A DNA stretch of 64,000 bases from Trueperaceae bacterium (GTDB taxonomy: Bacteria; Deinococcota; Deinococci; Deinococcales; Trueperaceae), in assembly GCA_965215565.1 (NCBI GenBank), contig CBDCDZ010000004.1, positions 4,320,001 through 4,384,000 of the forward strand, in the 5' to 3' direction. Both the position numbers and the translations under genes were made by a program. Shown here one piece after another: positions 1-64,000 of the stretch (its first letter is position 1; each line of letters opens with the position of its first letter). Below the pieces are notes generated by a model, which searched no databases, was not told the origin of the DNA, and saw only the letters and a program-made list of their open reading frames with translations.

Positions 1-721
1 CGGGCTCGGCTCGCCCGGACCTCTTGACCTAGAGGCGGGCAAGGTACTCTTTGCGCCGAATATTCCGGATATGGAGGACGTCAGCATCGCCGAAGACTTA
101 GGGGAGCGCTTAAAGCGCACTGTCGTTCTGGAGAACGACGCCAACGCCGCAGGCTACGCCGAGCACCTCTTCGGAGCGGCGCGCGACCTGACGAGCAGCA
201 TCTACGTCACCATCTCGACGGGCGTCGGTGGCGGTCTCTTTTTAGGTGAAGACATCGTCCACGGCGCGGACGGCGTCGCGGGCGAAGTCGGGCATATGAC
301 CTTGCAACTCGGCGGACCCCTATGCGGCTGCGGTCACTACGGCTGCTGGGAGGCGGTGGGCGCGGGGCGAGCGATTGCGCGCGACGCCTCACACAGCTAC
401 GGCGAAGATTTGAAGACTCGTGAGGTCTTCGAGCGAGCGAAGAAGGGTGAACGTAAGGCGCTCCAGGCGGTGGACCAAGCGGCGCGTTACACGGGGCTCG
501 GGCTCGCCAACTTGCTCAAAGCCTTTAACCCCGACGGCTTCGTGATTGGCGGCGGGCTCATCCGCGCGGGCGACTTCTATATGGACAAGGTGCAAGCGGC
601 GGCGGACGAATTTTGCGCAGGCTATCCGAACGTGGAAATCTACATCGCCGAACTCGGCACGGACGCGGGTGTGATTGGAGCGGCGAGCGTGGCGACGCGG
701 GGGCTGGATAAGCGCGCTTAA
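1..721 (+). CDS. ROK family sugar kinase (glucokinase-like), 5' end outside window
   Basis: ENDANAA, STGVGGG, GEVGH and CGCGHYGCWE ROK motifs; frame open to the window start. Confidence 0.9.
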   Translation, partial: GLGSPGPLDLEAGKVLFAPNIPDMEDVSIAEDLGERLKRTVVLENDANAAGYAEHLFGAARDLTSSIYVTISTGVGGGLFLGEDIVHGADGVAGEVGHMTLQLGGPLCGCGHYGCWEAVGAGRAIARDASHSYGEDLKTREVFERAKKGERKALQAVDQAARYTGLGLANLLKAFNPDGFVIGGGLIRAGDFYMDKVQAAADEFCAGYPNVEIYIAELGTDAGVIGAASVATRGLDKRA

Positions 722-987
722 CATCGTTGGGTTGAGAGCGGCTGGTATTCGGTAAAGGTTGGAGCGGATAATTTTAGGCTCGAGGTTGCTCAACGTCGGG
801 GCTCAAGTCTCACCGTACCTCTTCTCTTGTCTTCAAAAAGGTGACGAAACGTCTTGAGGAGACCTACGAACCAAGCCTCTTAACGCCTACGCCCTACCCG
901 CAATTCTCTTGTAATTGAAAGTCTTGTATAAACCTCTTCGCACGCGCCTAAAGGCGGGTGAAAGGGTTAAGGAAATCCGTAAACTAC

Positions 988-1098
988 TAGCAGTTCCAAA
1001 ACATACTGAGACGGATGAGCGCAGGTGTCATCCCAAAATGTGCGTGCTAGGCGATGTTTGTTACAGTGAGAGTGTTTCTGACCAGATGACACCTGCTA
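988..1098 (-). repeat. Intergenic TAGCA...TGCTA element (family A), compact copy
   Basis: Reverse complement aligns with copies at 15208, 18390, 30659, 42669. Confidence 0.85.
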
Positions 1099-1144
1099 TT
1101 ATGTACTGAATTTTCACCTCGCGTTCGTCCATTCTGCTAGGCTT

Positions 1145-1687
1145 TTGAGCGTGGAACTATCTCTTCTTCTCAGCGCCTTTTTTATCTTCTTGATGCGCAT
1201 CGCCGACGTCGCGATTGGCACGGTTCGCATCGTCATGCTCGTGCGCGGCAAGCGTCTGCTCGCCGGTATTTTAAGCTTTCTGGAGTCTTTCGTCTGGCTT
1301 TTGGCAGCGGCGCAGGTGCTCACCGACCTGGATGACCCTGTCAAGATGGTGGCGTATGCGGGCGGCTACGCGGCAGGTACCATGCTCGGCGCGTCGGTGG
1401 AGCGTTGGATTGCTATGGGCAAGTGTATGATGCGCATCGTGGTGCCTATCCACTCGCCCGACGTCGCTTACGTGCTCCGCGAAAGAGGGTACTACGCAAC
1501 GGTCCTCAACGCCGAAGGGCGCGACGGCGGCGTGCGCATCGTCTTCAGCGTGATCAAGCGCCGCTATATCAAGGAGCTGCTTGCGCTCGTCCACGAGGCT
1601 AATCCCAAAGCGTTTGTCACGTTTGAAGAGGTCTCGGTGGGTACGGTCAAAGAGACGCAGCTTCGGCGTAAAGCGGTGCGGGTGTAA
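1145..1687 (+). CDS. DUF2179/DUF5698 family membrane protein
   Basis: RIADVAIGTVR, FLESFVW, YAGGYAAGT, NPKAFV pattern. Confidence 0.85.
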   Translation: MSVELSLLLSAFFIFLMRIADVAIGTVRIVMLVRGKRLLAGILSFLESFVWLLAAAQVLTDLDDPVKMVAYAGGYAAGTMLGASVERWIAMGKCMMRIVVPIHSPDVAYVLRERGYYATVLNAEGRDGGVRIVFSVIKRRYIKELLALVHEANPKAFVTFEEVSVGTVKETQLRRKAVRV

Positions 1688-1733
1688 AACTCGAGACAAC
1701 ACCCCCTTGAAGGGTTTGTAGTAAAGTGCCCTC

Positions 1734-3122
1734 ATGATCAAAATTGACACAAAAAACGTAACGAGCGAACGTTTAGGGGAAACGCACGGCTTGGACTTGG
1801 AGCGCGAGTTCGGCGCGTGGAGCGAGACGCTGGACGGGTACGTGGATGACCTCTTGGGCAAGAAGGACGACCCGGACGAGATGCTGGGCTGGATCGACCT
1901 GCCGGACGGCGGTCCCGAATCGACCTCCGGGGAAGTCGAACGGATTTTAGAGTACGCTGAGAACGTCGATTCGAAATATACGGACCTGGCGGTGTTGGGG
2001 ATTGGGGGCTCGAGCTTAGGCGGCATCACCGTCATCAACGCGCTCCAGCATCCTTACCGAAACATGCAAGAAAACGGCGACGGGCTGCGCGTTCACTTCG
2101 TGGACAACGTAGACCCGGACGCGGTACACGGGCTTTTAGAGGTCTTGAATCCTGAAACCACTTTAGTCAACGTCATCAGCAAGTCGGGCACGACCGCCGA
2201 GACGATGGCGGCGTATCTGGCATTCAAGGCGTGGCTCAGAGATGGCGTAGGTGACGCCTACAAAGACCAGATTATCGCCACGACGGACCCGGAGACGGGT
2301 ATCTTGCGCCCCCTCGCGGAGCGCGAAGGCTATACAACGTTCGTTGTGCCTCCTTCTGTCGGCGGGCGTTTCAGCGTTCTCTCTGCCGTAGGGCTCTTAC
2401 CGATTGCTTTAGCAGGGCTCGACGTGCGCGGACTCCTACAAGGTGCTGCCGAAGCGAACGAGATGGCCTCGAAGCCGATCTCCGACAATCCCATCAAGCA
2501 AGCCGCCATCATCCAGTATTTGGCGTACCGTCGCGGCAAGCCCATCAGCGTCTTGATGCCCTACAGTTCCCGCTTGCGCTACCTCTCGGACTGGTTCGTG
2601 CAGCTCTGGGCGGAGTCACTGGGTAAGTCCGAAGACCGCAACGGCAGCTTGGTCCATGAGGGCAGCACGCCTTTAGCCGCTCTGGGCGCAACGGATCAGC
2701 ACTCGCAGGTGCAGCTCTTCAACGAGGGACCGAACAACAAGCTCTTCACCTTCGTGCGCATCGAGACCTTCGACCAGACCGAGACCATCCCCGACGCGGA
2801 GCCCGAACTGGACGAGCTAGCCTATCTCGCAGAGAAGACCTTCAACAAACTTATCAACGCGGAACAGGCGGCGACGGCGCACGCGATTTTAGACCACGGA
2901 AAACCTAACTACACGCTCACGCTAGACAAGCTCGACGCGCATCACCTAGGGATGCTCCTGCAGTTTTTGGAGTGGCAAACCGCCTTGATGGGTGAACTGA
3001 CCTTTGTCAATACCTACAACCAACCCGGCGTCGAACTCGGCAAGAAGTACACCTACGCGCTGATGGGGCGCGAGGGGTTCGACGAGACGCGCGAGGAGTT
3101 GAACGAGGCGGGGGTAGAGTAG
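1734..3122 (+). CDS. pgi: Glucose-6-phosphate isomerase
   Basis: GIGGSSLG, SKSGTTAET, VGGRFSVLS, QLWAESLGK, NQPGVELGK. Confidence 0.97.
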   Translation: MIKIDTKNVTSERLGETHGLDLEREFGAWSETLDGYVDDLLGKKDDPDEMLGWIDLPDGGPESTSGEVERILEYAENVDSKYTDLAVLGIGGSSLGGITVINALQHPYRNMQENGDGLRVHFVDNVDPDAVHGLLEVLNPETTLVNVISKSGTTAETMAAYLAFKAWLRDGVGDAYKDQIIATTDPETGILRPLAEREGYTTFVVPPSVGGRFSVLSAVGLLPIALAGLDVRGLLQGAAEANEMASKPISDNPIKQAAIIQYLAYRRGKPISVLMPYSSRLRYLSDWFVQLWAESLGKSEDRNGSLVHEGSTPLAALGATDQHSQVQLFNEGPNNKLFTFVRIETFDQTETIPDAEPELDELAYLAEKTFNKLINAEQAATAHAILDHGKPNYTLTLDKLDAHHLGMLLQFLEWQTALMGELTFVNTYNQPGVELGKKYTYALMGREGFDETREELNEAGVE

Positions 3123-3152
3123 GCTTTACACTTAATTCGAAGGGAGCTTCGT

Positions 3153-3443
3153 TTGCAGCCTCGAGTCCTCTTTCTGCGCCGCTTCCTCATTCCGCTCGCA
3201 CTAAGCGTCACCCTGCTCTTCGCGGTGCTCTCGCTCGGTGAAGTGCTCTTCTATATCTATGAGCGGCGCAGTGTTCCGCCCTTTCGCCTCCTGCTTGAGG
3301 CGAGCTTCTAGTGCGCGCTCTACGGCTGGCAACTGTCCATCCGTCAGCGGAGGATCAGCCGAGCTTACGGGTGTGGGGTTGTGGCGCTGCTGACTTTGGG
3401 CTACTTCTTCTTATCCTTTGGAACCCAACTCGCTGCGAGGTAG
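3153..3443 (+). pseudogene. Small membrane protein gene with one internal TAG
   Basis: AGGGAG then TTG start; hydrophobic 96-codon frame broken only by TAG at 3309-3311. Confidence 0.5.
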
Positions 3444-3453
3444 ACTCTAAACG

Positions 3454-4077
3454 ATGCCTTTTCCCTTAAACCGTCCCGCCCGCCTCGCCGTCTTCGCCTC
3501 CGGGCGCGGCTCGAACTTGCGTGCGCTCCGCGCCGCGTTTCCGCCCGGACATCCGCTGGCGTCGGTTCACCTCGTCATAAGTAACCACGCGGAGGCGGGC
3601 GCGCTGACCTACGCCCGAGAGAAGGGCGTCCTCGCGCACTTCATCCCGTTCGGCAAAAACCGCGAGGGTTTCGAGCGGGCGGCGGCGCAGCTTCTGGACA
3701 CCGAAGCGGTTGACCTAGTCTGCTTAGCGGGTTTTATGCGCGTGCTCTCGCCCGACTTTGTAGAGCGCTACGCGGGACGCATCTTGAACATCCACCCGTC
3801 GCTCTTGCCGCGTTTCCCTGGGCTTCATCCGCAGCAGAGAGCCCTGGACGCGGGCGTGAGCGAATCGGGTTGTACCGTGCACTTCGTGGACGCAGGCGTG
3901 GACACCGGACCGAGCGTCGTGCAGCGGCGCGTCCCGGTCTACCCGGAGGATGACGTAGACACGCTCTCGGCGCGCATCTTACGCGCCGAGCACGCCGCGT
4001 ACCCCAAGGCGGTGCGGCTCGTTCTGGAGGGAGAGGTTGTGATGGACGCGCCCCAGCGTGAAGAGGTCGAGCGGTGA
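3454..4077 (+). CDS. purN: Phosphoribosylglycinamide formyltransferase
   Basis: SGRGSNL, LAGFMRVL, NIHPSLLP, GCTVHFV, VDTGP. Confidence 0.97.
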   Translation: MPFPLNRPARLAVFASGRGSNLRALRAAFPPGHPLASVHLVISNHAEAGALTYAREKGVLAHFIPFGKNREGFERAAAQLLDTEAVDLVCLAGFMRVLSPDFVERYAGRILNIHPSLLPRFPGLHPQQRALDAGVSESGCTVHFVDAGVDTGPSVVQRRVPVYPEDDVDTLSARILRAEHAAYPKAVRLVLEGEVVMDAPQREEVER

Positions 4078-5318
4078 AGGTGCTCGTCGTCGGCGGCGGC
4101 GGCAGGGAGCACGCGGTCGCGTGGGCGCTCGCGCGTTCGCCGCGCGTCACGGACGTCGTCGCCGCACCCGGCAACGCGGGTATCGCTCAGTTCGGGCGCT
4201 GTGTAGAGACTGACTTAACACCTGATAACCTCCTAGCTGTTGCCAAGCGCGAGCGCGTAGACCTCACCTTTGTGGGACCGGAAGCGCCGCTCGTGGACGG
4301 CGTCGTCGACCTCTTCGAGGCGGAAGGGTTGCGGATTTTTGGACCCAACAAGCAGGCGGCGCAGCTCGAGGGCTCCAAACGCTACGCGAAAGATTTCATG
4401 GCGCGTTACGGTATCCCTACGGCGAATTACGCGAGCTTTAGGGAGGTGGACGAGGCGCTCGAGCACCTCCGCGCCGCCGCTTACCCCACCGTCGTTAAAG
4501 ACGCCAATCTCGCGGCGGGTAAGGGCGTCACCATCGCGCAGACCCCCCAGGAGGCGCGGCGGGCAACCGAAGAGGTGCTCACTGCGCCCGGTGGGGGAGA
4601 GGTAGTCACCGAAGACTTTTTGGTTGGACAAGAGGTCAGCTTGCTCCTCTTCACCGACGGCGAGACGGCGAAACCGATGCTGCTCGCCCAGGACTATAAG
4701 CAGGCGCTGGACGGCGATACCGGACCCATGACGGGCGGCATGGGAACGGTTGCGCCCGCACCTCTTCTAAGTGGCGCGCAGATGGAAGAGGTCACAGCGC
4801 AGATTGTCGAGCCCACCCTGCGCGGTCTGCGTGAAGAGGGCGTGATTTACAAGGGTGTCCTTTTCATCGGTTTGATGCTGACGGAGGCAGGCGTCAAAGT
4901 TCTGGAATACAACGTGCGCTTAGGCGATCCTGAAACGCAGGTGGTTTTACCTCTTCTCAAAACGGATTTGGTGGACGTTTTAGAGGCGGTCATTGAAGAG
5001 CGCTTGCACGAGGTGAAGCTCGAGTGGTCCGCCGGGCACGCCGCGTGCGTCGTGATGGCTGCGCCGGGCTATCCGGGCGATTATCCGAAAGGTTTACCTT
5101 TTAATATTCCACCGCTGCCCGAAAACGTTACCGTCTTTCACGCGGGCACCTCTTTGCAAGACGGGCGTTGGGTCAGTTCTGGTGGGCGCGTGCTCGGCGT
5201 GACGGCGCTGGCGGATACGCTGGCGGGCGCGGTCCGCTCGGCATACGGAGCGGTTGAGAAGGTTCACTTTGAGGGTGCGCACTACCGCCGGGACATCGGG
5301 CGGCGCGTGCTTTCTTGA
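4074..5318 (+). CDS. purD: Phosphoribosylamine--glycine ligase
   Basis: [39 protein letters not shown] overlap with purN. Confidence 0.97.
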
Positions 5319-5390
5319 GTAGGGTTCACATTTTTAGCAGGTCTTACAACTCGAGTCCTATCCAAAACCTTGAGACCCTCACGCTATGTA

Positions 5391-5651
5391 TAGCAAGTAT
5401 CATTTGGTTTGAGTGTACGTAAGTTTTTCCCGGTTACACCGTTTTCGCGGATGCGAAAGGGAAACTTCGTAAGCGGAGCAACGCTCTCACAATGTAGAAC
5501 ACCGTTGCCTAACGGCAAACTACGTCATTCGCTTTGCGAAAACTTCGTCCCTACGAGCTTTCAGAAAGCAGCACGCACATTTGAGAATGAAATCCTGCTA
5601 GCCTACGGCTGAGACTTGCGCTATTCCAATCAGTACTTATGTTAATTGCTA
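5391..5651 (+). repeat. Family A element, subfamily 2, expanded by three internal inserts
   Basis: Matches reverse complement of 46174-46305 apart from three insertions. Confidence 0.85.
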
Positions 5652-5825
5652 TATTGCACTGTCAGCTAAATACTGAACCATAATATCATTCTGAGCGGAG
5701 CGAAGCGGAGTCGAAGAATCTCTGCGTTTGCCTTCTCCTCTAGCAGAGATTGAAAGACGAGACCCTTCGACAAGCTCAGGGTGACATCAGCGAGAAGGTG
5801 TCAATACCTTGTTGACAGTGCAATA
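5652..5825. mobile_element. MITE-like element (TIR ATTGCACTGTCA/TGACAGTGCAAT) containing a REP-like hairpin
   Basis: Perfect terminal inverted repeat; internal TCATTCTGAGCGGAGCGAAGCGGAGTCGAAG...CTTCGACAAGCTCAGGGTGA stem. Confidence 0.7.
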
Positions 5826-5897
5826 TTTGGGTTTGTCGCTTAGACCTCTTAGCCTCCGCAACGCTGCACCTCATTTGTAAGCGTTACACTCTGGGGC

Positions 5898-6806
5898 ATG
5901 TTAGACGACCTTAGCAGACTCACCGCCGCCGACGAGCGCGGCTTCTTGACGCGCTTAGCCGCGCTCCCCGGCTCTTACGACGGACCTGACGGGCTCCGCG
6001 CCGAACCCTACGGGCTCACGGGCTTCGGCGAAGCGAGCGCCCTAAGTGCCGCGCTGCGGAGTTGGGTAGACGCGCCGCTCGTCGTAGCGGGGACGCAATT
6101 CATGCTCGCATCGGGCTTTGATTTCGGCGAACTCGGGGCGCTGAAGATGAGCCTCGAGCTTGCCGACGCCGCCGTCATCACCTTAGGTTATGAGGCTTAC
6201 ACGCCAGACTTTCGCGTCGCGCCGGACGTGCTCAGCCCTTACATTTACGCGAGCTACCTCGCCTACGCCACTGGGCACGGCGAGGCGCTAGCGCAAGCCG
6301 AAGCGGTCATGGCAACCCTGCGTGACCAGCTCCGCCCCGAAGTCGAGACGGAGCGTAACCCCGCCAAGACGCTCGCCTGGGCACTCTGGAACCGCGTGCC
6401 CCTGCTCGTTGCGCCTAAAAGCGACGCAGGTGCACTCAACCTCTTGCAGCGCGTCTTCGCCCGGGTAGGCAAGTCGCTCAGCGTAAGCGCAGGGGAGCAT
6501 CCCCTGGAGTTTTTAGCGGGCGCGTTCGAAGGGCGACACAACCTCGCGGATGACGTCGTCGGCGTTATCGTCGGCGCGGAGGACGAAGAGATACGTTTGG
6601 CGAAAGAGGTGTTGGAAACGCGGGCGGCGCAACTCGAGCACTTGCGTATTCCTTTTGGCGGCGTCGGCGAGCCGCTCGCTGACCCTGGAGCGAGGGCTTT
6701 AGTGCTCTGGTACGCGGGGCTCTGGGTTGCAGCGTACTTAGCGTTTCTCCACGAGCAGAGCCCGGAGGACAGCCAAGTCTACGAGACGCTGCAAACGGTG
6801 CAGTAG
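5898..6806 (+). CDS. SIS-domain protein, bifunctional phosphoglucose/phosphomannose isomerase-like
   Basis: NPAKTLAWAL..RVP segment typical of the PGI/PMI C-terminal domain. Confidence 0.6.
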   Translation: MLDDLSRLTAADERGFLTRLAALPGSYDGPDGLRAEPYGLTGFGEASALSAALRSWVDAPLVVAGTQFMLASGFDFGELGALKMSLELADAAVITLGYEAYTPDFRVAPDVLSPYIYASYLAYATGHGEALAQAEAVMATLRDQLRPEVETERNPAKTLAWALWNRVPLLVAPKSDAGALNLLQRVFARVGKSLSVSAGEHPLEFLAGAFEGRHNLADDVVGVIVGAEDEEIRLAKEVLETRAAQLEHLRIPFGGVGEPLADPGARALVLWYAGLWVAAYLAFLHEQSPEDSQVYETLQTVQ

Positions 6807-6814
6807 CACCAAGC

Positions 6815-6853
6815 GAAGAAGCGCTCAGCGACGGTACGCTGAGCGCTTCTTCA
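6815..6853. terminator. Hairpin between convergent genes, probable bidirectional terminator
   Basis: GAAGAAGCGCTCAGCG-acggta-CGCTGAGCGCTTCTTC. Confidence 0.75.
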
Positions 6854-6893
6854 CAGTAGTTCTGCGTCGTAAATTCTCGGGCGGACGAGTACT

Positions 6894-7997
6894 CTAGTCT
6901 TGCTCGAAGCGGATATTCATCTCGTCTTCCATGCCGAACGCCTGCATCTTCTCCCTATCGGCGAGCAGTTCAATCTGATCGCCTGCTTCGACTCTGGCGT
7001 GCGGGTCCACGCGGGCGACTAAGTTTTGATCGCCGTCTACCGAGGCGATGATCTGCGTCTCTGCGCCTAAGGGCTCGACGACTTCGACCGTCGCTTTAAT
7101 GATGTTGTTTTCTTCAGGAATCTCGGTGAGCCCGCGAACGCCTAAGTCTTCGGGGCGAATGCCGAAGTAAACCTTGTTGCCGTCGTGCTTTTTGATCTTT
7201 CTCAGCAGTTCGTCGTCGGGCTTGACGCTAAAGCTGTTGCTCTGGATCATGCCGTCCTTGACGGAGCCCACCAAGAAGTTCATAGCGGGCGAGCCCATGA
7301 AGCCAGCGACAAATCTGTTAACGGGCTTTTCGTAGAGGTTGATGGGCGTATCGACCTGCTGGATAAAGCCGTCTTTCATCACGACGATGCGCGTACCCAT
7401 CGTCATCGCCTCGACCTGATCGTGCGTGACGTAGATGGTGGTGACGCCCAAGCGCTTATGCAGCTTCGAAATCGAGGCGCGCATCTCGACGCGGAGTTTC
7501 GCGTCCAAGTTGGACAGAGGCTCGTCCATCAAGAAGACCTTGGGCTCGCGCACGATGGCGCGGCCCAAAGCGACGCGCTGGCGCTGCCCGCCGGAGAGTT
7601 CGCGCGGGCGGCGGTCTAAGAGGTGCTCGATCTGCAGGATTTGCGCGGCGTCTTTGACGCGCTTCTCGATCTCATCCTTGGGTGTTTTGCGCAGCCTCAG
7701 ACCGAAGGACATGTTCTGACGCACGTCCATGTGAGGGTAGAGCGCGTAGTTTTGGAAGACCATCGCGATGTCGCGGTCTTTGGGCGGCACGTCGTTGACG
7801 ACTTTGTCACCGATGCGGAGCGTGCCCTCGCTGATCTCTTCTAGCCCCGCGATCATCCGCAGCGTCGTCGTCTTGCCGCAGCCCGACGGACCGACGAAGA
7901 CCATGAACTCCTCGTCTTGGATGTGCAAGTCGAACTCCTGAACTGCCGTCACAGGACCGAACCGCTTGTAGACGTTATCTAGCACTACCTCTGCCAT
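6894..7997 (-). CDS. malK: Sugar ABC transporter ATP-binding protein (MalK/MsmX family)
   Basis: GPSGCGKT, VFQNYALYPHM, LSGGQRQR, DEPLSNLDAKLR, TOBE tail. Confidence 0.92.
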   Translation of the reverse strand: MAEVVLDNVYKRFGPVTAVQEFDLHIQDEEFMVFVGPSGCGKTTTLRMIAGLEEISEGTLRIGDKVVNDVPPKDRDIAMVFQNYALYPHMDVRQNMSFGLRLRKTPKDEIEKRVKDAAQILQIEHLLDRRPRELSGGQRQRVALGRAIVREPKVFLMDEPLSNLDAKLRVEMRASISKLHKRLGVTTIYVTHDQVEAMTMGTRIVVMKDGFIQQVDTPINLYEKPVNRFVAGFMGSPAMNFLVGSVKDGMIQSNSFSVKPDDELLRKIKKHDGNKVYFGIRPEDLGVRGLTEIPEENNIIKATVEVVEPLGAETQIIASVDGDQNLVARVDPHARVEAGDQIELLADREKMQAFGMEDEMNIRFEQD

Positions 7998-8105
7998 GTC
8001 AGCCTCCTTTTATCTTTTTATCTTGTGCCTTTCACAGTGCGTGTGATTCACCACTTTAACACAGCCGGGCGCAGAAGAGAAGGGGGCTAGGGGGTTGCAT
8101 CCTCG

Positions 8106-9023
8106 CTACATTCTCGTGGTGCCCGTGAGCCACTCGCGCCACGAGAGCTTGTCGCCGCGCTCAGAGAACTGCCCCTTGTCCTCGCCGAACTGCATGTAGT
8201 TTAGAAACGCCACGAAGACCACACCGCCCAGCGTGTTGCCAAGCACCACCGGGATGAGGAAGCGGAAGAGGTAGTCACCCAAGTTAGCGCTGCCCTTAAA
8301 GACGATAAAAAGCACCTCCACCGAGCCGACGATGCAGTGAAAGAGGTCAGCGGAGACCTGCAAGTAGATGAGAAGCCAGATGAGAACCACCCTCGAGAGC
8401 GTATCCCGCGCCGCGTGCACCAGCCAGACGATGCCCGCTAAAAGCCAGCCCGCTAAAATCGCCTTGAAGAAAGCGTCCCACCACCCCTCTTCAATGAGGT
8501 GCTCACCGAAACCTACGGCCGCCTCCGTCGCCTCGGGCGAGAGTACGCCCGTAGAGGCGAGTAGCAGGGCGAAAAGCGCCGCGCCTACAACGTTCGCGAC
8601 CAAGACGATGCCCCAGATGCGCAAGAGGTCGGGTAAGCTCGCCAAACGGGTCAAGACCAGCGCCACGGGCGTCAGCGTGTTCTCGGTGAAGAGCTGATAG
8701 CGCCCTAAGATCAAAAAGATAAACCCCACCGGATAGAGCAAGTTCGCTACCAGACCGCTCTCAAAGGGCGTCAGCGCGGCGAACGTGGCTCGCGCCAAGA
8801 TGCAGAGCCCCAGCACGAGCCCCGCTGTCAGACCGCTCCAGAAGAGGAGTCCGTTCGAGCGCCCCAGCTCTTCATCGGCGGTGGCGAGCACGCGCCTGTA
8901 AATCTCGTCCAGATTGAAAAAGTCAGGGACAGCCTCTCCTTTATCAGGCGCGTCCTTGATGGAATGCGGCACCTCGCCGGGCGGCACCTCTTCGGCGTCT
9001 AACGTTTCGTTCACTTCTGCCAT
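8106..9023 (-). CDS. Formate/nitrite transporter family protein (YfdC-like)
   Basis: QLFTENT, FHCIVGS, GNTLGG. Confidence 0.9.
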   Translation of the reverse strand: MAEVNETLDAEEVPPGEVPHSIKDAPDKGEAVPDFFNLDEIYRRVLATADEELGRSNGLLFWSGLTAGLVLGLCILARATFAALTPFESGLVANLLYPVGFIFLILGRYQLFTENTLTPVALVLTRLASLPDLLRIWGIVLVANVVGAALFALLLASTGVLSPEATEAAVGFGEHLIEEGWWDAFFKAILAGWLLAGIVWLVHAARDTLSRVVLIWLLIYLQVSADLFHCIVGSVEVLFIVFKGSANLGDYLFRFLIPVVLGNTLGGVVFVAFLNYMQFGEDKGQFSERGDKLSWREWLTGTTRM

Positions 9024-9225
9024 GAAACCCCTTTCGGTTGCTCAGCGATTCTACCTCACGGGTTCGGCGTAACGTGACCTCCGTTTACAGTTTGGGGGCC
9101 CCAGGTAGAGCTTTCAGAGAAGATGGCGCGGCAAGAAGAGGTGGCGGAGATGTTGAGTGAAAAGGTCTGAATCCTTTTGCATGTTTTGCCGTTGTTGAAA
9201 CTACGTCTCTGCCGTATAATTACTT

Positions 9226-9288
9226 GTGCTCGAGTTCACCGAAACCTCTTTGTTCACGAAGATCAAGGAGGCGATTGACCATGAATGA
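9226..9288 (+). pseudogene. RelE/HigB-like toxin stub with internal deletion
   Basis: 20-codon VLEFTETSLFT-KIKEAIDHE* after TATAAT (9215-9220), overlapping the antitoxin start. Confidence 0.6.
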
Positions 9289-9583
9289 AAAAGACCTAGC
9301 TGAATGGGAAAAAGGACGCGACCTCGGTCAAGAAATCTTGCAGGGTATAGGAGAGATTAAAGCAGGTAAAACGGGGCGGAGATATACAGCAGCGTCTTTC
9401 CCAATCGTTCGTGCTCGTGAAAAAACAGGGTTAAGCCAAAGCGAATTTTCTGAACTCCTCGGTGTGTCGGTTCGCACCCTCCAAGATTGGGAGCAGGGAC
9501 GGCGAGAGCCTTCGGGGGCTGCGAAGACGTTGCTCAAAGTGGCGGAGCGTTGTCCTGAGATTTTGCGGGAGGTGGCAGCTTAG
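9281..9583 (+). CDS. XRE/HTH antitoxin (HigA-like)
   Basis: AREKTGLSQSEFSELLGVSVRTLQDWEQGRREPSGAAKTLL. Confidence 0.88.
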   Translation: MNEKDLAEWEKGRDLGQEILQGIGEIKAGKTGRRYTAASFPIVRAREKTGLSQSEFSELLGVSVRTLQDWEQGRREPSGAAKTLLKVAERCPEILREVAA

Positions 9584-9654
9584 TTATTGGGAGTGGGAGA
9601 AGATTGACCTCTCAGTAAAGATAGCGAAGTGGGAAGAGGTGACGGAGATGCTGA

Positions 9655-9972
9655 ATGCAAAAGCATGATGTAGAGATAGAGAAGCGCTACCTAATGCTGA
9701 AAGGAGTACTCGAGCAACTCGCTGAGCGCTTTTATGACAATCCAGGTATTCAAGCTTTACGCAAAGAGAACCGTTATGACGTTGTTGAGCAAGTTAAAGA
9801 CTACGCTAATCATAGCGAATTTAGCATTTCATTCGAGACACTTGTAGATCAGCTTTACGAATTTGACATAGCGATTTCAAAAGAAGATGTCAAGCACATC
9901 CGGTACGTGGCTGACCTCTTAAAAATTCCTTACAAACGCTGGGGTTTTGTGCGTCGCTTGGTTAGAAATTGA
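9655..9972 (+). CDS. Hypothetical protein, MafI-like immunity protein
   Basis: AT-richer ORF; HSEFSISFETLVDQLYEFDIAIS resembles the MafI pattern as I recall it. Confidence 0.55.
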   Translation: MQKHDVEIEKRYLMLKGVLEQLAERFYDNPGIQALRKENRYDVVEQVKDYANHSEFSISFETLVDQLYEFDIAISKEDVKHIRYVADLLKIPYKRWGFVRRLVRN

Positions 9973-10149
9973 CCCGGAGATTGTCGGATAGAAATCACCT
10001 TTTTCTTCGTCCTAAACGGCTCAAACTGTAGCTCAGACACCTTGCTTTTCGGCTCAAAATTGAGTACAATAAATTCAAATTAGTTAGACGCTCCAAGCGC
10101 AACTTCACCTCTTTAGACAACCTGAATTTCTCGCACAGAGGAGTCACTT

Positions 10150-11223
10150 TTGCCTGTAGCCGAGCCCATCCGCCCGACCTCAGCCACCTCACGCCCTGCC
10201 CCTGCCAAGAAGCCCAAGCTCTGGACCCCTAAGCGTGTCCTCTTCACCCCGGACGCCTTAGAGCAGCCCTTTGGTCAGCAGATGTACGAGCGCATGACCT
10301 CTTTAGGTTTAGATATCACCGAACTCAAGAGCAACCGCGTCACGGGCTTGCGCGGCAAAGACGAGCGTGAGACCTACCGCCTCGCCAAGCAGACCCTAGC
10401 GGTGGTCAACGCGCCCCCCAGCATGATGAAGCTCCAGCCCATCCCACCCTCGGCGGACTGGCAGTTTCACCTCGCTAAGGGCTGCCCCGCGCACTGCCAG
10501 TATTGCTATTTGGCGGGCTCCCTGTCGGGTCCACCCGTGACCCGCGTCTACGCTAATTTGCCTGAGATTTTGGGTCATCTAGCGCAGTACGAGAACGGTC
10601 CGACCTCTTTCGAGGTGTCGTGCTACACCGACCCGCTCGGTCTGGAGCACCTCACGGGCAGCTTGTCCGAGTGCATCAAGTATTTCGGCACGCGCACGGA
10701 CGGCTCACTGCGCTACGTGAGCAAGTTCGACGCGGTGGACGGGTTGCTCGACTTGCCGCATAACGGTCAGACTCGCGCCCGCGCATCGGTCAACGCTGAG
10801 CTTATCGGCAAGAGGCTCGAGGGTGGCACCGCCCCCGTCTCCGCCCGCTTAGGAGCCATCCGCAAGCTCGCCCAGGCGGGCTATCCCGTCGGCTTAGTCA
10901 TCGCGCCCATCATGCCTATCGAGGGCTGGCGTGAGCACTACACCGCCTTGTTCGGCGAGATCGAGGCGACCCTAGACTTCCCCGTGGACCTCACCTTCGA
11001 GCTGATCAGCCACCGCTTCACGCCCGGCTCGAAAGAGGTCTTGGAGGGCTGGTATCCGAACAGCAGCCTCGACCTGAGCGAGGAGAACCGCAGCGTCAAG
11101 CGCAACAAGTTCGGCGGCACGAAGTTCGTCTACACGAAGGACACGATGAAGACCTTGCGCGAGTTTTTCGAGGCGGAGATAGCCGTGCGCTTTCCCGAGG
11201 CGCAACTTCTGTACTGGACGTAA
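10150..11223 (+). CDS. Spore photoproduct lyase family radical SAM protein, copy 1
   Basis: GCPAHCQYCYL CX3CX2C; SCYTDPLG; AGYPVGLVIAPI; NKFGGTKFVY. Confidence 0.9.
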   Translation: MPVAEPIRPTSATSRPAPAKKPKLWTPKRVLFTPDALEQPFGQQMYERMTSLGLDITELKSNRVTGLRGKDERETYRLAKQTLAVVNAPPSMMKLQPIPPSADWQFHLAKGCPAHCQYCYLAGSLSGPPVTRVYANLPEILGHLAQYENGPTSFEVSCYTDPLGLEHLTGSLSECIKYFGTRTDGSLRYVSKFDAVDGLLDLPHNGQTRARASVNAELIGKRLEGGTAPVSARLGAIRKLAQAGYPVGLVIAPIMPIEGWREHYTALFGEIEATLDFPVDLTFELISHRFTPGSKEVLEGWYPNSSLDLSEENRSVKRNKFGGTKFVYTKDTMKTLREFFEAEIAVRFPEAQLLYWT

Positions 11224-11290
11224 GCAGATGTACGTGAGGTGTTGGCTGCTGGCGGCTGACACCTCTTCTCTTTTGGTTTAGGAGACCTCT

Positions 11291-12343
11291 CTGAATCTTC
11301 TCAACGTCAAAAAGATTTATCTCGAGCCCGACGTCCCCGCCTATCCACGCGGCATGGAAATCTTAGCCCGCTTCCCCGACGCGGAGCAAATTGAAATCCC
11401 ATCTCATTGGAACATCCCCAGCTTGCACGGCAACGAGGGTTCGGTGGACGACTGGGTACGTATCAAGCGCGACGTGCTCGTTTTGGGCGTGCGTAAGTCG
11501 CTACCTGTGCGTGAAAATGGGCGGAGCGGCGACTTTATCGCGCCGGGCACCGCGAACGGCTGCGCGATGGCCTGCGCCTACTGCTACGTGCCGCGCCGCA
11601 AGGGGTACGCCAACCCCATCAGCACCTTTGTGAATATCGACGCGGTTTGCAAAGCGATTCGCCGTCACGCCGCTAAACAGCCTCCCAAGCCACTTCTTCA
11701 AACCGACCCTAAATGTTGGGTCTACGATATCGGCGAGAACAGCGACTGTTCGGTGGACGCGCTCATCTCAGACAACGTCCGCGACCTCGTAACGCTCTTT
11801 TGGGAACTTCCGAATGTAAAGGCGTCCTTTGCGACCAAGTACGTCAATTGCGACCTCTTGAACTACGATCCGCAGGGCAAGACCCGCATCCGCTTCTCGC
11901 TCATGCCGCAGAAGATCGCCAAGACCGTAGACGTGCGCACCTCACCTATGAGCGAGCGTATCGCAGCGGTGAACGACTTCGTGGCGGCGGGCTATGAAGT
12001 ACATCTCAACTTCAGCCCGATTATCTTGTACGAAGGCTGGTTAGAGGACTACGCGGCACTTTTAGAAGAGGTGGACGACGTACTCTCCGACGAAGCTAAG
12101 GCGCAGCTCAAGTGCGAGGTCATCTTCCTGACGCACAATGAGGGGCTGCATGAGGTCAATTTAGGGTGGCACCCGAAAGCCGAAGACCTACTCTGGACGC
12201 CTGAGAACCAAGAGGCCAAGGTGTCGAAGATGGGTGGGAGGAATGTGCGGTACAAGCGCGGGTTTAAGGGGGCGCGGGTGCGGGAGTTTAGGAGGTTGCT
12301 AGAGGAGAGGTTGCCGTATTGTGAGGTGCGGTATGCGTTTTGA
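11291..12343 (+). CDS. Spore photoproduct lyase family radical SAM protein, copy 2
   Basis: GCAMACAYCYV; IGENSDCS; AGYEVHLNFSP; protein-like frame extends upstream of ATG 11354 to CTG 11291 behind AGGAGA. Confidence 0.88.
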   Translation: MNLLNVKKIYLEPDVPAYPRGMEILARFPDAEQIEIPSHWNIPSLHGNEGSVDDWVRIKRDVLVLGVRKSLPVRENGRSGDFIAPGTANGCAMACAYCYVPRRKGYANPISTFVNIDAVCKAIRRHAAKQPPKPLLQTDPKCWVYDIGENSDCSVDALISDNVRDLVTLFWELPNVKASFATKYVNCDLLNYDPQGKTRIRFSLMPQKIAKTVDVRTSPMSERIAAVNDFVAAGYEVHLNFSPIILYEGWLEDYAALLEEVDDVLSDEAKAQLKCEVIFLTHNEGLHEVNLGWHPKAEDLLWTPENQEAKVSKMGGRNVRYKRGFKGARVREFRRLLEERLPYCEVRYAF

Positions 12344-12468
12344 GCGATGGTTGCGGGTATTTCTCTTCCGACCTTCGCGCTGAATATTCCACAACTACAA
12401 CGAGATGTGACCTTTTAGGAGAATTCCGCTCTACGATGTCGTACATTTCTTAACTGGGTGATTCTATT

Positions 12469-12789
12469 ATGCAAATAGGTGACTATATCATCTTCCCAAG
12501 CGGAGGCGCGGCTGTCGCACTCGTTTATATTTTTATTTCCACCGCTATCGGCGTCCTGAGCTGGTTTTTCTACCTCTTTCGTGTCGGCGGCGCTCGTTTA
12601 GCGAAGAAGCAGTTTCAGACTGACCATCCAGGTATGCGTATCGCTAAGAGCAAATCGTTTCGTCTCGGCAACTATAATTATGTCGAATTTCGACTTAAAA
12701 CGGGGGAGTCCGTCTTCTACCGGATTGCTCGAGAGCAAGAGATGGCGTGGGAAGTATCTAATCCAAATGTGGCACAAAGTAGGCTGTAG
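12469..12789 (+). CDS. Hypothetical membrane protein
   Basis: One N-terminal TM segment, 106 aa. Confidence 0.6.
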   Translation: MQIGDYIIFPSGGAAVALVYIFISTAIGVLSWFFYLFRVGGARLAKKQFQTDHPGMRIAKSKSFRLGNYNYVEFRLKTGESVFYRIAREQEMAWEVSNPNVAQSRL

Positions 12790-12826
12790 TGCTGATTCAA
12801 CCCAGGGCTGCTCTGCCGAAAAACTC

Positions 12827-13049
12827 ATGATCCCGCCAAGAGACGCTCGAAACGATCAACGAACTCCTCCCTCAGCAACCGCAAGAGAAGCTCGAGGCAC
12901 TCCTATCTTGGCTTGAGCAAGAAGACGACGCTTTCAAGGCGCGGCTACGTGCTGACGTTGGCGCTGGTAAGTTTGACCAACTCATTGCTGATGTGATTGC
13001 TGAAGACGAAGCTGGAGAGACCCTAGACCTTGAAGCGTCGTGCGATTAA
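12827..13049 (+). pseudogene. Antitoxin-like gene with +1 frameshift near the start, followed by a toxin start stub
   Basis: ETLETINELL...RADVGAGKFDQLIADVIAEDEAGETLDL is out of frame with ATG 12827 by one base; overlapping TTG MKRRAIKA stub. Confidence 0.55.
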
Positions 13050-13116
13050 GGCGTTGCTGAACTTCCCAAGCTCGAGCGCTAGGATGTCTTCGCGGTTCTC
13101 AAGCTATAATCAACCT

Positions 13117-13338
13117 ATGGAACGTATTATGATTGACCCTAATATCTGCAACGGACGTCCGGTTATTAAGGGGACGCGCATTACGGTGCAAACTGTGCTC
13201 GAGTTTCTAGGTGCGGGCGATTCCATTGAGGACATTTTAGGCGAGTATCCGAGCCTGACACGCGAAGATATCTTGGCGAGTTTACGTTACGCCTCACGCT
13301 TGTCAGCCAACCGCTTTACGCTCGAGCGGGTTGCGTGA
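13117..13338 (+). CDS. DUF433 family antitoxin
   Basis: IDPNICNGRPVIKGTRITV...EYPSLTREDI; TATAAT at 13105-13110. Confidence 0.92.
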   Translation: MERIMIDPNICNGRPVIKGTRITVQTVLEFLGAGDSIEDILGEYPSLTREDILASLRYASRLSANRFTLERVA

Positions 13339-13677
13339 CCGGATTTCTACTTGATGAGAACTTGCCTGCCAAACTTCGCTTTATGCCTTCGCTACCTGTT
13401 ATTCACGCACGAAATCTAGGAGAAAGTCCTAGCGACACCGAGTTGTGGGCTTATGCGCAAGCGAATGATTTAGCTGGTTATCACCAAGGACGTGGACTTC
13501 TCTGCACGCATTTTGTCTGCTAAGCCGCCGCCTAGGATTGTGCATCTGCGATTTGGCAATTTGCGACTAGCCGCTTTCCACACGCATCTAGCGCACGTTT
13601 GGCCTCGGGTTGAAACGCTGTTAGCCTCCAACAAACTCGTGAACGTCTATCTGGACCGTTTAGAAGCTGTGACTTAG
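13335..13677 (+). pseudogene. DUF5615 PIN-like toxin, frameshifted
   Basis: FLLDENLP...SDTELWAYA in one frame, VITKDVDF...PPRIVHLRFGN in the next; shift near 13475. Confidence 0.85.
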
Positions 13678-13721
13678 AAGCTCGAGCCTCTTTAAACCTA
13701 GTTTGCTAAACTAACTTTGCG

Positions 13722-13970
13722 ACAACACGAAAACGCAGGTTTATCACCGATGAGGCGAGCAACCCTGTCGCGGTAATTTTATCCTTGGAAGATTATGCCC
13801 ACGTTCATGCGATTTTCAAGCCCAACCAGAGCGAAGAGGATGAATTGGACCTCATGCAAAGGACCGCGAATGATGCCGCTTTCCCGAGTGATCTAAAGCA
13901 AACCATGAAGGACTTCGAGCACGCCGATGCAGGATGGCGGGAGTCCACTGGGTGCTCGAGGTTCGCATAG
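13722..13970 (+). pseudogene. Antitoxin-like remnant lacking a start codon
   Basis: RFITDEASNPVAVILSLEDY pattern; no start codon before it after in-frame TAA at 13707. Confidence 0.45.
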
Positions 13971-14039
13971 TAGACAAAAAGAGACGCGGATTCCGCTACT
14001 GCTGAAATTTGCGTCTTCACAACTTCTGTTCCTAGCCAA

Positions 14040-15152
14040 TCACCCAAACTGCGTCAACCCGACGCTCGGCGTCGCCCGGTCTCTCTGAATGTCAATCTGC
14101 GTCGCCGCCATCTTGAATGCTTGCGAACTCGTCGCGGCGGTCATGCCGGTGACGTAGTCGATGAGGTCATCGCGGTAGAGGTCCGCTAGGGCGTCGTCGA
14201 AAATCTGCATCCCGTCGAGTTTGGAGTCTTTAAGGGCGTCGTAAAGTTCCGCGTTGCGGTCCTCGTCGCGCAAGAGGTCTTTGATGCGCAAGGTACCCTT
14301 CATGATCTCCATCGCGGCGACGCGCCCGCCGTTCATACGGGGCAAGAGGCGCTGTGAGACGATGCCGACGAGCGAGTCGGCGAAGAGGATGCGCGCCGAG
14401 TCGCGCTCGTGCGGCGGGAAGAGTTCCATGACGCGGTTCACCGTGCGCACAGTGTCGAGCGTGTGGAGCGTGCTGAAGACCAAGTGACCCGTCTGGGCGG
14501 CTGAGATGGCGGCTGCCGCCGTCGCGTAGTCGCGAATTTCCCCGATCATGATGACCTCGGGGTCTTGGCGCATCGCGGCGACGAGTGCCTCGCTAAAGGA
14601 GGGCGCGTCCACGCCGATTTCCCGCTGGACGATGACCGACTTTTTCGCGCGGTGCAGGTACTCGATAGGGTCTTCCACGGTGATGATCATCTTGTTATGC
14701 GAGACGTTGATCTCGTCGATGATGCGCGACAGCGTCGTGGACTTGCCCGAGCCCGTCGGACCCGTCACGAGGATGAGCCCCTTCTCCTGGTCACGGAAGT
14801 AGTCGATGAGTTCTGGCGCTAAGTTCACCACTTGAAGCTGCGACTCGTCGCTGTTGATGACGCGCAAGACCGCGCTGACCGAGCCGCGCTGCCGGAACAA
14901 GTTGACGCGGAAGCGGCTCATGCCGGGGATGCTGTAAGCGAGGTCCGCTTGGTGCTTCTCTTGGAAAATCGCCTTTTGCCTATCGTCGCACATGATCTTG
15001 ACGAACGACTCGGTCATAGCGGGCGTGAGTTGGGTTTGCCCTACGGGAACGAGTTTGCCGCCGACGCGCGCCATCGGCGGCAAGCCGGCGTGCAGGTGAA
15101 TATCCGATGCGCCCTTGGCGACGAACTGGGTGAGCATGTCGTTAAAAGTCAT
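14040..15152 (-). CDS. pilT: PilT/PilU family type IV pilus retraction ATPase
   Basis: ASDIHL, TGPTGSGKSTT, EDPIEY, MRQDPEVIMIGEIRD, TGHLVFSTLHT. Confidence 0.9.
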   Translation of the reverse strand: MTFNDMLTQFVAKGASDIHLHAGLPPMARVGGKLVPVGQTQLTPAMTESFVKIMCDDRQKAIFQEKHQADLAYSIPGMSRFRVNLFRQRGSVSAVLRVINSDESQLQVVNLAPELIDYFRDQEKGLILVTGPTGSGKSTTLSRIIDEINVSHNKMIITVEDPIEYLHRAKKSVIVQREIGVDAPSFSEALVAAMRQDPEVIMIGEIRDYATAAAAISAAQTGHLVFSTLHTLDTVRTVNRVMELFPPHERDSARILFADSLVGIVSQRLLPRMNGGRVAAMEIMKGTLRIKDLLRDEDRNAELYDALKDSKLDGMQIFDDALADLYRDDLIDYVTGMTAATSSQAFKMAATQIDIQRDRATPSVGLTQFG

Positions 15153-15207
15153 ATGCCCGTTATTGTAGCGGCGCGAGAGGGTGTGTGGAGCGCAAATCCT
15201 CATATTC

Positions 15208-15453
15208 TAGCAGGTATTATCTGGTCAGAAACACGCTCACTGTAGAAAATACTGCTCAGCACGCACATTATGAGATGAGGTCTGCAGCACTCCGTCTCAG
15301 TATGTTTTGGAACTATTTATAGCAAGTCCAGCGAGAACGCCCCACATAGCTTCATCTGGTCAGACGCCCCTACGTCGCAAAGTATTGCCGAGTTGCGCAC
15401 ATCAGGGAATAATTTCCATGTTTGTTCGTCTCGTTAAGCTACGGAACTGCTGT
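15208..15453 (+). repeat. Two tandem family A elements (15208-15319 and diverged 15320-15453)
   Basis: Shared ATCTGGTCAGA...GCACAT...CGTCTC...GGAACT blocks. Confidence 0.75.
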
Positions 15454-15484
15454 AGCAGGTGCTGCAGAAGCGTTAAACTGACGC

Positions 15485-16096
15485 ATGATCGATATTACTA
15501 GAATCCTCAAGACCAAATATCCCACCTGGCCCGGTGACACCGACTTCAAGCTCAAAGACACCGCCAACATGAGAGACGGCTCGCCTGTCAACATCATGGC
15601 GATAAAAACTACGACGCACGTCGGCACGCACCTAGACGCGCCGTATCACTACACGGACGAGGGCGATAAGCTCGGCGCGGTCCCGCTAGAATTGCTCGTC
15701 GGCGACGCGCAGGTTTTACATACGCTCGCTTACGACGCGGTGCCCGCTGAAACGGTCTCGCACTTCGGTTCGCTGCCAGAGCGAATACTCTTCTTCACCG
15801 GGGAGCCCGATGTGTGGACTGACTTTCCCGAAGACTTCACCGCGCTCACGCCGGAACTCATTCACGCGCTGAGCGAACGCGGCGTCAAAGTCGTCGGCGT
15901 TGACAGCCCGAGCGTAGACAAATTCAGCAGTAAGGACTTGCCCGTCCACAAGGCGTGCGCCGAGACGGGTGTCTACATCGTCGAGGGGCTGAACTTGCAA
16001 GGGGTGGACGAAGGGCGCTATCACCTTATCTGCCTGCCGCTCAACATGCCCGACGCCGACGCTTCGCCGGTGCGGGCCGTCCTCACGAAACCGTGA
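15485..16096 (+). CDS. kynB: Kynurenine formamidase (cyclase family)
   Basis: HVGTHLDAPYH, GVDSPSVD, ASPVRAV; adjacent to kynU. Confidence 0.88.
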   Translation: MIDITRILKTKYPTWPGDTDFKLKDTANMRDGSPVNIMAIKTTTHVGTHLDAPYHYTDEGDKLGAVPLELLVGDAQVLHTLAYDAVPAETVSHFGSLPERILFFTGEPDVWTDFPEDFTALTPELIHALSERGVKVVGVDSPSVDKFSSKDLPVHKACAETGVYIVEGLNLQGVDEGRYHLICLPLNMPDADASPVRAVLTKP

Positions 16097-16106
16097 TCTG
16101 GTTACG

Positions 16107-17288
16107 ATGAAGCGCGAAGCCTTCTTACTCCCCAAAGGCATCTACTTAGACGGCAACTCGCTCGGACCGCTTTCCTACGGCGCGCAAGCCGCTATTGAGC
16201 GGCGGCTCAAGCAGTGGCAGGTCTACGGCGTGAGCGCGTGGGAGGAGTGGTTCGCGCTCGCTGAGCGGCTCTCCCCGGCGCTCGCCAAGCTCGTCGGCGC
16301 GAAGCCGAGCGAGGTCATCGCGGCGGGCACCCTGACGGGCAACCTTCACGCGCTACTCGCCACCTTCTACCGCCCCAAAGGGCGGAGGCGCAACCTGCTC
16401 GCCACCTCACTCGACTTCCCGAGCGACCTCTACGCGCTACAAGCTTGGGCGGAGCGTGAGGGCGCGGAGCTTAAACTCGTCCCCTCGAGAAATCCCTACA
16501 CCCTCCACCTAGGCGACATCCGAGACGCGCTAACTGACGACATCGCCCTCGCTGTACTGCCTACGGTCCTCTACCGGAGCGGACAACTCCTGAACGTCGA
16601 AGAGGTCACGGCGCTCGCGAAGAAACGAGGAATCACAATAGGCTGGGACGCGGCGCACTCAATTGGTGCAGCACCACATACTTTCCATAAGGCGGGCGCG
16701 GACTTCGCGGTGTGGTGCTCGTACAAGTACCTCAACGCGGGTCCGGGAGCGCCCGGCGGCTTGTTCGTCCACGAGAAACACCATCATCTCAAGCCAGGGC
16801 TACCCGGCTGGTGGGGAAATGACAAGGCGACGCAGTTTGAAATGAAACACGAGTTTACGCCCGCTGAGGGCGCGAGCGCGTACCAGATCAGCACGCCGAG
16901 CATCTTGGCGTTAGGGGGGCTCGAGGGCGCATTGGCGCTGTTCGAAGAGGTCGGGATTGAAGCCATCCGCCAACGCTCTTTGGGCCTCACGGATTATCTT
17001 ATTGAACTCGCCGACGAACACTTGCCCGAGATGACGCTACGAACGCCTCGCGACCACGCCGAGCGCGGAGGGCACATCGTGTTGGAGCATCCCGACGCCA
17101 AACAGCTCAGCGCCACCTTGCGCGCGCGCGACATCATCCCCGACTACCGCGAGCCCAACCTCTTGCGCCTTGCGCCCGCTGCCCTCTACAACACCGAAGC
17201 GGAGTTGGGAGAGGTCGTTGAGGTTCTGAAAGAGCTGTTGGCGAGTGGCAGCTACAAAAAAGTTAAGGCCGAGCAGCAGGTGACTTGA
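16107..17288 (+). CDS. kynU: Kynureninase
   Basis: YLDGNSLGPL, DFPSDLY, WDAAHSIG, WCSYKYLNAGPG. Confidence 0.95.
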   Translation: MKREAFLLPKGIYLDGNSLGPLSYGAQAAIERRLKQWQVYGVSAWEEWFALAERLSPALAKLVGAKPSEVIAAGTLTGNLHALLATFYRPKGRRRNLLATSLDFPSDLYALQAWAEREGAELKLVPSRNPYTLHLGDIRDALTDDIALAVLPTVLYRSGQLLNVEEVTALAKKRGITIGWDAAHSIGAAPHTFHKAGADFAVWCSYKYLNAGPGAPGGLFVHEKHHHLKPGLPGWWGNDKATQFEMKHEFTPAEGASAYQISTPSILALGGLEGALALFEEVGIEAIRQRSLGLTDYLIELADEHLPEMTLRTPRDHAERGGHIVLEHPDAKQLSATLRARDIIPDYREPNLLRLAPAALYNTEAELGEVVEVLKELLASGSYKKVKAEQQVT

Positions 17289-17422
17289 AAGCCCGCTGCT
17301 CTTGGCCCATTCACCCCGGTTGAACTAACCCAAACGCCCGACTCAAACGCTTCACGTTAAAAAACCCTCGAGTTTTAGCTCACCACCTCACCCCGGACAA
17401 ATGCGCCATAATACTGGGTGTT

Positions 17423-18388
17423 ATGACCCAGCGAGGCGCGATCACCAAAGCGAGACGTTTAGCGAGCCTACCCGAACTCCTCGAGCGAAAACCGCGCACG
17501 ACCACCGAACTTGCTGAACTTTTTGGCGTTCCGAGGCGTACAGTTCAGCGCGACTTAGAGACGCTGCGTGAGGAAGGCTACGAGATTGACAGCCCTGCGC
17601 GCGGCCTCTACCTCATCCCCTCCAACCCCTCGAGTCTCAACGCCGTCGAAGCGCTCGCCGTCCACGCCGCCACCAGGCTCCTCTACCACCACGCCCCAGC
17701 ACGCAACCCGCACTACCGCTCCGCTTTAGAAAAGCTCGCCTCCTTGCTACCAGAACCGGCGCGAGGCGTCGCGCTGAGCAGCGTAGAGGCGCTGGGTGAG
17801 CGCCCTCCCGACGACAGGGCGCTCGAGCTTGCCGCTCAAGCGTGGTTCGAAGGGCGCGTGCTCGGGTTCGAGTATCTCTCGCCGAGCGGCTCGGGCAAGT
17901 GGCGCGCTAAAGCGCTAGAGATTTATATGATCGAGATCAACCGGGCCAACCTCGCCCCCTACGCCATCGGTTTCGAGCGCAGCTTTCACAAAAGGATACT
18001 CACCTGGAAGCTCTCGCGAATGCGCAACACGCGCCTACTTGGAGACACCTACACCATCCCTCAGAACTTCGATCCGAGGGACTACTTAGAGACCGCTTGG
18101 GGTGTCATCGGCACCAGTGGCGGAGAGACCGTAGCCGTGAAGTTGCGCTTCGCACCCGAGGCCGCTCACCGCTTACGTGAAGGCGGCTACCCGAACATGA
18201 GCATCGAGCGGGAACTAGCCGACGGCGCTTTAGAGGTCTCCATCCAGGCTGGCACGAACGACGAAGGGTTCCCCTTAGAGCTTCTCCCCTGGGTGCAGAG
18301 TTGGGGTCCGCGCGTCGAGGTGCTAGAACCCGCGAACTTGCGCGAACGCTGGTTAGAGGAGGCCCGGCGCGTCGCTGGGGTATACTAG
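17423..18388 (+). CDS. HTH-WYL-WCX transcriptional regulator next to the CRISPR locus
   Basis: wHTH ELAELFGVPRRTVQRDL; TWKLSRM; WVQSWGPRVEVLEP. Confidence 0.92.
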   Translation: MTQRGAITKARRLASLPELLERKPRTTTELAELFGVPRRTVQRDLETLREEGYEIDSPARGLYLIPSNPSSLNAVEALAVHAATRLLYHHAPARNPHYRSALEKLASLLPEPARGVALSSVEALGERPPDDRALELAAQAWFEGRVLGFEYLSPSGSGKWRAKALEIYMIEINRANLAPYAIGFERSFHKRILTWKLSRMRNTRLLGDTYTIPQNFDPRDYLETAWGVIGTSGGETVAVKLRFAPEAAHRLREGGYPNMSIERELADGALEVSIQAGTNDEGFPLELLPWVQSWGPRVEVLEPANLRERWLEEARRVAGVY

Positions 18389-18389
18389 G

Positions 18390-18502
18390 TAGCAGGTATC
18401 ATCTGGTTTGAGACGCTCCCACTTTGAAGAACACGCTCTAGCACGCACGTTCAGAGATGATATCTGCGGCACTTTGTCTCAGTATGTCGTGGAACTGCTG
18501 TA
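18390..18502 (+). repeat. Family A element, compact copy
   Basis: TAGCAGGTATCATCTGGTTTGAG...CAGTATGTCGTGGAACTGCTGTA. Confidence 0.85.
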
Positions 18503-18510
18503 GATAGCGC

Positions 18511-18587
18511 ATGTTCGTGAGGACGTTGACAACTCATGCTCGAGACTTAGAAGGGGTAAAACGCTAGTTTTGCCGTCTGGGTCTAGT
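18511..18587 (+). promoter_or_regulatory. CRISPR array 1 leader
   Basis: AAAACGCTAGTTTTGCCGTCTGGGTC shared with the array 2 leader; TTGACA at 18526-18531. Confidence 0.8.
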
Positions 18588-19164
18588 CTATTCCCCACGT
18601 GTGTGGGGATGAACCGCGAGCATCGCCAAACGCAAAGAGTACATCAAACTATTCCCCACGTGTGTGGGGATGAACCCACTGGGCAGAGTTGCCCCGTGAG
18701 ACGTTGCAACTATTCCCCACGTGTGTGGGGATGAACCGCTCGACAAGGCGCGTTCACAGTCGTTAAGAGACTATTCCCCACGTGTGTGGGGATGAACCGA
18801 ACTTAGCCGCGTCGGTCTGCTCGTAAGCGTCCTATTCCCCACGTGTGTGGGGATGAACCGTAACGAGCTGAGCGATTTACTATATTGCATTGCTATTCCC
18901 CACGTGTGTGGGGATGAACCGCTGGCTGTTTCACAGCAAACTAGGATACGCGACTATTCCCCACGTGTGTGGGGATGAACCGCGGCGTGCTGCGCCTGGA
19001 CACCTCGAACGTCACTATTCCCCACGTGTGTGGGGATGAACCGAGGTTTACCTCAAGTTAGCGCAGGTTAGCGAACTATTCCCCGCGTGTGTGGGGATGA
19101 ACCGTATCAGTGGACAACGCTCAGCCAATATATTCCCTATCCCCACGTGTGTGGGGATGAACCG
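18588..19164 (+). CRISPR. Type I-E CRISPR array 1: 10 repeats, 9 spacers of 32 bp
   Basis: CTATTCCCCACGTGTGTGGGGATGAACCG at 61-bp period; repeats 2 and 9 have one substitution, repeat 10 a 1-bp deletion. Confidence 0.98.
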
Positions 19165-19247
19165 GGTCATTTCCCATATGGAATTGTCACCCTCTGGGGT
19201 ATAGTAAAGAAGTGTAACACGCACGACACTCACCCAAAGGAGCAACT

Positions 19248-19592
19248 ATGTCCGAACCGACCGCCAACACCAACTTCAGTGACACCGAACGTCGCGCCCT
19301 TATCCTCGAGGGCGCGACGGGTGAAATGAGCAAACGACTCGACGACATTCACGCTGATATTAAAGAGCTGCGTGGCAGCGCCCGCGACGACAACCGTGAG
19401 CTACGCGCTGACATCAAGACAAACGCTGAGGCGACCCAGGCGGCTTTACTCAACGTTCAAACCAACATCATTGACGTACAAAAGAGCGTGATTAGCGTGC
19501 AGAACAGCATTAACCTAATGACGTGGCGACTGCTCGGCGGCGTGTTGCTTCTACTCATCGTCAACGGCATCATTGACCGGGTGTTTTCATGA
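19248..19592 (+). CDS. Coiled-coil protein with C-terminal TM helix (DUF1640/XhlA-like architecture)
   Basis: AAGGAG RBS; heptads NVQTNII-DVQKSVI-SVQNSIN; hydrophobic tail. Confidence 0.75.
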   Translation: MSEPTANTNFSDTERRALILEGATGEMSKRLDDIHADIKELRGSARDDNRELRADIKTNAEATQAALLNVQTNIIDVQKSVISVQNSINLMTWRLLGGVLLLLIVNGIIDRVFS

Positions 19593-19876
19593 ACGCACCT
19601 AACTCTTCCCCCGCGTCTGCGGCTAGCGGGAGCGTCCACGCGACAGAGGTGAACCCCTTACGCATACGCGAAAAGCTCGGCTTGTCGCAGAGTCAATTTG
19701 CTGAACTACTTAGCGTGAGTAAGAAAACCTTGCAGAATTGGGAGCAGGAGGTCCGCGCCCCATCCGGTCCAGCGCTGTCACTTCTTAAACTCGTTGCCGC
19801 CGACCCGAAACACGCCGCGCGAACGTTAGGCTCCGCAGAATCCGGCTTTGCCGGTTCGTTAGGGGTGAAGCGGTGA
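19589..19876 (+). CDS. XRE/HTH protein (HigA-like)
   Basis: IREKLGLSQSQFAELLSVSKKTLQNWEQEVRAPSGPALSLL; ATGA overlap. Confidence 0.85.
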   Translation: MNAPNSSPASAASGSVHATEVNPLRIREKLGLSQSQFAELLSVSKKTLQNWEQEVRAPSGPALSLLKLVAADPKHAARTLGSAESGFAGSLGVKR

Positions 19877-20250
19877 AAGGGTTGAGGGCATTTTTAGCAG
19901 CGCTTTTGTGTGTTCTTTTGGGCGCGTGCGGTGAGGTGGACATCGACACAGGTTAGAGCATAGGTTAAGGCTGAAAGCCTCAGCATCTGAGATGCTCACC
20001 TGTGTTCAAAGGCTCTTAGCCTTCACCTGTGCAACCCACTACCGAGGAGTACCGGGCGCTGCTCACAGGTGAATGCTGAGAGCGTCCGGCAGTCGCCGTA
20101 ACCTGTGAGCGCCGCCTTATAGACGGCTACACGCTGCACGACGTGTATCAAGTGACGGCGGGTGAGCAGGTGACGGCTAAGAGCCGAGCTGAGCTTTGCT
20201 CTAACCTGTGCGAGCAAGACCTCATCGAGCCGGATGGCGTCATCGTGGGC
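19873..20250 (+). pseudogene. Lipoprotein gene interrupted by a fold-back element and bounded by a CRISPR repeat
   Basis: MKGLRAFLAALLCVLLGAC lipobox; GTGA overlap; TAG at 19954 lies within the element's left arm. Confidence 0.65.
19947..20210. mobile_element. 264-bp fold-back/MITE-like element, 14-bp TIR, CGA flanks
   Basis: CACAGGTTAGAGCA / TGCTCTAACCTGTG; CGA at 19944-19946 and 20211-20213; nested internal inverted repeats. Confidence 0.65.
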
Positions 20251-20279
20251 CTATTCCCCACGTGTGTGGGGATGAACCG
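20251..20279 (+). CRISPR. Solitary CRISPR repeat identical to the array 1 consensus
   Basis: CTATTCCCCACGTGTGTGGGGATGAACCG. Confidence 0.95.
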
Positions 20280-20285
20280 GAGAAA

Positions 20286-20495
20286 ATGATGGATGACATG
20301 AAACCGGTAACGAGCATGGCTGACGTTCCCGACTTCTCTACAGATGAGGAAGAGCAAGCGTTCTGGGCGACGCATTACATCGGCGACGATGTGCTCGTCA
20401 CTCCGCGCGAACTGTCTGACCAGCCGCTTCCTCCCCCGCGTCCACGCAGGGTTGAATCCAAGCGTATCTCGCTCACGCTCGAGCCAAGTGAATGA
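20286..20495 (+). pseudogene. CopG/BrnA-type antitoxin, C-terminally truncated
   Basis: VPDFSTDEEEQAFWATH...SKRISLTL stops at the start of the RHH domain. Confidence 0.7.
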
Positions 20496-20565
20496 AATAT
20501 CAGCAACGCTGCTGACCTCCCATCGCCATTGACCTCATAATCTAAGGGCGGCAGAAGGCAGCTTC

Positions 20566-21153
20566 TCAAATATCCGCTAGAATTTTCTCAGCTAACTGCT
20601 TGGCAACCTTCTCTTTCGCTTCCTCTTCTCGCCGCGCTTTGTCGTACTTCGCTGCTCTGACCTCGAGCTTCTCGCCCAATATGCGGAGGGCGCGTTCAGG
20701 TTTCATAAAGGGATTGAGCACGAAGCTGTACGTCCGCTTCCGCTGCCGGTCAATGGCTAAAATTTGATAATGTTTTGGACTTAGCAGCGCAGCGAGTTCA
20801 AAGCGTCCCATGCGCTCTGCTGCGATAATCTGCGAGTCTTTGAGCTTGTTCTCTAAGTCCCAACGGCTAAGTTCACGGTCACTACCAAATGTCGGACGCA
20901 TTCCGAGGATATTCCACAAAAAGGGGATGCCGAATGATGCTAGGAAAGAGAGTCCAAGAGAGAGCGGTAAAACACCGACTCTCTGCCAAAATTCGCTACC
21001 CCACACGATAAGCGCAGTGCCAAGGACTGCCGTCGCAATAAACGTATACATTGCCCAGACTGGCAAGTAAGCCTCCCCTCTAATAGCAGCGTTGAACCGC
21101 TTGTGCCACGGTGCTTTGTCTATTAGTAGGTCTCTAAACAATGTATCTGACAT
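20566..21153 (-). CDS. Hypothetical 2-TM membrane protein divergent from cas3
   Basis: AGGAGG RBS before ATG 21153; two hydrophobic helices; charged C-terminus. Confidence 0.75.
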   Translation of the reverse strand: MSDTLFRDLLIDKAPWHKRFNAAIRGEAYLPVWAMYTFIATAVLGTALIVWGSEFWQRVGVLPLSLGLSFLASFGIPFLWNILGMRPTFGSDRELSRWDLENKLKDSQIIAAERMGRFELAALLSPKHYQILAIDRQRKRTYSFVLNPFMKPERALRILGEKLEVRAAKYDKARREEEAKEKVAKQLAEKILADI

Positions 21154-21281
21154 GCACGTCCTCCTATTGCAGATGATAACGAAGTGCTGAACCCTTATTA
21201 TCGCATATTGCGCTTGGTGAGTGAGGGGCGCGTCAGCTATTACGAGGCACAGTACGAGCGAGCGATTGCAAGATTTTACTT

Positions 21282-21298
21282 GCGTCACCAATTGACGT
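21282..21298. promoter_or_regulatory. Palindrome GCGTCA-N5-TGACGT upstream of cas3
   Basis: Same motif recurs upstream of cas8e. Confidence 0.65.
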
Positions 21299-21320
21299 TA
21301 GAGCGTGATATATCTGTTTC

Positions 21321-24065
21321 ATGCCTAAGTTGAGCCAACGAGCACAGAGCTTCTGGGCGAAGAGCCCTAAAAAAGGTGAGCCGTTCGAGTCCCACCCCGT
21401 TATCGCTCACCTCTTGGACGTAGCCGCGAGTGCGTCCGAAATTCTGAAACTCGAGCCCGAGAAGATAACTGCTCTGTACGCCGGTGACTTCAAGCTGTGC
21501 GAAAGTGAGGCTGCCCTTTGGGTTTGCGCTCTGGCAGGGTTGCATGACCTTGGCAAAGTGAGCCCAGCGTTTCAGCAACTCTGGACTCCGGGGTTGGAGA
21601 AACTTATTTCGGTTGCTCCCGAGTTTGATTGGCATACTACCGACTCGCTTGCCCCTTCGTCCCCACCAGGCTACGTTTCTCACAGTGTAGTCAGCCAGGT
21701 CATACTGCCTAGCTTGCTGAAAGCAAAAGGCTTTCAGGGTACGTTAGCAAAGGGCGTTGCGGACGCTGTCGGCTGTCACCACGGGTTTCGAGCAGATGGT
21801 CAAGAACTCGGTGAGGCGTGTAAAAAGAAAGAGAAGGGACGCGAGGTCTGGGACGACGCGCGTGAAGAGATATTCAGAGCAGTATTAGAGGTCGTTGGCG
21901 TTACGGATAGCCCCGAGGTGAAAAAACTAAGCGCAGCAGGCTTTATGCGCCTTGCGGGTCTAACGAGCTTTGCAGATTGGATCGGCTCGAGCCTCTATCC
22001 CTCACTAAGCTTCGTCGGGTATGAGAATGACCTGGAAGGTTACTACGAAGAGGCGAAGGTGGCAGCGCGACATAGGTTAGCTGAATTGGGTTGGACAAAG
22101 CGTACGCCTCTACACACGGACGCGCGACTACTGGAGGATACCTTCGCTTATCTCACTCGTGAAGAAGGCAAGCCGTTCTCGCCGCGCACGCTCCAGACAG
22201 AAGTCGAGAAGCTGTTGAGGGAGGTCTCCGCGCCAACCCTTCTACTCATCGAAGCGCCGATGGGCGAAGGTAAAACGGAGGCTGCATTCTACGCGCACCT
22301 GCGCCTGCAAACCGAACTCGGTCACAGAGGGATGTACGTGGCGCTGCCCACGATGGCAACCGGAAACGCGATGTTCAGCCGGACGGCTGAGTTCTTGAAC
22401 GAGCAAGCCGAGGGACGGACGGTTCCGCTCGACTTGCAGCTTTTGCACGGGGCGACGCAGCTCAATAGTGTCTATCAAGCGCTTCAGAGCGAAGTGCGTC
22501 CTAACTTTCCCGATGAAGAGAAGCTCGAGCACGTCCAAGCGAGAGAGTTCTTCACGCACAAGAAGCAAGCCCTTCTTTCGGAGTATGGCGTCGGCACGGT
22601 GGACCAGGCGCTACTGACCATTTTGAACATTCGGCATCAGTTCGTGAGGCTGTGGGGTCTCGGCAACCGCGTCGTCATCATCGACGAGGTTCACGCTTAC
22701 GACACCTACACCTCAGAACTCGTGAATGGACTCGTGCGCTGGCTCCACGCACTCGGCTCGAGCGTCGTTTTACTGAGCGCGACCCTCTCCGAGAAATCTC
22801 GTAACGAGTTGCTCGAGGCTTACGGCGGGGAGGCAAAAGAGACCGAAGGCTATCCGCGCATCTTCAAAGTTGCTGCTGGTGAAACCGAAGTCTTTCCGTT
22901 CGACGCCGAATCTAAGCGTAAGGTCGAGATAGCTGTCCATCACCTCGCCGCAGATTTGGACACCATCGTTCGGCTGTTGGAGGATAAGCTCGCAAAAGGT
23001 GGTTGCGCAGTCTGCATTGTCAACACGGTAAACCGGGCGCAAGAGCTTTATAAGAAGCTCGGGGGGAAAGATACGTACCTCTTTCACGCCCGCTATCCTG
23101 CCGAAGAACGCGCTGAGATTGAGACTCATATCTTAGAGACGTTTGGCAAAGCAGCAACGAGGGAGAACGGCAAGCGCCCGCACCGCGCTATCCTTATCGC
23201 CACCCAAGTCGTAGAGCAGTCGCTCGACCTCGACTTCGACCTCATGGTCACAGACTTAGCACCAGTGGACCTCATTATCCAACGGGCAGGGCGCATGTGG
23301 CGGCACGAGCGCCCGTCGTCAGAGCGCCCTATCTCTGAGCCACAGCTCTTCATCGCGGGCATGGAGCATGAGGGAGAGCTGCCGGAGTTGTCACGCTATT
23401 TTTGGGACAGGGTCTATCAGCCTTTTATCCTCTACAAAACCTGGGACGTGCTGCAAGGTAAAACTCAGCTCACGCTGCCCACTGATATTGACGACCTTGT
23501 GCAGCGCGTTTATGACGGTGATAGTGAACCGCTCCAAGCGAGGCTTTCAGAAGAGGCGTTTGAGCAAGCTGAAGAAAATCAGCGCAAGTTCGTGGAGGAG
23601 CGAAAGGCTGATAAAAGCCTCGCACGTGAAGCAATCATCAGTCAGGTGAGGAAGAACGGTGAGCTTGCGCTACGCGACCCGACCAGAGTTAGAGAAGAAG
23701 AGGACAAACCGAATGGACTGCCAGCCGTTTTTACGCGCAAAGGGCAACCCTCAGTGCTCGCCGTTCCCCTCTTTGAGCGCGGCGGTGAATACTTCTTGGA
23801 TGCCGAAGCAAAAAAGCCCTATGACGCTAAAAAGCCGCTCGAGACCTATAAACGCTCCGTCCGCCTGAGCAGGCGCGGGTTTCCTCAAGCACTTGAGAAG
23901 CACAATGCGGCGCAGGGATTTGAAGAGACTTTTAAGCACTGGGAGAAGAACCCGCTTTTGCAAAACTGCGTTCCACTTGTGCTAGATACGGATGGAAGCG
24001 TTGTCGTGGGTCAAACGAGAGTAAGACTGGATAGCGTTTTAGGCGTGGTGTATGAAAGCGCCTAA
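21321..24065 (+). CDS. cas3: CRISPR helicase/nuclease Cas3 (HD + SF2)
   Basis: HLLDVA, HDLGK, CHHG, EAPMGEGKTEA, IIDEVHAYD, ATQVVEQSLDLDFD, QRAGRMWRH. Confidence 0.98.
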   Translation: MPKLSQRAQSFWAKSPKKGEPFESHPVIAHLLDVAASASEILKLEPEKITALYAGDFKLCESEAALWVCALAGLHDLGKVSPAFQQLWTPGLEKLISVAPEFDWHTTDSLAPSSPPGYVSHSVVSQVILPSLLKAKGFQGTLAKGVADAVGCHHGFRADGQELGEACKKKEKGREVWDDAREEIFRAVLEVVGVTDSPEVKKLSAAGFMRLAGLTSFADWIGSSLYPSLSFVGYENDLEGYYEEAKVAARHRLAELGWTKRTPLHTDARLLEDTFAYLTREEGKPFSPRTLQTEVEKLLREVSAPTLLLIEAPMGEGKTEAAFYAHLRLQTELGHRGMYVALPTMATGNAMFSRTAEFLNEQAEGRTVPLDLQLLHGATQLNSVYQALQSEVRPNFPDEEKLEHVQAREFFTHKKQALLSEYGVGTVDQALLTILNIRHQFVRLWGLGNRVVIIDEVHAYDTYTSELVNGLVRWLHALGSSVVLLSATLSEKSRNELLEAYGGEAKETEGYPRIFKVAAGETEVFPFDAESKRKVEIAVHHLAADLDTIVRLLEDKLAKGGCAVCIVNTVNRAQELYKKLGGKDTYLFHARYPAEERAEIETHILETFGKAATRENGKRPHRAILIATQVVEQSLDLDFDLMVTDLAPVDLIIQRAGRMWRHERPSSERPISEPQLFIAGMEHEGELPELSRYFWDRVYQPFILYKTWDVLQGKTQLTLPTDIDDLVQRVYDGDSEPLQARLSEEAFEQAEENQRKFVEERKADKSLAREAIISQVRKNGELALRDPTRVREEEDKPNGLPAVFTRKGQPSVLAVPLFERGGEYFLDAEAKKPYDAKKPLETYKRSVRLSRRGFPQALEKHNAAQGFEETFKHWEKNPLLQNCVPLVLDTDGSVVVGQTRVRLDSVLGVVYESA

Positions 24066-24087
24066 ATGCTTACTTGTCTATCCTCTG

Positions 24088-24104
24088 GCGTCACTAAATG
24101 ACGC
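24088..24104. promoter_or_regulatory. Perfect palindrome GCGTCA-N5-TGACGC upstream of the Cascade operon
   Basis: In the short cas3-cas8e gap, before CATATT at 24110-24115. Confidence 0.65.
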
Positions 24105-24141
24105 TTCACCATATTAAAGTGAGTTGAAGGAGGACCAAACA

Positions 24142-25758
24142 TTGGCTACGTTCAACCTCATTACAAAACCTTGTATTCCTGTACGAGTAAATGGAAAACT
24201 CGAGCACTACTCCCTCGAACAAACGCTTTTGGACGCGAAAGACATTGAGCGCATAGAGGACGCCTCTCCTCTCGTTGTAGTCGCGCTGCACCGGCTTCTG
24301 CTCGCCATTCTCTACCGCGCCCTCAACCCTGACAGCACTGAAGAGATTGGGGAGTGGCTCGAGGACGGCTTTCCAGAGGAGGGCATACGCACCTACTTGG
24401 AGAAGTGGAAACCTCACTTCGATTTGTTTGATGCGAAACGCCCTTTTTATCAGGTAGCAGACCTCGAGCAAGCTACCTTCGGCAAGCCGATTGAGCCGAA
24501 AGCCTGGACCGAACTCGCGCCCGAGGTGCGTGACGGCGGTCAGGGGGCGTCGCTCTTCAACCATCTTAACGAAGTTGCAGAGCCGATTCCTGCCGCCACA
24601 GCGTTTCACCAACTGCTCGTCCGTCAGACCTTTGCGCTAGGCGGGCTTAGCAGAACTTTCGTAGATTCGGCGAAGAATGCCCCTTCCCCAAACGCAGTCT
24701 TTCTCATACCACATGGGCAGAATTTACACGAAACACTCTGTTATTGTCTCGACCCTAACAACTACACACACCATGAGGACGACGTGCCATTCTGGGAGCG
24801 CAATACAGCTTATGATGTCGCTTACCTAGAAAGGACAAGAGAAGAGCCGGTTTTAGGCTGTGTTCAAGTGTATACCTGGATGAGCCGCTCAGTGAAGCTC
24901 ATCCCGCTCGAGACGGACGATGGTCCTTATGTTGAGGAAATCTACTTTGCCTCCGGCATCGCGCCGAAGTTCGAAATCGCTCAGTATTTCGACCCGATGG
25001 TTGGAAAGAGAGTTAAGTCCGGTAAAACCGAGAATAGCCTTACCTTTATTCGCTTCGATGGAAATAAGCAATTCTGGCGAGACTTCCAATCGCTATTCGC
25101 TGAACAGCAAACAGGTATAGCACCACGTGTAATTAGCCTATCTGCCCGCCTAGCATCTGAGTTCAACCGTAATGTGAATCTCGGCGTTTACGGCATCAAT
25201 AACAAGCAGGCAAAAGTAAACTTTGCGCGACAAGAAAACCACATTCTTCCCGAGGCTGTTAGCGCTGATAGGACAGAAGATGTTTATGCCACGCTTGCAA
25301 ACTCGCTCACGCAAACGGACAAGCTGGGGTATTCGCTAAGAAAAGCAATCTTTGAAATACATATTCACCTTGACCCCGAGCTTCGGATTAAAGATAAGAA
25401 GAAGCGAGAGGAATTCTGGCGAAAGGTCAACGCTCCACCTCCTCCTAAAGAGAATCCTACGATTACTCGGTTGAGAACGGCAGTGAATACATCCTACGGA
25501 GTTAGTTTTTATTGGTCTACACTGAGCCGTCTCTTTCCAGAGTTATTGGACCAGCTCACCGCTGACTTCAAACCCAAAGAAGTCCAACGTTATTGGGCGC
25601 AGAGACTCCTAGATGCTTCTGACCGCGCCTGGACGCTCGCCCGCGCCGCCGCTGGCGACGACGCCTACGCCCTCCGCGCCATCTACTCTGCCGAAGGCAT
25701 CCTACGCGCCGCGCAGAGCGAGTTTCGCACTCTCACTACATCTCAGGAGGCAGCATGA
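24142..25758 (+). CDS. cas8e: Type I-E Cascade large subunit Cas8e (Cse1/CasA)
   Basis: FNLITKPCIPV, LHRLLLAILYRA, FDLFDAKRPFYQ; AAGGAGG precedes TTG 24142. Confidence 0.93.
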   Translation: MATFNLITKPCIPVRVNGKLEHYSLEQTLLDAKDIERIEDASPLVVVALHRLLLAILYRALNPDSTEEIGEWLEDGFPEEGIRTYLEKWKPHFDLFDAKRPFYQVADLEQATFGKPIEPKAWTELAPEVRDGGQGASLFNHLNEVAEPIPAATAFHQLLVRQTFALGGLSRTFVDSAKNAPSPNAVFLIPHGQNLHETLCYCLDPNNYTHHEDDVPFWERNTAYDVAYLERTREEPVLGCVQVYTWMSRSVKLIPLETDDGPYVEEIYFASGIAPKFEIAQYFDPMVGKRVKSGKTENSLTFIRFDGNKQFWRDFQSLFAEQQTGIAPRVISLSARLASEFNRNVNLGVYGINNKQAKVNFARQENHILPEAVSADRTEDVYATLANSLTQTDKLGYSLRKAIFEIHIHLDPELRIKDKKKREEFWRKVNAPPPPKENPTITRLRTAVNTSYGVSFYWSTLSRLFPELLDQLTADFKPKEVQRYWAQRLLDASDRAWTLARAAAGDDAYALRAIYSAEGILRAAQSEFRTLTTSQEAA

Positions 25759-26299
25759 GCGAGAAGACGGACAGGTTCATCTCTTACTTATGGAAGCTAG
25801 ACCGCAAAGCCTTCGCCGAGCTGCGGCGCAGCCTCAGCGACGAACCGGGGCGCTCTATCCCTGCGATTCCTTACGTAGAGCGCTTCACCCTCGGTGAGCG
25901 CCGCTGGAATCAGCAGATGTACTACTTAGTGGCGGGGCTCTTTTGCCTTGTGGAGCGCCCGCTCGAGCAGAGTGCAACACCGCCCCCACCGCGCCAACAG
26001 AGCTTCGGCAGCAGCGTTGGAAGGCTCTACGTTCTTAAAGAGAAAAGCGCCAGCACCGAACGCCGCTTTATCCGGCTGCTCGACGCCGACGCGGGACAGC
26101 TCGCCGAGCGGCTTCGCCAGATGGTGTCTTTGCTGCGCTCCGAAGGCGTCGAAGTCGGTTGGTCGCGGCTTTTGAACGACCTGCTTTACTGGCACGCCGA
26201 CGACTGCAACATCCAGCACCGCTGGGCTCGAGAGTTTTACATGCAAGAAGCCAAGAGCGAAAGAGCATCCGAAACGGAAGAAGTGACAGGAGGAACCGC

Positions 26300-26303
<4 letters not shown>
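25755..26303 (+). CDS. cse2: Cas11 (Cse2/CasB)
   Basis: AELRRSL, ERRFIRLLDAD, WAREFY; operon position. Confidence 0.93.
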
Positions 26304-27438
<1,135 letters not shown>

Positions 27439-27442
<4 letters not shown>

Positions 27443-28071
27443 CGCACACGCTGTTACTTTGCTTGGCGGGTCCGCTCCAGTCGTGGGGCACGAAGTCCCG
27501 CTTCGACGAACGCGACACCGAACTCGAGCCCTCGAAAAGCGGCGTAATCGGGCTCTTATGTGCGGCGCTCGGCGTTGATCGGCACGAGGCGGAACCCGTT
27601 CTAAAGCTTGCCGAGATGCCGATGGGCGTTCGCGTTGACCGCGAGGGGGTGTTGCAGCGCGACTATCACACTGCTCAGAGAATTGACTATAGCGGTAGGG
27701 TGCGAGATACAGTCGTCTCGCACCGCTACTTCCTTTCGGACGCCGTTTTTCTCGTAGGTTTTGAGAGTGAGGATAGAAGTTTTCTCGCGGAGGTACAAGC
27801 GGCTTTGAAGAATCCACACTGGTCTCTTAGCCTCGGGCGCAAGTCTTTTGTGCCGTCACGCCCGATTTGGTTGTCCGACGGTCTTGTTCAGAAGAGCTTG
27901 GACGATGCCTTATGTCAGTATCCAAATCTCACGAACGAAGAGCCAGTGCGCTTAGTGCTCGAGAGTTCACGCGGCTCACTACGAACAGACCAGCCGCTCT
28001 CGAGCTTTCATGAGCGCCGTTTCGGTACGCGCTATGTTACGAGTGAGCCGTGGAGCCACCCATGTACTTGA
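27439..28071 (+). CDS. cas5: Cas5e (CasD)
   Basis: LAGPLQSWG, PSKSGVIGLLCAALG, LGRKSFVPS. Confidence 0.97.
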
Positions 28072-28787
28072 GCAAACTCGTCTTAAACCCTCGTGCTCAT
28101 CAAGTACGCCGCGATCTCACCAACCCCTACCAGACCCACGCCAGCCTCTGCTGGGCGTTTCGCAAACCTGAAGCGCTCTCAGAAGCCGAAACTGGAAGCT
28201 GGGAACGCGGCAAAACCGTGTATCCCTTTTTGTGGCGCTTGGAGCCGCCCCAGCCTCGCGCTGCACCAATCCTCTTAGTTCAGAGCGAAGTGGAACCTCA
28301 GTGGGACGTTTTCGCCGAGCGACACCCAAACTACTTTAGCCGAAAGGTCAAGGTAGGTAAGCTTCCCCTCGAGCACCTTGTACAGGGTCAAACCCTGCGC
28401 TTCCGTCTCAAAGCTAACCCGACCGTCACCAAGCGGCACGATGACCAACCCGATAAGCAGAAGCGCGTCGGGCTCTACAAGATGGAGGATTTACTCGGCT
28501 ACCGGAGTGATAACGGCGAATGGATACTTGGCTGGATTGAGCGGCAGAGCGACTTTGGCACAGAGCAGCGCGGCTTCGTGGTCGGCGCACAGGACGTTAT
28601 TTTGCGCAACACCGAGCGCTTGCGTTTTCATAAACATGAAGGAGGTCATCCCATCACCTTGCAGTCCGCGCTCTTCGACGGCTACTTGAAGATTACCGAC
28701 GTAGACCTATTCAAAGAGACGCTCGCTAAGGGCGTCGGCAAAGCCAAAGGGCTCGGCTTCGGTCTCCTCTCGGTTGCGAGAGCCTGA
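28062..28787 (+). CDS. cas6e: Cas6e (Cse3/CasE)
   Basis: MYLSKLVLNP, FRLKANPT, GVGKAKGLGFGLLS glycine loop. Confidence 0.96.
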   Translation: MYLSKLVLNPRAHQVRRDLTNPYQTHASLCWAFRKPEALSEAETGSWERGKTVYPFLWRLEPPQPRAAPILLVQSEVEPQWDVFAERHPNYFSRKVKVGKLPLEHLVQGQTLRFRLKANPTVTKRHDDQPDKQKRVGLYKMEDLLGYRSDNGEWILGWIERQSDFGTEQRGFVVGAQDVILRNTERLRFHKHEGGHPITLQSALFDGYLKITDVDLFKETLAKGVGKAKGLGFGLLSVARA

Positions 28788-29770
28788 TGCCCTCCTTACG
28801 CAACCTCCGCGAACTCCCCAAATTCCGCGACGGTCTCTCGTACCTCTACATCGAGCGCGGACGCATCGAGCAAGACGCTAAAGCCATCGCCTGGTACGGC
28901 GAAGAGGGCAAGGTGAGCGTACCCGCCGCCGCGCTGGGCGTCTTGATGCTCGGTCCCGGCACCAGCATCACCCACGAAGCCGTGAAAGCCTTGGCGGATA
29001 ACGGCTGCTTCATCAACTGGGTTGGCGAGGACAGCGTGCGCTTTTACGCGGGCGGCACAGGCGAGACGCGCAGCAGCGCCAACCTCATGCGCCAAGCGGA
29101 GTACTGGGCGGATAGTGGCAAACACCTTCAGGTAGTGCGGCGCATGTATGAGATGCGTTTTGAGGGTGGGTTAGAACCGGGGCTCACCCTCGAGCAGATT
29201 CGCGGCAAAGAGGGCGTGCGGGTGCGCACCATCTACGCCCAGATGAGTAAGGAGACCGGCGTCCCCTGGCACGGGCGCAGCTACAAACGCGGTGCTTGGG
29301 GCAGCGCTGACCCTATCAACCGCGCCCTCTCCGCCGGAGCCGCTTGCGTCTACGGCGTTTGCCACGCCGCTATCGTTTCAGCAGGCTACAGCCCCGCACT
29401 TGGCTTTATCCACACAGGCAAGCAACTCTCCTTCGTCTACGACATCGCCGACCTCTACAAGATGGAGGTGCTCGTACCCGCCGCCTTTAGACTCGTCGCC
29501 GAGTCAGACGAGCACGTAGAGAGCCGCGTTCGGCATCACCTTAGAGACGCCATGCGCGAGGCGCGGATGTTGGAGCGCGTCGTGAGCGACCTGCACAGCC
29601 TTTTCAGCAGCGACGCCGAGAGTAATGAACGCTTTGCCGAGGACGGCGCAGCACCGGGTGAGCTGTGGGACCCGAGCGGCAACGTGGAAGGAGGGGTGAG
29701 CTATGGTGGTGATGACGCTCGAGAAAGTACCGACGAGCCTACGCGGAGAACTGAGCCGCTGGATGGTTGA
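28787..29770 (+). CDS. cas1: Type I-E Cas1
   Basis: LMLGPGTSITH, RGKEGVRVR, GYSPALGFIHTG, FVYDIADLYK. Confidence 0.98.
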   Translation: MPSLRNLRELPKFRDGLSYLYIERGRIEQDAKAIAWYGEEGKVSVPAAALGVLMLGPGTSITHEAVKALADNGCFINWVGEDSVRFYAGGTGETRSSANLMRQAEYWADSGKHLQVVRRMYEMRFEGGLEPGLTLEQIRGKEGVRVRTIYAQMSKETGVPWHGRSYKRGAWGSADPINRALSAGAACVYGVCHAAIVSAGYSPALGFIHTGKQLSFVYDIADLYKMEVLVPAAFRLVAESDEHVESRVRHHLRDAMREARMLERVVSDLHSLFSSDAESNERFAEDGAAPGELWDPSGNVEGGVSYGGDDARESTDEPTRRTEPLDG

Positions 29771-30056
29771 AGTTTCGACAGGCGTCTACGTCGGCAAACT
29801 GAGCGCTTTGGTGCGCGACCTCTTGTGGGAAAAGGTCACGAAGAGCAAACGCACCGGGCGCTGTTGTCAGGTCTACCGCACCAACACCGAACAAGGGTTT
29901 GCCATTCGCATGGACGGCGACTCGGAAAGGAGTGTCGTTGACCTGGACGGGTTATACTTAGTGGCAGTGAAAAACGCGGCGTGGGAAAAGATGTTTGTTG
30001 AACCTGCCGAGGACCATGACAGACCCGATGGAGACATAGAGGGGTCAAAACGCTAG
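29703..30056 (+). CDS. cas2: Type I-E Cas2
   Basis: VPTSLRGELSRWMVEVSTGVYVG, NTEQGF, VDLDGL. Confidence 0.97.
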   Translation: MVVMTLEKVPTSLRGELSRWMVEVSTGVYVGKLSALVRDLLWEKVTKSKRTGRCCQVYRTNTEQGFAIRMDGDSERSVVDLDGLYLVAVKNAAWEKMFVEPAEDHDRPDGDIEGSKR

Positions 30057-30076
30057 TTTTGCCGTCTGGGTCAAGT

Positions 30077-30465
30077 CTATTCCCCACAGGCGTGGGGATG
30101 AACCGAACCAATGGTGCGAATAGGCTCAACTATTCCCCACAGGCGTGGGGATGAACCGACACCGTGTGCGAAGAAACGGTGCATGATTTCCTATTCCCCA
30201 CAGGCGTGGGGATGAACCGTATAGACACTCGGACCCAAGCGGCGAAACATGCCCTATTCCCCACAGGCGTGGGGATGAACCGAGATGGATACATCCAACT
30301 GGCACATTCAGGACCTATTCCCCACAGGCGTGGGGATGAACCGCCTCTCTCTTCACCTTCAGTTTTTTGGCTAGCCTATTCCCCACAGGCGTGGGGATGA
30401 ACCGTAGAACTCGTCGATTTGCCCGATGTCCTTGCCCTATTCCCCACAGGCGTGGGGATGAACCG
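30077..30465 (+). CRISPR. Type I-E CRISPR array 2: 7 repeats, 6 spacers (24, 32, 34, 32, 32, 32 bp)
   Basis: CTATTCCCCACAGGCGTGGGGATGAACCG at 30077, 30130, 30191, 30254, 30315, 30376, 30437. Confidence 0.98.
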
Positions 30466-30477
30466 CTGAATGAGAAA

Positions 30478-30510
30478 GCCCCTAGTTGGGCTAGGGGTCT
30501 TTTCTTTTTG
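30478..30510 (+). terminator. Intrinsic terminator after array 2
   Basis: GCCCCTAG-ttggg-CTAGGGGT then T-rich tract. Confidence 0.8.
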
Positions 30511-30527
30511 ACTCAGTGGACTTTTCT

Positions 30528-30603
30528 TGGTGGAGCTGGGGGGATTCGAACCCCCGACCTCGTGAGTGCGATTCACGCGCGCTCCCAACTGCGCCACAGC
30601 CCC
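30528..30603 (-). tRNA. tRNA-Ala(CGC)
   Basis: GGGGCTGTGGCGCAGTTGGGAGCGCGCGTGAATCGCACTCACGAGGTCGGGGGTTCGAATCCCCCCAGCTCCACCA; 76 nt, G3:U70, CCA end. Confidence 0.97.
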
Positions 30604-30658
30604 AGGCTTTAAGAGTCTACCGCGCTATTAGAGAGGCGTCAAGCTAGGGAGAACATAG

Positions 30659-30877
30659 TAGCAGGTATCATCTGGTTTGAGTGCGCGGAGCGATGCGAAG
30701 CAACAATCTCACTTTGAAAAGCAGTGTTCAGCACGCAAATTCAGAGATGAAATCCCGCTAGCTTCGCTGAGACCTTTGGCGTTGCCAAAACTTCCGTTTG
30801 CGTAGCCCTTACTTCGTGAAGCTTCGCGCACCTTCGGGAGAAGCGCTCATCCGTCTCAGTATGTTTTGGAATTGCTA
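30659..30877 (+). repeat. Family A element with two internal mini-hairpin inserts
   Basis: Same ends and core as 18390/42669 plus inserts near 30683-30703 and 30750-30842. Confidence 0.85.
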
Positions 30878-30933
30878 AAGAATAGGGTCCTGCGTTCCTT
30901 CCCTTTGCCTCCGCTGACCTCTTAGTGCTCGAG

Positions 30934-31427
30934 CTAAGATACCTCTTCACGCTGCGCTAACTCCGCGAGCTTGTCGAACTGCTTCATTGTCCCGAGCGAG
31001 ATGAGGTGGTCTCCCGCGCTCAGCACGAAGTCTCCGCCTGGATTGCTGCCTTGTCTTCCACTTTGCGCCTTTCGTCCTGACCGCTGAGCTGCACCGCCAC
31101 GAGGTGTTCCATGACCGCTGTGGAGAGGTAAAAGAGGCTCGCGATGCCCGTCATCGCTACGACTACCGTAAAGATGCGCCCGACGCCGCTGAGTGGATGA
31201 ATTTCATTATAGCCCACCGTCGTGATGGTGATAAAGGTCATGTAGAGGGCGTCGAGCCAAGTGCCGCCCTCGCTGAGCCACAAGAGGTAGTAGCCGAACG
31301 TGCCGACGACGATGATGCCGACAGCCAGAACAATGGGGTACTTGAGACGACGGATGAGGTCGGAGAAGTTCGGTTCGTGAGCGTCTGGCACGAGGGTATT
31401 ATCTCCCAAATCCGGTGGATGATACAA
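30934..31427 (-). pseudogene. TrkA-type potassium channel gene with internal deletion
   Basis: Pore TITTVGYNE intact; out-of-frame TrkA-C tail NPGGDFVLSAGDHLISLGT follows directly; NAD-binding RCK domain absent. Confidence 0.8.
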
Positions 31428-31453
31428 ACCATTAGAGGTTGACGCGGCGTCCG

Positions 31454-32206
31454 CTACCAGTAGAGGTCATACCTCGTATTCTTACTTCGCACCTCGGCGT
31501 TCGGTTTTCGGTCTCCCAGTGTCGGCGCGCTGCGCGGGCGCTTCACTACGGCGCGCTTTCGGGCGCAGGTCAGTGCGGCATCTAAGACCTCAGCCGCGTC
31601 TTCGTCGCCACCTACCAATATCCGAAAGAGACGCATCTCCTTTTTCTGCAACGCGGACTTGTTGCCGTGCGGGTACATCGGGTCTAAGTAGACTACGTCG
31701 GGGCGCTCTGCGCCTGGCAGGGCGCGCATGACCTCGGCTGCCTGCCCGACGGTGAGCGACATGTGCGCGGCGACGGCGGACGTTTCAGGCTCCTGCCCGG
31801 CCCGCCGCAGCCCGTCCTCCAAAAGTGCCCCGACCACGGGCGACCTCTCGACGAGGTGGACGGTGCAGCCGAGCGTTGCTAGTACCCATGCGTCTTGCCC
31901 GAGCCCTGCGGTGGCGTCTAAAACGTGCGGCGCGTCGTCCGCTTTTAGGCCTACCGCCCGCGCCAGCGGCTGCTTCTTGCCGCCGCCGAACCGCCGCCGA
32001 TGCGCCGCCTTGCCGCCGACGAAGTCCACGTAGACCGCGCCAGTCGGTGCGCCGACCTCGCGCAGCTCGAGCCGCGCTTCCGTCCAAACGAGCAAGAGGT
32101 CAGCCCCAGGGAACTCGAGCGAGGTGAGAGGTAAGCTCAGTCTCTTCGCGAGGTCTTGTGCTCGCTCAGCGGTCTGCTCGGAAGAGGGGGCAACAGCGAC
32201 GCGCAT
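31454..32206 (-). CDS. rsmJ: 16S rRNA m2G1516 methyltransferase
   Basis: HRRRFGGG, VLDATAGLGQD, VYLDPMYP, VVKRP. Confidence 0.93.
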   Translation of the reverse strand: MRVAVAPSSEQTAERAQDLAKRLSLPLTSLEFPGADLLLVWTEARLELREVGAPTGAVYVDFVGGKAAHRRRFGGGKKQPLARAVGLKADDAPHVLDATAGLGQDAWVLATLGCTVHLVERSPVVGALLEDGLRRAGQEPETSAVAAHMSLTVGQAAEVMRALPGAERPDVVYLDPMYPHGNKSALQKKEMRLFRILVGGDEDAAEVLDAALTCARKRAVVKRPRSAPTLGDRKPNAEVRSKNTRYDLYW

Positions 32207-32357
32207 GACGTCTATTTTAAGAGGTGCTGCGCTCAGCAAAACGTTGTCAGGTTAGCGTTTCCAAAAGGTTCTGCGCCAATTGTAGCTGAGGGTAATGTTG
32301 TTAAAAGGTCAATTTGATACCTTAATATTTAAGGCATTTATACCACAGGAGGATATT

Positions 32358-32741
32358 ATGGCAGTCGATGATTTAAGACAAAACAAGATGATGACGCACT
32401 TGTTGGAGAGCCTCGAGGACGGCAAAGACATCGGTCACTACGGACGCTTGGTGTTCACGATGGTGGCGCGTCACTTCGTGAGTAACGACGAACTCGTCGA
32501 CCTCTTAGCGCAGGATAAAGATGAGGACAAGGACGAGGCGAGGGGTCTGGTGCAGCAGGTCGAAGACGCGGACTATAGCCCGCCCAGCCGCGACACCATC
32601 CTCGGCTATCACAAGCAGCAAGACTTTCCGATCCTGCCCGACGCGGACGACCCGGACGTTGGCAACGTCTATCAGGATTTGACCTTCCCTGACCATGTGT
32701 ACGAGAGCATCGCGGAGTACCGGGAGCAGAAGGCGAGCTAG
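32358..32741 (+). CDS. Hypothetical protein
   Basis: AGGAGG RBS; DIGHYGRLVFTMVARHF; host-like codon use. Confidence 0.8.
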   Translation: MAVDDLRQNKMMTHLLESLEDGKDIGHYGRLVFTMVARHFVSNDELVDLLAQDKDEDKDEARGLVQQVEDADYSPPSRDTILGYHKQQDFPILPDADDPDVGNVYQDLTFPDHVYESIAEYREQKAS

Positions 32742-32743
32742 AA

Positions 32744-32815
32744 AGTAGCAATGAGCAACGAGCAATGAGTCTAAAGCCTTTCACTCGTTGCTCATTGCTT
32801 TTAACTCATTGCTGC
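32744..32815. repeat. Heptamer (AGCAATG) repeats in inverted arrangement between convergent genes
   Basis: AGCAATGAGCAACGAG...CTCGTTGCTCATTGCT. Confidence 0.65.
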
Positions 32816-32816
32816 T

Positions 32817-33347
32817 TTACTCAACAACGACGCGGTACGTGAAGACCTCTTCTTGGGCGGGCTCCACCGGCGTGAGCAGCGTCCAGCGGACTGCAGCGTA
32901 GGCGCTTGGCGCGACGACGTCACCTGAGCCGCCCGTTCCCTCGTCCGAGCTTGTCACGGGTGGCTCGCTGTAGGTCTCGCCGTCGGCGGTGAATTCGGTC
33001 AAGATGCGTTCCGAACTCGGCGTAGCGGAATCTTCAATGTAGCGTGTGCCCTCGGGGATAGGCCCGGTAACGACTACCGTGCCAGCGGGCAAGGTGGTCT
33101 CCTCTTGGCTGCTGACTGTCAGCCGGTACTCGACGACTTGCCCCGGTCTGGCGGTCGAGGCGGCGCTGAAGCGCTCCTCCACGTCGCCGCTCTCATTTGT
33201 GACCTCGCTGACGACGAACGCCTCAACGCCCACCGTGACGGGTTCGGTACCGCTCTGCGTGCCGCTCTCGCCGCCGGTTTGTGCCCCTGCGAATCCTAAT
33301 GCGGTTAAACAAATGGTGAGGTAGAAAATCGTTACTTTACGCTGCAT
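32817..33347 (-). CDS. Secreted protein, DUF11-like
   Basis: Signal peptide; ARPGQVVEYRL, GPIPEGTRYI, YAAVRWTL. Confidence 0.7.
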   Translation of the reverse strand: MQRKVTIFYLTICLTALGFAGAQTGGESGTQSGTEPVTVGVEAFVVSEVTNESGDVEERFSAASTARPGQVVEYRLTVSSQEETTLPAGTVVVTGPIPEGTRYIEDSATPSSERILTEFTADGETYSEPPVTSSDEGTGGSGDVVAPSAYAAVRWTLLTPVEPAQEEVFTYRVVVE

Positions 33348-33577
33348 GACTGCCTCCAAAGCTTGGCTTGATTTTAGTTTCTCAGTCGCGTTATCGCTGC
33401 TCTCATCTATCGTGCCTGACTTTACCTACAAACATATGAAAGAATCATTAAGGTAGTCGGTGTAGAGTGGATTTTACGCTGCTTAATTGGAAGGTTAAGA
33501 GGTTGTTTTGCTATGTTCTTCTTGTCTAAAATCGAAGTTGAACTCGAGCCTCCCTACGAACTTACAACACTGCCGCT

Positions 33578-35083
33578 CTAGCCCGAGGCTACCTGTAAGC
33601 CTCGGCTGCGCTCCTTCTCCACCTCCGCGCTGCTGAGCGTTTGGGGCACGCTTCCGATGCCGAGCCCCACGAGCGCCCAGATGAGCGGATCGACATTCTG
33701 CGTGGCGAACCAGAACATACCGTAGAGCAGATATGTGGCGAGGGCGAGCAGCGTGGCGAGGGCGAGGGGGGTGTGCGCCCGGTAGAGCAGCCTCGAGCAG
33801 GCGAGCAAAAACCCCATGAAGAGAAGCATCGCGGGCAAGCCGCTGGCGAAAGCAATATCTAGAAAGTAGTTGTGGACGCCGTAGGGGTTCATCGCGGTGA
33901 GCGTAAGGGTGCCCGTTTCGGGGTGCGTGTAAATCGCGAGCTTGCCGACGCGGAGCGCGTCTTTGGCGATAGGCTCGGGCAGAAATTCGCGCATGAGCGT
34001 GTCAGCTTGTTCGGGCGTAGCGAGCGGCCACACGACGTTGGCGAGCGCGTACGCGCCGTGACCCGTCAGCGGGCGCTGCGCTATCGCCTGCGCCGCCACG
34101 TCCCAAAGGATCATGCGGTGCGAGACGTTCGCGTCTTCGCCCTGCACCGCCGCGCCGATTCGCCCCATGCGAAACTGCGCGTGAGACGAGGTTTGCACCA
34201 CGCCAAAGCCAGCGCCCAGCGCGAGCGCGCTCAGGAGCAACACCCGCGCGCGGTAGCGCTGCGTGTAGAAGAGGATGTAGCCAACCAATACGCCCAGCAC
34301 CATCACGGCGGCGAGGAGCCCCGCGCGGCCGCCGCTCGCCACGAGCGCGGCGGCTAAGACCGCGATGAGCACGCCGTCTACGAGGCTGAGCTGCGCCGAG
34401 AGTGCGCGCCACGAAAACCAGAAGACGAGCGCGACGCCTACAAACGCAGAAACATACGCCTGATGTCCCATCGAAGCCAAGAGGTTCGTGCGGAGCTGCG
34501 TCGCCGGATCGAGTAGCGACATCGGCTCGAACCCGTGCGCCTCGGTCAGCGTCCAGAGGCCTACTAAAGCTGCGCCCCCTATCATCATCATGAGGGGGAC
34601 GCGCAGCGGCAGCACCTTGCTCGAGGCTAAGACCGCCGCGATCAGCGCCAAGCTGTACCAGGCGCTCTCGAGCACCTTGATGACCACGCTCTCGAGCTGG
34701 TTGCTTAAAAAGGGCAGACCGAAGTTGAGGTTGGCAGGACTGAAAAAACTCGCGACGATGAGCGAGAGGATAAACGCGCCGAGCCACCAGAAGGTGGTCT
34801 GCGCGGGCGGCGGTACGAGTCCCGACAAGAGGCGCGAGGAGGGCACGCCGTCACCTCGCAACCTCTTCGCGCGCCAGATGACTAGCGCCACGCCGAGCAC
34901 CCAGAGCAGCACGAAGGTGACGACTTTGGGCACGAGCGTCTCGATCTGTTCCTCCTCCTGAAAGTCGGCGATCGAGGTGGGAAACGCCCGCACGAGCGTG
35001 TCGGGCAAGCGCCCCAAGGGAAATACAATGAAGATGAGAGACCAGAAGAGAAGATGTAAGGTGCGTTCTGTAGAGTGGGTCAT
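33578..35083 (-). CDS. O-antigen ligase family membrane protein
   Basis: Multi-TM; SGGRAG; HRMILW...RPLTGHG; HNYFLD; start uncertain. Confidence 0.85.
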   Translation of the reverse strand: MTHSTERTLHLLFWSLIFIVFPLGRLPDTLVRAFPTSIADFQEEEQIETLVPKVVTFVLLWVLGVALVIWRAKRLRGDGVPSSRLLSGLVPPPAQTTFWWLGAFILSLIVASFFSPANLNFGLPFLSNQLESVVIKVLESAWYSLALIAAVLASSKVLPLRVPLMMMIGGAALVGLWTLTEAHGFEPMSLLDPATQLRTNLLASMGHQAYVSAFVGVALVFWFSWRALSAQLSLVDGVLIAVLAAALVASGGRAGLLAAVMVLGVLVGYILFYTQRYRARVLLLSALALGAGFGVVQTSSHAQFRMGRIGAAVQGEDANVSHRMILWDVAAQAIAQRPLTGHGAYALANVVWPLATPEQADTLMREFLPEPIAKDALRVGKLAIYTHPETGTLTLTAMNPYGVHNYFLDIAFASGLPAMLLFMGFLLACSRLLYRAHTPLALATLLALATYLLYGMFWFATQNVDPLIWALVGLGIGSVPQTLSSAEVEKERSRGLQVASG

Positions 35084-35735
35084 CTTGGAAAAAGGAGGCG
35101 CTTTCTGTACCCCGTTGGGGTCTATCGTCGTTGGGCTGTCTCTATTTTTAGAGTTCACAAAGCTTGCGCAGGTGCTAGCACGTTCGCGCCTCTAGCTTAC
35201 CGCCTCTCTCATGTGAATGATTATGCTCGCGTCACAACGACACGCTTAGGTTTATGGTTACAGAGTGTTTTGGGTCATCTATTTCACATAGTGCGCTGTC
35301 AGCGAGATGAGGAAACCACGCTCCTGATGTGTAGAAAGAACCGAAAAGCGTTTGGGACCAAAAGACTCGAGAAGGAAACGCAATGCGAGCGCAGAACGGG
35401 GTATGAACACATCCGCCTGCTACCTCTAAGCTAGGACGGGTGCTAAAACGTGAGCTGACATGTCGGTCACGGCTCGAGGGCCTGCTCGTTCAATCTCATT
35501 CAGTTTTCGGCAAAAGCGCGGCGGCGTTGCGGGAAATATACCATCTTTGTGACCTTGGGTCTCGAGATGTACTCCCGTTTCAGCTCTGCGCAGCCTCTCC
35601 GCGCCGAAAACTCGTCATACTATTAGGGTACATGAAAGGGTTGTGTGAACGGCTTTCCTGAGCGGGTTATGAGCCTTTCGCACAGGTAACGAGAACTCGT
35701 GTTCTCGTTGAGGGGGCAGTCCAGGAAGGAATGCG

Positions 35736-36710
35736 ATGAAGTACTACAAGGTTCCCCGTACCGACTTAGAGGTCAGCCGCCTCGCCTACGGTACCTGGCA
35801 TTTAGGCGGCACTTGGGACAAGACGCCGCCAGGCGATGAAATTAAGACGAGGGCAAGCGACCTCATCGTCAAGGCGTACGAACTTGGCGTCAACCACGTC
35901 GACTTGGCCGATATCTATACGCTCGGCAAGTCCGACGAGGTGGTGGGTTACGCCCTCAAACGAAACCCAAGGCTGCGTGACAAGCTGGTCCTGCAAGAAA
36001 AAGCGGGTATCATTATCGGCGACGATCCTGACTTCGGTCCGCCCTCACGCTACGACTTTTCGTTCGACCATCTCGTGAAGGCCGTCGAAACGAGCTTGCG
36101 TCGTCTGGGCACGGACTACGTCGACCTCTTGGCCTTTCACCGCCCCGATCCGCTCGTCGATTTAGAAGAGGTGGCGCGGGCGGTAGAACATTTGCACAGC
36201 GCGGGTATGGTGCGCTACTTCGGGGTGAGCAACCACAGCGCGGCGCAAGTCGAGCTGCTCCAAAAACATCTGGACCAACCCCTGGTGGTGAATCAGCTCG
36301 AGCTGAGCCTTCTACATCCCTACTTGATTAGCAGTGGCGTCTTGGTGAACCGCGCGGACGCGCCTTTCGCGCACACGGACGGAACCCTGGAATACTGCCG
36401 CTTGAAGGGCATCATGGTGCAAGCCTGGTCGCCCGTCGCAGGCGGGCGGCTCTTTAAGGTTGCGGATGACGCGCCGCAAAACGAGCGGGACGCAGCGGAC
36501 CTCATTGCTAAACTCGCTGAGGAAAAGGAAACGAGCAAAGAGGCTATCGCGCTCTCGTGGCTGCTGCGTCACCCCGCTGGAATCCAGCCGATTTTAGGTA
36601 CCGAAAAGATTTCGCGCCTGGAAAGTTGCGCTCAGGCTGATGAGATAGGACTTACGCGCAGAGAGTGGTACAGCCTGTTAGAAGCGGCGAGAGGGGAGAG
36701 CGTTCCCTGA
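35736..36710 (+). CDS. Aldo/keto reductase (YdhF/YcsN-like)
   Basis: [33 protein letters not shown]. Confidence 0.92.
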
Positions 36711-37900
36711 TGCTAACGTCTAACCGAGAACCTGAAAAAGCCGGAAGTCCGAACATCAACGTCCGCTCCGCCCACCTCACCGGCGCGGAAGTCGCCTGGT
36801 TCGCGCCCATCTGCGACGACGATTACGAGTTTTTAGGCGTGCCCGATAAGGGTCTTAAATCGACCTTCGCGCACAGCGCCGATGTCCTCTTGCGCGCTGA
36901 CACGCTCGGCTACCGCAACATCTTATGCCCGTCGTCGTATCAAGTCGGGCAGGATACCTGGACGTTTGCCTCGGGCGTCGCGCCGCAGACACGAAATATC
37001 AACCTGCTCACCGCCATTCGCTGCGGCGAGTTGCACCCGCCGATGTTGGCGCGGGCCGTCGCGACGCTCGACCACATGCTCCAAGGGCGCTTGACTATCA
37101 ACATCATCTCGTCGAATTTGCCCGGTGAAGACCTGGACTCGGCGGCGCGGTACGGGCGCTCTCGTGAGGTCATAAAAATCTTAAAGCAAGCGTGGACGCA
37201 AGAGTATATCGACTTCTCGGGCGACTTCTACAACATCAAGCTGGACACGACGGAGCCCGTGAAGCCCTATCAGCAAGGCGGTCCGCTCCTCTACTTCGGC
37301 GGCTACTCCCCGGCTGGCAAAGACCTCTGCGCCGAGCACTGCGACGTCTACCTCATGTGGCCCGACACCGAAGAGAATTTGCGCGGGCATATGGAGGATT
37401 TGAGCGCGAGGGCCGAAGCGTACGGGCGCACCCTCGACTACGGCTTGCGCGTGCACGTCGTCGTGCGAGAGACCGAGGAAGAAGCGCGTGAGGCGGCGCA
37501 GAAGCTGGTGTCTAAACTCGACGACGTCAGAGGCTCCGAGATCAAAAACCGCGCTCTGGACGCCCGCACGCTAGGCGTCTCTCTCCAGAGCGAAGCGCGA
37601 AAAAAGTCCGACGCCGAAGGCTACGCTGAGCCGCACCTTTGGACGGGCATCGGGCGCGCCCGTTCGGGTTGCGGTGCGGCGCTCGTCGGTAACCCCGAGC
37701 AGATCACTGAAAAGTTGAGGCGCTATCACCAGATGGGCATCCGCGCCTTTATCCTCTCGGGCTATCCGAGCTTAGACGAATGTAAGCGCTTTGGGGAGCT
37801 GGTCTTGCCGGGGCTCGAGACCCTCTCCTTACCGCAAAAACTCGGACGCATTCCCTCAGAGGAGCCGCTGACGCCGCTGGGGGCAGGGCCGAGGCGGTGA
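36710..37900 (+). CDS. LLM-class flavin-dependent monooxygenase (SsuD-like)
   Basis: [43 protein letters not shown] overlap. Confidence 0.9.
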
Positions 37901-37924
37901 AAGAGCTAAAGTATTAAGGCGTTT

Positions 37925-37997
37925 TTAGCATTTCAGCTCGTCAGTGTGTCAGCACTTCAGGGGAAAATCTGAAGTGCTGACACGCTGAAATGCTGAG
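37925..37997. repeat. Octamer-periodic long hairpin between convergent genes
   Basis: GTGTGTCAGCACTTCAG...CTGAAGTGCTGACACGC. Confidence 0.7.
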
Positions 37998-38001
37998 TTG
38001 C

Positions 38002-39309
38002 TTATCCTTTGACCCCCCCCGCCTGCGTCTGCCCCGTCAGCGCTTCCTGGAACGAGTAGAAGATAAATAAAATCGGCAAACTCCCTAAGACCGCGCTCGC
38101 CGCGAGCGAGCCCCACTGCGTGTTGAACTGCTGCCCGGCGCTAAACGTGCGCAGCCCGATGCCGATGGTCCAGCGGTTGTCGCCGGTCAAGAGGATGTTG
38201 GCTAAGATGAACTCGCTATACGTGCCGATGAACTGCAACAAGAAGATGAAGATGAGCATCGGCACGCTTAGAGGCAAGATGATGCGCCAGAATGCGCCCC
38301 AGCGCGTCGCGCCGTCCACCATCGCCGCCTCTTCCAAACTCGGGCTGACCGATTCCAGATATCCTTTGAAAATCCACGACGAAAAGGCAATTGCGCCGCC
38401 CGAATACGCCAGAATCAAGCCGACGAAGGAGTTGAGCAGCCCTAAGAAGTTCATGAGGTAGAAAATAGCGACAATCGCCATAAACGCCGGGAACATCTGC
38501 ACGAAAACAAAGGTCAGGAGTGTCCCGTAGCGCCCCTCGAACTTCATGCGGGCGAAGGCGTAGCCCGCCGTCGCGCTGATGATCACGGCGAGTAGCCCGG
38601 TGACCCCCGATACAAGCAGCGTGTTGCGGATGAAGAGCACCACTTTCTTCTCACTCGCCGACGCTTGGCGCTGACCGTTCTCGTTGACCCTGTAGAACTG
38701 CTCGGGCGTGATGCTGAGCACTAAAATAGCCGCCGAGAGGAAGAGCGTCCAGCCGAAAATCGTCTGCAGCCGCTCCGTGCGAACGCCGCCGCCCATGCGC
38801 TTACGGATGGCAACGAAGGTGAGCCCGACGATAGCGAGCACGAACACCGCGATCAAAATCCACTGGTACCAGAGGATGTGCGTTTCGCTCAGGATTCTCT
38901 GATACTGCACGAATGAAAAGCGCGACGGGTCGGGTAGGATTCCGGCGCGCACCAAGAGGTTGCCCTCGTTTGGCGGCGCAGAAAGTAGGTTGTTGTTGCG
39001 GTTAAAGGAGACCGCGACTAAGTTGATGACCGGGTAGAGCACCAGCACGAGCGCCACCCAGATGAACATGTGCGTAGCGGAGGTCAGCGCGTACTGCGTC
39101 GCCTTAGCGGGGCGCGTGGCGCGTCCGTAGAGGTACGCCGCCAAGCCGATGCCACCTGTGATAAGCACGAAAGCGAGCAAGAACCACGCCCAGCCGTACG
39201 GGATGACGAGGAACTGACCGCGCCGCTCCTGCGCAAAGGCGACAGAGAAACTGAGTAGAGCGAGTAGGGGGAGGGCCCTAGCCGCCATCATAGTCGTACG
39301 GTTCATCAT
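38002..39309 (-). CDS. malG: Maltodextrin ABC permease MalG-like
   Basis: VQMFPAF, SLEEAAMVDGA EAA loop; extended N-terminus. Confidence 0.85.
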   Translation of the reverse strand: MMNRTTMMAARALPLLALLSFSVAFAQERRGQFLVIPYGWAWFLLAFVLITGGIGLAAYLYGRATRPAKATQYALTSATHMFIWVALVLVLYPVINLVAVSFNRNNNLLSAPPNEGNLLVRAGILPDPSRFSFVQYQRILSETHILWYQWILIAVFVLAIVGLTFVAIRKRMGGGVRTERLQTIFGWTLFLSAAILVLSITPEQFYRVNENGQRQASASEKKVVLFIRNTLLVSGVTGLLAVIISATAGYAFARMKFEGRYGTLLTFVFVQMFPAFMAIVAIFYLMNFLGLLNSFVGLILAYSGGAIAFSSWIFKGYLESVSPSLEEAAMVDGATRWGAFWRIILPLSVPMLIFIFLLQFIGTYSEFILANILLTGDNRWTIGIGLRTFSAGQQFNTQWGSLAASAVLGSLPILFIFYSFQEALTGQTQAGGVKG

Positions 39310-40925
39310 GTGTTGGACTCCTCCTTGAGCGCGCCCGTCACGCGGAAGTTGACGAGGCTCACGGCGATGGTAATAAAGAAGATGATGAGCGAAATTGCCG
39401 AGGCGAGCCCGTACGCCGAGCCCCCCTGACTCTGAAAGGCTTCGTTGTACGCCCACGAGATCAAGATATCCGTGGAGCGCGCCGTCGAGGTGTAGCCCTC
39501 GACAAAGGGTCCGCCGCCCGTGAGCAAAAAGACCACCGCGAAGTTGTTGAAGTTAAAGGCGAAACCTGTGAGCGCAATCGGCACGAGCGCGGTGCGTAAA
39601 AGCGGCGCGGTTACGCCCGTAAAGCGCCGCCAAGCGTTCGCGCCGTCGATTTTGGCGGCTTCGTAGAGGTCATTGGGAATCGCGGAGAGTGCGCCCAGCG
39701 TCGCCGTCATCATGAAGGGGAAGCCGAGCCACAAGTTGACGAGCAAAATCGCGCTCCGCGCCGCCCAGGGGTCGCCCAGCCAGTTGAGCGTCTCCAGGTC
39801 GAGCAGTGCCAAAATCCGGTTGATCGCGCCGAAGTTCGTGTTCAAAAAGCCCTTCCATACCTGAATCGTGATGATGGGCGGCAGCGCCCAGGGAACGATG
39901 AGCAGGGTGCGGTAGAGGTTGCGAAGGCGCAGTTCGGGGTTGTTGAGGAGCACCGCCAAAAAGACGCCGAAGGCGATGTTGATGATCATGGTCAACACGG
40001 CGAAGGCGACGTTCCAGGTGAAAACAGGGATGAGCGTGCGGCTCGCTTGCCGCAAAATCGTGCTGAAGTTGCCGAAGCCGATGAAGCCGAAGTCGTTGTA
40101 GCGGGCGATCGCTTCGGGCTCCAAGTCTTCGGGTAGCGCCCTCGCTAACGTGATCGTATCGCCCTCGTTGCCCGCCATCGTGCGGGTGATGCCGGCGCGG
40201 TTAAGCGCGAGGCGTACGTTGCTGAGGTCAACCGCGTCGGGCGAAGCGTTGGCGAGAATGGGTGGGATACCCTGCAAGGTGAGGGTGTCGCCGTCACTGC
40301 TCGAGACCGACACCTGCACCGGAAAGCCCTGTACATTGAGCGTCGCCGTTTCGACTTCGCGCCCCTCGGGGATCGCCTCTTCTAAAGTCAGCGTGTCCCC
40401 CTCCAAGCTCGCGCCTACCGCCTCTTGCGTCCCCGAGGCGTAGATGATGGCGCGCACCCCGTTACAACCGTTGCGCATCGCGCCGCAGTTAAAGGTGCGC
40501 GGGTTTTCGATCGTGATCGTCTCACCGTCGGCGCTCACCACATTCGTCGTCGAGGCGACGTTGAGCTGACCGTTGAGGCTGCCCGCGTAGTCTGTAAAAG
40601 CGAGCACCACCGTCAAAATAACCGGGAAAAAGGTGAACGTCAGCAGAAATAGAATGGCGGGCAAGAGATAGTACCAGGGCATGATCCATTCGAAACGCTG
40701 CGCGATGATACTAAGCGCCGCGATCATCGCCGCAATGCCAAAGATGAGCCCCGTGTAGACGGGCGCGTCAGGAATGATAAACTGCAGAAGCCAGTACCCC
40801 GCGACGCCTCCTAAAATACCGATGCCGATAGCGAGCGTCAGCAGCAGCAGCGAGAGCCACAAACTCGCCTGTACACTTTTGGGACCCTTGGGTAAGAAGT
40901 CGCTTACCGAACGGGATAAATCCAT
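39306..40925 (-). CDS. malF: Maltodextrin ABC permease MalF-like
   Basis: VNLWLGFPFMM, LYEAAKIDGA, FNFNNF, TDILIS; large periplasmic loop. Confidence 0.88.
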   Translation of the reverse strand: MDLSRSVSDFLPKGPKSVQASLWLSLLLLTLAIGIGILGGVAGYWLLQFIIPDAPVYTGLIFGIAAMIAALSIIAQRFEWIMPWYYLLPAILFLLTFTFFPVILTVVLAFTDYAGSLNGQLNVASTTNVVSADGETITIENPRTFNCGAMRNGCNGVRAIIYASGTQEAVGASLEGDTLTLEEAIPEGREVETATLNVQGFPVQVSVSSSDGDTLTLQGIPPILANASPDAVDLSNVRLALNRAGITRTMAGNEGDTITLARALPEDLEPEAIARYNDFGFIGFGNFSTILRQASRTLIPVFTWNVAFAVLTMIINIAFGVFLAVLLNNPELRLRNLYRTLLIVPWALPPIITIQVWKGFLNTNFGAINRILALLDLETLNWLGDPWAARSAILLVNLWLGFPFMMTATLGALSAIPNDLYEAAKIDGANAWRRFTGVTAPLLRTALVPIALTGFAFNFNNFAVVFLLTGGGPFVEGYTSTARSTDILISWAYNEAFQSQGGSAYGLASAISLIIFFITIAVSLVNFRVTGALKEESNT

Positions 40926-41110
40926 CTCAACTCCTCTTTTTGCAGGAATCATCTAAGACGCGCTTGGTTGGACCTTAGCCCGTGAAAGATGAATCCGCGC
41001 TATTTAAATGTAGAAAGTAAGAAACCTAACAGCAGCCTGTCGCATCTCAGTGTGGAGGAGCGTGCACAGAGGGTGTTTCACGCTTTTCTCTACTCGTTGT
41101 GTGCCCTAAT

Positions 41111-41139
41111 AAAAATGCCAGGAGTTAGACTCCTGGCAT
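41111..41139 (-). terminator. Terminator/stabilising hairpin after malE
   Basis: AAAAATGCCAGGAG-ttaga-CTCCTGGCAT. Confidence 0.75.
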
Positions 41140-41159
41140 GACCCGTATGACTAAACGCC

Positions 41160-42344
41160 TTAGTTCCCCTGAATCTCGCTAATCGCGGTCTCTAGCGCCG
41201 CTTCGATGTTGCTGTCGGGGCTCTCTAAGATGACGGTCAACGCGGACGCCATCGGCTCCCAAACTTGACCCATCTCCGGGATGTTGGGCATGGGCACCGC
41301 GTTCGCGAGCGCCTCGGAGAAGCCCGCGATGACAGGATCGTCCGCCACTTGCTCGGCTGCGCCCTGCGAGGAGGGGACGCGCCCGCTGCGGTTGGCTAGG
41401 TCCACCTGCGCTTCGGGGCGTGTGACCCACTTGGCGAAGTTCGCCGCTGTCGTCTTGTTCTGGCTGAACTCGTTCATCAAGATGCCTTGTACGCCCATGA
41501 AGCCGTTGAACTCGGTACCGTCCGCCATCGCTGGAATCGGTATCACCGAAACGGAGATGTTCTCGGGAATATTCGTCATCATCCAGGGACCGTTATAGAT
41601 CATGCCGAGCTTGCCGTCCACAAAGAGCCCTTCGGCGACCTGCGTGTCGGTGTCAGCGGGGATGAGACCGTACTCGTACTGTAAAGAGCGCATCAACTCT
41701 GCACCTTCGACTGAGCCCTCGTTGGCGAGACCTAAGTCGTTAGGTTCTAAGTCTCCGTTATCGCCCCTATCGAAGACGTAGCCGCCCAAGCTGTTGATCC
41801 AGACATACGAGAAGTAGAAGTTCTTGATGTCATAAAGAAAGCCGAAGTTGCCCTCACTCGTAAGGCTCTCCGCTTGGCTGATGAAGTCTTCGAAGGTAGC
41901 GGGCGACTCCGGTACGAGATCGGTATTGACCACGAGCGCCGGCCCCTCGACGTACATGGGTAGCCCGAACAAGCGGTTGTTAAAGGTAAAGGCTAAGAGC
42001 GCCTGCTCCGAGAGGTCTTCGCGGTACTGCTCGGTGGAGAACTGGCTCATGTCTGCGAGAACGCCGCCCGCCGCCATCTCACCAATTTGGTCGTGCGGAA
42101 TCGGCACGATGAGGTCGGAGGCTTCGCCTTCGGGGGCGGACAGCAGCATTTTCTGCTTGATCTCACCCAAGTCAATGCGGGTAATCTGCACGGGCACACC
42201 GAAGTTTTGCTCGAAGGAGGCAGCTTGGCTCTGGAGCCACTCCAAGTCGGTGTCGCCGAAGTGCGTCCAAACGGTGACGGGCTGCTGCGCGAACGCCCCG
42301 CCTAACATGAACAACGTCGTAAGGAGAAGTGCTAATTTTTTCAT
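41160..42344 (-). CDS. malE: Maltose/maltodextrin-binding protein
   Basis: Signal peptide; PHDQIG, NGPW, PMPNIPEMGQVW. Confidence 0.92.
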   Translation of the reverse strand: MKKLALLLTTLFMLGGAFAQQPVTVWTHFGDTDLEWLQSQAASFEQNFGVPVQITRIDLGEIKQKMLLSAPEGEASDLIVPIPHDQIGEMAAGGVLADMSQFSTEQYREDLSEQALLAFTFNNRLFGLPMYVEGPALVVNTDLVPESPATFEDFISQAESLTSEGNFGFLYDIKNFYFSYVWINSLGGYVFDRGDNGDLEPNDLGLANEGSVEGAELMRSLQYEYGLIPADTDTQVAEGLFVDGKLGMIYNGPWMMTNIPENISVSVIPIPAMADGTEFNGFMGVQGILMNEFSQNKTTAANFAKWVTRPEAQVDLANRSGRVPSSQGAAEQVADDPVIAGFSEALANAVPMPNIPEMGQVWEPMASALTVILESPDSNIEAALETAISEIQGN

Positions 42345-42668
42345 CTAACATCCTTTCTTGAAACCTGGTCTATAAAGCTTATCCTACTTGACCCAAGTCG
42401 TCGCTAGCAGACAGCGTCGCTATTCTCTATCTACCTCTAACGGTTTTGGGTTCGCCTCGAGCCCACCTCAACAAGCCGCAGTTGTGACAGCGCGGTACTA
42501 AAACGCTCTACAATCTGACGAAACCTTGTGTACGTTGAGAAGACTCTCGAGCTGTGATACTAAAACGCAGTTTACCGTGCATGTGGGGGGTTGTCCAGTC
42601 TTTCACATAATGTTTTGGAAGCCCTGAGCTTCACACTTTCTTCAGGTCTCATTCACGCAGCAGTTACA

Positions 42669-43106
42669 TAGCAGGTATCATCTGGTTTGAGACACTCTCA
42701 CTGTAGAAAACACTGTTTAGCACGCACTTTGTAAGATGATATCTGCGGCACTCTGTCTCAGTATGTTTTGGAAGTGCTAACATAACGAACTAGGATAAAC
42801 GAACGCAGGCATCATCTCTGAGTGTGCGTGCTAGACTGTGTTCTTCACAGTGAGCGTGTTTGTGACCAGCTCCGAACGTGTTCACGAAGTCGCTAGCGGG
42901 ACGCGACCACGCGCGTTACGAAGTTTTCGCACTTGCGAAACGCGGAGCCTTGTGAGACAGACTTTGATTGAGCGAAGCTATACGAAGTAACTTATAGCAG
43001 TTCCATTTATCGTTGCTACACTTCTTCGCAGATATCATCACAATCAAGTGCGTGCTAAACAATGTTCTCTTCGGTGAGGGCGTAGCTGACCAGATGATAC
43101 CTGCTA
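42669..43106. repeat. Cluster of three family A elements (+42669-42779; partial minus copy ~42790-42990 with hairpin-rich segment; -42995-43106)
   Basis: Core blocks in both orientations; ACGAAGT/GCGGAGC/GCGAAGC-rich 42870-42990. Confidence 0.8.
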
Positions 43107-43126
43107 TGTATGTTAGCTTAGCTCGC

Positions 43127-44959
43127 ATGGACACGTTCGCTTTTCATTCTCCCGCCGAAGGTCTCTCCCGTCAAGATGAGAGGTGGCGCGTCACGCTCCA
43201 GCTACCGCGCAAACTCAACGTTGAAACCGCCTGGGTCCGCAGTGAGCCCGACAACGAAGAGTTTTTAAGCCCGCTGACGCGCCAAAAAATAGAGGGTGCC
43301 TGGGCGTTTTACGAGGGCGAACTGCGCCTCAACCGAGCCGAAGAGGTCACGCTCTACGCCTTTAAGTTTCTCGTGGACGGTTATCAGCACTGGCTCGCAC
43401 AGGGTGGCGTCTCACCCTACTTTCCCGAGCGCGACGTGCACTTTCGCCTCAACCCCTCGTATGAGCCTGCTCGCTGGGTCTGGTCTTCAGTGTTCTACCA
43501 AATTTTCCCCGAACGCTTTTGTGATGGCGATCCGAGCAACAACGTCACGGACGGCGAGTACCTTTACGAAGGAGAGCCCGTCGTCGCCAAAGAATGGGGC
43601 GAACTGCCTGAGCGCTCTCAAGGACCGCGCGAATTTTACGGCGGAGACTTGGCGGGCATCCGTCAGAAGCTGCCCTACTTGGAAGACTTAGGCGTCACAG
43701 CGCTCTATCTAAACCCTATCTTCGTGTCGCCCTCGAGCCACAAATACGACACGGTGGACTACCTCAAGGTGGACCCGCACTTCGGCACGAACGAGGCGTT
43801 CGCCGAACTCTGCGGTGACCTGAAAGAGCGCGACATGCGCATTATCCTCGACGCCGTCATCAACCACACCTCCGAACGCCATCCCTGGTTCGACCGCTAC
43901 GGCGAGTACGACGAGGCGGGCGCGTACGGTTCGGCGGAGGCGGCGACGAGAGAGTTCTACACCTTTTACGACGAGGAGCCCGAGGCGTATCACGGCTGGG
44001 TAGGCGTCGAGACGCTCCCCACGCTCGATTACAACGCCCCCGAGTTGCGCAGGCGCATCTACGAGGCCGACGACGCGGTGTTGCGCACCTGGCTCAAGCC
44101 ACCCTATGAGATCGACGGCTGGCGTTTCGACGTGCTGCACATGTTGGGTGAGGGCGACGGCGCGCGCAACAACGCCGAATACGTGCGCCACTTCCGCCGC
44201 ACCTTACGCGAGGAAAACCCCGAAGCCTACATGTTAGGCGAGCACTTCTACGAGGCGACGAAATGGCTCCAGGGCGATCAGGAGGACGCCGCTATGAACT
44301 ACGACGGCTTCGCCCGCCCGCTCTGGGCGTTCTTCGCCGAAACTGACCACAAGAGTCATCCGGTCAAGATCGACGCGGCAACGTTGGACGCGGTCATGAC
44401 CCGCTCGCGCGCCCGCCTCCCTTTCGAGATTCAGCTCTCGCAGTTCAATCTCTTGGGCTCACACGACACGCCGCGTTTCTTGACGCGCGTGAAGGGCAAC
44501 CGTGACCTCATGAAAGCCGCCGTGACCCTCCTTTTTACCTACATCGGCGTGCCGTGTGTCTACTACGGCGATGAGGTTGGTCTGGAGGGCGGCGACGACC
44601 CGGACTGCCGCCGCACCTTTCCTTGGGATGAGGCGGCGTGGGACAAGGATTTAAGAGGTCACGTTCAAACGCTCATCGCCTTCCGCGAGACACATGAAGT
44701 TTTACAAAGAGGTGCGTTGGTAACGCTCTACGCCGAAGGGGACGTCTATGCGTTTGCGAGAGTTTTAGGTAGTGGTGTCGCGATCACCGTTGTGAATAGG
44801 GGAGAAGAGGTCAGCGTCTCTTTGCCTGTTTGGACGTTGGGTTTAGACGATGTGGCGCTGACCTCTTTACTGAACGACCAAAAGATTGAGGCTGAAGAGG
44901 GAAAGCTTGAGCTTCATCTGCCCAAACACTCGAGCGTCGTCCTTCACAACCTTGGTTAG
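43127..44959 (+). CDS. malZ: Maltodextrin glucosidase (GH13)
   Basis: EPDNEE, FYQIFPERF, SHKYDT, DGWRFDV, GEHF, LGSHDTPR, DPDCRR. Confidence 0.9.
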   Translation: MDTFAFHSPAEGLSRQDERWRVTLQLPRKLNVETAWVRSEPDNEEFLSPLTRQKIEGAWAFYEGELRLNRAEEVTLYAFKFLVDGYQHWLAQGGVSPYFPERDVHFRLNPSYEPARWVWSSVFYQIFPERFCDGDPSNNVTDGEYLYEGEPVVAKEWGELPERSQGPREFYGGDLAGIRQKLPYLEDLGVTALYLNPIFVSPSSHKYDTVDYLKVDPHFGTNEAFAELCGDLKERDMRIILDAVINHTSERHPWFDRYGEYDEAGAYGSAEAATREFYTFYDEEPEAYHGWVGVETLPTLDYNAPELRRRIYEADDAVLRTWLKPPYEIDGWRFDVLHMLGEGDGARNNAEYVRHFRRTLREENPEAYMLGEHFYEATKWLQGDQEDAAMNYDGFARPLWAFFAETDHKSHPVKIDAATLDAVMTRSRARLPFEIQLSQFNLLGSHDTPRFLTRVKGNRDLMKAAVTLLFTYIGVPCVYYGDEVGLEGGDDPDCRRTFPWDEAAWDKDLRGHVQTLIAFRETHEVLQRGALVTLYAEGDVYAFARVLGSGVAITVVNRGEEVSVSLPVWTLGLDDVALTSLLNDQKIEAEEGKLELHLPKHSSVVLHNLG

Positions 44960-44966
44960 AACTGGT

Positions 44967-46079
44967 TCAAATCAAACTGATGTACCTGCCGCCCGGAAGC
45001 TGCTTGACGACGCCCTGCAATTCCAGAAGCGTGAGCGTCGGCAAGAGGTCGGCGGTGGTTTTCCCCGTCGCGCTCATCAGATCGTCGAGTAGGGGAGAGC
45101 CGCGCTCCTGGATGGCTCTAACGAGGCTACGTCCTGGCTCTTCTAGAGAGGTTAGAGGAACGGCGTTTTCTTTTGTATTTGCCTCGCGCCAGCCGAACTC
45201 TTGCAACACATCGCCCGCGCTCTGCACCATCGTCGCGCCCTGCTTTAAGAGCGCTAGCGTGCCCGCCGCTTTGCTGTCGCCGACTCTGCCAGGGACAGCA
45301 AATATGGTGCGCCCTTCCTCGAGTGCGAACTCCGCCGTGATGAGCGCGCCCGACTTGAGCCCGCCCTCCACGACCAAGACGCCTTTGGATAGTCCATTGA
45401 TAATTCTATTGCGCCCCGGAAAGTTCGTCGCGCGCGGACCGCTGCCTATTCTATACTCGCTGACAACCGCACCGTGAGCGTCCAGAATCTCTTCGGCTAA
45501 CCTCTGGTTCTGACGCGGATAAATCACGTCTACGCCCGAGCCGAGCACCGCGACGGTCTGTCCACCCTCGCTTTGCACCGCACCCCTATGCGCTGCGCTG
45601 TCCACGCCGAGCGCCAAACCGGAGACCACCACGACGCCCGCTCGCGCCAAGTCCTTGCCAAAGTTGAGGCTCAGATTGAGCGCGTACTGGCTCGCGTTGC
45701 GCGTGCCGACGATACCGACGGCTTTAGTCTGAGAAAGCGCGGGCGGCAGCGTTCCGCGTATATAGATCAAGGGCGGAGGGTCATAGATATTTCTTAAAGA
45801 TTCGGGGTAGCTGGGGTGCTCGAGGTGCAAAAGTGTAATACCGAGGCGTCCGGCGCGCTCTATCTCCTTCTCGACCTCTTCGCTGATTTTTGTGGAGGCT
45901 CGAGCCGCTACGAGCGACGCAATCAGCTTAGGACCCACACCCTCAACCTCTTTTAGTGCGTCCGGCTCCGCCTCCAAAACCGCCCTCGCCCCGCCGAAAT
46001 GCTCACCTAGCACCTTGATTTTGCGCGGACCTAGACCGGGGGTGAAAGAGAGGAAGAGAAAAGCCCTGAGCGCGTCCAT
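44967..46079 (-). CDS. dprA: DNA-processing protein DprA
   Basis: IVGTRNAS, VSGLALGVD, FPGRNRII, SGALITA, FAVPG. Confidence 0.96.
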   Translation of the reverse strand: MDALRAFLFLSFTPGLGPRKIKVLGEHFGGARAVLEAEPDALKEVEGVGPKLIASLVAARASTKISEEVEKEIERAGRLGITLLHLEHPSYPESLRNIYDPPPLIYIRGTLPPALSQTKAVGIVGTRNASQYALNLSLNFGKDLARAGVVVVSGLALGVDSAAHRGAVQSEGGQTVAVLGSGVDVIYPRQNQRLAEEILDAHGAVVSEYRIGSGPRATNFPGRNRIINGLSKGVLVVEGGLKSGALITAEFALEEGRTIFAVPGRVGDSKAAGTLALLKQGATMVQSAGDVLQEFGWREANTKENAVPLTSLEEPGRSLVRAIQERGSPLLDDLMSATGKTTADLLPTLTLLELQGVVKQLPGGRYISLI

Positions 46080-46173
46080 GAGAGGACATCGTAGCAGGGC
46101 AAACGTGCGCGTGGAGGTGAAACGCTCACGAGAAGGGCAGAATTCAGTAGTCAGCGTAAAGAGCTACTGACTA

Positions 46174-46305
46174 TAGCAATTAACATAAGTACTGATTGGA
46201 ATAGCGCAAGTATCATTCTCAAATGTGCGTGCTACACGGTGTTCTATATCGTGAGAGCGTTGCTCCGCAAAACTTACGTACACTCAAACCAAATGATACT
46301 TGCTA
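46174..46305 (-). repeat. Family A element, subfamily 2, compact copy
   Basis: Reverse complement of 5391-5651 without the inserts. Confidence 0.85.
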
Positions 46306-46320
46306 TACTGATACCCGTTG

Positions 46321-47268
46321 TTAAGCTGGCGTGAACCTATACTCCTCACCGACTTGTGCGATGTAACCCAGTCCGGGAAAGGCGAAGTGATAGGCGAAGA
46401 TGCGCGTGCCGTCGCTCGAGGCGCGGTTCAGGATGTCGCGGCGCGTCTCGGCAGCTTGCTCCGGGTTTCCATCAAACGCGAACGCCCAGTCGGGGTGCAG
46501 GGGCGAAATCAGCGCGTGGGTGGCGGTGTCGGCGATATGCAAGACGCTCTCGTCACCCGAGCTAACAATGAAATTCATGTGTCCCGGCGTGTGTCCAAAG
46601 GCTTCGACTGCCTCTACACCGCTCACGACTTCATCGCCGCCGCTGTAGTACGTGATTTGATTCGCGTCTACAGCGGGCTGCAGCTTCTCGAGCGCGGTCT
46701 GCGCTCCGTCGTTATCTTCGGGTGCACTCTGCAAAAAGTCCCATTCCGCTTGCGAGAGGTAGTGCATGGCGTTCGGAAAGGTGAGCGTCCCCTCACTCGA
46801 CATGCCCGAGATGTGATCGCCGTGATAGTGCGAGATGATCACGTTGCTAACGTCGCCGGGTGAGACGCCGAGGGCTTCTAACGTCGGTACGAGGTTTTGC
46901 CCGGTGCCCGTGTCGATGAGGGTGTAGTCGCCACCCATGTTAAGGAGCATCACGTTCGCCGTGCCGCTGATGACGTCAGTAGGCAGGTTGTACTGCCCCA
47001 AAAGCTCGCCTACAGCGCCCTCGGGTGCGCCGCCACCGTACATGGAAGGCTGCAACTCCAAGGTTGTCTCTTGAAACACGGTGACTTGTGTGTCACCGAG
47101 TTGGAAGCGTTCTAGGGCGAGGGGGAGAGAGGGACCTCCGCCCGATGCACCGCCAGTATCTTGTGCGCTCACCACTCCTAAATTCGCAAGGCTCGCGCCG
47201 AGCGCGCCTGCGCCTAGCCCTTTGAGAAGCTTTCGGCGAGACAAGGGACGTTTCGTATCTTTAGACAT
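46321..47268 (-). CDS. Tat-exported MBL-fold metallo-hydrolase
   Basis: SRRKLL twin-arginine; HYHGDH; GHTPGH; YHFAFPG. Confidence 0.9.
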   Translation of the reverse strand: MSKDTKRPLSRRKLLKGLGAGALGASLANLGVVSAQDTGGASGGGPSLPLALERFQLGDTQVTVFQETTLELQPSMYGGGAPEGAVGELLGQYNLPTDVISGTANVMLLNMGGDYTLIDTGTGQNLVPTLEALGVSPGDVSNVIISHYHGDHISGMSSEGTLTFPNAMHYLSQAEWDFLQSAPEDNDGAQTALEKLQPAVDANQITYYSGGDEVVSGVEAVEAFGHTPGHMNFIVSSGDESVLHIADTATHALISPLHPDWAFAFDGNPEQAAETRRDILNRASSDGTRIFAYHFAFPGLGYIAQVGEEYRFTPA

Positions 47269-47285
47269 GCGTTTCCTCCTTATTA

Positions 47286-47396
47286 TAGCAGGTATCATCT
47301 GGTTTGAGCCAATCTCACGAGATAGAACATTGTATAGCACGCACTTTATGGGATGATACCTGCGTGATTCAAGCTCAGTACTTCTGATAACCGCTA
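47286..47396 (+). repeat. Family A element, compact copy
   Basis: TAGCAGGTATCATCTGGTTTGAG...AGCACGCAC...CTCAGTA. Confidence 0.8.
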
Positions 47397-47487
47397 TGAT
47401 TTACCTTTCGTACCGTAACGTCAGAGAAGAGAAAGAACCGTATTGAGTGATACGGCTGGGGCCTTGAGCGACACTTGAGCGCCCACG

Positions 47488-48027
47488 TTAGTTTTCCAAA
47501 AGTGCCTGTACGAGTGGCACAGTCTGAGTAACGATGCGCTCTATATCAGCGGTAGCTAAAGGTTCGCTACGAATTACTTCACGCATGAGGGCGACACCTA
47601 AAAGCTGCGCCGCCACAAGGCTCGCTCTCAATTCTTTGTCTTTGCCTGTCATGAGGCTCGAGAGTGGCGCGGTGAACCGGTCTTCTATGTTCTCGCGCAG
47701 TAGCGCGCTCGCCTGCTCGTTCGCTGCCGAACGCAACAGGGCCAAGAGCGGATCGAAGTCACGCTTATTTAAGATATAGCGCACTAAGGCTTCACCGAGC
47801 TGTTCACGCGGCATTGCAAGGAGCGCGCCAAGGTCAACCTTTTGCGTCACCGCCTGTTCAAAAAGCGCCTCTTTGGAACCGAAGTAGCGAATGACCAAAG
47901 CGACATTGACCCCGGCAGCCTCAGCGATGTCGCGCACGCCGACCTGCTCAAAGCTCTGAGCGCTGAAATGCTCACGCGCTGCGCTGAGGATAGCGGCTTC
48001 GGTGGCTTCGCGCTTGGTTCTGTACAT
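47488..48027 (-). CDS. TetR family regulator
   Basis: VRDIAEAAGVNVALVIRYFGSKEALF. Confidence 0.93.
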   Translation of the reverse strand: MYRTKREATEAAILSAAREHFSAQSFEQVGVRDIAEAAGVNVALVIRYFGSKEALFEQAVTQKVDLGALLAMPREQLGEALVRYILNKRDFDPLLALLRSAANEQASALLRENIEDRFTAPLSSLMTGKDKELRASLVAAQLLGVALMREVIRSEPLATADIERIVTQTVPLVQALLEN

Positions 48028-48072
48028 GCTCGACCCCTCTAACTTTAAGAATAGCACGTCTCTCTCGCCGAA

Positions 48073-48139
48073 ATAAACAACCGTTGACAAAGTGTAAGCG
48101 GTTGTTTACAGTAAGTTTGTAAGCGAACGTTTACAAACT
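48073..48139. promoter_or_regulatory. Candidate TetR operators in the divergent promoter
   Basis: TGTAAGCGGTTGTTTACA (48093-48110) and TGTAAGCGAACGTTTACA (48118-48135), plus a degenerate third. Confidence 0.75.
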
Positions 48140-48147
48140 GAAAGGAT

Positions 48148-48999
48148 GTGAACGAGGTGGTCAAAGAAAGAGATAAAGTCGCCCTGGTGACGGGAAGTTC
48201 GTCGGGGATCGGTTTAGCAGCCGCTACAATGCTTAAAGAGGCAGACTTCACGGTCTACGCCTCGGCGCGGCGAGCCGAGTCCTTGCATGATTTGCAAAAG
48301 AGAGGGTTTCGCACGGTGCAACTCGACGTGACGAATGAAGATTCGATGCGACACGCAGTAGCGCACATCGAGAAAGAGCACGGCGCGGTGGACGTGCTCG
48401 TGAATAACGCGGGCTACGGGCAGAACGGACCTCTCGAGGTGCTGCCCCTAGACGATATTCGGCGGCAGTTCGAAACCAACGTGTTTGGACTCTTGCGGCT
48501 CTCTCAACTCGTCTTACCTGGAATGCGCTGCAAGGGGTGGGGGCGCATCATCAACGTGGGCTCCATCGGCGGCACGTTCGCCACGCTCGGGGCGGGCGCG
48601 TATCACGCTAGCAAGTTTGCCGTGGAAGCCTTTTCGGACGCACTACGAGCCGAGGTGGAAGCTTTCGGGATAGATGTTTCTCTTATCCAGCCAACAGGCG
48701 TCTACACAGGTTTTGAAAAAGCGATGTCCACGGGTTATCCAGAGGTATCGCCGGATAACCCCTACTATACTTTCACCGAGAACCACAAAGAAGCGTCAGC
48801 AGCGGTCTTTCAGGGGCGGAATACGGCGGGCGTCGTGAGCGCGGAAAGGGTCGCGCAGAAGATTCTCCGCGCAGCCACCGTCAAGCGTCCGCGCACGCGC
48901 TACAAGGTTGGCGCGAGTGCCCACGTGCTCTTCCATGCGCGCCGTTTGTTGTCTGACCGTGCTTGGGACAAAGTAACGCGCTCGCAGTTTCCCATGTAG
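48148..48999 (+). CDS. SDR family oxidoreductase
   Basis: TGSSSGIG, NNAG, YHASK. Confidence 0.93.
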   Translation: MNEVVKERDKVALVTGSSSGIGLAAATMLKEADFTVYASARRAESLHDLQKRGFRTVQLDVTNEDSMRHAVAHIEKEHGAVDVLVNNAGYGQNGPLEVLPLDDIRRQFETNVFGLLRLSQLVLPGMRCKGWGRIINVGSIGGTFATLGAGAYHASKFAVEAFSDALRAEVEAFGIDVSLIQPTGVYTGFEKAMSTGYPEVSPDNPYYTFTENHKEASAAVFQGRNTAGVVSAERVAQKILRAATVKRPRTRYKVGASAHVLFHARRLLSDRAWDKVTRSQFPM

Positions 49000-49245
49000 C
49001 CTGAAGGGTCGCGCAAAAAAAGAGCACCACCGTGGTGACGGGTGCTCTTAGAATACTCCATCCTGAAAAGATAGGAGTAGAGGTTGGTGCGCGGTTGCCT
49101 CGCCCGCGTTTCGTACCTTTTTACGCTTACGCGCCGAGCGTAGTACGAACTCGAGCAAGCATTATCCCATTGCCGCTTGCTAGGGCCTCCCGGTTACGGT
49201 TAAGAGAGCGCTACCTCTCCGTTGCCAGGTACCTCAGAGCTTCCT

Positions 49246-49506
49246 CTATCTACTTACGTAGAAGAGGTTGCGAATTTCCTCACCTTCGAGGAAGTATCTT
49301 ACGTGGATACTTATCTCGTCGATAAGGGCTTCGCTAAGCCCCAAATGACCAGTGAAGTGACGCACTAGATTCAAGTCACTGTCAAACTTGGCCTGATACC
49401 CAATTAGGGTATCGCCTTGTTTGATAGTGACGATGAACCTTTCTGCATCACCATCATCACTAGTCACGCTGAAAAAGTTCATAGCCTTCTCCAACATGTG
49501 CCACAC
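49246..49506 (-). CDS. Hypothetical protein, possibly a fragment
   Basis: Protein-like composition only; minus-strand terminator at 49015-49050. Confidence 0.4.
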   Translation of the reverse strand: MWHMLEKAMNFFSVTSDDGDAERFIVTIKQGDTLIGYQAKFDSDLNLVRHFTGHLGLSEALIDEISIHVRYFLEGEEIRNLFYVSR

Positions 49507-49659
49507 ACTCGGTCAAGGGCGGTGTGACGTCTCCCTAGCGGTAGTGTAGAAGAAAAGAGGTGCGCGGATTGGCTTAACTGGACGCGGCGGCTCGAGGCGG
49601 AGTAAGCTGCGAGTATCAACGTCAACCGCGTTGATACTGTTGTATACGAATAAAGTAAA

Positions 49660-50067
49660 ATGAGTAACAAAAAATCTGACGGTGTGCGCGAAGCTGTCTT
49701 CGCAATCTTTTTGATTCCTTCGTTGCTTGTAGTTTTCGGCGTCAGAGCGAGCCTAACGATCCTCGTTAGCTCTGCTGGTGCGCTGATATTCGCAAGTATC
49801 GTCGTGGTGATCGTCGAGCATATGCTCGAGCGCTTCGCCCTGCGAAAAGAGCAGCGTGAACAGCGCCGCGCGCTTTGCGCAGTGCCCCTGCGAATAGCCC
49901 TCAGGAGCACGAACCCCGCCTTGCAAGCGGCTGCGCTCTCTGCCGTCCAGCGCCTCGGCTTCACGTCAGCGGCGCTCGAGGAGGTGTACCAGAACTACAC
50001 CTTCGAGCAGCTCCTAGAGAGTGCTGAGCCTGAGGACGACTCGGGGACCACCCTCGAGTCCGACTAA
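49660..50067 (+). CDS. Hypothetical 2-TM protein
   Basis: Two hydrophobic helices; terminator at ~50092-50124. Confidence 0.65.
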   Translation: MSNKKSDGVREAVFAIFLIPSLLVVFGVRASLTILVSSAGALIFASIVVVIVEHMLERFALRKEQREQRRALCAVPLRIALRSTNPALQAAALSAVQRLGFTSAALEEVYQNYTFEQLLESAEPEDDSGTTLESD

Positions 50068-50272
50068 GCAAAACAAGTCCTCGTATGAGGCAGCGCACAG
50101 CTTACAAGGCTGTGCGTTTTTCTTTGGCTCGAGGGGTAGCGCCCGGCTAACCTCTTTCAAGATAATGCGCGGCTAGAGGCTACTGGTACGACTCATGATG
50201 CTTTCTGCTTAGTATTTCTTTAAGCGTGCGCAAACCCGTAAGATAGAAACAGTTGAATTGTGGGAAAACAGC

Positions 50273-50449
50273 ATGAAGATTACGTTTTACTTGTCATATG
50301 AATTGACCAAAGAAGAATTGCAAGAAGCCGCTCAAGAGGCGGCTGTTAGGGCGATTCTCGCTCGGCAGAGTTTCAAGCTCACCGTTGTGAGAGCAAAGGC
50401 GCTCGAGAAAGGCTCCCGCGAGCCTATCGAGGCGCAGGCTTCTTTTTAA
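50273..50449 (+). CDS. Small hypothetical protein
   Basis: MKITFYLSYELTKEELQEAAQEAA; terminator at ~50477-50506. Confidence 0.5.
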   Translation: MKITFYLSYELTKEELQEAAQEAAVRAILARQSFKLTVVRAKALEKGSREPIEAQASF

Positions 50450-50735
50450 GTGAGCCTGCGCAGCCTAGATTAGCGTAAGTCCGGGTCAACCGCCCGGACT
50501 TCTTTTTGCCCCCGAGCGCCAGGATAACAGCGGACGGTTTCCCTAAAGTCAACCTCGCCGCGCTGACGGTTGTGAAATGTGCTGTCGGGGGTTCGAGCAG
50601 CTTTTGTACACTCGACAGTTCGCCAGAACCAACGACGCTGTGTGCGGCGAATATTTCACAGGTCAACGCCGAAGCTAAAGAGCGCGTCGGCGCTCCAGGT
50701 CTGCTAGCTTTAGAAGGTAGTTTCTGGAGAACGTC

Positions 50736-51071
50736 ATGTTTTCGCAATATCCCTTCCCCTACCAGCCTCACCTCGTCGAGAGGCTGCATTCATACACTTC
50801 GCATATCCTGCTCGCGGATATTGCGGTGATAAGCCGAATCGACCTTATCTACCAGGTTGACACCGGCTGGGAGCACGTGACGATCTTCGCTCCTGGGCTC
50901 AGGTCCGAGTGGAACGAAGAAAAGCGGCTCGCCGCCGCGCTCCTCTTTCGCGAGGCGGTGCGGCGCGTCGGCAGGTGGGGTTGGGAGCGCTATGCGCTAA
51001 GCTTCCAGCGCTTAGACCCGGTCAGCTTCGGGCTCTTAGGGGAGAGCTTGCTTCCAGTGACTCGCCGTTAA
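50736..51071 (+). CDS. Hypothetical protein
   Basis: 111 aa ORF followed by a terminator at ~51091-51124. Confidence 0.55.
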   Translation: MFSQYPFPYQPHLVERLHSYTSHILLADIAVISRIDLIYQVDTGWEHVTIFAPGLRSEWNEEKRLAAALLFREAVRRVGRWGWERYALSFQRLDPVSFGLLGESLLPVTRR

Positions 51072-51277
51072 ATCCTCCCTAGCGGGAGGTAGGCACGCGC
51101 CACACGCGCCGTGCCTTTCTTTTTGTCATTTCAAGGTCTTTTTGTGCTGAGAAGAGCCCGAACGTTAAAGATTTTGTCACGCGCTCGTCATGCTACGCTC
51201 TAAGAGGCTAACGAAGACAACTTCTTGAGAAAGTAAAGCGTTTTCTGTTTAGCTGTGTAAATTGACAACTAAAGAAC

Positions 51278-52756
51278 ATGACACAAAAAAAATGCCGTGT
51301 CATCTATCAGCTAATGACTGATAGATTTAACCGGCTGTCCGAAAGAATGCTGGCACGCATAGCGGCTAGCATTGACCCCGACTTCATCAATGAATGGGCG
51401 GATGAAATTGCCGCAGGGTGGATGTACCCTGTGGAGCGGGAGAACCCAGTTGGTTGGCACGGGGGAAACTACCCTGGGCTAGCCTTGAAAATTCAAGAAG
51501 GTTACTTTGCGAATCTATCCAACACCTTATTGGTCTCGGGTCCCTGCCTCCAGGTGAAGGAGCGAATTGGTCCTTTGACAGGTCTTATGGAGGTGCCCTA
51601 CCATGGGTACCATCCGGCAGATTTGTTACTGCCTAACAAGCGCTTTGGCTCCGTGAGCGGCTTGAGAAAGCTCTCGCGGGAAGCCAACAGTAAAGGCATT
51701 GAGTTGATGATGGACGCAGTTCATCACCTCGGCTCGCCCGACGCTGAGCTTTACCGGGAGCGCCCCGATCTTTTCTTACCCGTGGGTGAGTGGAGTTGGT
51801 CCGAGCTTCCACTTTTCGACATGCGAAATTCCGAAGCTAGACGCTACGTCTGGCAGAGTTTTCGCTACTGGCGAGAGCGCGGCATTCAAGGCTTCCGCTG
51901 GGATACAGCGGGGCACCTTTCTTTGGAGTACCTTTCCGATTTGGTGCAATCGCCTTTGTCTCCCGTTCACGGCACCTACTCCTTTGGAGAGGTGTTCGAT
52001 GGGAACATCGCGGCGCTCGTTCCCTTTCTCAATGTGGGGATGAGTGCACTGGATTATCCGCTCCACTTCAAAATCCTGGACTGCCTAGCAGTTCCAGGTG
52101 GGCACGGGCCGCTGAACGAGTTAGCCGCGCACATGCGCCGCTATCAAGAACTTGGCGTTGATCAGTCTAAACTCGTGCGCTTTTTAGACAACCCAGATAC
52201 GTCTCGGTTTGTCTGGGAAGTGTTGAAGCGGCACTTTGCGGACCCCGCTAGCGAGAGAGGGAGTGATCCTATTGATCCTTTCTACGCGCGTCAGCGCTTG
52301 GATTTGGGGCTCTCTTACCTCTTCTCACTCGAGGGCGACATTCTCATCTACTACGGTACCGAATGCGGTATTGCAGGGGAAGGGATGCGCTCACCTTTCG
52401 GAGAAAACCGCTTGAGCATGGATTTTTCCTTGTCTCAGCGGCTAAAACCTCGTCTACAAGCGCTCTACCGCGCAAGAATGAACAATTCTGCCTTAGTAAA
52501 CGGTGACTACCGTGAACTTTGGCAGCCCCAATGGGGCGGCGCAGCGGTTTTGTGTCATGCTCGAGTCAACAACGAGCAGGCAGTAGTCGTTGTCTTAAAC
52601 AACGGCAATTTGCCTGCTGAGGTGGACATTCCGGTGCATGGTCTCTTAGGTGAGATCATCTCCGAGCTGACCGGACGCTCTCACAACATGAGGGCGGACG
52701 GCAATCTAGTCGGTACTGTTCCGGCTAGAACGCTCTATATGTTCACATCTAAATAA
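51278..52756 (+). CDS. Divergent GH13 alpha-amylase family protein
   Basis: DRF, WHGGN, YHGYH, GFRWDTAGH, FGEVF, FLDNPD, IYYGTE. Confidence 0.85.
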   Translation: MTQKKCRVIYQLMTDRFNRLSERMLARIAASIDPDFINEWADEIAAGWMYPVERENPVGWHGGNYPGLALKIQEGYFANLSNTLLVSGPCLQVKERIGPLTGLMEVPYHGYHPADLLLPNKRFGSVSGLRKLSREANSKGIELMMDAVHHLGSPDAELYRERPDLFLPVGEWSWSELPLFDMRNSEARRYVWQSFRYWRERGIQGFRWDTAGHLSLEYLSDLVQSPLSPVHGTYSFGEVFDGNIAALVPFLNVGMSALDYPLHFKILDCLAVPGGHGPLNELAAHMRRYQELGVDQSKLVRFLDNPDTSRFVWEVLKRHFADPASERGSDPIDPFYARQRLDLGLSYLFSLEGDILIYYGTECGIAGEGMRSPFGENRLSMDFSLSQRLKPRLQALYRARMNNSALVNGDYRELWQPQWGGAAVLCHARVNNEQAVVVVLNNGNLPAEVDIPVHGLLGEIISELTGRSHNMRADGNLVGTVPARTLYMFTSK

Positions 52757-52845
52757 GCTAAGTTACTCTTAGCGTTTCGCCAGGCATACCTTTACGGGTT
52801 CCTGGCGATTTTTTTGTCCCTAAGCGGCGTGTTTCTTTTCAGTCA

Positions 52846-54138
52846 ATGTCATCTATATCTCCCTACCCTGACTCAGTTTTAGGCTCAACTGTGAAATTTT
52901 ACACTCGCACGTATCTCAACTTAGCTCAGTTTAGCTTTGGTTGTAGGGCTACGCTAAAAGAGTTCATTTATCGCGCATTTTTCAGTGCGCATAGAACATT
53001 GACAATCTTTCTGTTTTTCTTATACCAGTTTGTATCTGGTATCGGCGAGCGGATGTCTGCTGCAGCTTTGGAACTGCGGTCTTTCGAGGCTGCTGGTTCG
53101 AGCGCTGTGGCATTCGTTCAAACCCTGCCGCTTATCGTCATCGTGCTAGGGAGTCCCTTCTTGGGCTCCATAGCAGGGCGATTAAGGCTGCGGCCCTCGA
53201 TGGTCATGTTGAATATCCTTCTGGGATTCTTCCCTCTAGGACTCTACGTGGCCTACCGCCAGGACGCCAGCACATTGGTGTTTGGTCTTATCCTAGCGGC
53301 TGCTACAGCGCCGCAGGTCCTGTTGGCAAACCTGCAAACCAGAACCTTCCAAGGACTGGTGCGTGGGTTTAGCGTGCAAGACCGGGATAAGTTGGGCTCT
53401 GGTCAAAGTGCCAGCCAAAACCTTTATAAAGGTGCTGGCGGTTGGCTAGGCTCTGCTCTGTATGGGCAAGTCCAGGGCGGTGTGTTCCTCGTGGATATGG
53501 CGACCTATTGGGTCGCTGCTGCTATGGTGCCGCTCTTTGCGAGACCAGAAGCGCCGCGAGTGGTGCCCCGGCTTTCTCGTAAGCGGCGCTTAGTCGCTCT
53601 ACGCAGAGTGCGTCGTAACATCCCAGCAGTGATTGCTGGTCTCGCAACGTTCATCTTTGCGGGTGTTATTGATGTTTTGGGTCCGGCTATCGTTAGCGGC
53701 GACCCAACTGCCTTGGCAAACTACAAGGGAGCCTTCTTCCTTGGCGAGCTTGTGGGTTCGTTGACGTGGGCAGCCGTGTATACGCCGGGTACTCGGAGCC
53801 TTCCTTGGGCCTTGGCTGCGTTAGCGGCAACTACTGGCTTAATGCCTGTGGCTGCGCAGTGGTCGCTGCTTGAGGGTGTGCGAGCCGTGCAGGGTTCCTT
53901 GGTGAGCCTCGCTGGTATCCTCGCGTTCAACCGTATTGTGGTTGGACAGCGGAGCAAACTGGTTGGCTTCGTTGGGGGCAGCTACACTGCGGTAGGTGTA
54001 CTTGTCCAGATCATTGCAGCTAATGCTGCTGGGCGTATCTCTGATGCGTTTGGTCCTGCAGTAGGGCTTTATGCTACCGCAATTACCATCGCTGTCTTGA
54101 TGGTGTTCTCCTTTATAGGCGTGCGCCGTACCAGATAG
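52846..54138 (+). CDS. MFS transporter, divergent
   Basis: Many hydrophobic segments; GSIAGRL and AGRISDAFG motif-A-like loops; start uncertain. Confidence 0.75.
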   Translation: MSSISPYPDSVLGSTVKFYTRTYLNLAQFSFGCRATLKEFIYRAFFSAHRTLTIFLFFLYQFVSGIGERMSAAALELRSFEAAGSSAVAFVQTLPLIVIVLGSPFLGSIAGRLRLRPSMVMLNILLGFFPLGLYVAYRQDASTLVFGLILAAATAPQVLLANLQTRTFQGLVRGFSVQDRDKLGSGQSASQNLYKGAGGWLGSALYGQVQGGVFLVDMATYWVAAAMVPLFARPEAPRVVPRLSRKRRLVALRRVRRNIPAVIAGLATFIFAGVIDVLGPAIVSGDPTALANYKGAFFLGELVGSLTWAAVYTPGTRSLPWALAALAATTGLMPVAAQWSLLEGVRAVQGSLVSLAGILAFNRIVVGQRSKLVGFVGGSYTAVGVLVQIIAANAAGRISDAFGPAVGLYATAITIAVLMVFSFIGVRRTR

Positions 54139-54146
54139 CAATGTTT

Positions 54147-54261
54147 ACCCAAGCCTCACTTCCCGTGAGCTTGGGTTCTTTTTTTGTCTGTCTTTTGCGT
54201 TGTCGCATGAAAAACTTGCTAGCTCACCCACAAAAAAGGACCTCAAGAGGTTGAGGTCCTT
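54147..54261. terminator. Convergent terminator pair
   Basis: CCCAAGC...GCTTGGG + T tract (+); AAAAAAGGACCTCAA-gagg-TTGAGGTCCTT (-). Confidence 0.75.
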
Positions 54262-54593
54262 ACGTCGAGCGTTGTGACCCCGGCTCGAGCGGGGCGTCGG
54301 TCTTATTTGTTCTTTATCTGGTATATGGCTGAGTAGCTGTAAGCCACACCAACCAAGTAGCAGAAAACGCCAACCTCTCTGTCGCGGCCGCTGTTACCGC
54401 TATTTTCTGACGCAACAACCGCCAACGTCCCGGTGGTAAAGCACAAAGAGGTGAAGGCGAAGGTGAGAACGAGTTCGGAAAAACGTAGAAAGCGCATAGT
54501 AGTGCCTCGAGAACGACAACAGCACCATAGCGCATAACCTAAACTGAAAAACGAATTAGGATTCGCCCAACCAGCTCGAATCGGGAAAATGGC

Positions 54594-56117
54594 TCACAAT
54601 TCTCCCCTTTCCAACTTCTCTTTAACCTCTTTCGCCCGCGCCAAAATCTCACCCTTGACCTCTTCACCTCGTTTATCCCAATTCGCCATCATCAGCGACA
54701 TGCGCGGATTTTTACCAAACTTCTCCTTGTGCCTATCTAAGAAGTCCCAATAGAGGCTGTTAAAAGGGCAAGCGTTCTCCTCCGTCGTCTTCGTATGACT
54801 GTACGAACATCCCCTACAATAGTCGCTCATCTTGTTGATGTAATTCGCGCTCGCCGCATACGGCTTCGTCGTAAAGGAGCCTAGATCGGCGTATTGACTC
54901 ATCCCGATGACGTTGGGGACCATGACCCACTCGAGCGCGTCAATGTAGCACGCCGTAAACCATTCGGTCAGCTTCTGCGGATTGACGCCCGCAATCAGCG
55001 CGAAGTTGCCCAAGACCATGAGCCGCTGGATGTGGTGGGTGTGACCCGTTTCGCGGAGTTGTTTAATAGTGTGGTGCAAACAGTTCATCTGCGTGTCGCC
55101 GCTCCAGAAGAACTCGGGTACGCCGCGTTCATGCCCCAACTTATTCTGCTCGCGAAATTCGGGCATCTTGAGGCGGTAGACCTGAAACATGAATTCGCGC
55201 CAGCCCGAGACTTGGCGGATGAAACCCTCTATGCTGTTCAAAGGAATTTTGCGGTGTCCGTCGGCGGCGTATTCCAATGCCATCTCACAGACCTCTCGAG
55301 GATGCAAGAGTCCCATACTCAGTGGCGCACTTAGCAGCGAGTGGTAGAGCGTCGTTTCGCCCTGCACCATCGCATCTTCGAAGGGTCCGAAGTCGCGTAA
55401 GCGGTTGGCGCAGAAATCTTCTAAGGCTTCTAATGCCTGAGCCCTCGTCACTGGCCAGTCAAATCCCTCAGCCCTGCCAAAGTGATTCGGCACAACCTCT
55501 TCAACAAATGCAATGACCTCTTGCGTGATGTTGTCCGGTTCAAAGCTCGGTGGCTCCGGGTAGTCATGCCCCTCTTTCGGTGGACGGCGGTTCTCCTTGT
55601 CAAAGTTCCACTTTCCGCCTACGGGTTGCCCATCCTCTTCCATGAGCCAGCCCGTCTTTTCGCGCACGGTGCGGTAGAAGTACTCCATGCGGAGCGTTTT
55701 GCGGTCAATCGCCCATTCGTCGAACTCGTCCGGTGAGATGAGCCAGAGGTCGTTCGGAACGAGGTTTAGCGTGCCGCCGTACTTTTCTGCTGCCTCTTTG
55801 AGAAGCGCGTCGTATCCGTAGTCATTGGGCTGCATGGTGGTGAGGTCTGCGTTCGGGTGTTCTTGCAAATACGCTTCAATCCCCGCCTCAAACGAGTCGG
55901 CAGTTCGGTAGAAAACGCTGAATCCGTCTTGCTCCAACTCCTTTGCAAAGTGCCGCATCGCGGAGAAGATCATGACTAGTTTTTGCTTGTGGTGGGGGAT
56001 GCTACGTGCAAGCTCGAGTGACTCGATCATCAACACGGATGTGTCTTCGGGCGTGGCGTCAGCGAGAGGTCCGACTTGGCGGGTGAGTTGGTCGCCTAAG
56101 ACGAGGATGTGGGTCAT
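54594..56117 (-). CDS. FeS-type cryptochrome/(6-4) photolyase family protein (PhrB/CryB-like)
   Basis: LGDQL, HHKQK, GGKWNFDKENR, GWREF, HHIQRLM, four Cys (MNC, YCRGC, ACPF). Confidence 0.93.
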   Translation of the reverse strand: MTHILVLGDQLTRQVGPLADATPEDTSVLMIESLELARSIPHHKQKLVMIFSAMRHFAKELEQDGFSVFYRTADSFEAGIEAYLQEHPNADLTTMQPNDYGYDALLKEAAEKYGGTLNLVPNDLWLISPDEFDEWAIDRKTLRMEYFYRTVREKTGWLMEEDGQPVGGKWNFDKENRRPPKEGHDYPEPPSFEPDNITQEVIAFVEEVVPNHFGRAEGFDWPVTRAQALEALEDFCANRLRDFGPFEDAMVQGETTLYHSLLSAPLSMGLLHPREVCEMALEYAADGHRKIPLNSIEGFIRQVSGWREFMFQVYRLKMPEFREQNKLGHERGVPEFFWSGDTQMNCLHHTIKQLRETGHTHHIQRLMVLGNFALIAGVNPQKLTEWFTACYIDALEWVMVPNVIGMSQYADLGSFTTKPYAASANYINKMSDYCRGCSYSHTKTTEENACPFNSLYWDFLDRHKEKFGKNPRMSLMMANWDKRGEEVKGEILARAKEVKEKLERGEL

Positions 56118-56242
56118 GCTCTAGAGCGTATAAAACCGTCTCACAGTAAAAAACGGCGGCGGGTGCTTTTCTCTCGCTAAATCACTTGCTAACTATGACG
56201 CAGCACTGAGTCAAACACGGCAATCTCCTGTTAAGTTGTTTT

Positions 56243-57052
56243 ATGGATTTAGCATTTAATGGACGACTCGCCGTTGTGACGGGCGCAGATTCGGGCATCG
56301 GCTTACGCACGGCGATCACCTTGGCAGCGGAGGGCGCGAAGGTCATCATCAGCGATATTGAGGTGGATTCGCTTCAAGACGCCGTCAAGAAAGTTAAAGA
56401 AGAGGTGCAGGGCGCGGAGGTGACTCACGTTGCCGCTGACCTCACAAATCCCGACGACGTAAAGAAGTTGCTGCAAACAGCAGATGAGCAGGGCGGCGCG
56501 GCGGTTGTCGCGCACCTTGCTGGGACACGGGGGGCGGCGGGAGACTTTCTCGAGCTAACGGACGACGGCTGGATGGAGACCCTCAACGTGGACCTCATGA
56601 GCGCCGTGCGCGTCTGCCGTGCCTTTATTCCAGGGATGAGGGAGCGCGGTTATGGACGCATCGTTCTAACCGCCTCGGAGAACGCCATTCAGCCCTACGT
56701 AGACGAGACGCCCTACAACGCCGCTAAAGCGGGCGTTATCAACCTGACCAAAGGGCTCTCCAAAGCGTACGGTGAAGACGGTGTGCACGTGAACGTAGTC
56801 TCGCCCGCCTACGTCAAATCGCCTATGACCGACAAGATGATGGAGCAGCGAGCCGAGTCGATGGATACGGATGTGGATACCGCTGTCGAGACCTTTTTGG
56901 AGGAGGAGCGCCCTGGCATCAACTTAGGGCGGCGCGGCAGGGCGCAAGAGGTCGCCAATGTCATCGCCTTTTTGTGCTCGGACCTGGCGTCGTATGTAGA
57001 CGGGTCGAACTACCGGGTAGATGGTGGGGCGGTCTTAACGGCGTTTGGTTGA
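56243..57052 (+). CDS. SDR family oxidoreductase
   Basis: TGADSGIG, YNAAK, VDGG. Confidence 0.92.
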   Translation: MDLAFNGRLAVVTGADSGIGLRTAITLAAEGAKVIISDIEVDSLQDAVKKVKEEVQGAEVTHVAADLTNPDDVKKLLQTADEQGGAAVVAHLAGTRGAAGDFLELTDDGWMETLNVDLMSAVRVCRAFIPGMRERGYGRIVLTASENAIQPYVDETPYNAAKAGVINLTKGLSKAYGEDGVHVNVVSPAYVKSPMTDKMMEQRAESMDTDVDTAVETFLEEERPGINLGRRGRAQEVANVIAFLCSDLASYVDGSNYRVDGGAVLTAFG

Positions 57053-57120
57053 GCGAGCGTACAACGCAATTTTCAAAGCTCCTAACGACTTTTGTCTACA
57101 AAATTTTCCGTTCTAAGCGC

Positions 57121-57711
57121 TTAGTAAGCGAGTTCGGCGGCGAATCTCTCAGCCGTAGCAGGAGGATTAAGCAGCCTAGCAAACTGAATGCGAGATTCGT
57201 TACTTTGGTCACCCATTGCAATATTGAGTACAATTCTTTCGCGGTATTCACCTCTTCCGAAAATGCCCTCTTCATCGAGGTTTCGTAAGACTTTGACGCA
57301 GGTTGAGAAGGCGATCCGAAGGAGTTGGTCGCCCTTCTCTTCGCTCCCTTCGTCTTCGTCGTCATAAGCGGCTGACAGCGCTTCATCAAACTCGAGCATT
57401 ATTTTGAAGCTCTCATCCATCATATCCTCGTGCAAAAGATGATAGGGCGAATCTGCGTAACTCCACTTCAATAAGGTTTTCAACTGGTCTAACGATTGGT
57501 TTTTATAACGCTCGTTCGTTTGATACCTTATTGCCACCTGTTCTAATCCCTCGAACGTCGAACAGGTAGGTGACAGATAGCCGAGACCATCGGTTGTGTA
57601 GAGCGCCATAGAGTAGATATGCTGGTCCGACAAGTCATCTCTAATCTGTGAGAACGTATCTTTGGCTTCTTCGTATAAAATCTTTTCCATATCTTCTAAG
57701 TTAAAGCTCAA
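57121..57711 (-). CDS. DUF4303 family protein
   Basis: IYSMALYT, KWSYADS, LDEEGIFG, ARLLNP; AT-richer. Confidence 0.75.
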   Translation of the reverse strand: MSFNLEDMEKILYEEAKDTFSQIRDDLSDQHIYSMALYTTDGLGYLSPTCSTFEGLEQVAIRYQTNERYKNQSLDQLKTLLKWSYADSPYHLLHEDMMDESFKIMLEFDEALSAAYDDEDEGSEEKGDQLLRIAFSTCVKVLRNLDEEGIFGRGEYRERIVLNIAMGDQSNESRIQFARLLNPPATAERFAAELAY

Positions 57712-57734
57712 TATTTACCTCACAGTGTGCAGAA

Positions 57735-59192
57735 TTATCTTTCCACAACCTCTTTACGCTCCCCCAACTTCCACCGCACCCCTTCAGGCGTATCCTCTAA
57801 CACCACACCCAACGCCGCCAACCTATCGCGAATCGCGTCCGCCGAGCTAAAGTCGCGCCTGACTCTAGCCTCTTGCCGCTGCTCACTCACTAAGTTGACG
57901 AGCCCATCCAAAATCTCAGTGTAGTCTTCGGACTGCGCAACCTGACCGCTGCCGAGTACGCCCAAGACCTCTCCTGCGAGGTCGTCATAAAAGGTTTTAG
58001 CGGCGTGCAAGTAGTCCTGACCGGGCGCTTTTGCCAATTTCGCGTTGATGTCTCTCGTCGCATCGAAGAGTGCGGCAATCGCCCGAGGTGTATTGATGTC
58101 GTCGTCCATCGCCGCGTCGAACTGGTTGCGGTAGCTCGTTAAAGGGTCATCCTGTTCTACCTCTTCATCTCCAAGACGGCGCGTGACCTCAGCGTAAGTC
58201 TCCTGAATACGGCGTAGCCCCTGAGTAGAGCCCCGCAAACTCTCCTCGCTAAAGTCCGAGACCGAGCGGTAGTGCGTCCCTAAGAGGTGAAAGCGCACGG
58301 CGATGGGGTCGTGGTTTTTGAAGAGGTCGGCGAGCGTCACGAAATGACCTTTCGACTTCGCCATCTTCTCACCGCCTAAAGTCACCATGTTGAAGTGCAT
58401 CCAGGTGTTGGCAAATTGTTTTCCTGCCGCTTTCGCCTGGGCAATCTCGCACTCGTGGTGCGGAAAGATGAGGTCTAAGCCGCCGCCGTGGATGTCGAAG
58501 TGGTCGCCCAGATATTTGGTGCTCATGACCGAGCATTCGATGTGCCAGCCGGGATAACCTTCGCCCCAGGGGGAGGACCAGCGCATGATGTGGTTCGGCT
58601 CGGCTTTCTTCCACAGCGCGAAGTCGCGCGGGTCGTCCTTCTCGCCGCGCACCTGCACGCGGGTTCCTTCTACTAAATCGTCGGTATTGCGCCCCGAGAG
58701 TTCGCCGTAGGCGTCCCACGCGGACACGTCGAAATAAACGGAGCCGTTACGCTCATACGCGACGCCCGCTTCAATAAGTGCCTCCGCGAGTTCGATTTGC
58801 TCGGTGATGTGACCTGACGCGCGTGGCACGACATCGGGGCGGCGCACGTTCAAGCGGCTCAGCGCGTCGAAATACGCCCAGAAGTACTTCTCGGCGATTT
58901 CCATAGGCTCGAGCCTCTCCAGTTTGGCCCGCTTGAGGAGTTTGTCCTCGCCCTCGTCGGCGTCATCCGTCAAGTGCCCTACGTCGGTGATGTTCGAGAC
59001 CATGCGGACGCGGTAGCCTTTGCGCTCTAAATAGCGCTTCAATACGTCGAAAGTGATGGGACCTCTCGCGTGGCCTAAATGCGGCTCGCTGTAGACCGTT
59101 GGACCGCAGAAGTAAATACCGACGTGTCCTTCGCTGATGGGCGTGAAGGGTTTTTTGGTGCGGGTCAGGCTGTTGTAAAGCTCGAGGGGCAT
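57735..59192 (-). CDS. cysS: Cysteine--tRNA ligase
   Basis: [32 protein letters not shown]. Confidence 0.98.
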
Positions 59193-59373
59193 AGGGGAAA
59201 GCTCCTTTGCAGGCGAAGAGGTTGTGAGGTTAGGTTTTTAGAGGGAGGAAGCGTGTCAGGAAAACCTGAAGTACTGACTAGCTGACTAGCTACAAAAACA
59301 TCGTTTTATATGAGCCTCAAAGGTCATCGTTCCAAGAGTCTAGCACAAAGTACGTGCGTTAAACTGGCGTGCG

Positions 59374-59979
59374 ATGTCTATGACCTCTTACTTCACCGTT
59401 GCCAAAGAAGCTGAACTCGAAGAGGTGGTGAAAGGCTCTAAGTTCATCGGGTTTGTCTCGAGCGTCCACAGTGTCAAGACAGCCCTAGCCAAACTCGAAG
59501 AGGTTCGCGCAACCTACCCAGACGCCACACATCACCCCTGGGCGTACCTCATCGGCGGCGAAATGCGTTTTTCGGATGACGGTGAGCCGGGCGGAACGGC
59601 GGGGCGTCCGATGCTCGAGACGTTGCAGAAGCGCAATCTGGATAGAGTCTTAGGTGTAGTGACGCGCTACTACGGCGGGACGAAACTCGGCGCGGGCGGT
59701 TTAGTGCGGGCGTATGGCGGGACGCTCGCGAAAACGCTGGACATGGCAGGCGTCGTAGAGGTTAAGCCTACCGTGACCTTTTTCGTGAACGTTCCCTTTG
59801 CTGAGATGGACGCGGTGCATAGACTCTTGGACGAGTGGCGCGGGCTGCGTAAAGGGGAGGCGGGCTATTCGGCGGAGGGGCTACGGCTCGAGGTGACGCT
59901 TTTCGCGGAGAATAAGGAGAGGTTGGAGCGTGCGCTTACCGAAGTGACGAGAGGGCAGGTCATTTTTGACGCTGAATAG
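59374..59979 (+). CDS. yigZ: YigZ/IMPACT family protein
   Basis: KGSKFI, SDDGEPGGTAG, TRYYGGTKLGAGGL. Confidence 0.93.
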   Translation: MSMTSYFTVAKEAELEEVVKGSKFIGFVSSVHSVKTALAKLEEVRATYPDATHHPWAYLIGGEMRFSDDGEPGGTAGRPMLETLQKRNLDRVLGVVTRYYGGTKLGAGGLVRAYGGTLAKTLDMAGVVEVKPTVTFFVNVPFAEMDAVHRLLDEWRGLRKGEAGYSAEGLRLEVTLFAENKERLERALTEVTRGQVIFDAE

Positions 59980-59993
59980 GTTGTAAGAGAAGG

Positions 59994-60046
59994 CAGCGCT
60001 ATCTCATAGGGGTGGGTTTGAAACCCACTCCTATGAGATAGCGCTG
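59994..60046. repeat. Long REP-like palindrome
   Basis: CAGCGCTATCTCATAGGGGTGGGTTT-g-AAACCCACTCCTATGAGATAGCGCTG. Confidence 0.75.
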
Positions 60047-60218
60047 TACATGGGTAAAGTCGAGGATTCGAGAAACTTTGGATGTTAAGCCGTTTTGTTC
60101 GTCAGCCACAAGCATTTCATCTGTAGCAAAGTGATAGCCCTGCTGAGTTGCGTCCAGGGTTTTCCCGTTTTCTGCGGCGTCGCCGATTTTTCTTTCAGGC
60201 ATCCTCAGCGCTTCTCGT

Positions 60219-61169
60219 TCACAGTTTCCACTCGAAACCAGTTTCCTTCTCTGACCGGTCCCAGAGTTTCGTCATGACGGCCTTATCAAAGGCGTAGGGT
60301 TCAAGCGTGCCCTTACCGACTGGACCGGTCCATTCCATGCGGCCCGTGGGACCGTAAAGGGCCCGCTGCTCCAGGCCATCCTGGGTTGCGCACATGACTT
60401 CCGGGTAGGAGCCCTTTTCGGCCGACTGAACCAGGGGAGACAGCGACATGAGCCGGAACACAATCCGTGTTCCAAGACCACCGCTGGTGCTGATTAGCGA
60501 GGTTGCGGACGAGCCGGGGTGGCAAACGTAGACTTCGACATCCTTGTTTGCTTCTTTGACCTTATCTTGCAGTTCGTAGGCAAACATCATCTGAGCCAGC
60601 TTGCTCTGGCTGTAAGCGGGATTGGCCCGGTAATTCTCTTCCCAGTTCATGTCGCCAAACTGGATCGTCCTCAGCCCCATTTTATAGCCTAGACTTGCAA
60701 CAACCACGATGCGACCTTCTGATTCTTCAATGCGGCCAAAGAGCATCCCACACAGGACGAAATGGCCGTAATGGTTGGTGCCGAGCTGACTTTCAAAACC
60801 ATCAACGGTGAACTTCTGTGTGGGCACCTGTGCGATGGCGGCGTTGCAAATCAGCGCGTCGATCTGCGGAACCGTCTTCAACACTTCTGCCGCTGCTTCG
60901 CGCACGCTCGCAAGCTCGGCCAGGTCCATGCGAACAAAACTCACATCTGCGCCCACGCCGAACTCCTGTTTTAGGGTCGCGATAGCGACGGTTGACTTAT
61001 CGGCGTTGCGGTTCAGCGTCACCACTTTTGCGCCTTTGGACAGAAGTATCCGCGTTGCCTCAAATCCTGTACCAGCGTTAGCACCCGTGATGAGATAAGT
61101 TTTGCCTTCAAGGGAGCCGAGTCGCTCCGGTGTCCAGCCCTTTGGTCCAAATGTTTTTTGCATAGTCAT
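60219..61169 (-). CDS. SDR family oxidoreductase (retinol-dehydrogenase-like)
   Basis: TGANAGTG, GTNHYGHF, YSQSKLA, CHPG. Confidence 0.93.
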   Translation of the reverse strand: MTMQKTFGPKGWTPERLGSLEGKTYLITGANAGTGFEATRILLSKGAKVVTLNRNADKSTVAIATLKQEFGVGADVSFVRMDLAELASVREAAAEVLKTVPQIDALICNAAIAQVPTQKFTVDGFESQLGTNHYGHFVLCGMLFGRIEESEGRIVVVASLGYKMGLRTIQFGDMNWEENYRANPAYSQSKLAQMMFAYELQDKVKEANKDVEVYVCHPGSSATSLISTSGGLGTRIVFRLMSLSPLVQSAEKGSYPEVMCATQDGLEQRALYGPTGRMEWTGPVGKGTLEPYAFDKAVMTKLWDRSEKETGFEWKL

Positions 61170-61259
61170 TGTTCAAACTCCTTGTTTTGTGTGAGATGGT
61201 TTTTTGCTCGTGCGATAGATGCCCCTGCCTGAAACAACATGCATCCTTTTTAGTTTAGC

Positions 61260-61281
61260 TGTAAGTAAAAGTTTACTTACA
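61260..61281. promoter_or_regulatory. Candidate TetR operator upstream of the SDR
   Basis: TGTAAGTAAA-ag-TTTACTTACA. Confidence 0.8.
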
Positions 61282-61294
61282 GCAACTTAAAAAA

Positions 61295-61855
61295 CTATTT
61301 CATTCCTTGCCAAAAAATATCTAACACCTCCCTTAGATCAGCTTTTTCGGTACCCTGTAATTTTTGAAGCGACTCGCGGACTAATTGGCTGAGTGCGCCA
61401 TAAACCGCAGCAATGATGATGTCATTGTGAATGTCTTGGCGGATGAGCTTGTTTGCTTTTGCTTCGTTGAGAAGATTCGTGAGTAGGTTGAACGTCTGCT
61501 CGAGCGCGCCGGCTTCATTCTCTTTTTTGATTGAGGCAGCGCGGTTTAAGGTTTCAAATAGGACAAGACGTTCAGGCTGCTCTAAAAAAGAACCAAACAA
61601 ATCCTCAAGAAACCCCGTAAAGCGCTCCTCGGCGGTGCCCTCCTGCTGGCTGAAGCGCTTAGCATAGTCTTCTATCTCCCTGGCGATACAGAGATAAACT
61701 TCAGCTAAGAGGTCATCTTTGTTATCAAAGTGGCGGTAGAGCGCCCCGTCGGTTAGACCCGCTCGTTTGGCAATCTTGCTGACGCGAGCAGCGTCCAGAC
61801 CCTCTTCAATGATGAGGTCAGCGGCGGCGTTTAAGATTTTTTGACGTGTGCCCAT
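61295..61855 (-). CDS. TetR family regulator
   Basis: VSKIAKRAGLTDGALYRHFDNKDDL. Confidence 0.93.
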   Translation of the reverse strand: MGTRQKILNAAADLIIEEGLDAARVSKIAKRAGLTDGALYRHFDNKDDLLAEVYLCIAREIEDYAKRFSQQEGTAEERFTGFLEDLFGSFLEQPERLVLFETLNRAASIKKENEAGALEQTFNLLTNLLNEAKANKLIRQDIHNDIIIAAVYGALSQLVRESLQKLQGTEKADLREVLDIFWQGMK

Positions 61856-61869
61856 ACCACCCTTCAAAG

Positions 61870-61893
61870 GCGTAAGTAAATGTTTACTTACGC
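61870..61893. promoter_or_regulatory. Candidate TetR operator upstream of the tetR gene
   Basis: GCGTAAGTAAA-tg-TTTACTTACGC, same core as 61260. Confidence 0.8.
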
Positions 61894-62031
61894 CGGTAGA
61901 TTAACCCATTAAGATTACCCTGTCAAGCTGTGCTCAACGCTTTCCATTGACCCAAACGCTAGTCACGCTTCTTGAAAACCACCATTTTTAAGAGAGGTAA
62001 ACGAAGAGGTGCAGCCACTTGAAGAAACTGC

Positions 62032-63597
62032 TCAGCGGAAGTAGTCGCGCAAGATGTCTTGGTATTCCACTGGAATGCGACCCTCGTTAATGGCTTCTTC
62101 AGCGGCGCGTTCGTATTCGGCGTTCGTTTGCGCGTTCGGGATGTCCACCACGTCAGAGCCGGGGGCTAGAGTCTCACCCGCGGCGTTCGTCGCGCCCGCG
62201 CCGCGCTGCCCCTCCAGCAGCTCGGGATTGGTCTGCGGCGTGCCCTCCAGACGTTCCGCTGAGCTAGGGGTGGACGCTGACGGGAGGCTGCCTGCACCGT
62301 CCCCTTCCTCGCCTTCAGCGCCGCCGCCCTCCTCCTCACCCTCTTGGGGTCCGCCTGAGCCGCCCTCGGCGCTCTCGCCCTGATTGGGATCGCCTTCGCC
62401 CTGACCACCTCTTCCTTGCCCCTCCTCTTGTTGCTGTCCCTCCTGTTGGCTTTCACTCTCGCCTTGCGCGCTCTGGGGCTGCTCGCCCTCTGCTTCCTGC
62501 TCCTGCTCGGAGGGCGTACCCTCCGAGCCGCCCGCTTCCTGCTCGCCCTCGCGGGGGGCTTGGGTCTGTTCTGGGGCGTCCGCACCGGACGCGCCCTCGC
62601 CGCCGCCATCTTGCGTCGCTTCGTCCCCTTGCTCTCCTTGCCCCTGTTGACTCTCTTGCTCCTGCCCTTCTTGTTCCCCCTGCGCCTCTCGTGCGCCCTG
62701 GTTCGGCTGCGCCTCGCTCGGCGCGTCCGGCTGGCTCTGGCTCGGCTCAGTGTTCTGCTCGGCGCTCTGCTCGCCTTGCGCCTCGCCTCTCGCGAAGGGG
62801 TTGCGCTCCGCGCCACTCGGCGGCGCGTCGTTCTCCTGCGCCTCCAACGACTCTAGGTAGCGCTCCAACGTCTCACTATCCGCGTCCCCGCCCGCGCTCG
62901 CCTCGCCGCCCTCACCGCTCGAGTCTTCACCAGGTGCGTCGAAGGTGCGCTCCAACTCGGGTTGCGCGTCCTCTTCGGCGTTCTCTACCTCAGCGGCTTC
63001 AGGGGACGTGTCGGGCGCGCTATCGGGTTGGCTGTCCGCGTCGCTTTGCGCGGCGGGTGGCGCGCTTTCATTCGGTCCCAAGGGCGCGTTTCCGCCACCA
63101 AAGCCGCCCCCGATGCCAGGCAGACCGATGGCGGGGAGTACGGCTAAGCTAAGCGCTACCGCGAGCAGCGGGAGCCACCAGGGTTGGGCGGTGGGGGGCT
63201 CGAGCCGCCCCGCCGTGCGCTCCACCTGTACGCCAAGTGCCTCGAAGAAACCGTAGCTGTCTTCTGCTTGAGTGTTCGCGGGCTCCGCTTGCGTCCGTTC
63301 TAAAGCGGTGCGGTAGGCGAGCCCCGCACGTTCGTCGATCCAGCGGAGCGCCCAGGGCTCGGCGCGTTCCAAGCGCCAGGCGAAGCCGGCTAAAAAGCCC
63401 ACGCCGACGAGCGCGAGGTGTAGCGCCGTAGGGAGGCCGACGAGCCAAGCGACAAAAGACGCGGCGAGCGCGGCGCTCGAGCACACGAAGAGCCTCGAGC
63501 GCCGCGCGCGTCCGCTCGCGAGTTGGCGGTGCAAGGTCAGGGGTGACGCTACGTTCTGAGGTTTGTCTTTCTGCCTTTGGCTGGGTTTGATCAACAT
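62032..63597 (-). CDS. Membrane-anchored protein with long Q/E/G-rich low-complexity region
   Basis: N-terminal TM helices, acidic disordered middle, RIPVEYQDILRDYFR tail. Confidence 0.8.
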   Translation of the reverse strand: MLIKPSQRQKDKPQNVASPLTLHRQLASGRARRSRLFVCSSAALAASFVAWLVGLPTALHLALVGVGFLAGFAWRLERAEPWALRWIDERAGLAYRTALERTQAEPANTQAEDSYGFFEALGVQVERTAGRLEPPTAQPWWLPLLAVALSLAVLPAIGLPGIGGGFGGGNAPLGPNESAPPAAQSDADSQPDSAPDTSPEAAEVENAEEDAQPELERTFDAPGEDSSGEGGEASAGGDADSETLERYLESLEAQENDAPPSGAERNPFARGEAQGEQSAEQNTEPSQSQPDAPSEAQPNQGAREAQGEQEGQEQESQQGQGEQGDEATQDGGGEGASGADAPEQTQAPREGEQEAGGSEGTPSEQEQEAEGEQPQSAQGESESQQEGQQQEEGQGRGGQGEGDPNQGESAEGGSGGPQEGEEEGGGAEGEEGDGAGSLPSASTPSSAERLEGTPQTNPELLEGQRGAGATNAAGETLAPGSDVVDIPNAQTNAEYERAAEEAINEGRIPVEYQDILRDYFR

Positions 63598-63599
63598 GG

Positions 63600-63998
63600 C
63601 TACTTGTCCTTGCGCGAAGTCGCGCGCACGAGATAGAGCAGGGTTGCGCCCGCGCAGAGGACCGCGAGGGTGAGGTGAATTGTAGAAACTTGGGTGATGG
63701 CGGTGAAGGGGTTCAGGACAGCCTGCCTCGTCCAGGTGCTCACCCACACGTCGAACGAGACCACGCCGACGAGGATGAGCGGCACGGCGAGGGGCAGCAG
63801 GGTGCGCAGCCTGAGCGTGCCAAGCAGCGTGCCGAGCAGCGTGCCGACGCCGAAAAAGGCGATGAGGTCGACGGTGCATAGGAGCGGTGCCCACCAGAAG
63901 GGCGTGACGGGGTAGCTCGCGGCGTAGGTGGCGGCGTCTAGAGGCAGCGTGAGGACGTGAAAGCAGCCGAGCGCGGCGAGCGTGAGGCGCTGCTCGTT
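63600..63998 (-). CDS. Membrane protein, 5' end outside window
   Basis: Hydrophobic frame open from the window end to TAG at 63600. Confidence 0.75.
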   Translation of the reverse strand, partial: NEQRLTLAALGCFHVLTLPLDAATYAASYPVTPFWWAPLLCTVDLIAFFGVGTLLGTLLGTLRLRTLLPLAVPLILVGVVSFDVWVSTWTRQAVLNPFTAITQVSTIHLTLAVLCAGATLLYLVRATSRKDK

Positions 63999-64000
63999 GA

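Follow-up and report, generated by a model that had tools for sequence, protein, structure and literature searches.

Gene-sized, repeat-bounded inserts, some with a protospacer-shaped end, in CRISPR arrays of Trueperaceae

How does a stretch of 1086 bp carrying genes come to occupy a spacer position in a CRISPR array, and does it serve a function there? The question is raised by array 1 of a type I-E locus in the window analysed here, a 64,000-nt stretch from the genome of a Trueperaceae bacterium (G000; other G and L numbers denote other genomes and loci, and P numbers proteins) that belongs to the same genus as G001. The locus is complete, with a WYL regulator, a leader, array 1, an intervening region, the cas genes and array 2, and its eight cas genes, 29-nt hairpin repeat, 32-nt spacers and leader are those of type I-E. 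The HTH-WYL-WCX regulator (17423-18388, + strand) is syntenic in G001 with 86% DNA identity. It is followed by the leader of array 1 (18505-18587, +), whose final 46 nt, taken together with the first repeat, share 89% identity with array 2, and by array 1 itself (18588-19164, +), with repeats 1-10 and nine 32-nt spacers. The insert (19165-20250, +) takes the final spacer position, and a perfect 29-nt repeat (20251-20279, +) closes the array. Further on lie cas3, cas8e, cas11, cas7, cas5, cas6e, cas1 and cas2 (21321-30056, +) and array 2 (30077-30510, +), which has 7 repeats and a terminator-like hairpin. As a side observation, a 110-bp dispersed host repeat lies between the regulator and the leader (18390-18499), with further copies at 15208-15314 and about 30662-30750; it is MITE- or REP-like, gives well over 100 genomic blast matches and occurs also in G001 and G002, although it is missing at this place in G001.

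The first-pass annotation had described repeat 10 (19137-19164, +) and the perfect repeat at 20251-20279 as lying in the same orientation with 1086 nt between them, and our analysis confirms this. Repeat 10 has 28 nt, one T being deleted; its 3' end is intact, with G as the final base, and its hairpin has 9 bp versus 7. Both junctions are clean, as at a canonical I-E spacer, whereas the length of 1086 nt departs from the canonical 31-34 nt; ordinary spacers measure 31-33 nt in 375 of 382 cases. All 18 copies of the array repeat found in the 4.49-Mb genome, scanned with up to 7 mismatches, lie inside the window. Misassembly is rejected on the basis of contigs of the runs X1 and X2, which cover 19015-20639 with 0 differences and no indels and bridge both repeats: one X2 contig (19015-19991) spans repeat 10 and another (19962-20639) spans the last repeat. 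Since X1 and X2 are runs of one sample, possibly the source of the assembly (4 contigs, 99.99% complete), this match shows accuracy, not independent occurrence. The insert of G001 is likewise matched by same-sample contigs. The giant spacer in array 1 is real and not misassembled. Among the joints listed for the X1 and X2 contigs, in which rare variants are dropped, none skips the insert from repeat 10. A joint at 18677-20247 was considered as an excision product and rejected, since 28 other letters lie between its sides; we read it as a repeat-spacer-repeat unit of another strain.

The insert holds three coupled genes, as had been described, with ORFs at 19248-19592, 19589-19876 and from 19873 onwards that overlap via ATGA and GTGA. 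ORF A (19248-19592, +) encodes 114 aa and is coiled-coil-like, with a predicted hydrophobic C-terminal helix (19-mer, Kyte-Doolittle mean 2.05), in line with the earlier description as a coiled-coil and transmembrane protein. Among 13 candidates, 4 homologues were found at 88-95%. No family scored above the cut-off for ORF A, and no toxin match was found in Pfam, PHROGs, PADLOC or NCBIfam. Its atlas look-alikes are mostly unnamed, and one XhlA-like cluster at 0.91 is a lead only. The protein was not found in 60 relatives or in the metagenome scan, and two viral matches were rejected because they comprise only residues 19-41 of a Mu-like phage protein. ORF B (19589-19876, +) is the XRE-type HTH gene that had been proposed (HTH_3, E 1.5e-9), with NadS/MqsA-like scores below the cut-offs. 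The proteins closest to it, P0007 and P0010, are encoded on contigs of 18053 and 1310 bp, the same sizes as for two of the ORF A homologues, so ORF A and ORF B probably travel as a pair. ORF C (19873-20250, +) is a lipoprotein pseudogene, broken as the annotation had it: it matches residues 1-71 of the 128-aa protein P0129, and the last repeat starts at the next codon, cutting the gene mid-frame.

The insert also shows signs of age. Five insertions, three in ORF C and two in ORF B, interrupt the cargo, and three of the five are multi-copy host repeats. In ORF C, a palindromic multi-copy host repeat (19947-20033; up to 19 copies, hairpin of -38.6 kcal/mol) brings in stops, a 42-nt insertion with a stop (20065-20106) has no counterpart in P0129, and a second copy of a palindromic host repeat family (up to 31 copies) occupies 20163-20215; ORF B carries an in-frame host repeat (19617-19646) and an 11-aa insertion relative to P0007. 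Host repeats thus sit in two of the three cargo genes. The lipoprotein gene is dead, whereas ORF A is undamaged and the frame of ORF B has been kept, and these repeats and insertions indicate that the insert is ageing DNA. The repeats at 19947-20033, 20163-20215 and 19617-19646 belong to two further families of host repeats that enter coding sequence, one of which is strongly palindromic and frequently tandem; the host-repeat insertions seen in the cargo are multiples of three. The Rfam scan gave nothing near gathering scores. No source sequence for the insert was found among the 60 relatives, the metagenome scan, the viral matches or 127 family genomes; a search for the same ORFs in relatives, which had been suggested as a check, gave 0 of 60 at the protein level and only short repeat-type DNA matches in the 127 genomes.

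Is the insert singular? A one-off rearrangement had been offered as the plain alternative, and the recurrence of such inserts with other cargo, together with the protospacer-shaped right end described below, argues against it. Gene-size non-IS inserts between repeats were found in 6 of 20 Trueperaceae genomes (those with at least one array read; not every array of each genome was read), amounting to 9 inserts, each with other cargo. At the orthologous place in G001, the insert has 970 bp and encodes a BrnT-like toxin and a CopG antitoxin on the opposite strand; its left border is a phage head morphogenesis stub (E 7.8e-11), and a repeat, a short spacer and a worn repeat lie behind it. By eye, an HU-like C-terminus followed by a terminator can be made out at its right edge (L022:8135-8216, - strand), with a weak tblastn match. 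The other inserts are an 882-bp one in G071, which carries a DUF2283 module and lies in a mini-array that has decayed and near which neither cas7 nor cas1 was matched; a 1062-bp one in G020 with RES and Xre genes; a 378-bp one in G032 with one gene; and, in G005, a tandem series of three in a type I-D array (1191 bp with DUF4258-DUF2283, 547 bp with a secreted-type gene and 678 bp with HicAB) and a 503-bp one with two genes in a second array. The tandem series (L302:843-2688; G005:C1:4220213-4223753), which lies at the trailer and includes a stub beside DUF4258-DUF2283, would be a better study object than the window insert itself. The 18 further arrays at non-I-E cas1 loci yielded no such insert. 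In the rest of the order, inserts occur in 3 of 63 I-E loci with arrays (80 fetched), namely L215, L221 and L222, and 144 pattern-scan loci, 35 of them with enough flank or several clusters, added L182 and L100.

Several gaps were excluded from this count: that of G068, which is an IS21-like element; L064, L066, L074, L177/L178, L211 and L267, where the gap ends leader-like or holds cas genes; L213, L217, L232 and L239, which contain N gaps; L315 and L328, where about 100 nt reflect a missed repeat; and L060/L061, which equal G001. As a separate observation, L066 (Spirochaetota), L064 and L074 show units of a leader and short array alternating with single genes (AAA-ATPase-like, membrane proteins), that is, arrays repeatedly seeded with their own leader.

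Phage genes cut at the borders speak for DNA copied in from invading elements: besides the stub in G001, they are seen in L182 (terminase small subunit, spanin-like genes) and L221 (Mu-like protease, PBECR2 nuclease). The G071 insert aligns to its final bases with the G005 copy of the DUF4258-DUF2283 module, which continues beyond, and hence it was cut from longer DNA. The module is in sense orientation in G071 and antisense in G005; judging by sequence, it has been captured twice, by two CRISPR types and in opposite orientations. G072, a genome without a match to the I-E repeat pattern, also holds it. Both partners of a toxin-antitoxin (TA) pair are present in 5 of the 9 Trueperaceae inserts, a raw count without background control in which the G071 toxin is assigned through homology to that of G005. 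As to position, 12 of the 14 inserts occupy one of the final four spacer slots of their array, the exceptions being L182 (first) and L100 (internal). The L182 insert (L182:78-1183), a 1106-bp phage fragment behind a leader-like stretch, has AAG + 32 nt at its end and lies on a low-coverage (1.2x) contig that may be chimeric, and L221:14644-15953 is a Mu-like phage fragment with a PBECR2 nuclease domain, ending in AAG + 31 nt.

With the whole set in hand, the function proposed by the first-pass annotation can be weighed. According to that proposal, the insert could be a functional cassette that is co-transcribed with the array, cut out by Cas6e as a repeat-bounded mRNA and may act as an addiction or abortive-infection module. 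Mechanically, co-transcription and release are possible, since cas6e is present and the hairpin is kept in both repeats. The cassette is in sense orientation, ORF A is intact and the HTH gene stays in frame through two insertions. The annotation saw no terminator after array 1, and no + strand terminator-like site was detected in 18300-21400, in contrast to the hairpin and U-run (-19.2 kcal/mol) behind array 2. As a purpose, however, release is not sustained: relative to the array, whose direction was taken from leaders and repeat conventions, 5 of the 14 inserts are sense, 8 antisense and 1 mixed. In addition, the window insert has what are likely its own expression signals, a -10-like hexamer (TATAGT, 19200-19205, +) and a Shine-Dalgarno sequence (AAAGGAG, 19236-19242, +), both read from the sequence and not among the matches of the scan that covered 18300-21400; these motifs, and not release by Cas6e, are likely to drive expression of ORF A and the HTH gene. 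A TA or abortive-infection role of the pair is also not borne out. As in a type II TA module, ORF A is coupled to an antitoxin-type gene (HTH_3 above the cut-off, specific antitoxin models below theirs), but no recognisable toxin was found in PADLOC, Pfam or NCBIfam, though true TA pairs occur in other Trueperaceae inserts; moreover, the third gene is truncated and broken, and the cargo was found as protein in 0 of 60 relatives. We thus consider a functional cassette quite improbable, and Cas6e release is unlikely to be the reason why such inserts exist.

Evidence on origin comes from the right end. According to the accessible text of PMC10011333, I-E spacers measure 31-34 nt, and the G of the AAG PAM ends up as the final base of the upstream repeat; AAG is also the PAM of Thermus I-E in the accessible part of PMC6452258. 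In the window insert, AAG (20216-20218, +) is followed by exactly 32 nt up to the last repeat (20250), the geometry of a PAM and protospacer, and it runs across Gln-Asp codons whose residues are conserved in P0129. The label of a giant spacer, given in the first-pass annotation, is an apt one. Of the 10 I-E inserts, 5 have an AAG at a distance of 31-33 nt from the downstream repeat, where 0.58 would be expected from each insert's own AAG frequency (P 1.1e-4), and AAG is the top triplet. The offsets are 32 in G000, 33 in G071, 33 in G020, 32 in L182 and 31 in L221, with L222 just outside the range at 30. The signature is missing in G001 (nearest AAG at 24), G032, L215 and L100, the last of which may end in a leader, so that counting it as a miss is conservative. 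Leaving out the window insert gives P 1.2e-3, and the five best-assembled genomes alone give 2 of 5 (P 0.024). The prediction was set before the scripted test, although the matches in G000, G071 and G020 had first been seen by eye, and AAG was taken from Thermus and E. coli and may differ from the Trueperaceae PAM; comparison of 2379 spacers with the available DNA gave 4 uninformative rows, and two handle searches matched repeats only. An assembly chimera via shared spacers would mimic the AAG pattern in the short-read contigs L067, L182 and L221, whereas G000 (4 contigs) and G071 (3 contigs) are not of this chimera-prone kind. The type I-D inserts (n=4) show no clear PAM signal.

Three further features concern the remaining ends. 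Of the 5 AAG-positive inserts, 4 follow a repeat whose final base is G; the start of an insert repeats no more than 2 nt of its terminal 32-mer; and a reverse-orientation PAM was found at none of the 10 left ends. In addition, offset 32 occurs in only 2 of the 5 AAG-positive inserts, as against 309 of 375 ordinary 31-33-nt spacers (P about 0.04).

Can a rearrangement unrelated to CRISPR activity explain these data? The locus would then be a patchwork of the defence-island type, the stray repeat would be left over from an insertion or deletion, and AAG would be there by chance, which for a single AAG at 31-33 has a probability of about 0.04. The trailer flank is indeed full of TA stubs in both G000 and G001: behind the last repeat, 20280-20495 (+) comprises a shortened antitoxin of the CopG/BrnA type (20286-20495) and what, from comparison with G001 by eye, are likely to be the final codons of a toxin gene since lost. 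Long spacers are also known and are mostly IS elements (11 of 14 table rows in the accessible material of PMC4524480), like the IS21-like element in G068. The window insert, however, has no transposase, terminal inverted repeats or split spacer, both of its junctions are clean repeat ends, and neither the recurrence of the pattern, seen in 6 of 20 genomes of the family, nor the excess of AAG (P about 1e-4) is readily put down to chance. We regard this explanation as rather improbable. Next to the antitoxin remnant lies a gene for a 195-aa membrane protein of no known family (20566-21153, - strand), which is conserved before cas3, head-to-head with it, in G000 and G001; despite this conserved neighbour, cas3-cas8e of the two genomes are only distantly alike.

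The explanation that we prefer, tentatively and with slightly less than even confidence, is that invader DNA between two protospacers replaced the part of the array between two matching spacers. Priming would first provide two spacers that derive from the same strand of a single element, where their protospacers lie about 1 kb apart and in matching order; in type I-E, priming acquires spacers from the same strand (PMC10011333, accessible text). In a later infection, a cut fragment would recombine at both 32-nt matches, and the DNA between the protospacers would replace the intervening repeats and spacers. Recombination between spacers and phages has been reported (Varble 2019, as cited in the accessible part of PMC10608574). 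The first 32 nt of the insert (19165-19196, +) may accordingly be a former spacer that acted as the upstream homology arm. Such an event would leave what is observed: both boundaries clean at the repeats, an upstream repeat that ends in G, 32 nt between AAG and the downstream repeat, and a gene interrupted in mid-frame. Spacers behind a kilobase insert would no longer be useful and would be lost, and this purge may be why the inserts end at the trailer; an intact TA pair may also make an insert resist deletion between its flanking repeats. The near absence of the terminal 32-mer from the insert start (at most 2 nt) fits two arms, and a single crossover plus deletion was rejected because no spacer remnant is seen at the left ends. 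Recombination at two spacers needs no new enzymology, and the clean junctions, the lack of a left 32-mer remnant and the G at 4 of 5 upstream repeats favour it slightly. Among the points against it are that no source sequence was found for the window insert in the DNA searched and that 5 of the 10 I-E inserts, including that of G001, lack the AAG signature.

Alternatively, Cas1-Cas2 may have integrated an oversized substrate, joining the non-PAM end first while the PAM side was still attached to about 1 kb of DNA; a second strand transfer would then have attached the far end at the boundary with the other repeat. The order of joining and the delayed PAM trimming in E. coli I-E, according to the accessible parts of 10.1101/608976 and PMC10011333, predict AAG + 32 nt exactly. 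The L182 insert, as first spacer behind a leader-like stretch, and the three tandem inserts of G005, which resemble repeated additions, are consistent with such events, and we also count on this side, as a weak point, the spread of AAG offsets over 31-33. However, the explanation requires a full-site event, which was not found in the literature searched; a random far end would place G at the upstream repeat end in about 3 of 10 cases, fewer than seen; no left end carries a reverse PAM; and L182 is a 1.2x short-read contig. We therefore consider it unlikely, if a serious competitor to recombination at two spacers.

The window insert, with its protospacer-shaped end, belongs to a class of gene captures between repeats that recurs in Trueperaceae. 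These arrays likely acquire entire genes of invaders, with their own spacers serving as the sites of recombination. CRISPR arrays would thus be a route of horizontal gene gain, and not only a barrier, with whole genes, often TA pairs, written at a defined chromosomal site. Four features go beyond the first-pass annotation: AAG + 32 nt at the right end, the cut in mid-gene, the presence of host repeats within the cargo, and the remnant of a CopG antitoxin that follows the last repeat.

Integron cassette arrays consist of tandem gene pieces between recombination-prone repeats, are rich in TA pairs and depend on an integrase and attC sites. The G005 array, with three TA-rich gene inserts in a row between repeats, resembles them; in contrast to integrons, the borders cut genes, the orientation is random, no excision or shuffling was seen, and no integron integrase was found among the 21 window proteins scanned. 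It is a speculative idea, which we hold to be unlikely as it stands, that the I-E and I-D arrays of Trueperaceae form an integron-like capture platform, in which the adaptation or interference machinery banks kilobase pieces of invaders, TA and other defence genes are retained and pile up at the trailer, and cassettes are delimited by the repeats.

CreTA/CreR mini-arrays, reportedly described by Li and colleagues in 2021, are said to be TA modules adjoining arrays, with TA genes tied to the CRISPR locus and a lone repeat; in such a mini-array, a guide flanked by degenerate repeats matches the promoter of a cas or toxin gene. Our locus shares the TA genes and the lone repeat, but here the lone repeat is perfect and closes the insert. 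The 33 nt behind the last repeat have no genomic match over 17 nt, and blastn-short with the 33 nt after repeats 10 and 11, whose scoring leaves partial seed matches aside, revealed no CreR-like or self-targeting guide. Elsewhere, degenerate repeats, single or paired, were noted at L027:12467, L031:10178-10259, the L037 region, L035:9801 and the L048 region as candidates for CreR-like mini-arrays. In G005, G025, G073 and G020 they are located within the cas region, some 6.4 kb upstream of the I-E array, and in G032 12 kb upstream, a feature not seen in the window.

The product that Varble and colleagues obtained in 2019 is said to be a transducing particle that moves cas genes. Both cases join invader DNA to an array via spacer homology (Varble et al. 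2019); here, a gene-size piece has become fixed in an array on the chromosome, where it is flanked by two intact repeats and has retained the PAM at one end. With ordinary I-E acquisition by Cas1-Cas2 (accessible parts of PMC10011333 and 10.1101/608976), the inserts share the repeat boundaries, the AAG-defined end and the G at the upstream repeat end, whereas the window insert has 1086 nt instead of 31-34 nt, retains the PAM inside and carries genes. Long spacers of at least 100 nt, likewise hundreds to thousands of bases between repeats, were listed by Kupczok et al. 2015 (PMC4524480, Table S4) in 14 rows, 11 transposon-like and 3 with non-transposon genes; being mostly IS, they are treated as plain spacers, and the accessible text describes no PAM end, TA cargo or tandem series. 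In the literature searched, which covered few subscription papers and included the accessible parts of PMC8179228 and PMC8730458, no description of PAM-ended gene capture into arrays was found. Array finders split such loci, and the giant-spacer class is therefore probably under-counted. Its readable signature is a PAM that precedes the downstream repeat by 32 nt, which allows a direct test of the two mechanisms in the I-E systems of E. coli or Thermus. If Cas1-Cas2 is responsible, this would be kilobase site-specific integration by a small integrase, of relevance to recording and editing.

Some minor observations were made in the genome of the window organism. It has a second, divergent Cas7e-like gene (L052/L053; G000:C4:1554747-1555739) with no array within about 20 kb. 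In contig C3 (23.7 kb), a 16-nt match recurs every 10,996 bases, and the contig may be a concatemer of an 11-kb plasmid. Upstream of the locus lie orphan antitoxin-like genes at 9103-9668 and 13030-13338 (XRE HTH, DUF433), and two ORFs at 10150-12343 are presumably spore-photoproduct-lyase-like.
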